Part shown: positions 1 through 36,110 of the stretch, in pieces | How positions within the stretch are numbered: the stretch's first letter is position 1 | Layout of the letters: every line of letters begins with the position of its first letter | NCBI GenBank assembly: GCA_016928955.1 | Contig: JAFGJV010000037.1 | Coordinates: 62,001-98,110, forward strand | DNA from: Spirochaetales bacterium | Lineage (GTDB): Bacteria; Spirochaetota; Spirochaetia; Treponematales; UBA12059 | Direction of reading: 5' to 3' | Length of the DNA stretch: 36,110 nucleotides | Notes under the pieces: generated by a model | Database searches by the model: none | Seen by the model: the letters and a program-made list of their open reading frames with translations, nothing else | Told to the model about the DNA's origin: nothing | Made by a program: the position numbers and the translations under genes

Positions 1-258
1 CAGCGCGTGGCCCTGGCCCGGGCCCTGGCCCTGGGCGCGGACATACTCTTCCTGGACGAGCCAACGTCGTCCATGGACGCCGCCAGCCAAAATGCCGTGC
101 GCAGCGTCCTGGCCGAGCTCAAGTCCGAGGGCGTCACCCTGATATTCAGCACTCATGACCAGGAACTGGCGGACGCGCTTGCCGACACCCGCATCCTCTT
201 TGACGCAGGCAGAGCCATGCCGCACCCTCACGGAGGCAACCATGATACATCCCGATGA
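1..258 (+). CDS. ABC transporter ATP-binding protein, C-terminal part (truncated by window edge); possibly a molybdate/tungstate importer ATPase
   Basis: QRVALARAL, Walker B/D-loop ILFLDEPTSSMD, H-loop STHD; directly upstream of moeA. Confidence 0.85.
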   Translation, partial: QRVALARALALGADILFLDEPTSSMDAASQNAVRSVLAELKSEGVTLIFSTHDQELADALADTRILFDAGRAMPHPHGGNHDTSR

Positions 259-1417
259 AGCCCTGAAGATCGTGCTGTCGTGCAGGCAACGGCCGCAGGT
301 AGAAACCGTGCCCCTGGATCAGGCCCTGGGCCGCGTGCTCGCGGCTCCCGTGGCGTCATCCATGGACCAGCCGCCCTTTTCCAAGGCGGCCGTGGACGGT
401 TGGGCCTGGAACTCGGAAGCCAGCGGCCTGGCGCCTGAGTCGCTGGCCGTCCGCAACGTCATTGCCGCGGGCGAGTCCGACCAGCGGCCTCTGGGAGCCG
501 GCGAGACGGTCAAGGTCATGACCGGCGCTCCCCTGCCACCCGGAGCCGACCGCATCCAGAAGGTAGAGTGCGCCCAGGAATCTGACGGCGCGGTGCGCTT
601 TACCAAGCCGGAGCGCATAGACAACGTCATACAGCGCGGCGAGAACGCCCGCACAGGAGACACCATCGTGTCGCCGCGGCAGCTCGATGCCCAGGATCTG
701 GCCATACTAGCCGCGGACGGGCGTAACAGAGTGGATGTGGCCGTCCGGCCCGTGGTCGGCGTCCTGTCCACCGGCGCGGAGCTTGCCCAGCCCGGAGAAA
801 ACCTCAAGCCCGGCTGGATATACGACTCCAACCGTACCCAGCTCGCGGCCCACCTGTCCGGAATAGCTGTCATCAGGGACTTTGGAACTCTCCCCGACGA
901 CTACGACGCCACCCTGGCGGCGGTCGGCTCGGCCCTCAGCCAGTGCGATGTGCTGGTACTGTCCGGAGGGGTATCCATGGGCGACTATGACTACGTGCCC
1001 AAAGCCTTGGTCGCAGCGGGCGTCCGCACCCTGTTCCACGGCGTGGCGGTCAAGCCCGGCAAGCCGACCTTCTTTGGCACGTCAGCAAAGAGCTACGTGT
1101 TCGGGCTCCCGGGCAACCCGGTGTCTGTCTTTGTCAACACCGAGTTCTTGGTCAAACCCCTGCTGTATGGCCTCCAGGGCGTGGAATACCGCGGCCTGTC
1201 CGCGCCCGTAACCCTCTCGGAAGGCATACGCCGTGGCAGTACCGAGCGGGTGGAGTTCCTTCCTGTCAGCATAGACGCGGACGGCGCCAAACCGGTACCC
1301 TACGGCGGCTCGTCGGCCCTACAGGCTCTGGCCCACGCCTGTGGCTTTGTCAGGCTTGAACAGGGACAGAAAGAAATCAGCGCGGGGAGCGTCGTGCATG
1401 TTCGACTCGTTCGGTAG
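242..1417 (+). CDS. moeA: Molybdopterin molybdotransferase
   Basis: PPFSKAAVDGWA, VMTGAPLP, LSTGAEL, IYDSN, SGGVSMGDYD, KPGKP, GLPGNP motifs; GGAGG RBS before ATG 242. Confidence 0.93.
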   Translation: MIHPDEALKIVLSCRQRPQVETVPLDQALGRVLAAPVASSMDQPPFSKAAVDGWAWNSEASGLAPESLAVRNVIAAGESDQRPLGAGETVKVMTGAPLPPGADRIQKVECAQESDGAVRFTKPERIDNVIQRGENARTGDTIVSPRQLDAQDLAILAADGRNRVDVAVRPVVGVLSTGAELAQPGENLKPGWIYDSNRTQLAAHLSGIAVIRDFGTLPDDYDATLAAVGSALSQCDVLVLSGGVSMGDYDYVPKALVAAGVRTLFHGVAVKPGKPTFFGTSAKSYVFGLPGNPVSVFVNTEFLVKPLLYGLQGVEYRGLSAPVTLSEGIRRGSTERVEFLPVSIDADGAKPVPYGGSSALQALAHACGFVRLEQGQKEISAGSVVHVRLVR

Positions 1418-2195
1418 GAAAATACATTACCTGCGGATATCGCTGACCGACCGCTGCAACCTGCGCTGCCGCTACTGCATGCCGGCCGAAGGCGTGGCCT
1501 GGCTTCCGCACGAGCGCATCATGAGCCTTGAGAACATGGCCAAGGTGGCAGGGGCAGCCGCCGCCCTGGGCTTTGACAAAATCCGACTCACCGGAGGAGA
1601 ACCGCTGGTGCGTAAAGGCGTCCCCCAGTTCGTGACCATGCTCAGGGACATACCCGGCCTGGACATCATAGCCATGACGACCAACGGGACCCTCCTTGCC
1701 CCCCTGGCCGCCGACCTGGCCCGCCGAGGGCTGTCGTCGGTCAACATATCGCTGGACACCGTGGATCCCGAGCGTTACGCATACGTCACCCGGGGCGGCA
1801 GGCTGGACGACGCCCTCTGTGGCATACGCGCTGCGCGCGACGCCGGCCTGCCTGTCAAGCTGAACGTGGTGGTCGACCCGTCCCGTGACAGCCGTGACCT
1901 GGACGGCGTGCGGGCCTTTTCCGACGAGTTGGGCTGCGCCGTGCAGACCATACGCCAGTACCGCCTGGACCAGGGCAAGCTGGACGACTTCCATTACGAC
2001 CGGCCGCCGCCCTGCGCCCGCTGCAATCGCATACGTCTCCTGGCCACGGGGGAGCTCAAGCCCTGCCTGCACGGCGACGCCGTGGTGCCTGTTGACCTTG
2101 ACGATCCTGCCGCCAGCATACGGGCCTGCGTGGCCATGAAACCCGCCCACGGCGGGGCGGCGTCAAACCATAATGTCAGCGCCATTGGAGGATGA
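1398..2195 (+). CDS. moaA: GTP 3',8-cyclase (radical SAM)
   Basis: YLRISLTDRCNLRCRYCMP (CxxxCxxC), RLTGGEPL, TTNG, C-terminal CARCNRIRL...KPC cluster, terminal IGG. Confidence 0.93.
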   Translation: MFDSFGRKIHYLRISLTDRCNLRCRYCMPAEGVAWLPHERIMSLENMAKVAGAAAALGFDKIRLTGGEPLVRKGVPQFVTMLRDIPGLDIIAMTTNGTLLAPLAADLARRGLSSVNISLDTVDPERYAYVTRGGRLDDALCGIRAARDAGLPVKLNVVVDPSRDSRDLDGVRAFSDELGCAVQTIRQYRLDQGKLDDFHYDRPPPCARCNRIRLLATGELKPCLHGDAVVPVDLDDPAASIRACVAMKPAHGGAASNHNVSAIGG

Positions 2196-2196
2196 T

Positions 2197-2676
2197 ATGG
2201 ACGACTCAGGAAAACTCAGCCACGTGGACGCCTCCGGCAAGGCCAGCATGGTGGACGTGTCCGGCAAACCGCGCGTCAAGCGCACCGCCCGGGCCGCGTG
2301 CAGCGTGCTGATGGCTCCTGCCACCGCCGAGCTCATACGCGCCAACGCCATGGCCAAGGGCGATGTCCTGGCCACGGCGCGCGTGGCCGGCATCTTGGCC
2401 GGCAAGAAAGCCGCCGAGCTCATACCTTTGTGCCATACCATAGAGATAGACCGCATAGCCGTGGAGCTCAGCGTGGGCGCAGACCGCGTGGACATAGAAA
2501 GCCTGGCCGTGTGCGTGGACCGCACCGGCATCGAGATGGAAGCCCTGACCGCCGCGTCCGTGACAGCGTTGACCGTGTGGGACATGTGCAAGGCCGTGGA
2601 CAAGGGACTCCGGGTGGACGGCCTCAGGCTCCTGTCCAAGACCAAAGAAGCGGCCGAACCTGGCCGGGTATGCTGA
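2197..2676 (+). CDS. moaC: Cyclic pyranopterin monophosphate synthase
   Basis: LSHVD..G.A.MVDVS.K, KGDVL, LIPLCH, TGIEMEALT, DMCKAVD; GGAGG RBS before ATG 2197. Confidence 0.95.
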   Translation: MDDSGKLSHVDASGKASMVDVSGKPRVKRTARAACSVLMAPATAELIRANAMAKGDVLATARVAGILAGKKAAELIPLCHTIEIDRIAVELSVGADRVDIESLAVCVDRTGIEMEALTAASVTALTVWDMCKAVDKGLRVDGLRLLSKTKEAAEPGRVC

Positions 2677-2700
2677 GGACCTCGGAGAGGAGGCAGTACC

Positions 2701-3168
2701 GTGACCGTTGCCATCATCACCGTTTCAGACAGGGCCAGCAGGGGCGACTACGAAGACCGCTCGGGCCCGGCCATGGAGACCGCCCTCCTGGCCGCCCTGC
2801 CCGCCGTGACCATAGAGCGCGACCTTGTGCCTGACGAGCGGGACGCCATCCTGGCGGCCCTTGAGCGCCATGCCGGCGCTGACTGGATATTCACCACCGG
2901 AGGCACCGGCCCAAGCCCGCGCGACGTCACCCCAGAGGCCACGCTGGCCTTTGTGGACCGCCAGATGCCCGGACTGGCCGAATACCTGCGGATCGAGTCG
3001 CTCAAGGAAACGCCTAACGCGGTGTTCAGCCGCGCCGTCGCCGGCCTCAGGGGCACTACCTACGTGGTGAACGCTCCAGGCTCGGTCAAGGCGGCCGAGC
3101 TGTGCGCCAGGGTATTCGCGCCCCTCCTTGAGCACGGCACGGCCATGGTACGAGGCCAGGGGCACTGA
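2701..3168 (+). CDS. mog: Molybdopterin adenylyltransferase (MogA/MoaB family)
   Basis: ITVSDRAS.G.YEDRSGP, TTGGTGPSPRDVTPEAT, SRAVAG, N.PGS; GAGGAGG RBS before GTG. Confidence 0.9.
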   Translation: MTVAIITVSDRASRGDYEDRSGPAMETALLAALPAVTIERDLVPDERDAILAALERHAGADWIFTTGGTGPSPRDVTPEATLAFVDRQMPGLAEYLRIESLKETPNAVFSRAVAGLRGTTYVVNAPGSVKAAELCARVFAPLLEHGTAMVRGQGH

Positions 3169-3172
3169 TCCC

Positions 3173-5053
3173 CTAGTCCGCGGCGCCCCAGCGCTTCCAC
3201 AGTTCGTCCAGCCCGCGAGCGCAGTCGTCTAGCTCGGCGGCCAGGCGTTTGGCATCGGCAAAGCGCCCGTGCTCGATGGCCAGGGCGGCCTTTCGCTCCA
3301 GGTCCGAGCGCCTGCGCTCCAGCTCGCCTATGCGCCGGTCGTAGTCCGCGTCCTTGTCCGCCCAGCTCCCGGCACCTCCTGTCCCTGCCTTGCGCGCGCG
3401 GGCCCGGCCGTCCAGTTCGGCCGCCTGGGCAAGCTTCGGCCGCGCCACGGCGCCAACGTCCCGCCACCACTCGGAGAAGCTGCCTTCATACTCAACAAAG
3501 CGTTTGTCTTCAATGAAAACCACCCTGCCGGCCACTTTTTCCAAGAAATAGCGGTCATGGGACACCACCAGGACCGTGCCCTCAAAGGCGTCTAGGGCGT
3601 CCTCCACAGCCTCCCTGGTGGGTATGTCCAGGTGGTTGGTCGGCTCGTCCAGGACCAGGAAGTTGGCTCGCTGTGCCGAAGCCCGGGCCAACTGCAGTCG
3701 GTTGAGCTCGCCGCCGGACAGGGAGCCGCAGGCCTTGTCCAGATCGTCCCAGCCAAACAGGAAGGTGGACAGGTGCTTGAACACGTCCGCCCGCGTGGGT
3801 AGCCATTTCAGGAAGGCGTCCTCAACGCTCAGGGCGGGGTCGAACACGCCCTGGTCCTGGGCGCAGTAACCCAGCCGCATGCTGGGGCCCACGCGTAGCG
3901 TATCGTCGTCCCAGGAGCCCCGTTCCACCAGGTCGCGTATGAAGCTGGTCTTGCCCGACCCGTTGGGTCCCACCAGGGCGACACGCTCCCCGTTCAGGAT
4001 GGTGAAACCCGAGTCCTTGAGGATGACCGTGTCGCCATAGGCCTTGGCGTACGAGTGCACGTCCACCGCCAGGTCGGCCTTGGACGCCTCGCCCTGGAAA
4101 CTGACCCTGGCGTCCTGCGTGCCCAGGTCCGGCCGCTGTTCAGCGTTCTCCCGCTCACGCGCCAGCTGGCTGCGCCTGGCGCGCAGGCGGCGGCCCCAGG
4201 CGGGGTCGGGCCTGGCCCGCGCTATCTGCTCGAACTTCTTGACGAGGGCTTCCAGGCGCTCGAGTTTCTTGCGGTCGGCCTGCCAGCGCTGGCCCTGACC
4301 GGCGGATTCCCTGAGCCTGGCCAGCCGGTAGGCCGAGTAATTGCCCGACCAGCGGGTAACGCACCGGTTCTCGATCTCGAAAACGCTGTCCACAACACGA
4401 TCCAGAAGCCTGCGGTCGTGCGACACCATGAGCACGGCGCAGGGCAGGCCGGCCAGATAGTCCTCCAACCAGGCCAGCCCTGCCACGTCCAGGTGGTTGC
4501 CCGGCTCGTCCAGGAGAAGGAGGTCAGGTCTGCCCATCATGGCCCGGGCCAGGGCGAGGACGTTTTTCTCGCCGCCGGACAGGCTCAGGGCAGGAGTATG
4601 TTCCCGGCCGCCCAGGCCGATGCGCCCCAGGAGCCGTACGGCCATGTCCTCGGCCTGGTCCCCGTCAATCGCGTCATAGTCGTCGCGCAGGGCGGCGTAT
4701 GCCTCCATGGCCCGGTCCGCGCGCTCAGGATCGGCCATGGCTTCTCCTAGGCGCTCGAGCTCGGCCCTCATGGATAGCGCGTCGCGGCAGATATACTGGG
4801 CGCCTGTCTCGTCGTCCAGAAAATCGGGCGGCTTCTGCGGCACATAGCCCAGCCTGAGGCCGGGGGCTTTCAGGATCCGGCCGGAAAAGTCGTCGTCCAG
4901 ACCCGCCAGTATGCGTATCAGGGTGGTTTTCCCGCAGCCATTGCGCCCCACGATTCCGTATTTGTGGCCGCTCTCCATGGCCATGGCCACGTCTTCGAAC
5001 AATGGAAGTCCGCCAAAATCCTTGCGCAGGCCGCGCGTTTCAAGCAGTGACAT
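3173..5053 (-). CDS. ABC-F family ribosome-associated ATPase
   Basis: Two NBDs (GRNGCGKTT/LSGGEK/LLLDEPGNHLD and GPNGSGKTS/LSGGEL/LVLDEPTNHLD), no TM helices, C-terminal coiled coil. Confidence 0.92.
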   Translation of the reverse strand: MSLLETRGLRKDFGGLPLFEDVAMAMESGHKYGIVGRNGCGKTTLIRILAGLDDDFSGRILKAPGLRLGYVPQKPPDFLDDETGAQYICRDALSMRAELERLGEAMADPERADRAMEAYAALRDDYDAIDGDQAEDMAVRLLGRIGLGGREHTPALSLSGGEKNVLALARAMMGRPDLLLLDEPGNHLDVAGLAWLEDYLAGLPCAVLMVSHDRRLLDRVVDSVFEIENRCVTRWSGNYSAYRLARLRESAGQGQRWQADRKKLERLEALVKKFEQIARARPDPAWGRRLRARRSQLARERENAEQRPDLGTQDARVSFQGEASKADLAVDVHSYAKAYGDTVILKDSGFTILNGERVALVGPNGSGKTSFIRDLVERGSWDDDTLRVGPSMRLGYCAQDQGVFDPALSVEDAFLKWLPTRADVFKHLSTFLFGWDDLDKACGSLSGGELNRLQLARASAQRANFLVLDEPTNHLDIPTREAVEDALDAFEGTVLVVSHDRYFLEKVAGRVVFIEDKRFVEYEGSFSEWWRDVGAVARPKLAQAAELDGRARARKAGTGGAGSWADKDADYDRRIGELERRRSDLERKAALAIEHGRFADAKRLAAELDDCARGLDELWKRWGAAD

Positions 5054-5099
5054 AGCTGTGCCCTTTCATACAGCGGCGCGATCCCATCCCGATCCGCAT

Positions 5100-5133
5100 A
5101 AAAAAACCGCGCGGTCCGGGAAGGGCCGCGCGG
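5100..5133 (-). terminator. Intrinsic terminator (attenuator) in the ABC-F leader
   Basis: Minus strand CCGCGCGG-cccttcccgga-CCGCGCGG-TTTTTTT, ~47 nt upstream of the ABC-F start. Confidence 0.75.
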
Positions 5134-5157
5134 CGCAGGTTTCGATATCTGAATATC

Positions 5158-5271
5158 TCAAATATCTCCAATTCCTAGCCCGGACGGACCTATCCTGTGG
5201 GCACCAGCCGCTCCGGTAGAGCGGACTGAACATACACAGGACAGATACTGTCCAAACCGAATGGATATCAT
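5158..5271 (-). CDS. Putative leaderless leader peptide (37 aa, MISIRFGQYLSCVCSVRSTGAAGAHRIGPSGLGIGDI)
   Basis: ATG lies 7 nt after a TATAGT -10 box; its TGA ends ~25 nt before the terminator stem. Confidence 0.5.
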   Translation of the reverse strand: MISIRFGQYLSCVCSVRSTGAAGAHRIGPSGLGIGDI

Positions 5272-5277
5272 AACACG

Positions 5278-5306
5278 ACTATACCACGGAGCCGCCCGGC
5301 GGGCAA
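5278..5306 (-). promoter_or_regulatory. sigma70-type promoter for the ABC-F leader
   Basis: TTGCCC-17 nt-TATAGT with extended -10 TGn (TGG). Confidence 0.65.
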
Positions 5307-5316
5307 GCGCAGTCGC

Positions 5317-7449
5317 TTACAACCCAAGCAGGAGCCCCAGTTCGTCCTCGCTGGTTGCGTCCAGCACATCCTGCCGGCGGGTATCGTCGCCCAGAGCCCT
5401 GCCTATGTCGGCCAGAAACTGCAGATGGGCCTCTGGATGGCTCTTGCTGGACACCGACAGCACGACGATGGTTGTCGGCTGACCGTCCAGGGAGCGGAAA
5501 TCCATGCCCCCGCGCTTGATGCCTATGGCCGCTGCCAGCTCGTCCACGCCATCGGTCTTGGCGTGCGGCAGGGCGATGCCGTTCTGCATGCCCGTACTCA
5601 TGGCATGCTCTCGCTCGAGCACGTCCTTCTCCACTCTGGCCACATCGTTCACGCGGCCCGCCTTGTGCAGGGCGGCCAGAAGTTCCTTGATGACCTCTTC
5701 CTTGGTGGCGCCTTTAAGATCCAGGATGATGCACGAGCGGTCTATCACGCGGGCGCCATGGGCTGTCAGCGGAGCCGCCTCGCCCTCTCCGACCGCCTGT
5801 ATGGCGGCGGGATCGAATTCGTTCTTGAGCTGCTCAAAACTCTGGTTGAGCGACGCTACCGCCTCGAACACGGCCGTTCTCACCATGGGCATGGACGACA
5901 CGGGAGCCTGGACCCCCAGCGATGTGCCTTCCAGCCTAACCGAGAAGGCCATGTCCTCCTTGCGCACCTGGGTGATGCCTTCCTCTATGTCCATGGTCCT
6001 TATGTAGAAGCCCTCGGACTGGAGCTGGTGGCTCATGGTATCGGTTACCAGAAGGGCCAGGTCTTCGGACGGAAAGTCAAAGTCGTGGGACAGGGAGTCG
6101 CCGCCCACCGTGGCCTTTCTGGTGCCCGGAGCGCCGGAACCCAGCGTCAGGTTGAGGAGAAAGGGAGCCACGACGGTGGTTAGGAGGGTCATCATGATGG
6201 CCATGCCAAAGGTGCCGCCGTCCAGGATGCCCGCAGACATGCCTATGCCAGCTATGATCAAGGCCACCTCGCCGCGGGGCACCATACCGGCGCCTATGCG
6301 CAGGGCCCCACGCCGGTTGAAGCCGACGAACAAGGCCGGGATGCCGCAGCCTACGATTTTTGCCAGCACGGCCAGAACCGTGAAGACAAGGCCACCGACG
6401 ATGACTTTGGGCGTGACCAGCTGGCTGATGTCGACCATCATGCCCATGACCGCGAAGAAAATTGGCACAAAAAATTCGTACAGGACGTGCAGTTTCTCGA
6501 TGATGATGTGGCTGATGTCGGTCTTTGACAAGGACAGACCCATGATGTACGCGCCGATTATCATGGCCAGGCCTTCCTTCTCAAAGAAGCCCGCCAGGAT
6601 GAGGGCCAGGCCCAGGGACAGGATGGCAAAGGCGCTGGCGTGCTTGAAGCGCTTCAGGAAGCCCGCTATGCGCTTGGCCAGGGCCAGCCCCAGCACCGTA
6701 AAGCCCAGCCACAGGCCAAAAGCCTTGGCCGCTATCAAGCCCACCGTGCCCCACTCGAGCCCGCCGCCGGCCGCCGCCCCTATGGCCGCTATGCCCATGA
6801 CCACGGCCAGGAACACGATGCCCAGCACGTCGTCGAACACGGCCGCGGCCAGTATGGTTACGCCCTCGGGGCTGTCCATTTTCTTGCGGTCGCTCAGGAT
6901 GCGCGCCGTTATGCCCACGGACGTGGCCGTGGACATGATGCCCAGGAACAGGTTGCCCGGCGCCATGAAGCCCCCGCCCATCAGGACCATGCCCAGAACG
7001 TCGCCCACGGCAAAGGACAGGATGACGCCGCCAAGGCCGACAACGCCACCGGCCACCGAGTATTTAATGAACAGCGACAGGTCCGTTTCCAGGCCGGATA
7101 CAAACAGCAAAATGATGGACGCTATGGTTGCCAGGCCGTACAGGACGGGACTGATGGGCAGTTCAGCGCCAACGGCACCGGTGGCAAAGAGGCCTTCCGG
7201 AAAACCGGGCAGAGGTATGCCTCCCAGCGCGAACGGGCCTATGATGATGCCGGCCAACAGCTCGCCCAGCACGGACGGCATACGCAGTTTTTGGGCGGCA
7301 ATGCTCCCGAGCTTGACCATGAACAGGACCACGCCCACTTCCAGCACCAGGGCAGTCTGGACACCCATAATGTCCGACGAGCCCGAGGCGAAGGCCGGGA
7401 GGGAGGTGAAGAGGAAGCACAGGATAGATAGCGGGATACGACGGCTCAT
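5317..7449 (-). CDS. CPA2 cation:proton antiporter fused to a C-terminal PTS EIIA (Fru/Ntr-type) domain
   Basis: ~12-13 hydrophobic segments, GLETDL, ATSVGIT.RIL, AAVFDDVLG, GMVPRGEVALI; C-terminal ERE..MSTGMQNGIALPH. Confidence 0.9.
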   Translation of the reverse strand: MSRRIPLSILCFLFTSLPAFASGSSDIMGVQTALVLEVGVVLFMVKLGSIAAQKLRMPSVLGELLAGIIIGPFALGGIPLPGFPEGLFATGAVGAELPISPVLYGLATIASIILLFVSGLETDLSLFIKYSVAGGVVGLGGVILSFAVGDVLGMVLMGGGFMAPGNLFLGIMSTATSVGITARILSDRKKMDSPEGVTILAAAVFDDVLGIVFLAVVMGIAAIGAAAGGGLEWGTVGLIAAKAFGLWLGFTVLGLALAKRIAGFLKRFKHASAFAILSLGLALILAGFFEKEGLAMIIGAYIMGLSLSKTDISHIIIEKLHVLYEFFVPIFFAVMGMMVDISQLVTPKVIVGGLVFTVLAVLAKIVGCGIPALFVGFNRRGALRIGAGMVPRGEVALIIAGIGMSAGILDGGTFGMAIMMTLLTTVVAPFLLNLTLGSGAPGTRKATVGGDSLSHDFDFPSEDLALLVTDTMSHQLQSEGFYIRTMDIEEGITQVRKEDMAFSVRLEGTSLGVQAPVSSMPMVRTAVFEAVASLNQSFEQLKNEFDPAAIQAVGEGEAAPLTAHGARVIDRSCIILDLKGATKEEVIKELLAALHKAGRVNDVARVEKDVLEREHAMSTGMQNGIALPHAKTDGVDELAAAIGIKRGGMDFRSLDGQPTTIVVLSVSSKSHPEAHLQFLADIGRALGDDTRRQDVLDATSEDELGLLLGL

Positions 7450-7515
7450 AGGGACTCCTCACATCTGGTCGCACAGGGCGCAACACAGCGTCAAAAACCG
7501 CAACCGATGCGATAG

Positions 7516-7543
7516 AGTATGGTATTTTGATAAAAAAATGCAA
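7516..7543 (-). promoter_or_regulatory. Putative sigma70 promoter of the antiporter gene
   Basis: TTGCAT-16 nt AT-rich spacer-CATACT. Confidence 0.45.
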
Positions 7544-7568
7544 GTGATGGGACGATGCGTGCCGCCGT

Positions 7569-8528
7569 TTACGCTCCAGCGTGCCCAATGAGCCAGGCCC
7601 GGTGCGTACCCGGGCGGTAATCCTGGGGCACGGATCGGGCGCTGATATCTTCCGTGCTCGCGCCATGCAGGAGACCCGCGTCAAATTTCAGTTGACGGGA
7701 ATTGCTTGAGAACAACAGCAGGCCATCCGGGGCCAGCACGGCCAGGGCGGCGTTCACCAGATCGGCCCAATGACGGTTGACGTCCAGGTACCTGTCCATG
7801 CCTTTGGAATTGGAAAAGGTGGGTGGGTCCAGCACGATAAGGTCCCACACCCTGCCCCTGGCCGCTTCCAGCCAGGCCAGCACGTCCGCCCTGGTGTCCT
7901 CATACCGGTCCACGGGCAGGCCGTTTAAGGCCAGGTTGTCCAGAGCCCAGTCCAGGTAGTTTCTGGACAGGTCCACGGCGCTTACCATGGACGCTCCCCC
8001 GGCCAACGCGTACACGGAAAAACTGCCGGTATAACAGAACAAATTGAGCACGCGCTTGCCGGCCGCGCGCTCCCTGATCCAGGACCGACCCGGCCTGTGG
8101 TCCATGAACAGGCCCGTGTCCAGATAGTCGCTCAAGTTAACCCTGAAATGAAGCCCCTGCTCCCGAACCACGAGCGTCGATCCCCGCTCTTCCATGCGCC
8201 CGTACTGCTCATCAAGGCCGAGCCTGCGGCGCTGTTTGACGTGCACAGCCGACGGTTCCACGCCCAGGGCCTCGGACGCGGCGCTTTCCATGAGCTCCAG
8301 CCATGCTTGTTCGTCTGCCGGGTCCTTATCGTAGGGCCTCTCGTACAGGTAGAGCACCGCGGCGTCACCGTACCGGTCCAGGGCCAGGGGGATTTCGGGG
8401 ATGTCGCGGTCGTACACACGGTAGCAGGTGGTGTCGTTTTTTCTGGCCCATTTGGCCAGATGCCTGTCTCGCTTGACCGCCCGATTGAGGAAATAGTCGC
8501 GTTGGCGGATATCGCGCTCACTCGCCAT
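7569..8528 (-). CDS. Class I SAM-dependent rRNA methyltransferase (RlmK/RlmI-like)
   Basis: CYRVYDRDIPE, VNLSDYLDTGLFMDHR, VLNLFCYTGSFSV, VDLSRNYL, LDPPTFSNSK; resembles the C-terminal RlmK half of RlmKL. Confidence 0.88.
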   Translation of the reverse strand: MASERDIRQRDYFLNRAVKRDRHLAKWARKNDTTCYRVYDRDIPEIPLALDRYGDAAVLYLYERPYDKDPADEQAWLELMESAASEALGVEPSAVHVKQRRRLGLDEQYGRMEERGSTLVVREQGLHFRVNLSDYLDTGLFMDHRPGRSWIRERAAGKRVLNLFCYTGSFSVYALAGGASMVSAVDLSRNYLDWALDNLALNGLPVDRYEDTRADVLAWLEAARGRVWDLIVLDPPTFSNSKGMDRYLDVNRHWADLVNAALAVLAPDGLLLFSSNSRQLKFDAGLLHGASTEDISARSVPQDYRPGTHRAWLIGHAGA

Positions 8529-8555
8529 ATTGGGCCTCGCGCCCTGGACGCCCGT

Positions 8556-9200
8556 TCAGTCCAGCCGCTCGTGCCGGAGGCGGTTTTTTATGGACAGCAT
8601 GGCGTAGCCTGAGGACAGGTCCTCGTTCTGCACGACCACGTCCTCCGGAGCCTTGACCTTGACGTTGGTGAAATTCCAGAGCGCCTTGACGCCACAGGAC
8701 ACCAGCTGGTCCGTAACCATCTGAGCGAATTCCGAGGGTACGGTCAGTACGGCCGTGGTCACGCCCAGCTGGGGAAGCCGGCTGGACAGGTCCGTTATGG
8801 GATACACCGGCACACCGTACACCTTGGCGCCTGTTTTCTTGGCGTCGGCGTCAAAACCGGCGACGATGTTGAGACCGTGCTTCTTGAAACCGGGAAAGCC
8901 TATCAGGGCGCTGCCCAGGTTTCCGGTGCCTATCACAACGGCCTTCACTTCCTGGTCCCAGTTCAGGTAGCTCTCAATGGCCTTGACCAGGGCCTCCACC
9001 GGGTAGCCGCGCTTGGGCTTGCCCACGATTCCGGTGATGGACAGGTCTTTCCGTACCTGAATGGGTTCCAGGCTGAGCTCGTTGGCGATAACGGTGCCGG
9101 AGAGAAATTCGTCGCCGTGCTCAAAGGCCTGCCGCGCGATGAGCAGGTAGGACGGCAGACGCCTGACGGACGGTGCGTAGGATACCTTGATCTTGTACAT
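8556..9200 (-). CDS. rex: Redox-sensing transcriptional repressor Rex
   Basis: RRLPSY, QVRKDLS..G..G....GY winged helix, Rossmann VIGTGNLGSAL, LTVP..AQ, LWNF. Confidence 0.93.
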   Translation of the reverse strand: MYKIKVSYAPSVRRLPSYLLIARQAFEHGDEFLSGTVIANELSLEPIQVRKDLSITGIVGKPKRGYPVEALVKAIESYLNWDQEVKAVVIGTGNLGSALIGFPGFKKHGLNIVAGFDADAKKTGAKVYGVPVYPITDLSSRLPQLGVTTAVLTVPSEFAQMVTDQLVSCGVKALWNFTNVKVKAPEDVVVQNEDLSSGYAMLSIKNRLRHERLD

Positions 9201-9437
9201 AGCCTATCCTGAAATTCGGGTTTAGCTCGGCTGGCCCGCCGCCGGCAATTCACGATTAAGGTATATCGTGTGAAATGTCAAGAAAAAGTACGATATCCAA
9301 CCCAGCGGCCGAACCTGGAACGGCGACTGAAAGGAATAGGCAGCGGGTATCGGAGGGCGTGTGCCCCGCCGGGGAGCCGGGAAGCTCTCTGTCTGTATAT
9401 CGCACAGGTTAATGAGCATTTGCCCATAATATAGCAT

Positions 9438-9505
9438 AAAAAGAAAGCTCCGTGGAAAAAGGAGGTAAAACCACGGAGCTTGTGCCGAACCGCTGGGGTC
9501 CGACC
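9438..9505 (-). ncRNA. Candidate small RNA with anti-Shine-Dalgarno terminator loop
   Basis: Two hairpins (GUCGGACC/GGUUCGGC; AAGCUCCGUGG/CCACGGAGCUU with loop UUUUACCUCCUUUUU) followed by UCUUUUU; own promoter immediately upstream. Confidence 0.6.
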
Positions 9506-9510
9506 GTATT

Positions 9511-9539
9511 ACTATACCTACTATACCGGTTTTATGCAA
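9511..9539 (-). promoter_or_regulatory. sigma70 promoter of the candidate sRNA
   Basis: TTGCAT-17 nt-TATAGT. Confidence 0.7.
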
Positions 9540-9897
9540 GCATTTTGTATACGGTCGGGAGAAACCCTGGACCCGCCGGATCGAGGGCTTACTTTTTTTT
9601 CACTTTTTTGCTATGGTGCCGGCCTTGCCAGGGTATCCTCCGTCCACGCGGCCCGTATGCGCGCGTCGGGGACCGGCAACACGGATAGAGAGCGATTTCC
9701 TTCCGTCCATATTGAAATCCGCGGTGCGTTGCGTAAGCATTACGGGAGGCTAATTCAAGACTCCGAAGAGTTTTGCGAAAGTTTCCGCATGCTAATGCAA
9801 ATTTTTCCGGCGTTTCTCGCCGCGCGGGTAACGCGGAAAACCGCACAGCCGGTCCACGGGCCAGGGGCCCTGGAAACCGGCATATTGGGAGTACAAA

Positions 9898-10326
9898 ATG
9901 CGAATGACGACCAAGGGCAGATACGCTCTTCGTGCTACACTTGCCCTTGCCAGGATATCCAACGGATCCCCGGTTCCCGTGTCCATCAAGGCCATTGCCG
10001 AGGCTGAGGACATATCCCCGGAATTTTTGGAACAGATATTCTACCGCCTCCGCAAGGCCGGCGTGATAGCATCCGTGCGCGGGCCAGGGGGCGGCTTTCA
10101 TTTTTCCCTACCCTTGGACGGCATCAGCGTCAAGCTGATCCTGGACGCCGCCGGGGAGGACTTTGACGTGGCGCCGTGCACGGATACCAACGCGGAGCCC
10201 TGCCCCAAGGCGAGCAGTTGCCAGGCCGGGCTGGTATGGAAGCGCCTGCACGGCGTTATCGACGACTATCTGGACGGAACTACCCTGGCTGACATACTGT
10301 CAGGAAGCCCGTCGCCCGCCAGCTAA
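9898..10326 (+). CDS. Rrf2 family transcriptional regulator
   Basis: MRMTTKGRYALR, IAEAEDIS..FLEQI...L.KAG...SVRGPGGG; three Cys (C-x7-C-x5-C) as in Fe-S-binding members. Confidence 0.92.
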   Translation: MRMTTKGRYALRATLALARISNGSPVPVSIKAIAEAEDISPEFLEQIFYRLRKAGVIASVRGPGGGFHFSLPLDGISVKLILDAAGEDFDVAPCTDTNAEPCPKASSCQAGLVWKRLHGVIDDYLDGTTLADILSGSPSPAS

Positions 10327-10363
10327 GCGGCTCGCGCCGGTCGCCCGCTCAGTCAGCACGTCC

Positions 10364-11758
10364 TCACTCGGCGTCCGCGAAGTCCTCCATGGTCCTTCTC
10401 TGCTCGTCGCTTATGAGCCCGAGCTCCTGACAGAGGGCAAAAAGCTCCCTGACATGGAAAAAGGCCCGCAGCCTGACGCCCTGGGCATCCATGTCGACCC
10501 TACCCTGCCGCCCGCGCTCTATCAGCACGGCCAGGTCCTCTACCACCAGGCCCTCATCCCTGAGTATGGCTATGGCTTCCAGTTTTGAGCTACCCGTGGT
10601 GATCAGGTCGTCCAGGAGGAGAACTCTCTCCCCGGGCTTGAAGTCGCCCTCCACCCGGTTGCCCGTGCCGTGGTCCTTGACCGGCATGCGCGGCCATACC
10701 ATGGGCTTGCCGAGCCTCAGGGCCGTGGCAGTGGCCAGGGGCAGGGCCGCCGCAGGTATGCCCGCCACGCGGTCGAATTCCAGACCTCCGGCCAGCATCG
10801 CGTACGCGTTTGCCACCGCCGACAGGAGCCCGGGATCCGATATCACGCGCCTGAGATCCACGTAAAACGGCGAACGTTTGCCGCTCTTCAGGAGGAAATC
10901 TCCCGTGCGGAAGCAGCCAGAGTCGGCCAGGCCGCGCATGATGCGCTTTTTGAGCGCCTGGTCCCGCTTGGGGCGCCTACCGCCGGCCGATAGAGCTGCC
11001 GCCTTCCTGAGATCCTCCGCCAGGGCGCGGGCCGCGGCGGCCGGGTCCGGGGCGTCGGCCACGGAGCGGGCGGCCACGGGTATCAGCCCCGAGCCATCGT
11101 CCCTGGCGCCGGCCGCCCAGGCCGATGCTATGGTACCGCCCTGGGCCCCTATGCCGGGCGCAAGGATCCATGCGTCCGGGGCGGCCGCCCGGACGGCTGC
11201 CAGGGAAACAGGGTCGTTCCCGGGCGCCACCAGGGCTACCCTGTCAGACCAGGTAACGGCCTCTGCGGCCACTGCCTCGTACAGGGCCGTGCCTCCCACG
11301 GGCAGGTCCTGGAACACCCCCGCTCGGGGATTGCTGGTTCGGGCCAGAACGAACACCGCCTTGTCAGGGTATGCCAGGAAGGGATCCACAGAATCGCGCC
11401 CGAGGTACGGGCTGAGCGTTACCGCGTCCGCGCCCAGGCTGGCAAAGCAGGCCATCGCGTATGCCTCTGCCGTGGAACCTATGTCTCCGCGCTTGGCGTC
11501 CAGGAGCACGGGAGCCTCCGAGGGGATGTCGCGGATAAGCCGGGCCAAGGCCGCCATGCCGTCTGCTCCGTGGGCCTCAAAAAAGGCTATGTTCGGCTTG
11601 AAGCAGGCCGCCCAGGGCAGGGTCGCCTCTACCAGCCTCATGGACTGTGAGTACAGCAGCTCCGGGTCGCCACCCGGGGGCAGGCGCGGATCCAGGCCCA
11701 CGCACAGGAGCGTGCCTTTGTTCTTCCAGGCTTCTTCGACGCGTTCGAAAAATGTCAT
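10364..11758 (-). CDS. pyrF: Bifunctional orotidine-5'-phosphate decarboxylase / orotate phosphoribosyltransferase (PyrF-PyrE fusion)
   Basis: N-term LCVGLDP, FKPNIAFFE, LDAKRGDIGST, RTSNP, PGIGAQGG; C-term F.LKSG.RSPFYVDLR, KDHGT, LLDDLITTGSS. Confidence 0.93.
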   Translation of the reverse strand: MTFFERVEEAWKNKGTLLCVGLDPRLPPGGDPELLYSQSMRLVEATLPWAACFKPNIAFFEAHGADGMAALARLIRDIPSEAPVLLDAKRGDIGSTAEAYAMACFASLGADAVTLSPYLGRDSVDPFLAYPDKAVFVLARTSNPRAGVFQDLPVGGTALYEAVAAEAVTWSDRVALVAPGNDPVSLAAVRAAAPDAWILAPGIGAQGGTIASAWAAGARDDGSGLIPVAARSVADAPDPAAAARALAEDLRKAAALSAGGRRPKRDQALKKRIMRGLADSGCFRTGDFLLKSGKRSPFYVDLRRVISDPGLLSAVANAYAMLAGGLEFDRVAGIPAAALPLATATALRLGKPMVWPRMPVKDHGTGNRVEGDFKPGERVLLLDDLITTGSSKLEAIAILRDEGLVVEDLAVLIERGRQGRVDMDAQGVRLRAFFHVRELFALCQELGLISDEQRRTMEDFADAE

Positions 11759-11884
11759 GGGAATGCCTCACGGCCGGCGGGATGCGGCCCAAGGTCACAA
11801 GCGGGCCACGACAGGATAGCACGGGCCGCGCGGACGCGTCAAACCGGCGCTCCGCTTGGAGGACTCAAAAGCCGTCCCCGGTAT

Positions 11885-11914
11885 TTGTGAAATACGCGTT
11901 CTTCGCGGTATACT
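11885..11914 (+). promoter_or_regulatory. Putative sigma70 promoter of the outer-membrane protein pair
   Basis: TTGTGA-18 nt-TATACT. Confidence 0.55.
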
Positions 11915-12000
11915 AGTTGAATGCGGTGCCGTCGCGGGAACGCGCCGGCCATCGCGGGCGCCGGCTGCCGGCCGGGCCCCTACCCGAGGAGGATTGTGCA

Positions 12001-13335
12001 ATGAGGAAATTCACCATAGTAGCGGCCCTCGTCCTGGCGTGCGCCGGAGCCTGGGCCCAGGACGATGGCGGCTTGGACTTCCAGGCGGGCATCACCCTCG
12101 GCACTGACGTCATCATCGACGCGTACGGCAACCCGCAGACCTGGAACAGCCTGGGCTTCCAGCCAGACCTGTCGCTGGGCAACTTTGGCGTGGGCTTTGA
12201 CCTGACCATGCGTTTCAAGCTGGCTCCCACCTCAGGCACGGCCATGGAAATCTACCCCGGCGACTGGGTACCCGACTATGAAGGCTCCGGGCGCAGTTTC
12301 CTGGACCTGTACCTGCCCAAGATCATGTACGTGCGCTATGGCCAGCGGGGCGACCCTTTGTACGCCAAGCTCGGCTCCATAGACGACCTGACGCTGGGCA
12401 CGGGCTTCATCGTGGGCGACTACGCCAACACCCGCTTCCTGCCCGATCTCCGCATCTTCGGCCTCCAGCTCAACCTGGACGGGTCCCTCTTCGACTTCCC
12501 GTACATCGGCGTGGAGCTCCTCACGGGCAACCTGGCGCGTATGGATGTCCTGGGCGGCCGGCTCTATGTCCGGCCGCTGGCGGGTACCGAGATACCGCTA
12601 TTGAGCAAGCTCCAGATCGGCGGCACGGCCGCGGCTGATTTCCAGCCCGAGCTGTACGTGGACACGCCGCTGGGCAACGACCCGGTGGCCATGTTCGGCG
12701 CCGACCTGTACCTGCCGCTGATAGAGGGCGACGCCTTCCCGCTGGCCGTCTTTACCGAGCTTGCCTTCCAGCCCCAGTCGCGCACCGGCTACATGCTCGG
12801 CGCGGCCGGCCGCCTGATAGGCATCATCACCTACGGCGCCCAGCTCAGGTTCTTGTCGCCAGGCTTCATACCTACCTATTTTGACGCCAACTACGACATC
12901 TACCGCGCGGTCAAGTCAGACGTGATGGAAAGCGCCCCCTCTGGCGACCCCTTTGCCGGCTGGATGGCCAAGGCCGGCGCCAGTTTCCTGGAAGACAAAA
13001 TCTTCTTTGACGTGACCGTGGACGGTCCCTTTGCGGCCAATCCCGTGGTGCCCACGGACAATCCCGCCGAGTACCCGCACCTGCGCGGCGTGGCGGGCAT
13101 CGGGGAGGGCATCCTGGGCGGCTTCTTCTTCGACTTTGCCTACGACAAGTATTTCCTGGGCAAGGAGGGCGCCTTCTTCTCGGAGCTGGTCGACCCGACC
13201 AACGCCATCATCACGGCCGCCGTCAACTTCAAGACCGGGGCGGCTGTTTTTACCCTGCTGTATAACCTGACCTACAACCCGGAAGACGGGGACTTTGACG
13301 TGACCTCGAGCCTGCAGAGCTCGATCAAATTCTGA
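12001..13335 (+). CDS. Putative outer-membrane beta-barrel protein (unknown function)
   Basis: GAGGAGG RBS, Sec signal peptide MRKFTIVAALVLACAGAWA, amphipathic Gly/aromatic beta-strands, C-terminal Phe. Confidence 0.7.
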   Translation: MRKFTIVAALVLACAGAWAQDDGGLDFQAGITLGTDVIIDAYGNPQTWNSLGFQPDLSLGNFGVGFDLTMRFKLAPTSGTAMEIYPGDWVPDYEGSGRSFLDLYLPKIMYVRYGQRGDPLYAKLGSIDDLTLGTGFIVGDYANTRFLPDLRIFGLQLNLDGSLFDFPYIGVELLTGNLARMDVLGGRLYVRPLAGTEIPLLSKLQIGGTAAADFQPELYVDTPLGNDPVAMFGADLYLPLIEGDAFPLAVFTELAFQPQSRTGYMLGAAGRLIGIITYGAQLRFLSPGFIPTYFDANYDIYRAVKSDVMESAPSGDPFAGWMAKAGASFLEDKIFFDVTVDGPFAANPVVPTDNPAEYPHLRGVAGIGEGILGGFFFDFAYDKYFLGKEGAFFSELVDPTNAIITAAVNFKTGAAVFTLLYNLTYNPEDGDFDVTSSLQSSIKF

Positions 13336-13354
13336 CGGCTCAAGGAGGACGAAC

Positions 13355-15616
13355 ATGCGTTTAAGCCGGATTTTACTGGCCCTGGCCATCGTGATGGCCG
13401 GATCGGCCCTGGCGCTGGCCCAGACCACGGGCCAGACCGTTGAACTCGAATTCGTTCAGGGCAACGACCTGACCCTGACCATGGCGGACGGCACGGTGTA
13501 CACCTACGCCACCGGCAACTTTGCCGAGGGCGATATCATCGCGCCGGGCGCCCAGCTAAGGACGGGCCCGACCACCACGGCCGAGCTCAGGCTCAAGCCC
13601 AACGGCACCCTCATCAAGATAGCCAAGTCCACCAGCTTCCGCGTGGACGGCCTGGCCACGCCCCAGCAGAACAACAACGTGTTCACCCTGGTGGCCGGCA
13701 AGGTGCGCATGGCCGCGGCCAAAGGCTCCAACTACCAGGTGCTGACGTCCAGCACCGTGGCCGGCGTCCGCGGCACGGACTTTACTATGTCGTTCGAGGA
13801 AGGTCGCAAGGCAACGCTGATGGTCGCCAAGGGCGCCGTGGAATTCGGCAAGCTCGGGGCGGCCGCCGGGGAAACCATCCTGGTGGGTGCCGGCCAGTTT
13901 GCCGACTTCTTCACGTCCTTCACGCCCAAGGCGTACACGCCCGAGCAGTTCGCCGGAGAGTACGGCGACGTCCAGATAGACCCCGAGCGCATACCGGCCT
14001 CCGCCCTTGAAAACGGCGACCAGGCTCCCGCTGACACCGCTTCGGACGACGCCGACACGGCCGACACCGACGACGGAGCGGCCACAGACGTGGCGGATTC
14101 CACCGATTCTGGCGGCGACGCGGCCGGCGACGGGACCCCTGAGAGCCCGGAAGCCGCCGTTGAGAGCGCCTTTGTCACCTGGCTGCGCGACGTCCTCGGC
14201 ATGGAAATAGGCTCGGTCACCATCAACGGCCAGACCTGGTCCAAAGCCGTGCTCCAGCCCACGTTTACCGTGGGCAAATTCAAGACCGCCCTGTACCTGC
14301 CCGTCATATACTCGCAGAATCTCTTTGACCCGGACGACTGGTACCACCCCAACGGCAACGACGAGTGGTCGTTCGGCACGGACATAGGCTGGAGTAGCGA
14401 CCCGTGGAACGCCTTCCTGGACGCCGCCGCGGACGTGGCCCTGAAGTTCAAGTACATCGAGTACGGCCAGCCCGTGGTCGACCCCTTCTTCATCAAGGTG
14501 GGCAACCTGTCCAGCTTCACCGTGGGCCATGGCCTGGTGATGCGCGACTACGCCAACGACACCGAGTTCCCCGCGGTCAGGCGCCTGGGCTTCAATATTG
14601 GCCTGGACCTTGGCTCCTGGGGCTTTGAAGCCCTGGCCAACGATTTGGCCGACCCGCAGGTGTTCGGCGGCCGCGTGTACGTGCGTCCCATCAAGGACTT
14701 CAAGCTGGCGTTCGGCCTGTCCGCCGTGGCCGACTTCCATCCGGCCGCCATCTTTGACACGGACACCACAAGCGCCGAGGACTATGGCGACCCGATATTC
14801 ATAGGCACGGGCCTGGACCTGGACCTGCCCATCGTCGACACTGACATCCTCGGCGTGCGCGCCTTCGCGGACGCGGCCGTCATGCTACCCATCGTGCGGA
14901 ACGACTTCACCTACCTGAGCTCGACCGGCGGGGAAGGCGTGCGCGTGGATATGCTGTGGGACGGCGGCCTCCAGAACTGGGGCGCCGCGATTGGCTTCAT
15001 GGGCAACGTGGCCTTCATAGACTGGCGCCTTGAGTACCGCTACTTCACCGGCGCCTTCCGCCCCGCCTTCTTTGACGCCGGCTACGAGCGCGCCCGCGCC
15101 GAGCGCGTGCTTGAGTGGGCCGGCTACCTGTCCGGCGCCGTCACCGTGGACCAGGCGCCCTCGGTCATGGGCATATACGGCGAGGGCGGCACGTCCATAT
15201 TCAAGGACAAGCTGACCCTGACCTTTGGCTACTTCTGGCCCTGGAGCGCGGACGCCGCCACCCTGACCCAGCAGATGGCCATGGCCAACGACTACTTCAA
15301 GGCCGAACTGACCGTCAAGAAGGGCCTCATCCCCGTTCTTGACCTTTCGGGCGCCATCATCTACGAGCGCCGCAACTTTGTGCCCACCCTGCTTAACACC
15401 GCGGCCGGCGGCGTGAGCCTGTTCGACGAGAACACCGTCTTTGGCGGCGAGATCGTCGTGCCGGTTCCCGGCGCCCCCAACCTGGACCTGGCCGTGATCG
15501 TCAACACGGTGATAGAGCGCGAGCCCGACGGCAGCGTGATATACCGCGACGCCCCGACCAACACCATGCCCAGCATCGTGCCGGCCATCACCCTGGAAAC
15601 CCGCCTGCACTTCTAA
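13355..15616 (+). CDS. FecR-domain protein with acidic linker and putative beta-barrel domain paralogous to the upstream gene
   Basis: Signal peptide; FecR-like GDII...LRTG...AELRL...T...VAGVRGTDF...V.KG.V; D/A/T-rich linker; C-terminal Phe. Confidence 0.75.
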   Translation: MRLSRILLALAIVMAGSALALAQTTGQTVELEFVQGNDLTLTMADGTVYTYATGNFAEGDIIAPGAQLRTGPTTTAELRLKPNGTLIKIAKSTSFRVDGLATPQQNNNVFTLVAGKVRMAAAKGSNYQVLTSSTVAGVRGTDFTMSFEEGRKATLMVAKGAVEFGKLGAAAGETILVGAGQFADFFTSFTPKAYTPEQFAGEYGDVQIDPERIPASALENGDQAPADTASDDADTADTDDGAATDVADSTDSGGDAAGDGTPESPEAAVESAFVTWLRDVLGMEIGSVTINGQTWSKAVLQPTFTVGKFKTALYLPVIYSQNLFDPDDWYHPNGNDEWSFGTDIGWSSDPWNAFLDAAADVALKFKYIEYGQPVVDPFFIKVGNLSSFTVGHGLVMRDYANDTEFPAVRRLGFNIGLDLGSWGFEALANDLADPQVFGGRVYVRPIKDFKLAFGLSAVADFHPAAIFDTDTTSAEDYGDPIFIGTGLDLDLPIVDTDILGVRAFADAAVMLPIVRNDFTYLSSTGGEGVRVDMLWDGGLQNWGAAIGFMGNVAFIDWRLEYRYFTGAFRPAFFDAGYERARAERVLEWAGYLSGAVTVDQAPSVMGIYGEGGTSIFKDKLTLTFGYFWPWSADAATLTQQMAMANDYFKAELTVKKGLIPVLDLSGAIIYERRNFVPTLLNTAAGGVSLFDENTVFGGEIVVPVPGAPNLDLAVIVNTVIEREPDGSVIYRDAPTNTMPSIVPAITLETRLHF

Positions 15617-15641
15617 AACCGGGTTCCCTGCGATTCAACGC

Positions 15642-15672
15642 GGCCGCCCCCTCTGTGGGGGCGGCCTTTTTT
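15642..15672 (+). terminator. Intrinsic terminator after the OMP pair
   Basis: GGCCGCCCCC-tctgt-GGGGGCGGCC-TTTTTT. Confidence 0.85.
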
Positions 15673-15736
15673 GGGCGGTCGGCTGGCACAGGAATACTGG
15701 TGACAGCGGCGTCCGCGCCATAGTATCCTTCCGTCC

Positions 15737-17494
15737 ATGGACAGCCAGCGCATACGCATCCTGCCGCCGGAAACCGCCAAGCGCATAGCCGCCGGCGAGG
15801 TGATCGACCGCCCCGCCGCGGCTCTCCGGGAGCTTTTGGACAACGCGGTGGACTCGGGAGCCACGGACATACGCGTGGACATCCAGGGCGGGGGCATAGA
15901 CCTCATACGCGTGAGCGACAACGGCTCGGGCATGGGCCGTGACGACCTGGTCCTGTCGGTCCATCCCCACGCCACCAGCAAAATCCGCGAACTGGACGAC
16001 CTTCTGTCCCTGCGCACCCTCGGTTTCCGGGGCGAGGCCCTGGCGTCCATGGCCGCCGTGGCCGAGCTCGAGCTTGTGAGCGCCCCGCATGACAACGAAG
16101 CGTGGCGCCTGTCCTCCGTTCCGGGCAAGGAACCGACCATCGAGCCATGGCGCGGTGCCGTGGGCACCACCGTTACCGTGAGCGGCCTGTTCGCGTCGTT
16201 TCCCGCGCGCAGGCAATTTCTCAAGAGCCCCGCTGCGGAAGCGGCCGTGTGCAGGCAGGTATTCGTCGACAAGATCCTGCCCTGGCCGGACCGGGCTTTC
16301 AGGCTGGGCGGCAAGAACCCTCTGGTGTTCCTGCCGGATACCCTGGCGGGCAGGGTGCTCGCCGCCCACGCGGGAGACCAGCCGCCAGAACTGTTCAGGG
16401 AACTGGCCGCCTCCGGCCGGGGCTTCTCGGCCCGAGTGGTGGCCGGAGCACCGGATATCTACCGTTCTGACCGCCGCATGCTACAGATTTTCATCAACGG
16501 CCGGAGGGTCCAGGAGTACGGCCTGGCCCAGGCCCTGGAGTACGCATACCGCGGAGCCTTGCCTGGCGGGGCCTGGCCCTTCGCCTTTGCCTTTATAGAC
16601 GTGGATCCGTCCCTGGCCGATTTCAACATACACCCGGCCAAGAAAGAAGTCCGCCTCAAGAATGTAGACGACATCAGGGCAGGCCTCATGGACGCCGTCC
16701 GGTCCTGGCTGGGCTCCACCACACGCTCGTCGTCGGTAGCGCTGCTACGGGACAAAGCCTGGGGCGGGACCCCGGGCCAGGAGGGCCGGAGCGATACAGG
16801 CATGCGGCCGCCCGTCCAGGCGTATGGCCTGGGCCTGGAAGCTCCCGCGCCCCAGGCCAGAGACGAACGCTGGATGGACGAGCTGGCGCGCAAGGTCGAA
16901 GAAGCGAGAGAGCGGCCCCCGGAGGATCGTCGGCCCCTTCCGGCCGGCGACGCACGCTTCCGCTACCTTGGGCAGGCCCTGGGCGTCTTCCTGGTGGCCG
17001 AGATGGACGGGGAACTGCTGATCCTGGACCAGCACGCGGCGCACGAGCGCGTGATATACGACGAGCTGATGTCCGGCACGGCGCGCAGGCAGGAGCTCCT
17101 GGTACCCGTGGTCTACGAGCCCGAGTCAGCAGACGAGGACCGTTACCTCAGGGAGCGAGCGGCGGAACTGGACAGGCTGGGGTTCAGGATCAGGGACGAG
17201 GGCGGCACCTGGCTTCTGGAAACGGCGCCGGCCATCCTGCCGGAATCCCGCACGGGCGCCATTTTTGAAGTCCTGAAACAGCGCCCAGACCCTGACGCCC
17301 TGGTCAGGGAGACGGCCGCCCGGGCCGCGTGCAGGTCAGCCATCATGGACGGCGAGGCGCTGGACCCCGCTTCGGCCCGGGCCTTGCTGTCACGCGCCCT
17401 GGACCTGCCCGACCCTCACTGCCCGCACGGCCGCCCTATATGGCTGCGTCTGAGCCGGGACGACCTGTACCGGGCAGTCAGGCGCATCGTGTAA
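15737..17494 (+). CDS. mutL: DNA mismatch repair endonuclease MutL
   Basis: IAAGEVIDRP, ELLDNAVDSGA, DNGSG, HATSK, TLGFRGEALAS; endonuclease motifs DQHAAHER..YDE, ACR, CPHGRP. Confidence 0.96.
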   Translation: MDSQRIRILPPETAKRIAAGEVIDRPAAALRELLDNAVDSGATDIRVDIQGGGIDLIRVSDNGSGMGRDDLVLSVHPHATSKIRELDDLLSLRTLGFRGEALASMAAVAELELVSAPHDNEAWRLSSVPGKEPTIEPWRGAVGTTVTVSGLFASFPARRQFLKSPAAEAAVCRQVFVDKILPWPDRAFRLGGKNPLVFLPDTLAGRVLAAHAGDQPPELFRELAASGRGFSARVVAGAPDIYRSDRRMLQIFINGRRVQEYGLAQALEYAYRGALPGGAWPFAFAFIDVDPSLADFNIHPAKKEVRLKNVDDIRAGLMDAVRSWLGSTTRSSSVALLRDKAWGGTPGQEGRSDTGMRPPVQAYGLGLEAPAPQARDERWMDELARKVEEARERPPEDRRPLPAGDARFRYLGQALGVFLVAEMDGELLILDQHAAHERVIYDELMSGTARRQELLVPVVYEPESADEDRYLRERAAELDRLGFRIRDEGGTWLLETAPAILPESRTGAIFEVLKQRPDPDALVRETAARAACRSAIMDGEALDPASARALLSRALDLPDPHCPHGRPIWLRLSRDDLYRAVRRIV

Positions 17495-17503
17495 GCGCTC
17501 CGC

Positions 17504-19462
17504 CTACAGTCCAACCAGGATGGTCTCCACTTCTGGCCTCTTTTCGTAATCCGGCTTCTGCGCCAGGAGGTCGGTGAGGATCTTCTTGGCCGCGGCCGTG
17601 TCGCCAAGCGCGACATACACCTTGCCGAGCTCGTGCATGGCGTCCCATGCCTTGGGATCCAGCTTGACGAGGCTCTGGTAGGTGTCGCGGGCCTTGGCCA
17701 GTTCGCCCTTCTGGACATAGGCGCTGGCCAGGTTCCGCATGATGGTGGTATCCCGGGGCGCCTGGGCCAGGGCCAGCTCGTAATGGAACACGCTTTTGTC
17801 GTACATGCCCTTCTCGCCGTAGGCCTTGCCCAGGTTGTTGTTTGCCTCAAGGGATTTGGGATTGATCTTGTACGCCGCGTCCAGGAGGGTCAGCGCTTTG
17901 TCCGTAAAGCCCGAATCCAGGTAGATTTTGCCCAGGTTGACGCGGGCGTCCACGGACTTGGAATCCAGCTCAGCCGCCTTTGCGTAGGCCGTGATGGCCC
18001 TGTCCACGTCGCCCAGCTTCTCCGCGCACAGTCCGAGCTGGTAGTGGTACAGCGACGTTGACGGGGCCAGTTCCGTGGCCTTGCTGGCGTTGGGCAGGGC
18101 GTCGGCGTACTTGGCCTGGTCGTACTGCACCTTGGCCAGGTTGTAGCTGGTCACGGCGTCCCGCTCGATGGCCAGGGCCCTCTTGAAGGCCGTTTCTGCG
18201 TCCGCCAGCTTGCCCCAGGACGCGTAGGTCTCTCCCAGGTAGCGGTGGGCTGACACGTTGTCCGCCTCGAACGACAGGGCCGTGTTGAAGGACTTTACGG
18301 CGCCCGCGTAGTCGTTTTTGTCCTTGAGGATGCGGCCTATACGTATGTGGGCGTTTACATAGTCCGGTTTGATCTCGGCCGCCTTGCGGAAACTGGCCAG
18401 GGCGGAATTCTGGTTCTTGAGGGCAAGGTAGGTGATGCCCAGGTCGTACCAGGCCGGCTCGAACCGTGGATTGAGCTTGCCGGTCACCGACTCGAACATG
18501 CGCCTGGCCTCTTCGTACTTCTTGACCATGAAGTAGGCCCGGCCCAGCTGGTAGGCGTACAGGTAATCGTTGGGATCCAGCTTGACCGCCTGCTCGAGCT
18601 CGGATACCGCCTGGTCCGGCAGGTTGGAGTCGTTGTATATCTTGGACAGGGTGTAGTGCGGGCGGGCCGTTGCCGGATCGGTGGGAGCCAGCCGTATTGC
18701 CTCCTGGGCGGCGCGCTGGGCCTGCTTGATGGAATCTATGCCGCCCGAACTCTCCGGGGAGTGCTTGTAGCCATCGTAGTAGCCCTCGGCTATGTCCGAC
18801 CAGGTGCTGGACGCGAACTTGGGCTCGTCTGCGGGGAGAAGGCCGGCTGCCTCGTCGTACTTGGATTTTGCCTGGGCATACTGGCCCGATCCGGAGGCGG
18901 TGGAGCCTTCCTCGACCAGTCCGTTCACCTTTTCCATCAGGGCCTTGAGCTCGGCGTTTGCCTTGGCAAACGCCTCGTCCTGGGCGCGTTTCCTGGCTGC
19001 CGCTGCGTCCGCCTCAGCCTGCAGTCGCGCCGCCTCGGCAGCAGCAGCGGAATCCTGGGCGCTGGCCGACTGGCTTGATGAGCCGGACGATCCGCCCGCC
19101 TGTGACGCCAGTTCGCTCGCGCTGCGTTCCAGGCTCTTGCCCAGCTGGTCCAGGCTCTGGGCCAGGGCCTGCGCGGCAGCGTCGTCGCCCTCCGGAGGCT
19201 TGAGGCCGGCCTTGCGGTCCAGGGCTTCCTTGAGCAGGGCCTGGGCCTCAGCGTCGTCCTTGTCCCGTATCAACAGCTGGTCCAGGATGTCCAGGGCCCG
19301 GTCAAAATCGCCCCGGTCTATGTAATCCCTGGCCAAAGCCAGCATATTCGACCGTTCGCGGGCGCCGGACCCGCCAAGGATGGCCGCCGTGCCCGCCCCT
19401 ATGAGCAGGATGGCCAGAATGACGGCCGCTCCCACTATGATTTTCTTTTTCCGTGAATCCAT
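17504..19462 (-). CDS. Membrane-anchored multi-TPR protein
   Basis: KKK plus hydrophobic N-terminal anchor, Ala/Ser-rich linker, >10 TPR repeats (e.g. ARVNLGKIY, ANNNLGKAY). Confidence 0.85.
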   Translation of the reverse strand: MDSRKKKIIVGAAVILAILLIGAGTAAILGGSGARERSNMLALARDYIDRGDFDRALDILDQLLIRDKDDAEAQALLKEALDRKAGLKPPEGDDAAAQALAQSLDQLGKSLERSASELASQAGGSSGSSSQSASAQDSAAAAEAARLQAEADAAAARKRAQDEAFAKANAELKALMEKVNGLVEEGSTASGSGQYAQAKSKYDEAAGLLPADEPKFASSTWSDIAEGYYDGYKHSPESSGGIDSIKQAQRAAQEAIRLAPTDPATARPHYTLSKIYNDSNLPDQAVSELEQAVKLDPNDYLYAYQLGRAYFMVKKYEEARRMFESVTGKLNPRFEPAWYDLGITYLALKNQNSALASFRKAAEIKPDYVNAHIRIGRILKDKNDYAGAVKSFNTALSFEADNVSAHRYLGETYASWGKLADAETAFKRALAIERDAVTSYNLAKVQYDQAKYADALPNASKATELAPSTSLYHYQLGLCAEKLGDVDRAITAYAKAAELDSKSVDARVNLGKIYLDSGFTDKALTLLDAAYKINPKSLEANNNLGKAYGEKGMYDKSVFHYELALAQAPRDTTIMRNLASAYVQKGELAKARDTYQSLVKLDPKAWDAMHELGKVYVALGDTAAAKKILTDLLAQKPDYEKRPEVETILVGL

Positions 19463-19542
19463 GCTGCATTCCTTGCTTTGGCGTTTTTTCAGGCACGGCC
19501 GCCGCCTTGAAAAAGCAGGGGCCGTGTACAAGACAGCTGTGG

Positions 19543-20262
19543 TCAGTCGTCCAGGGACAGATCGTCCTCGTAACCCTCCAGGTCGCCGGAGCCGGCTGAA
19601 AGGCTGGTGGTGTCCTCCGCGGCCTCGAGCAGGGACTGGGCAACGGCATCCAAAAGTGCCTGGCGGGCTGCTTCCTCGGCCAAGCGCTGGGCCTCGAGCA
19701 GGGCTGCCTGCTGGGCCGCGCTCGCCGCCTGCTGGTTGAGGAGGTCTATCAGGGCACGGATGGAGCTTGACTGGGGCGAATTGGGATCCAGGGCCAGGTA
19801 CATGGTATAGTCGCCCACGGCCCCCGGGTAATCCTCGGCCTTCATGCGCGCGTTGGCCCGGTTGAGATAGGCCGGCGCGTAGTCGGTTCTGGCCGAGAGG
19901 GCTTGGTCGTAGGTCTCCAGCGCAAAGGCGTTCTTGCCCTGGGCAAAATACGAGTTGGCTATGTTGAACAGGAAGAGATGGCGATGCTGGACGGCGGACG
20001 CAAGGCCGCGCCGGAACGCCGCTATGGCCTCGTCCCAGCGGCCGAGCTGCTGGTAGGCCAGCCCCAGGTACAGGTGGGTGTTCTCCGCTGCGCCGGGTTC
20101 CTTGGCGGCCAGCTCGAGCAGGGCCGCGGCTTCCTGCGGTTTGTTCTCCATGAACAGCTTGAGGCCCTGTTCGGCGCGGTCCGACGCCGCGGCAGATACC
20201 GCGAGCAGCGCCACCGCGCAGAGAACGCCCAGCACCTTGGCGCCCGGGGTTCGTATCCGCAT
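19543..20262 (-). CDS. Secreted TPR protein with acidic C-terminal tail
   Basis: Signal-like GVLCAVALLAVSAAA, TPR motifs (HLYLGLAYQQLG, AYLNRANARMK); start codon uncertain. Confidence 0.8.
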   Translation of the reverse strand: MRIRTPGAKVLGVLCAVALLAVSAAASDRAEQGLKLFMENKPQEAAALLELAAKEPGAAENTHLYLGLAYQQLGRWDEAIAAFRRGLASAVQHRHLFLFNIANSYFAQGKNAFALETYDQALSARTDYAPAYLNRANARMKAEDYPGAVGDYTMYLALDPNSPQSSSIRALIDLLNQQAASAAQQAALLEAQRLAEEAARQALLDAVAQSLLEAAEDTTSLSAGSGDLEGYEDDLSLDD

Positions 20263-20294
20263 GACCAGCCTCCTGTCGGATGGGCGCGGCCCGC

Positions 20295-20331
20295 TTGCCG
20301 ACACGCGCTCTCTCCCCTATAGTATACTATA
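20295..20331 (+). promoter_or_regulatory. Promoter with palindromic -10 region between divergent TPR genes
   Basis: TTGCCG-17 nt-TATAGT; perfect palindrome TATAGTATACTATA at 20318-20331. Confidence 0.55.
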
Positions 20332-20503
20332 CGTAGCCACCAAAAACGTCTGTTTTGGCAGTTGGTAACAGCAAACAAGTTCGGCGCTTTGCGTGGCCCC
20401 GTGTCCGAGGCACAGCATCCTTGGTACCGTCAGGGCGCGGTCGGTCCCGGACGGAAACCCGGACGATCCGGCTTATCCGGATACGTCAGCACAAGGCGGA
20501 CAG

Positions 20504-21877
20504 ATGTCCACAGTCGTCATACTCATCATATTTTTCGGCATAGCGGTGGGCGTTCTTGCCTATTTCCTCATCAAGATGCTCATCCTTCCCAGGCGCCTGT
20601 CGGCAGTGGCCGAGTTGCTCAAGCAAGGCCGTCTCCAGGCCGCCACCAAGACGGTCAAGGCCATCCTGGCCAAGGAACCTCGGAACGCAAGCGCCCACTA
20701 CTACCTTGGCAAAATCTACCTGGCGGACAACAAGCCCGAACTCGCCCTCATGGAGCTCAAGGCCGTGAGCGAGCTGGGCCAGTTCGAGGTCGATATCCCG
20801 GAAACAGAGTTCCGCAGGCTGATAGCGGGCCTGTACGAGCGTTTTGGCCAGCTGGAAGAGGCGCTCAAGGAATACATCATGCTGACCAAGGGCGACCCTG
20901 GCAACGCCGAATACTACTTCCAGTGCGCCCGGCTGTTCAACGACCGCAGCAAGACCGACGTGGCCATAAAATACGCACGCAAGGCCGTTGAGCTGGATCC
21001 CCGGCATGGCAAGGCGCACTTTGTCCTGGGTTCCATCCTCTACCGGACCAAGCACCCCCTGGAAGCCCGCGCCGAGTTCGAGCTGGCCTTGAAGCACGAT
21101 CCGTCCAACTACGACGCGTATTACTACCTGGGCAAGCTCCTCAAGGAGGGCAACGACTACACCGGCGCCCTCCTGGCCTTTGAGCGCGCCCAGAAAAGCC
21201 CTGCCTACAAGATCAAGGCCCTGGTCGAGCGCGGCGGCACCTACATGAGCCAGGGATCCTACGAGAACGCCGTGATCGAGCTGGAGCGGGCAGTCAAGCT
21301 GATCAAGGACGAAAGCTCGTCCGAGGCCCTCTACGGCCGCTATTTCCTGTCGTTGTGCTTCGAAAAGCTCAAGAACCTGGACCGCGCCATCGAGCAGTGG
21401 GAAATCATATACGCCCGCAAGCCCCAGTTCCGGGACGTGGCGGAAAAGCTGTCCCATTACCAGGAATACCGCACTGACGACCACATGAAGGACTACCTGA
21501 CCAGCGGCCGCGAGGATTTCGTGATCCTGTGCAAGTCCGTGGCGTCTGAGGCCCTGTCCCTGGCCGTGCGCGACGTGGTAGAGACGCCGAACGGCGTGGA
21601 CCTGATAGCCGTGGAGAACGAGTCGGACAAGTGGATAGGCGCCAAGAAAATGCCCCGCCTCCTCCGCTTCCTCCGCGTATCGGAGCCCCTGGACGAGTCG
21701 TCTATACGCTCCCTGCTCGAGAACATGAAAAAGCTGGCCATAGTCCGGGGGGCGCTGATCACCAGCTCGGGCTTTTCCCGCTCGGCCATGGATTTTGCGG
21801 AAAACCGGCCGGTCGAGCTGTTCAACAAGGACAAGCTCCAGGAACTGCTGAAGAAGGCCATTCCGGTCGGCAGATGA
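20504..21877 (+). CDS. Membrane-anchored TPR protein with C-terminal Mrr-like (restriction endonuclease fold) domain
   Basis: N-terminal TM helix, ~8 TPRs; C-term F..LC...NGVDLIA...GALITSSGFSRSAMDFAENRPVELFNKDKL resembles Mrr_cat. Confidence 0.78.
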   Translation: MSTVVILIIFFGIAVGVLAYFLIKMLILPRRLSAVAELLKQGRLQAATKTVKAILAKEPRNASAHYYLGKIYLADNKPELALMELKAVSELGQFEVDIPETEFRRLIAGLYERFGQLEEALKEYIMLTKGDPGNAEYYFQCARLFNDRSKTDVAIKYARKAVELDPRHGKAHFVLGSILYRTKHPLEARAEFELALKHDPSNYDAYYYLGKLLKEGNDYTGALLAFERAQKSPAYKIKALVERGGTYMSQGSYENAVIELERAVKLIKDESSSEALYGRYFLSLCFEKLKNLDRAIEQWEIIYARKPQFRDVAEKLSHYQEYRTDDHMKDYLTSGREDFVILCKSVASEALSLAVRDVVETPNGVDLIAVENESDKWIGAKKMPRLLRFLRVSEPLDESSIRSLLENMKKLAIVRGALITSSGFSRSAMDFAENRPVELFNKDKLQELLKKAIPVGR

Positions 21878-22530
21878 AGTTGCTGTGCGTTTCCGACGAG
21901 GTCGACCCCGTGGTGTACTCGCCGCGCATCAAGGAACGCTTTGGTGACGTGGACGCGATCCTGGCGGCCGGCGACCTGCCCATGGAATACCTGTCGTACA
22001 TCGTCACCATGCTCAACAAGCCCCTGTTCTTCGTGTTCGGCAACCACAACGTGTCCGACCTGCCTTACTACCGTAAGAAGCACCTGCCCCGCCTCAGGCA
22101 CGAGGACCGGGCATGGGGCGGCACCTACGTGGGTTTCCAGGTTCGCAGGGAAGCCGGACTCATCGTTGCGGGCCTCGGAGGGTCGATGCGTTACAACGCC
22201 GGACCCAACCAGTTCACCCAGTTCGGGATGTGGCTCAGGGTCCTGGCCTTGTTGCCGGCCCTGGTGTTCAACCGCGTGTTCCATGGCCGTTTTGTCGACC
22301 TGGTGCTGACCCACGCGCCTCCTCGGGGCATCCATGACCGGGAAGACCTCTGCCATACTGGGTTTTCGGCCTTTCTCTGGCTGATGCGGGCCTTCAAGCC
22401 CGTGTTCCTGGTTCACGGCCATGTGCATCTGTGGGACGCGTCCGAGGAACGCCAGAGCCAGTACAAGGCCACCACCGTGGTCAACGCGTACAGCCATGTG
22501 GTCATAGACCGGGAGCCTGCCCATGCCTGA
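21874..22530 (+). CDS. Calcineurin-like metallophosphoesterase
   Basis: VSD, AGDL, FGNH, LTHAPP, HGHVH motifs; ATGA overlap with upstream stop. Confidence 0.9.
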   Translation: MKLLCVSDEVDPVVYSPRIKERFGDVDAILAAGDLPMEYLSYIVTMLNKPLFFVFGNHNVSDLPYYRKKHLPRLRHEDRAWGGTYVGFQVRREAGLIVAGLGGSMRYNAGPNQFTQFGMWLRVLALLPALVFNRVFHGRFVDLVLTHAPPRGIHDREDLCHTGFSAFLWLMRAFKPVFLVHGHVHLWDASEERQSQYKATTVVNAYSHVVIDREPAHA

Positions 22531-23434
22531 TCCCTTTTCCGCCCAGGCGGACACGGATTTTACCCGCGCCCGCCTCAGGGAAATCCTGTCCCGCATAGGC
22601 GGCTTCCTGGCGCCTCGGCCGCGCCGCATCCTCAGCCTGGACGAGGTAAAGGCCTTCCTCAAGCCCCGTTCCGAGGCCTACCGGGGCGTCATACCCGTTC
22701 CGGTAGCCCTGATCGTGGGCTCGGAAGGCAGATACCGGGACTTTGCCCGAGGGTTTTTGCCCCGTCACGAGCACCTCCGCCCCCGATGGGTGCGCGTCGA
22801 CCTAGCCCACTACCGGGACATACCCCTGCCCCCAATCAGGCTCTACGAGCTGGGCGGCGCGTATTTTGTCCGCGACGGCAACCACCGGGTGTCCGTGGCC
22901 AAGCTCAGGGGGGCAGAGACCATAGACGCCGAGGTCACGTCCCTGGGCTCAGAGGTGGCCATCAAGGCGGACATGACCCTTGACGAGCTCAAAAAGGCCG
23001 TTATCGGCTATGAAAAGGCCGTGTTCTACAAAAACACGGGCTTTGGCCGCATCACCGGGGACCAGAACCTGGATTTCAGCTCCCCTGGACGCTATGACGA
23101 GATCATGGAGAATATCCTGGTCCATAAATACTACATCAACCAGGCATCCAGCTCGGAGATCAGCCTGGACGACGCTATCCGCTCCTGGTACCAGAACGTA
23201 TACGCGCCTATCGTGGACACTATTAAAGCGGAGCGCCTGGCCGTGCGTTTCCCCGGCCGCACGCCCTCGGACCTCTACGCGTATATGGTAAAACACTGGG
23301 GCGTGCTCAAGCGCAGCTACGGGGTGCACCTTCCCGCCCAGGACGCCGCCAGGGACTTTTCCCGGCGGTACGGCAAGGATCTGTGGCGGCGGGTCCGCGA
23401 TTTTTTCAGCCGCAAGCAGCGTCCCGAGGCGTAA
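22523..23434 (+). CDS. ParB/Srx-like N-terminal domain protein with DUF4032-like C-terminus
   Basis: IVGSEGRYRDF, PPIRLYELGGAYFVRDGNHRVSVA; C-term HKYYINQ...AIRSWYQNVY.P. Confidence 0.75.
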   Translation: MPDPFSAQADTDFTRARLREILSRIGGFLAPRPRRILSLDEVKAFLKPRSEAYRGVIPVPVALIVGSEGRYRDFARGFLPRHEHLRPRWVRVDLAHYRDIPLPPIRLYELGGAYFVRDGNHRVSVAKLRGAETIDAEVTSLGSEVAIKADMTLDELKKAVIGYEKAVFYKNTGFGRITGDQNLDFSSPGRYDEIMENILVHKYYINQASSSEISLDDAIRSWYQNVYAPIVDTIKAERLAVRFPGRTPSDLYAYMVKHWGVLKRSYGVHLPAQDAARDFSRRYGKDLWRRVRDFFSRKQRPEA

Positions 23435-23505
23435 CCAACCCAGCTCGTCGTTGTTGTTTGTGTGCGGCTGTCGGACGGCGCCGTGTTCCTCCTTTCCGTG
23501 GTGCT

Positions 23506-23542
23506 CCCCGGGGCCGGCATATGAGCCCCGGGGCCTTTTTTT
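23506..23542 (+). terminator. Intrinsic terminator after the ParB-like gene
   Basis: CCCCGGGGC...GCCCCGGGG-CC-TTTTTTT. Confidence 0.7.
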
Positions 23543-23559
23543 GGGGATCCGGGCGCGCA

Positions 23560-23589
23560 TTGACACGGGCCGGCGTTTCGCGTTATGGT
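23560..23589 (+). promoter_or_regulatory. sigma70 promoter of the small Zn-ribbon gene
   Basis: TTGACA-18 nt-TATGGT. Confidence 0.6.
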
Positions 23590-23739
23590 GCCGCGTTGAG
23601 AAGCGGCGCGCTCAGCGCTCCGTCATCCGTCCGTCGACGCGCCGACACGCGGACAAGCGCGGCGGCATGCCAATATGGGCGCCCGTACAGGGCGCCGACC
23701 GCTGATACCCCAGGTATCCGCGCGGTCAAGGAGCTTGCA

Positions 23740-23910
23740 ATGGGACAGGTTAGTAAGAACTCTCGTACGACCAGCACCACCCATCGCTTCTACTGCCCCT
23801 GCGGCGGGGAAGTCAAGATGAAGACGCTGTTCGAGGACGGCAAGATCAAGAACGTAGCCGAATGCGAGAAGTGCAAGCGCGTGGAGCGCAGGCCCAGCGA
23901 CTTTGTCTGA
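23740..23910 (+). CDS. Small (56 aa) basic zinc-ribbon-like protein
   Basis: AAGGAG RBS; CPCGG...CEKC; host-like codon usage; followed by a terminator. Confidence 0.75.
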   Translation: MGQVSKNSRTTSTTHRFYCPCGGEVKMKTLFEDGKIKNVAECEKCKRVERRPSDFV

Positions 23911-23952
23911 GCCGGCAACACGCCAAGGCGCCGGATACACCGGTGCGATACG

Positions 23953-23981
23953 GGCCGTCCCACGGGGCGGCCTTGTTTTTT
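23953..23981 (+). terminator. Intrinsic terminator
   Basis: GGCCGTCC-cacg-GGGCGGCC-TTGTTTTTT. Confidence 0.75.
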
Positions 23982-23993
23982 AGGTCGGGCTAC

Positions 23994-24743
23994 TCAGGCT
24001 TCCAGCCGCCAGCGGTCCAGCTGGTCCTGGATCAGGCTTTTGGCCTTGACCAGCGCATCTTCCGTCTCCTGCCTTGAACCCGGCGGGTCAAAGACAGCCA
24101 GGGTCTTCACCCGGTAGCGCTTAGGCTCGGTGGACGACACCACGTGCCTGAGTGTGGACAGGCCCATGCCGCCAGCCATGGCCACCACCAGGATGGGCAC
24201 GGGCGCCGCCTCCAGGAGGCGCTTCAGTCCGGCCGTATGGAAAACGCCCAGGCGTCCGTCCCTGGAACGCGTGCCTTCCGGGAAAATAGCTGGACAGTAG
24301 CCGTTCACGTCCGCCTTACGGGCCATCCGCCCCAGGGCCTTCATGGCGCTGGCAGCTCCCCGTGACCTTGGTACCAGGGCGTGGCCTTGGAGCCTGAGCA
24401 CGCTCGATATCAGGGGTATGCCTGTGCCGAGTTCCCGTTTGGCCACGAACAGCAGGGTCCGCGAGCCCCTGAAAAAATCCATCAGTATGGGAATGTCCAA
24501 AAGGCTCTGGTGGTTGGCCACCACGATGAAGCGGGGCGGTAGGCGTGGAACCCCGCGTTCATAGATGAGCTTCATACCCATGTACGCCTTAGCGGCCGAC
24601 ACAAAACGAGCCAAAGACGCCCGCGCCACGGTGTCAACCAGGGTTTTTCGGGCTTTTTTGGGCAAAAACCGGGCGGCGTAACAGGGGATTTCCATGAACA
24701 CGCTGACCACAAGCACGATCATAAGAAGCAGGACGGTACCCAT
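23994..24743 (-). CDS. plsC: Lysophospholipid acyltransferase (PlsC family)
   Basis: ANHQSLLDI, FVAKREL, FPEGTRS motifs. Confidence 0.85.
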   Translation of the reverse strand: MGTVLLLMIVLVVSVFMEIPCYAARFLPKKARKTLVDTVARASLARFVSAAKAYMGMKLIYERGVPRLPPRFIVVANHQSLLDIPILMDFFRGSRTLLFVAKRELGTGIPLISSVLRLQGHALVPRSRGAASAMKALGRMARKADVNGYCPAIFPEGTRSRDGRLGVFHTAGLKRLLEAAPVPILVVAMAGGMGLSTLRHVVSSTEPKRYRVKTLAVFDPPGSRQETEDALVKAKSLIQDQLDRWRLEA

Positions 24744-24772
24744 GCCTGGACTATACCCGCGGCCAAGCATTC

Positions 24773-24801
24773 TTGACAAGCCGCTCCCTATCTGCTAATT
24801 T
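24773..24801 (+). promoter_or_regulatory. Putative promoter of rpsT
   Basis: TTGACA-17 nt-TAATTT with TGn. Confidence 0.5.
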
Positions 24802-24911
24802 CTTTTCCCGACGTTAATTCCCGCGAATGGAACGTTTGAGGCGTCGTGCGGATACGCGCGGGACAGCCCGCGTCATCCACGCGTCACGCATGAATACCTA
24901 TGGAGGGTTCT

Positions 24912-25181
24912 GTGGCTACCAAGCAGTCTTCCGCCGAAAAACGGCACCTGCAGGACGAGAAGCGCCGCGTCCGCAACAAGAAAGTCAAGAGCAGCGTCCG
25001 CACGGCCGCCAAAAAGGTGGTCGTCGCCGCCCACGCCAAGGACAAGGCCCAGGCCGAAGCCCAGCTCAAGGACATGATCAGCCAGATCGACACGGCCGCC
25101 CGCAAAGGCATCATCAAAAAGAACGCGGCCGCCCGCAAGAAGTCCAGGATGCAGCGCCTGGTCAACCTGATAGGCGCCTAA
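24912..25181 (+). CDS. rpsT: 30S ribosomal protein S20
   Basis: SAEKRH.Q..KRR.RNK..KS.VRT, ID.AARKGIIKKNAAARKKSR; GGAGG RBS before GTG 24912. Confidence 0.95.
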   Translation: MATKQSSAEKRHLQDEKRRVRNKKVKSSVRTAAKKVVVAAHAKDKAQAEAQLKDMISQIDTAARKGIIKKNAAARKKSRMQRLVNLIGA

Positions 25182-25256
25182 CGAGCGCTTCGCACGCGTA
25201 ACGGGCCGAGGCGACCTGGACCATGAGCGTCCAGGCCGTCGTGGTCGGGGGATGCC

Positions 25257-25601
25257 ATGCCATCAAAGGTTACCAAGGCCGAGCTGATCGATGCCCTGCA
25301 CGAACGCTCGAACCTGGGACGCAAGGATATCCACGCTCTCATTGACGGTCTCTTTGAGGAGATCAAACGGGCGATCCTGTCCGACAAGGCCGTGGAACTC
25401 CGCGGCTTTGGCACTTTTGAGGTACGGATACGCAAAGGCCGCAAGCGGGCCCGCAATCCCAAAACCGGAGAGCCCGTATCGGTGTCCGACCACGGAGTGG
25501 CCGTGTTCAGGCCCGGCAGGGAACTCAAGCTCGAGGCATGGAAAATAGGCGCGGCATCCGAAGCGCCCGCCAATGACGCCGATACCAACGAGACGGCTTA
25601 G
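25257..25601 (+). CDS. HU/IHF family DNA-binding protein (Hbb-like)
   Basis: TKAELID, VELRGFGTFEVR.RK.R..ARNPKTGE, FRPGRELK. Confidence 0.92.
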   Translation: MPSKVTKAELIDALHERSNLGRKDIHALIDGLFEEIKRAILSDKAVELRGFGTFEVRIRKGRKRARNPKTGEPVSVSDHGVAVFRPGRELKLEAWKIGAASEAPANDADTNETA

Positions 25602-27198
25602 GCTCGTCGGCCTGCCCCTGTCCCTCACAGCCCTGGCGTTCTCTTTTCCGGCCCTTACAGGCGGTTTTGGGCCTCTGGCTTTGGCGGCATGGGCACCTGT
25701 GTTCCTGTGGCTGGATGGCGCCAGAACCATGAGCGCCGCCGCCCTTGGTGCCGTTTTCGGCCTGGCCGAGGCTGCCGTTTTGTACTGGTGGCTGGGCTCC
25801 TACCATCCCGCCGCCCTGGTCCTGGCCCTGGCCGTGACCGGCTTCTGGCGTGCCCTGTCCTTTGCGGGCACGGCGCGGCTCCTGTCCGTACGTAATCCCC
25901 TGGCCATCCTCATCCTACCCCTGTTGTGGGCTGGCGTAGACGCAGCCAGAGGCGCCGGCTTCCTGGCCTTTCCCTACGGCACCCTGCCCTACGCCCTCTA
26001 CCGGTGGGACGCCGCCCTTACGCTGGCATCGGCCGGAGGGGTTGCGCTCACGGGACTCGCCGCGTGGTCGGCCAATACCCTGTTGTTCTCGGCGTTGAGA
26101 GGCGGCCAAACCCCGGGCATGAGGCTGCCCAAGGCCGCTGTATGGGTGCTGGCCCTGGCAGCCGTGCTTGGCATGGGCCAGGCCCCGTCGTCGGATTGCG
26201 TGACCGCCTCGGACGGGTCCGCGCCTCCCGAGGCCGGACGCTTCCGAGTAGCCCTGGTACAGCCCAACCTAGAGGAAAAACAGCAGGGCCCGGAGGACTA
26301 TGCCCGCGCCATCAGGGTTTTGATCGACGCGAGCGCACGGGCGATGGCCTCGTCGCCCGACCTCATCGTGTGGCACGAGACGGCGGTCATACCTCCCATC
26401 GAGTGGCATCTGCGGCGCCGGGTCAACCGCGAGCTTACCGACGCCCTGACCGAGCTGGAGGACTTCCTGAGCGCCAGCCCCGTGCCGGTCCTGCTCGGTA
26501 ACGGATGGGCCGACCCCGAGGATCCCCAGCGGCGCACCGGGGGCAACGCGGCCCTGCTCTATGAGGGCGGGGCCGTATCGGGGCGCTACCTCAAGATGAT
26601 GCTGGTTCCGTTCAGCGAGTATTTTCCGGCGGCCGACGCCCTGCCCGGGATAGCCCGCTGGCTGGAGGACAGCTTCGGCTACCTATGGACGCCCGGCACC
26701 GAGCGGGTCGCCTTGTCGGCCGGTGCGGCTAGCGTCGCGGCGCCCATATGCTTTGAGGACTCTTTTGGTCCCCACCTGGCAGGCTTTCCGGATACGGATT
26801 TTATGGTCGTTTTGACCGACGACTCCTGGGCGCGCTCGGCCGCCATGCAGGTCCAGCACGTGTCCATGTCAGCGTTCAGGGCGGCAGAGACCGGCTCCGT
26901 GGTGTTGCGGGCGGCCAACACGGGGTGCACGGCCGCGGTGTCGCCACGCGGCCGGGTTGAGGCAAGCCTACCGCCCTTCATGCCCGGCGTCCTTTTTGCC
27001 GACGTCGTACTGGGTTCTGGAACGGATACGCTCTACGAACGCGGCGGACTGTGGTTCGGGACCGTGGCTGGCGTTCTGGGCGCCCTGGCAGGCTTCCTGG
27101 CCCTGCTGTGGCCCTGGTTTGAGGCCAAGCGCCGCCAGCGTCCAGGCGGGCCGGTCCCAAGCCCCGGCTTTCGCATTGACAAGCCAGGCGGGGTATAG
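25573..27198 (+). CDS. lnt: Apolipoprotein N-acyltransferase
   Basis: N-terminal TM helices, VALVQPN, WHET(E), YLK..LVPFSEY(K), ICFED(C), RAAETG..RAANTG. Confidence 0.88.
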   Translation: MTPIPTRRLRLVGLPLSLTALAFSFPALTGGFGPLALAAWAPVFLWLDGARTMSAAALGAVFGLAEAAVLYWWLGSYHPAALVLALAVTGFWRALSFAGTARLLSVRNPLAILILPLLWAGVDAARGAGFLAFPYGTLPYALYRWDAALTLASAGGVALTGLAAWSANTLLFSALRGGQTPGMRLPKAAVWVLALAAVLGMGQAPSSDCVTASDGSAPPEAGRFRVALVQPNLEEKQQGPEDYARAIRVLIDASARAMASSPDLIVWHETAVIPPIEWHLRRRVNRELTDALTELEDFLSASPVPVLLGNGWADPEDPQRRTGGNAALLYEGGAVSGRYLKMMLVPFSEYFPAADALPGIARWLEDSFGYLWTPGTERVALSAGAASVAAPICFEDSFGPHLAGFPDTDFMVVLTDDSWARSAAMQVQHVSMSAFRAAETGSVVLRAANTGCTAAVSPRGRVEASLPPFMPGVLFADVVLGSGTDTLYERGGLWFGTVAGVLGALAGFLALLWPWFEAKRRQRPGGPVPSPGFRIDKPGGV

Positions 27199-27263
27199 GA
27201 CAATGGCCTCGGGTGGGGCGTGCCCCGCCATACGTCCCGACTCGACAAGCCGCGGAGTTCATC

Positions 27264-27935
27264 ATGGACAACAAAAAGCGCATACTGATAGTTGACGACG
27301 AGCAGATCAACCTCGAGTTCTTCGACGTAATGCTTACCAAGCTTGGCTTCTCTGTCCACAAGGCCGAGAACGGCCAGGAAGCGCTCGAACTCATACGCAG
27401 GCTCAAACCCGACCTGGTCATCCTGGACAACATCATGCCCAAACTGACCGGCTGGGAAGTGACGCGCATCGTTAAATCGTCGCCTGAATACGCCGAGTTC
27501 GCCGATACGCCCATCATCATGTTTTCCGCGCTTGACGACGTCAAGGACAAGGTCGAAGGCCTGGAGCTCGGAGCGGACGACTACATAACCAAGCCGTTCA
27601 ACTTTGCCGAGGTGCTGGCGCGCATACGGGCGGTACTGCGCAACCACGACCTGATCCGGCAGATTGAGAACCGCGAGCGCAGGCTCACCATCGGGGACCG
27701 CGCCTTCAGGGACATGCAAGCCATGACCAGCGAGATCAAGGACACCGTGTCTAAAATTGCGGCGTCCGCGGACAAGGCTGACCAGGTCAAGGCGCTTGCC
27801 AGCGACTGCCAGTCCAAGCTTGACGCCCTTGCGGTCCGTGTATCATCATTGTGGGAAGAGGCCGAGGATCTCCGCAAGGAAGCTGCGGACCTTGCCGCCA
27901 TCCGCGGCAGGATCAGGGCGGAGAACCGGCCGTGA
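27264..27935 (+). CDS. Response regulator: receiver domain plus coiled-coil tail
   Basis: ILIVDDE, VILDNIMP, GADDYITKPF; helical C-terminus without an obvious DNA-binding motif. Confidence 0.9.
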   Translation: MDNKKRILIVDDEQINLEFFDVMLTKLGFSVHKAENGQEALELIRRLKPDLVILDNIMPKLTGWEVTRIVKSSPEYAEFADTPIIMFSALDDVKDKVEGLELGADDYITKPFNFAEVLARIRAVLRNHDLIRQIENRERRLTIGDRAFRDMQAMTSEIKDTVSKIAASADKADQVKALASDCQSKLDALAVRVSSLWEEAEDLRKEAADLAAIRGRIRAENRP

Positions 27936-27996
27936 CGCGCCCGCCGCGCCCGGGTACAGGACCCGGGGCGGTCCAAGGCCAGTCCAAGGAGCCGGC

Positions 27997-28218
27997 ATGA
28001 TCAGCGAGCAGAAAAAACGCGTGCTTGAGCTCTTCGCGGAAGGGCGCAAGCTGTACAAGCTCATGCGCTTTGGCGAGGCCGCGGAGCGCTTCAAGGCCGC
28101 CCTGGCTGTCGATCCTGAGGATAAGCCGTCCAAGGTGTACGTCGAGCGCTGCCTCCAGTACGTTGAGGACCCGCCGGACGAGGACTGGGACGGCGTATAC
28201 GTCATGAAACACAAATAG
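27997..28218 (+). CDS. Small stand-alone TPR-like protein (73 aa)
   Basis: AAGGAG RBS; G.KLY...RF.EA...F..AL..DP.D.PSKVYVERC...PP.EDWDGVY.M..K. Confidence 0.8.
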   Translation: MISEQKKRVLELFAEGRKLYKLMRFGEAAERFKAALAVDPEDKPSKVYVERCLQYVEDPPDEDWDGVYVMKHK

Positions 28219-28332
28219 CGGGTACGTCCCGGTCACTCCGGTGTGCCCTGGTCCCGAACAACACCGAGACTCCGTGCGGCGGGTCCGGAAACACGGGTGC
28301 CTTTCGCGGTACCCACGCAACAAAGGTCGAGC

Positions 28333-28731
28333 ATGTCCAGAAAATCTACCATAGCAAAGGCCGTTGACATCACCACGGTGCTGGGTCCTACCACGTCCCT
28401 GTCGGGAACGCTGAGTTTTGAGTCAAACCTGATGATACGCGGCCAGTTCGAGGGCGACATAGACGCCAAGGGAGCGCTCTATATCGACGAGGGCGCCACC
28501 GTGAACGCCGGGCGCATCCGGGCCGTGAGCATTTTCGTGGCTGGCTCTGTGCGGGGCAACCTGGAAGCCGCCGACAAGGTCGAGCTCAAGCCAAACGCCC
28601 AGATTCGGGGCAACGTGCGCGCCGCGCGGCTGAGGATAGCCGACGGGGTGATTTTCGAGGGCCGGTGCGAGATGATCCGCTCGTCCGACGCCTTTGATCC
28701 CTTTGCCGCCAAGGCCGGCTCGGGTTCGTGA
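28333..28731 (+). CDS. Bactofilin (polymer-forming cytoskeletal protein)
   Basis: TVLG...LSGTL.F...L.I.G.FEGDI...G.VRGN...VEL...A.I.GNV...L.IADG..FEGRC beta-helix pattern. Confidence 0.9.
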   Translation: MSRKSTIAKAVDITTVLGPTTSLSGTLSFESNLMIRGQFEGDIDAKGALYIDEGATVNAGRIRAVSIFVAGSVRGNLEAADKVELKPNAQIRGNVRAARLRIADGVIFEGRCEMIRSSDAFDPFAAKAGSGS

Positions 28732-29258
28732 GCCTGGACGACGCGGGCGCGTTGCTGGCCACGCTGGCCGACAGGAGGCTCAAACTGGCCGGAGCCGAGT
28801 CCTGCACGGGCGGCCTGGTCGCGGCCGCGCTGACGGCCGTACCCGGATCGTCGGACAGTTTTATGGGTACGGTGGTCGCTTACGCCAATGCGGCCAAGGT
28901 CCAGATGCTCGGCGTGCAGCCCGATCTGCTCGCCGCCCACGGCGCCGTGTCCAGGGAATGCGCCATGGCCATGGCCGAGGGCGCGGCCAAGGCTTTTGGC
29001 GCGGACCTTGCCTATGCCATAACCGGCGTGGCCGGACCGGGAGGGGGTACCCCGGACAAACCCGTGGGAACGGTATGGCTGGGACTGTGGCTGGGCGGTG
29101 ATACCCAGGCCCGACGCTTGTCCCTTTCCGGTGACCGGGCGGCCATCCGGGAAGCGGCCGCGCGCTCCATGCTGGACTGGTTGTCTGAAAGCCTTTCCGA
29201 CACCACGGGCGCTGGCCTTCACTCCGGCAACAGGGGGAGGGCCACACCGCAAGCTTGA
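28728..29258 (+). CDS. pncC: CinA C-terminal domain / NMN amidohydrolase
   Basis: AESCTGG, PGSS, Y.NAAK..LGV, GAVS.E.A.AMA.G, TGVAGPGGG...KPVGTVW. Confidence 0.85.
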   Translation: MSLDDAGALLATLADRRLKLAGAESCTGGLVAAALTAVPGSSDSFMGTVVAYANAAKVQMLGVQPDLLAAHGAVSRECAMAMAEGAAKAFGADLAYAITGVAGPGGGTPDKPVGTVWLGLWLGGDTQARRLSLSGDRAAIREAAARSMLDWLSESLSDTTGAGLHSGNRGRATPQA

Positions 29259-29283
29259 CAATACCACGGGCAGGCGTTATCGT
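29255..29283 (+). promoter_or_regulatory. sigma70 promoter upstream of the rho leader
   Basis: TTGACA-17 nt-TATCGT. Confidence 0.7.
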
Positions 29284-29289
29284 TTGCCC

Positions 29290-29753
29290 TAGGAAAAATC
29301 TGATGCGGGCCATCGCGCCCGCACCGCGGCCCGTCCTGAGCGGGCCCCACCACTTTCCGGTAACGGAACCAATACGACAGCGTTGAGAGAATGCCGGCCG
29401 CCCCGTGGGGGCGTCGTACGGATTTCGACATTCCTTGGCTGTCCACGGCTGTTCGTGGCGAGCGGACCCCCGTTACCGCCCAGTCCCGGAAGTCGCTCGA
29501 TTTGTGAATAAGCGCGGGCCTGCCCGCTGGCTTTGCCCGAACAGGCAGGGTAGCCCCAGGCCGCGTGTTTGTACGGCAGGTCGTTTAAGAAGCTCGCACG
29601 AGCTTTTTAGGCGACCCTCGACCACCAGAAACCCCCACGACCGTCGCAGCAGCCTTGAGGCCGGCGCGACGGCTGCCAGGCAGGACGCCACGCGGTACGC
29701 CAGCACGTTGCTGGGGTCGGCGTCCGGCCAGATATCACGCAGTGGAGTAGAAC
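29290..29753 (+). other. Long, highly structured 5' leader of rho (or an independent ncRNA)
   Basis: Series of hairpins, including a 17-bp stem at 29579-29616 whose three non-Watson-Crick pairs are all G-U on the + strand. Confidence 0.55.
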
Positions 29754-31403
29754 ATGGCAATCATCCGAAAAGCCCGCGGAGCTGAAGGCAGCACCGACTC
29801 GGGCGGCACCGCCCAGTCAGAATTTGAGCTCGACGCGGAGAACCCGTCAGAGGCTTCCGGCCTGCCCGATGCTGACGGCCAGCCCAAGTCCCAGGCCAGG
29901 AAACGCGTGGTGCGGCGGCCCGCGTCCAAACCAGACGAGCAGCCGAGGCGGGATGAGGGCCAGGCCTTCATGTCCGGCTTTCAAGGCCCCCGGCCAAACG
30001 GCGCTGCGCAGCCGGAGGACGAGCGAGCCGAACGGGCGCCATCCACGGTCGTCCCGGGCTTTGTCCGCAAGCAGGAAAGTTTTGAGCGTGTCCGCGACGA
30101 CGGCGCCAAGCCCGAGCAGAACGACAACAGGGCCCGACTGTCCATAAACGAGCTCACCAGCATGGGCTTCAAGGAGCTCAGGGACCTCGGCGAGCGCACG
30201 GGCCTCAACCACGAGGAAATGATGCTCCTCAAGAAGCAGGAGCTCATATTCCAGGTACTCAAGGCACACACCGAGCAGGGCGGCATCATATACGCCTACG
30301 GGTCGCTGGAAATCCTGCCAGACGGCTACGGCTTCCTGCGTTCACCCCAGAACAGCTACCTACCCGGCTCGGACGACATATACATAAGCCCGAGCCAGAT
30401 ACGCCTGTTCAACCTGAAGACCGGCGACACGGTGTACGGCCAGATACGCAGCCCCAAGGAGGGCGAGCGCTTCTTTGCCATGCTCCGCGTGGAGCAGGTG
30501 AACTTTGACGAGCCGTCGGTTGCCCAGAGCCGCATACCCTTTGAGAACCTGACCCCGCTCTATCCCGACGTGCGCCTGAACCTTGAGACGGAAACCAAAG
30601 AAATTTCCACACGCATCATCAACCTGTTCTGCCCCATCGGCAAAGGCCAGCGCGCGCTCATCGTGTCGCCGCCCAAGACGGGCAAGACCATCCTGCTCCA
30701 GAAAATAGCCAACGCCATCACGGCAAACCATCCCGAGGTGTACCTGATCGTCCTGCTCATAGACGAGCGCCCCGAGGAAGTAACCGACATGGAGCGCACG
30801 GTCAAGGCCGAGGTCATATCGTCCACCTTTGACGAGCAGGCCACGCGCCACGTACAGGTGTCCGAGATGGTCCTGGATAAAGCCAAGCGACTAGTCGAGC
30901 ACGGCAAGGACGTGGTCATCCTCCTGGACTCAATCACCCGCCTGGCCAGGGCGTACAACCAGACCGTACCTACCTCGGGCAAGATCCTGTCCGGCGGCGT
31001 TGACTCCAACGCCCTGCACAAGCCCAAGCGTTTCTTCGGCGCGGCCAGGAACATTGAAGGCGGCGGCTCGCTGACCATCATCGCCACGGCGCTCATTGAC
31101 ACCGGCTCGCGCATGGACGAGGTGATCTTTGAGGAGTTCAAGGGCACGGGCAACATGGAAATCAACCTGGACAGGCGCATGTCCGACCGCCGGCTCTTCC
31201 CCGCCATCAACATCAAGAAATCCAGCACCCGCAAGGAAGAGCTCCTCTTGTCCGAGGAGGAGCTCCAGAAAATATGGGTACTCCGCAAGGTGATCAGCCC
31301 CATGGAGGATGTGGAGATCATGGAGCTCCTCATTGACAAGATGATGAAAACCAAGAATAATGACGCGTTCCTCAGGTCCATGAATACGCCCATGAGCGAT
31401 TAG
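29754..31403 (+). CDS. rho: Transcription termination factor Rho with N-terminal low-complexity extension
   Basis: [74 protein letters not shown]. Confidence 0.98.
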
Positions 31404-31495
31404 GATACTGGGGCGGCGGCCGGCAAGCCGGCCGTTCGCAGAACCGTCATACAGCCGGTTTTCTGGCATGCGTGACCTGCGCGCAAGGAGAGGGT

Positions 31496-31699
31496 ATGAA
31501 GAGCGGTATTCATCCGAAGTACGAGCTCACCACAATCACGTGCGCGTGCGGCAATGTCATTGAGACCCGTTCGACGGTAAAGAACCTTCAGGTGGAAATT
31601 TGCTCCGCCTGCCACCCCTTCTTTACCGGCAAACAGAAACTGGTCGACACTGCCGGACGCGTTGAGCGCTTCCGCAAGAAGTACGGCATCAAGGAATAA
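31496..31699 (+). CDS. rpmE: 50S ribosomal protein L31 (Zn-binding type)
   Basis: [36 protein letters not shown]. Confidence 0.97.
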
Positions 31700-31724
31700 G
31701 CCCTTCTGAGGCTGTTCCCCGCCA

Positions 31725-31754
31725 GAAAGGCCGCCCTCTATGGGGCGGCCTTTC
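31725..31754. terminator. Probable bidirectional terminator between rpmE and rdgB
   Basis: GAAAGGCCGCCC-tctatg-GGGCGGCCTTTC between convergent genes. Confidence 0.75.
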
Positions 31755-31770
31755 CATTATGCGACGCCGG

Positions 31771-32370
31771 CTACGCCCAGCTCTCCAGGTCGGCCAGCAC
31801 CGCGCGCAGGCGCCTCAGGGCCCGGCCCCGGTGCGATACCAGGTTCTTGGTGGCCGCGTCCAGCTCGGCCACGGTCTTGCCGTATCCAGGCAGGTACACG
31901 ATGGGGTCGTAGCCGAAACCGCCCGTACCCCGGGGCTCGTCAAGGAGTATCCCCTCGCAGGTTTCCTGGGCGGTGACCACGCGGTCGGGTGACAGGATCA
32001 GGGCCAGACAGCATACAAAGCGGCAGGTTCGGTTCCGCTCCCCGTCCATTTCTGCAAGGAGCAGCGCGTTCCGCTCTGGCGACGGCAGGGGCGTGCGCCC
32101 GTCCGGGGAGCCGTAACGGGCTGACAGTACGCCCGGTCGTCCGCCCAGGGCATCCACGCAGAGGCCGGAATCGTCGGCAAGGGCCGGGCCGCCGGCCTGG
32201 CGGTACAGGGCCAGCGCCTTATCCACGGCGTTCGCAAGGAAGGTGTCGCCGTCCTCTGGCACGTCAAAGTCAAAGCCCAGTTCCCTGGCTGTCAGCAGCC
32301 TGTGTCCAGACAGCAGGGGCCGTAGTTCGTCGGCCTTGTGCTCGTTCGCTGTCGCTAGGTTGATGGTCAT
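31771..32370 (-). CDS. rdgB: Non-canonical purine NTP pyrophosphatase (RdgB/HAM1)
   Basis: ATANEHK..E, E.G.TF..NA..KA, ADDSGLCVDALGG.PGV.SARY, GFGYDP, K..VSHRGRA. Confidence 0.95.
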   Translation of the reverse strand: MTINLATANEHKADELRPLLSGHRLLTARELGFDFDVPEDGDTFLANAVDKALALYRQAGGPALADDSGLCVDALGGRPGVLSARYGSPDGRTPLPSPERNALLLAEMDGERNRTCRFVCCLALILSPDRVVTAQETCEGILLDEPRGTGGFGYDPIVYLPGYGKTVAELDAATKNLVSHRGRALRRLRAVLADLESWA

Positions 32371-33259
32371 GCGGCCTCCGGGCTTGAGCGTAGCCCGCCA
32401 GCCAGGGAGGGGTAAAGCCCCCCTTGCCCTGTTTCATGTAGTGGAGCCCGGCGTCGACCGTGCCCTTGGGCACGCCCATGACCTTGGCCACAACCTCGTT
32501 GGGCACCAACGCGCGATACCGCGACATGGCGTCCACCGCCCGCCTATACAGGCGCCGGTCCCGCTCTATGCCCTCTTTGAGCGCCGCCCGGACATCCGGA
32601 TCGTATTCGGAGCGAATCCGCAGGAGCCTGGTCATCATCCTGAGCCAGGCCGTGTCGCGTCCCCGCCTCCGTATGCCCTGGGTCCGCTTTTCCTCCCCGT
32701 AGATCGCACGGGCAGAGCGGACCTTCCGAATCAGCTCCAGGGGATTCAGCCCCACATGGCGGGCCACCCTGGCCACAAGCCCGTCGTCCACCAGCGGGGC
32801 GCAGCGCGCGCACAGGAAGGCCACCCGGCTCTGGAAAGCGCGCTGCCAACCGGATTTTGCCACGCCCCGCGCAAGGGGTACAGCGGCCAGGGCTCCTACG
32901 TCCACAAACTCGTCAGCGGCCTGGTAGCCCTGGTCGGCGTGGTGCCGTTGCTCAGCCACGCAGGCCGTCTCCATATAGTAGCGCTTTGCCCGATCGCGCT
33001 TGAGGGATTTTGCCATATAGCGTATGGAACTGTAGAAATAGGGCTCAAAGGCCGGCCCGCGCTCGTGGAACTGTAGAGCGAGTTTCTTGATCCGCTCCCA
33101 ATACGCCGCAAAAGCATCGTGGATGTCGTCCTTGCCGGAAAAACCGTAGCGCCGTGGATTGGCGTACAATAGTTCGGCTACGCCGCCCATCAGGGTGTCC
33201 GTTTCAAGCTTGCCGGCTCGACGCGTCCCGTTTTTCGTACTGCTACTTTTTTTTCCCAT
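32270..33259 (-). CDS. Hypothetical protein with sigma70 region 2-like and region 4-like segments
   Basis: DDIHDAF...W.RI.....F..RG..FEPY.Y..IR (region 2-like); PNEVVAKVMGVPKGTVDAGL (region 4 HTH-like); start uncertain; overlaps the rdgB start by ~100 nt. Confidence 0.55.
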   Translation of the reverse strand: MGKKSSSTKNGTRRAGKLETDTLMGGVAELLYANPRRYGFSGKDDIHDAFAAYWERIKKLALQFHERGPAFEPYFYSSIRYMAKSLKRDRAKRYYMETACVAEQRHHADQGYQAADEFVDVGALAAVPLARGVAKSGWQRAFQSRVAFLCARCAPLVDDGLVARVARHVGLNPLELIRKVRSARAIYGEEKRTQGIRRRGRDTAWLRMMTRLLRIRSEYDPDVRAALKEGIERDRRLYRRAVDAMSRYRALVPNEVVAKVMGVPKGTVDAGLHYMKQGKGGFTPPWLAGYAQARRPHDHQPSDSERAQGRRTTAPAVWTQAADSQGTGL

Positions 33260-33469
33260 GGTTATCCGCCTTTCATGCATGTCTGGCCGCGGCGGGGATC
33301 CCGGGCAGCCATCAGCCATATTGCAGGATTCATACCAACATTCGGACGGGTGCGGCCGACAGGCGGGAGGTATGTGTGGAATCATTGACTCTGGAATAAG
33401 TTACGGTATGATTTTAAGACGGGCGCGCTGCATTACCGCGTGTCGTTCAAAGCCAGCAAGACCAGTATT

Positions 33470-33536
33470 TGTTACGTAATGTTACGTATTTTCCCAAGAC
33501 TTCCGTGGCAGCGAGCAAATTGTTACTCTATGTTAC
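33470..33536. promoter_or_regulatory. Four TGTTAC direct-repeat boxes (two pairs, 10-bp period)
   Basis: TGTTAC at 33470, 33480, 33521 and 33531 in an AT-rich intergenic region. Confidence 0.55.
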
Positions 33537-33571
33537 AAAAATACGCTTACCACGTAGCAGGGCAACGATGT

Positions 33572-34573
33572 CTACTGAGCATCCGCCAGGTCCATGGCGG
33601 CAAAAACGGCCTGGAACGCCGATACCACACGCTCCCTGACCGAAGGCAGCTCGTCCCGGATATGCAGGCCCGCAGCAAGCCGGTGGCCTCCGCCCCCAAA
33701 GGAAGCTGCTATGGCCGCCACGTCTATGCGCTCTCGAGAACGGAAGCCCACCGTGCATTCACCGGGCTTTTCCTGCCTGATCACCACAACGGCTTCTATG
33801 CCTTCCACCGTCATCAACAGCTGGTACAGCATGTCGGAGTCCCGGCCCACCAGGCCATAACGATCGTGGTCTGCCGTGTCCATCCAGGTCAGAAGGAGCC
33901 TGCCACCGAACAGCTGTTCCGTCCTGGACAGAAGTTCTCCCATCAGTTTCCTGGACGCAAAGGGCTTTCCTCCGTTCATCATGCCGAAGGCTTTCTTGGG
34001 CGACGCTCCAGCGTCGACAAGCCTGGATACCATGGAAAAAACGGCCGAACTCCGTTCGTCCAGATGGCGGAAAAAGCCCGTATCCGTGCACAGGCCGAAC
34101 AGGAGGAGTTCCGCCTCGTCGTCGCTTGGAACGTCCCCGGACGCCTCTATCACCTTCTGTACCAGGCAGGTCACGGATGGCGCGGCCGGCACCACGTAAC
34201 GAGCCTCCCCTGCCGACTCTCCGGACGCGTGGTGGTCTATGAAGGCCAGCGGGAGCTGGTCCAGTCCCTCGGCGGCGTCGCCTACCCTCGACAGGGACGA
34301 GCAGTCCAGGACCACCAGCGCGGCGTTGTCTTCCGGCGGCAGGGCGGCCTTGGGCAGAAAACGGCCCGCGTAGGACGCGATCTCGGTGCGCGTGAACGGC
34401 CCCGCTGAAAGCAACACGGTCTGTTTGCCCCTGCGGCCCAGCCAGGACGCCAGGGCCAGCTGGCTGCCCACGCAATCGCCGTCAGGCTCCTTGTGGCCAA
34501 CCACGTAATAGGTGGAATAGTCGTTGAGGAAATCCAGAAGCTCCCGCGGCGGGGAATGCGACACATGGGTCAT
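33572..34573 (-). CDS. DHH/DHHA1 phosphoesterase (NrnA-like oligoribonuclease/pAp phosphatase)
   Basis: GHKEPDGDCVGS, VLD, IDHH, TDTGFF, FRS, FGGGGH..AAG. Confidence 0.92.
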   Translation of the reverse strand: MTHVSHSPPRELLDFLNDYSTYYVVGHKEPDGDCVGSQLALASWLGRRGKQTVLLSAGPFTRTEIASYAGRFLPKAALPPEDNAALVVLDCSSLSRVGDAAEGLDQLPLAFIDHHASGESAGEARYVVPAAPSVTCLVQKVIEASGDVPSDDEAELLLFGLCTDTGFFRHLDERSSAVFSMVSRLVDAGASPKKAFGMMNGGKPFASRKLMGELLSRTEQLFGGRLLLTWMDTADHDRYGLVGRDSDMLYQLLMTVEGIEAVVVIRQEKPGECTVGFRSRERIDVAAIAASFGGGGHRLAAGLHIRDELPSVRERVVSAFQAVFAAMDLADAQ

Positions 34574-34708
34574 ATCACCATCCAAATGGGCGTGGGCTGG
34601 ACGCAAGTAGCGGCCACGGCGTGGCCGGGACCGCCTATCAGAGCCGTACAGGGCAATAAGGCCGTTGAACCGAGTTACGGTCCTCTGCGCAATTGCGACA
34701 TTACGGTA

Positions 34709-34742
34709 GTGTTGAAAAAGGCTCCGTAGCCTTTTTCAACAC
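34709..34742. terminator. Perfect 15-bp inverted repeat; probable terminator of the 34747-35187 gene
   Basis: GTGTTGAAAAAGGCT-ccgt-AGCCTTTTTCAACAC right after the minus-strand stop codon. Confidence 0.75.
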
Positions 34743-34746
34743 GTTG

Positions 34747-35187
34747 CTAGAACTCGAGTTTGATGGAGTCAACCGAGAACACGTCTCCGGGATCGCCGGT
34801 CATCTCTCCCCAGCTGCTGTCCGTGATGTTCTGGAGGGCGTAGAGTTTGACATGGCTGAAGGACCCGTCCTCACGGTAGTACACCACCATGTACGGGCGT
34901 TCCGGACCGCGGCCAAGGAGCAGCTGAGCCTTGCCGCCCGCGGTAAACCAGCCTATGGGTATGTATACTTCCGCGAATTCGGTGCCGCCCTTGCGGTACA
35001 CCACCTTGTAGCCGTCCGCGTGTCCGTATATGCGGACAACGTCAACCCGTACGGGATACAGGTCCGCCGTCAGGTTGAGGGGACTCACCAGGCCCGAGCC
35101 CGTGCTTGTCGAGCCAGCGGCCGTCTGGGCCAGTAAAGGCGCGGTTCCCAGAGCCAAGATCGCCGCGATGACAAGTGCACGCTTCAT
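34747..35187 (-). CDS. Secreted hypothetical protein
   Basis: GGAGG RBS, signal peptide MKRALVIAAILALGTAPLLA, host-like codon usage. Confidence 0.75.
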   Translation of the reverse strand: MKRALVIAAILALGTAPLLAQTAAGSTSTGSGLVSPLNLTADLYPVRVDVVRIYGHADGYKVVYRKGGTEFAEVYIPIGWFTAGGKAQLLLGRGPERPYMVVYYREDGSFSHVKLYALQNITDSSWGEMTGDPGDVFSVDSIKLEF

Positions 35188-35321
35188 ATCTTCCTCCGTC
35201 ATGGTCGTTGGGCATTCAAAGAGCGCTTTTTTAGTATAGACCCGGGGACGCGCTTTCGCAATGGACTATGCTCGACTAGGCATCTTGCGCCACGCCCAGC
35301 CCAGCTGACATACTCAAGACC

Positions 35322-36011
35322 ATGCGCGCTGATACCAACGCAACCGTGGCCAAACGAAACCTGGCCGCCGCCCTCTACGAACGGCTGGTGCCGCTGTGGC
35401 CGGACCAGGGCCCTCTGCTCCACTACTCCACCTGCTTTGAGCTCCTGGTCGCCGTCATTTTGTCAGCCCAATGCACCGACGAGCAGGTCAATGCGGTAAC
35501 GCCGGCCCTCTTTGCCGCCTACCCGGACCCGGCTCGGATGGCGGTGGCGGACCCGCTGCATCTGGAAAAGCTAGTCCATTCCACCGGTTTTTTCAGGGCA
35601 AAGGCGGCGAACATCAGGGCGACTGCCGCCATGATCATGTCCGACTACTCAGGGTCGGTTCCCGACACCATGGAGGAACTGGTGCGCCTTCCTGGGGTCG
35701 GGAGGAAAACCGCCAATCTGGTCATCAGCGCCTGTTTTGGCAAGCCGGGTATCGTGGTGGACACCCATGTCCTCAGGACCGCCAGGCGCCTGGGCCTGGC
35801 CCCCACGGACGACGCCGGCCAAAGCGAGCGCATGATAGCGTCAGCGTGCCCAGAAAATCGCTGGACGGAACTGAGCTTTGCCCTGAACCGGCTGGGCAAA
35901 CTGGTGTGCGTGGCCCGTTCGCCACGCTGCGACTCATGCCCTGTATCCGACCTGTGCGTGTCCGCCTTCAAGGCCGACGGGGAAAAACCTCACAAACGCA
36001 CGCGCCGCTAG
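35322..36011 (+). CDS. nth: Endonuclease III
   Basis: FELLVAVILSAQCTD..VN, HhH LPGVGRKTAN, VDTHV.R, 4Fe-4S C-x6-C-x2-C-x5-C. Confidence 0.95.
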   Translation: MRADTNATVAKRNLAAALYERLVPLWPDQGPLLHYSTCFELLVAVILSAQCTDEQVNAVTPALFAAYPDPARMAVADPLHLEKLVHSTGFFRAKAANIRATAAMIMSDYSGSVPDTMEELVRLPGVGRKTANLVISACFGKPGIVVDTHVLRTARRLGLAPTDDAGQSERMIASACPENRWTELSFALNRLGKLVCVARSPRCDSCPVSDLCVSAFKADGEKPHKRTRR

Positions 36012-36110
36012 TGTATCGAAGCTTTGCTTACTGCCGCGAACCTTATTGGTCGCTCTGGGAGCTAGGGCTCCGTCCGGCCTCAGGCAAGGGCGAACTGCGG
36101 CGTATACGCC

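Follow-up and report, generated by a model that had tools for sequence, protein, structure and literature searches.

A candidate small RNA gene upstream of rex in a spirochaete, with a terminator loop resembling the 16S rRNA tail

The window analysed here, 36,110 nucleotides of contig JAFGJV010000037.1 from a Spirochaetales bacterium, belongs to a spirochaete-like genome of 2.87 Mb that has a G+C content of 63% and is 99.5% complete. An intergenic gap in this window is flanked by rex on the minus strand (8556-9200; Pfam PF06971 and PF02629), which belongs to the redox-sensing repressor family, and by a divergent gene for an Rrf2-family regulator on the plus strand (9898-10326; Pfam PF02082). 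The element studied here lies in this gap and reads on the minus strand towards rex. A sigma70-type promoter consists of a -35 box, TTGCAT (9539-9534), and a -10 box, TATAGT (9516-9511; homologue consensus G-TATATT-TATAC), with a spacing of 17 nt, and from the position of the -10 box an RNA of 68 nt is predicted to run from about 9505 to 9438. It would comprise a 5' hairpin of 8 bp with two G-U pairs (9484-9504), a perfect 11-bp intrinsic-terminator stem (9445-9481) that holds the 15-nt pyrimidine loop UUUUACCUCCUUUUU (9456-9470), and the U tail UCUUUUU (9444-9438). The loop has a mean unpaired probability of 0.98 and includes ACCUCCUUU (9466-9458), which is identical to the 16S rRNA 3' tail; the motif CCUCCUUUU occurs once in the RNA. 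The computed folding energy of the RNA is -30.5 kcal/mol, as opposed to -23.9 kcal/mol for about the same span of the plus strand. Downstream of the terminator, rex has a separate promoter, TTGACA-18-AATCGT (9252-9281). TATAGT is present twice in a 9-nt tandem repeat (9511-9525, minus strand); of the two copies, the downstream one has the 17-nt distance to TTGCAT and the other does not.

A reading of the window made without database searches (the sequence-only reading) had proposed this combination of minus-strand promoter, 5' hairpin and 11-bp terminator with the UUUUACCUCCUUUUU loop, and all of its parts were recovered where that reading had placed them. The same reading described the promoter as near-consensus; while both boxes are present at 17-nt spacing, the -35 box matches only three of the six consensus letters. 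A program-based consensus scan called neither a promoter nor a terminator at the element, the former because of this -35 box and the latter because the loop is longer than the scan permits.

We searched for the 801-nt intergenic region at the DNA level and obtained matches in 19 of 41 genomes, representing 11 of 24 genera. Except for two short matches at the starts of rex and rrf2, the matching sequence was the element alone. At all 19 of these first loci the element is upstream of rex on the same strand, and rrf2 is beside it at nine. In metagenome contigs, a strict pattern yielded 29 loci; the 27 that passed a filter for the U tail (L336 and L347 were left out) represent 23 distinct loci, and all 27 have the promoter as well as rex downstream. 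Searching from rex, the element was found upstream at 15 of 30 rex loci, i.e. 9 of 11 in the family of the host, 6 of 12 in a second family, and none of the five and two rex loci of two further families. When 38 rex-linked promoters were aligned at 17-nt spacing, TTGCAT was present in 22 and TTG in 31, with the consensus CTTGCATAAA...GTATATTTATAC; this alignment favoured TTG-type sites at 17 nt, and the conservation of the -35 box is therefore partly circular. Just 15 of the 38 promoters have an exact GTAT-N4-ATAC palindrome spanning the -10 box, and this palindrome may reflect mere promoter conservation.

The predicted RNA has a length of 64-77 nt and the same two-hairpin fold in all 35 correctly parsed homologues (of 37; the mis-parsed copies L041 and L211 were left out), and the conserved promoter is predicted to lie 24-36 nt before the terminator stem. 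The 5' hairpin starts at most 4 nt from the RNA start in 35/35 homologues; its sequence varies freely while its structure is kept, and in 20/35 it is more stable than 95% of shuffles. Moreover, the pair probability of the terminator is 1.0 in 35/35 homologues, and the unpaired probability of the anti-Shine-Dalgarno (anti-SD) sequence is 0.89-1.0. For 16 of 18 homologues, folding was more favourable on the minus strand than on the plus strand, in agreement with the proposal that the G-U pairs of the 5' hairpin favour the minus strand. Among contigs from four sequencing runs, which are contigs only and give no ends, strand or level, one DNA-like contig spans 8950-9544, and three of the runs do not cover the element.

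BLAST of the host genome with the element returned no second copy, and no Rfam family matched the window at threshold. The element exceeds what chance would give: among 162 terminator-like hairpins genome-wide, CCTCC is found in four loops and ACCTCCTT in two, both in members of the family described below. Two other loop sequences recur among these terminator-like hairpins (12 and 7 entries), which suggests small families of repeats.

When one genome per species was scanned for the exact pattern, at least 120 loci were obtained, including three chance pattern matches without a stem (L043, L100 and L145). Among the 120 pattern matches listed, 103 have no rex nearby, 40 of these having only about 300 nt of flank. 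The 80 titled matches listed comprise 76 spirochaetes, two unclassified records with rex downstream and two records from other phyla without the stem; the spirochaete titles are Treponema sp. and Spirochaetaceae bins, Spirochaetales, and named Sphaerochaeta and Pleomorphochaeta records. A covariance model of 48 positions, which covers the terminator hairpin only, aligned 100 matches, three of them false (L145, L043 and the second L003 match). In the stem alignment, 98.7% of cells are paired, eight of ten pairs have changed on both sides, and one stem position has unambiguous C-G, G-C, A-U and U-A pairs. Stem covariation was 0.568, whereas shuffles gave 0.173 and sliding of the structure no more than 0.151; this control is generous in that the structure was derived from the same, related sequences. 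The core of the loop is fixed despite widely differing genome G+C.

The model matched all 35 genomes of the host family at E≤1e-4 and 33 at 1e-7. Among 141 genomes of the class, 102 had matches at E≤1e-3 and 78 at E≤1e-7, often with two to four copies, and in a phylum-wide sample 11 of 61 genomes had matches at 1e-6. No match was found in any of eight small genomes of one family (f8), nor in two large families of other classes in the phylum-wide sample (0/7 and 0/5). The model also reaches about 31 bits on two of three control genomes that were reached through the chance-match loci, and matches weaker than E 1e-7 are therefore not counted as secure. Many relatives have a second single-stranded copy of the motif or tandem hairpins (38 of 146 loci, and L186). 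The 5' parts differ between subtypes, and the homology among these subtypes covers the terminator hairpin alone. In total, the best explanation of these patterns is that the element would be one subtype of a spirochaete-wide set of RNAs that share an anti-SD terminator loop behind different promoters.

Subtype A, to which the element belongs, is rex-linked and has a sigma70-type promoter and one motif, whereas subtype B has a TTGACA...TGGATATT promoter and a longer 5' part. Subtype C has the promoter motif GTAAC-N16-18-GTT, which precedes 41 of the 137 copies away from rex and none of the 27 linked to rex, and which is found in 3 of 320 control windows; its members usually have a second single-stranded ACCUCCUUUU, and some of their loops are without the A (UUCCUCCUUU). 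The host genome has two further family members. One is a subtype B copy of about 250 nt on contig C10 (35.9 bits). The other is a subtype C copy inside the window (23431-23542, plus strand) with a GTAAC-17-GTT promoter and a hairpin that has UUCCUCCUUUC in its loop, followed by a terminator in the loop of which the motif is no longer present; the neighbours of this copy are those of full anti-SD copies in two other genera (L230, L239, L198, L241 and L243). In the host genome, GTAAC-17-GTTTG is also found directly before a gene for an ECF-type sigma factor with Pfam regions 2 and 4 (L295:307-1398; G000:C27). The assignment of the GTAAC-GTT motif as an ECF promoter is well founded, although inferred, and it is probable from these sequences that this sigma factor autoregulates its promoter and shares it with the subtype C RNAs.

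Several further observations concern these loci. The ECF-type sigma factor gene is followed by what, by eye, is likely a gene for a zinc-binding anti-sigma factor. Just downstream of the subtype C RNA in the window is a gene for a 56-aa Cys-rich protein (23740-23910, plus strand), which has no Pfam match and is 82-89% identical in other genera. The third member of the host genome (L151; G000:C10, about 11485-11775, minus strand) is highly structured, with a TTGACA...TATTAT promoter and the terminator loop CUUAACCUCCUUGU; it lies upstream of a gene for a cNMP-binding protein and has shorter relatives (L235, L238 and L246-L250). At L186 (G068), L188, L189 and L190, one or two promoters are followed by anti-SD hairpins in tandem or in close repetition, a modularity like that of the cuckoo RNAs discussed below. 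At three loci in two distant families (L259, L262 and L264), a terminator with the anti-SD loop directly follows genes that were identified by eye as tRNA genes. The RNA at these three loci is possibly derived from a tRNA trailer, and a pure terminator or a protein-binding role would explain them too.

The 16S tail reads GGAUCACCUCCUUUC in all five relatives examined. The view of the loop as a mimic of the 16S anti-SD is supported by nine letters that are identical to this tail and by the CCUCC core, which is kept in relatives; some lineages lengthen the match to AUCACCUCC or CUCACCUCC. Of 2317 predicted start regions, 155 (6.7%) pair with the loop at -12 kcal/mol or below, compared to 0.46% of windows internal to coding sequences, a 15-fold enrichment. 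Because any anti-SD sequence by definition pairs with ribosome-binding sites (RBSs), this enrichment is no proof of regulation. Twenty shuffled loops reached 12-124 start regions at -12 kcal/mol (estimated from a quarter of the genes), and the 16S tail itself reached 379 start regions compared to 155 for the loop and paired more strongly with most of them.

A target search in which the loop was compared with 2315 predicted start regions, taking accessibility into account and relying on a rough gene caller (2322 genes), gave a continuum of binding energies with no standout target. Pairing was poor with the RBSs of rex (-4.9) and rrf2 (-6.8), and the RBS before 13355, which the sequence-only reading had put forward as a target within the window, ranked only 145th of 943 scored. 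In 26 genomes of the family, AAAGGAGGT-N4-9-ATG gave 55 matches compared to 50 for a reversed control, with none in the host genome; among the 30 of the 55 matches that were translated, no gene recurred beyond an 11-codon frame in one genus. Altogether, neither start-region pairing, nor comparison with the 16S tail, nor the AAAGGAGGT-ATG pattern identified a conserved target. A match of stem arm plus loop to an SD-spacer-AUG sequence was considered and dropped, as the stems of the subtypes do not keep it. By the same AAAGGAGGT-ATG counts, the textbook strong RBS is not more frequent in these 26 genomes than the reversed pattern, even though the 16S tail is of the standard type.

A scan at Rfam gathering level gave no match in the window and none at eight metagenome homologue loci. 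The best sub-threshold match was LhrC (RF00616) on the right strand, with 21.1 bits and E=1 compared to a gathering score of 110; on the loci of 14 relatives, the LhrC model gave 30-35.6 bits for four, three of these on the strand of the element. The element is most like LhrC and RepG, and it did not fall within any of the named families tested. As described in the available text, the RNAs LhrC1-5 of Listeria monocytogenes block the SD sequence of lapB by means of three CU-rich sites, including the terminator loop, and do not need Hfq (PMC4132741). The element shares with LhrC a C/U-rich seed that is exposed in the terminator loop and flanked by U runs, the presence of several copies per genome and, in Sphaerochaeta-type relatives, a second single-stranded copy of the motif. 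By contrast, its motif is ACCUCCUUU rather than CUCCC-UUUU, it has one seed (two at 38 of 146 relatives' loci) rather than three, it is 68 nt long whereas the LhrC model has 111 positions, it belongs to another phylum and it has no link to LisRK; moreover, LhrC blocks an SD sequence (PMC4132741), whereas the pairing of the element is computed. In RepG of Helicobacter pylori, according to the text available, the terminator loop, rich in C and U, suffices as pairing site and targets a homopolymeric repeat of G in the leader of tlpB (PMC8295292). Both RNAs have two stem-loops, a terminator loop rich in C and U, and a gene next to a regulator gene; however, the element has the complement of an SD rather than a run of C, RepG is confined to Helicobacter (PMC8295292), and RepG gave no sequence match and, for the window at E≤10, no Rfam match.

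The Cuckoo/RSs0680 (CcsR) RNAs of Alphaproteobacteria, in the part of the source available, carry CCUCCUCCC in each of two to four hairpins, after which comes a separate hairpin of the terminator-like type; Hfq binding is described for RSs0680a (PMC4615179). They resemble the element in that an anti-SD sequence is fixed in loops while the stems vary by compensatory change, in being multi-copy, in the stress-sigma promoters of some members, and in the tandem hairpins of the relative at L186. They differ in that the element has a single ACCUCCUUU in the terminator loop, one motif hairpin and a host in which Hfq was not found, and in taxonomy, 76 of the 80 titled matches listed being spirochaetes. 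CCUCCUCCC is absent from the loops listed for relatives; the collecting pattern required ACCUCCUUUU, and the loops found by the model show no CCUCCUCCC either. RoxS/RsaE of Bacillales, as far as the source could be consulted, also has C-rich pairing regions, and RoxS is repressed by Rex via a site at its promoter (PMC5419742). By contrast, no match to the Rex consensus is conserved at the element, its link to rex is adjacency alone, and the four C-rich regions and the Rfam match of RoxS/RsaE are lacking. Finally, the accessible description of MtrR and LdsR of Borrelia burgdorferi is of pairing sRNAs in an Hfq-less host, MtrR having up to 92 partners (PMC13734083). Like the candidate RNA, they are spirochaete sRNAs of the base-pairing kind with G/C-rich seeds; compared by description, they differ from it in being 3'-UTR-derived (MtrR on plasmid lp54) with seeds beside a 3' hairpin, and MtrR is found in Borrelia only (PMC13734083).

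Our search of the openly accessible literature found no description of the element in print, and an entry in an sRNA table is possible. The accessible part of PMC7160235 contains no such RNA, the supplement of PMC8632094, in which Leptospira biflexa was analysed, names no Treponema or Sphaerochaeta genome in its accessible part, and the available main text of PMC11109978 names no spirochaete.

The sequence-only reading had interpreted the element as a stand-alone, undescribed sRNA with an anti-SD loop, probably a translational repressor; this interpretation stands as that of a candidate, in that the unit is conserved, its stems covary and it belongs to no Rfam family. We conclude that a genuine regulatory RNA of 68 bases with a 16S-tail-like loop is very probably encoded here, by an uncatalogued gene. 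With an own predicted promoter and terminator, no ORF and a conserved unpaired seed, it would have the general features of a trans-acting anti-SD sRNA. We consider it likely that this RNA acts in trans and independently of Hfq, with the terminator loop pairing with SD sites to repress translation, and the observations in favour of this reading include own promoters in many gene contexts and covariation of the stem around a fixed core. In this mechanism, the sigma70-type promoter, the function of which is suggested by its conservation, would start the RNA, the 5' hairpin probably protects its end, and the terminator hairpin, the structure of which is supported by covariation, would end transcription and hold open the 16S-tail-like loop. 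The loop core, CCUCCUU, could pair in vivo with SD sequences of the AAGGAGG type, while the flanking U runs could pair with A or G, giving a longer duplex over purine-rich RBSs and a broad range of targets. Such pairing would block loading of the 30S subunit and repress translation, probably followed by decay of the mRNA. Hfq and ProQ were not found in the host genome, which is 99.5% complete, and by analogy with LhrC and RepG the RNA may act without either of them; KhpB/Jag, RNase Y and CsrA are encoded, and csrA adjoins a FliW-like gene.

Some alternatives keep the RNA and change its partner. One view, which we regard as doubtful, is that the family consists of class-wide decoys of the 16S tail rather than conventional sRNAs with specific targets. 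In this view a single module, placed under the control of several sigma factors, with the housekeeping one beside rex and an autoregulated ECF sigma elsewhere, and also in tRNA trailers, would compete broadly with the ribosome for SD-led initiation or would bait a tail-binding factor. For the element itself, it is unlikely that the mimicry operates through a protein, by binding or titrating a factor for the anti-SD tail or the 30S platform, or through global damping of SD-led initiation. Candidate factors are Era, bS21/bS1 and a maturation nuclease. The nine-letter identity, its extension in some lineages to AUCACCUCC or CUCACCUCC, a loop that is fixed despite wide differences in G+C, the same loop after tRNA genes at L259, L262 and L264, and searches of start regions and patterns that found no specific target are all consistent with such a decoy. 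However, Era needs the GAUC part of the 16S tail, which is missing in subtype A, and some loops of subtype C have lost the A (UUCCUCCUUU); therefore, the conserved core is the SD-pairing part. Repeated motif copies and sigma-specific paralogues also fit regulatory pairing better. Even less probable are base-pairing partners other than RBSs, i.e. G-rich leader tracts, GGA-rich RNAs or CsrA sites, or other sRNAs in a sponge mechanism. CsrA is encoded beside a FliW-like gene, no RBS stands out as a target, and RepG's terminator loop, rich in C and U, in the text available, acts on a G repeat (PMC8295292); nevertheless, the core complements the SD exactly and is no run of C, and its pairing is 15-fold enriched at start regions relative to the interiors of coding sequences.

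Other alternatives take the trans-acting role away. We hold it to be very unlikely that the element is a leader or attenuator of rex, with the promoter reading into the terminator and regulated read-through controlling rex, as the sequence-only reading had offered as an alternative. Its position upstream of rex on the same strand at 19/19 first loci and 27/27 metagenome loci, and its presence at 9/11 and 6/12 rex loci of two families, would fit this role. However, a TTGAC-type rex promoter follows the terminator at 30 of 39 loci, a number that rises to 35 if the pattern is relaxed, the terminator has a pair probability of 1.0 in 35/35 homologues with no conserved antiterminator fold, and pairing of the 5' part with a terminator arm is no better than in shuffles (mean -0.8 kcal/mol, mixed sign); moreover, pairing of the loop with the RBS of rex is poor (-4.9), half of the 30 rex loci (15) are without the element, and most members, including 103 of 120 pattern matches listed (40 with about 300 nt of flank), lie away from rex. 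The separate rex promoter and the lack of a conserved alternative fold also led us to reject a riboswitch-type leader. It is least likely of all that there is no RNA gene and that the element is either a plain terminator or a repeat, or else a sequestered RBS of the plus strand or the cis-antitoxin of a small toxin gene. The plus strand does read AAAAAGGAGGTAAAA; against this, no minus-strand gene upstream needs a terminator, a conserved promoter precedes the stem by 24-36 nt, the element is single-copy by BLAST, the G-U pairs favour the minus strand (16/18), and no viral contig matched. On the opposite strand, an ATG at SD spacing is present in only 3 of 185 distinct copies, so that the relatives exclude an RBS role, as had been argued for the window itself. 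A type I antitoxin or hidden RBS was rejected on this count together with that of any start codon (5 of 185 copies), and a phage element on 0 matches in viral contigs. We favour, as before, the trans-acting RNA that pairs with SD sites.

This trans-acting RNA would be a precisely bounded and deeply conserved candidate sRNA across a large part of Spirochaetia, in a genome without detectable Hfq or ProQ; the spirochaete sRNAs that we found in print come from Borrelia. The mechanism, if true, is of a known kind. Given that the seed is one short, cleanly mutable loop, the specificity of an RNA that fits every strong SD sequence becomes testable, as do the question of which protein helps, KhpB being present, and an independent origin of the LhrC-like design in spirochaetes.

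The suggestion in the sequence-only reading that the RNA is under redox control by Rex or Rrf2 was not borne out, as no Rex-box-like site is conserved near the promoter and rrf2 adjoins the element at just 9 of 19 loci. In the scan of 19 loci, the best matches had three to six mismatches at unrelated positions, relative to the Rex consensus, from which the spirochaete motif may differ; a lineage-specific Rex operator at the sRNA promoter is possible. The TATCGAT motif of rex promoters is not conserved at the sRNA promoter. At many rex loci, with or without the sRNA, TTATCGAT lies either within the stretch from the -35 to the -10 box of rex or next to these boxes (L307, L310, L313, L316, L322 and L324), and in the window the rex promoter contains the inverted repeat CACGAT-N8-ATCGTG (9250-9275). 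From its sequence and position, TTATCGAT is a candidate autoregulatory operator unlike the Rex box consensus.

Elsewhere in the window, the gene at 12001-13335 (plus strand) encodes a secreted or outer-membrane-like protein of 444 aa that has no Pfam match and lies upstream of a gene for a FecR-domain protein; as judged by eye, the two proteins have a similar C-terminal region.
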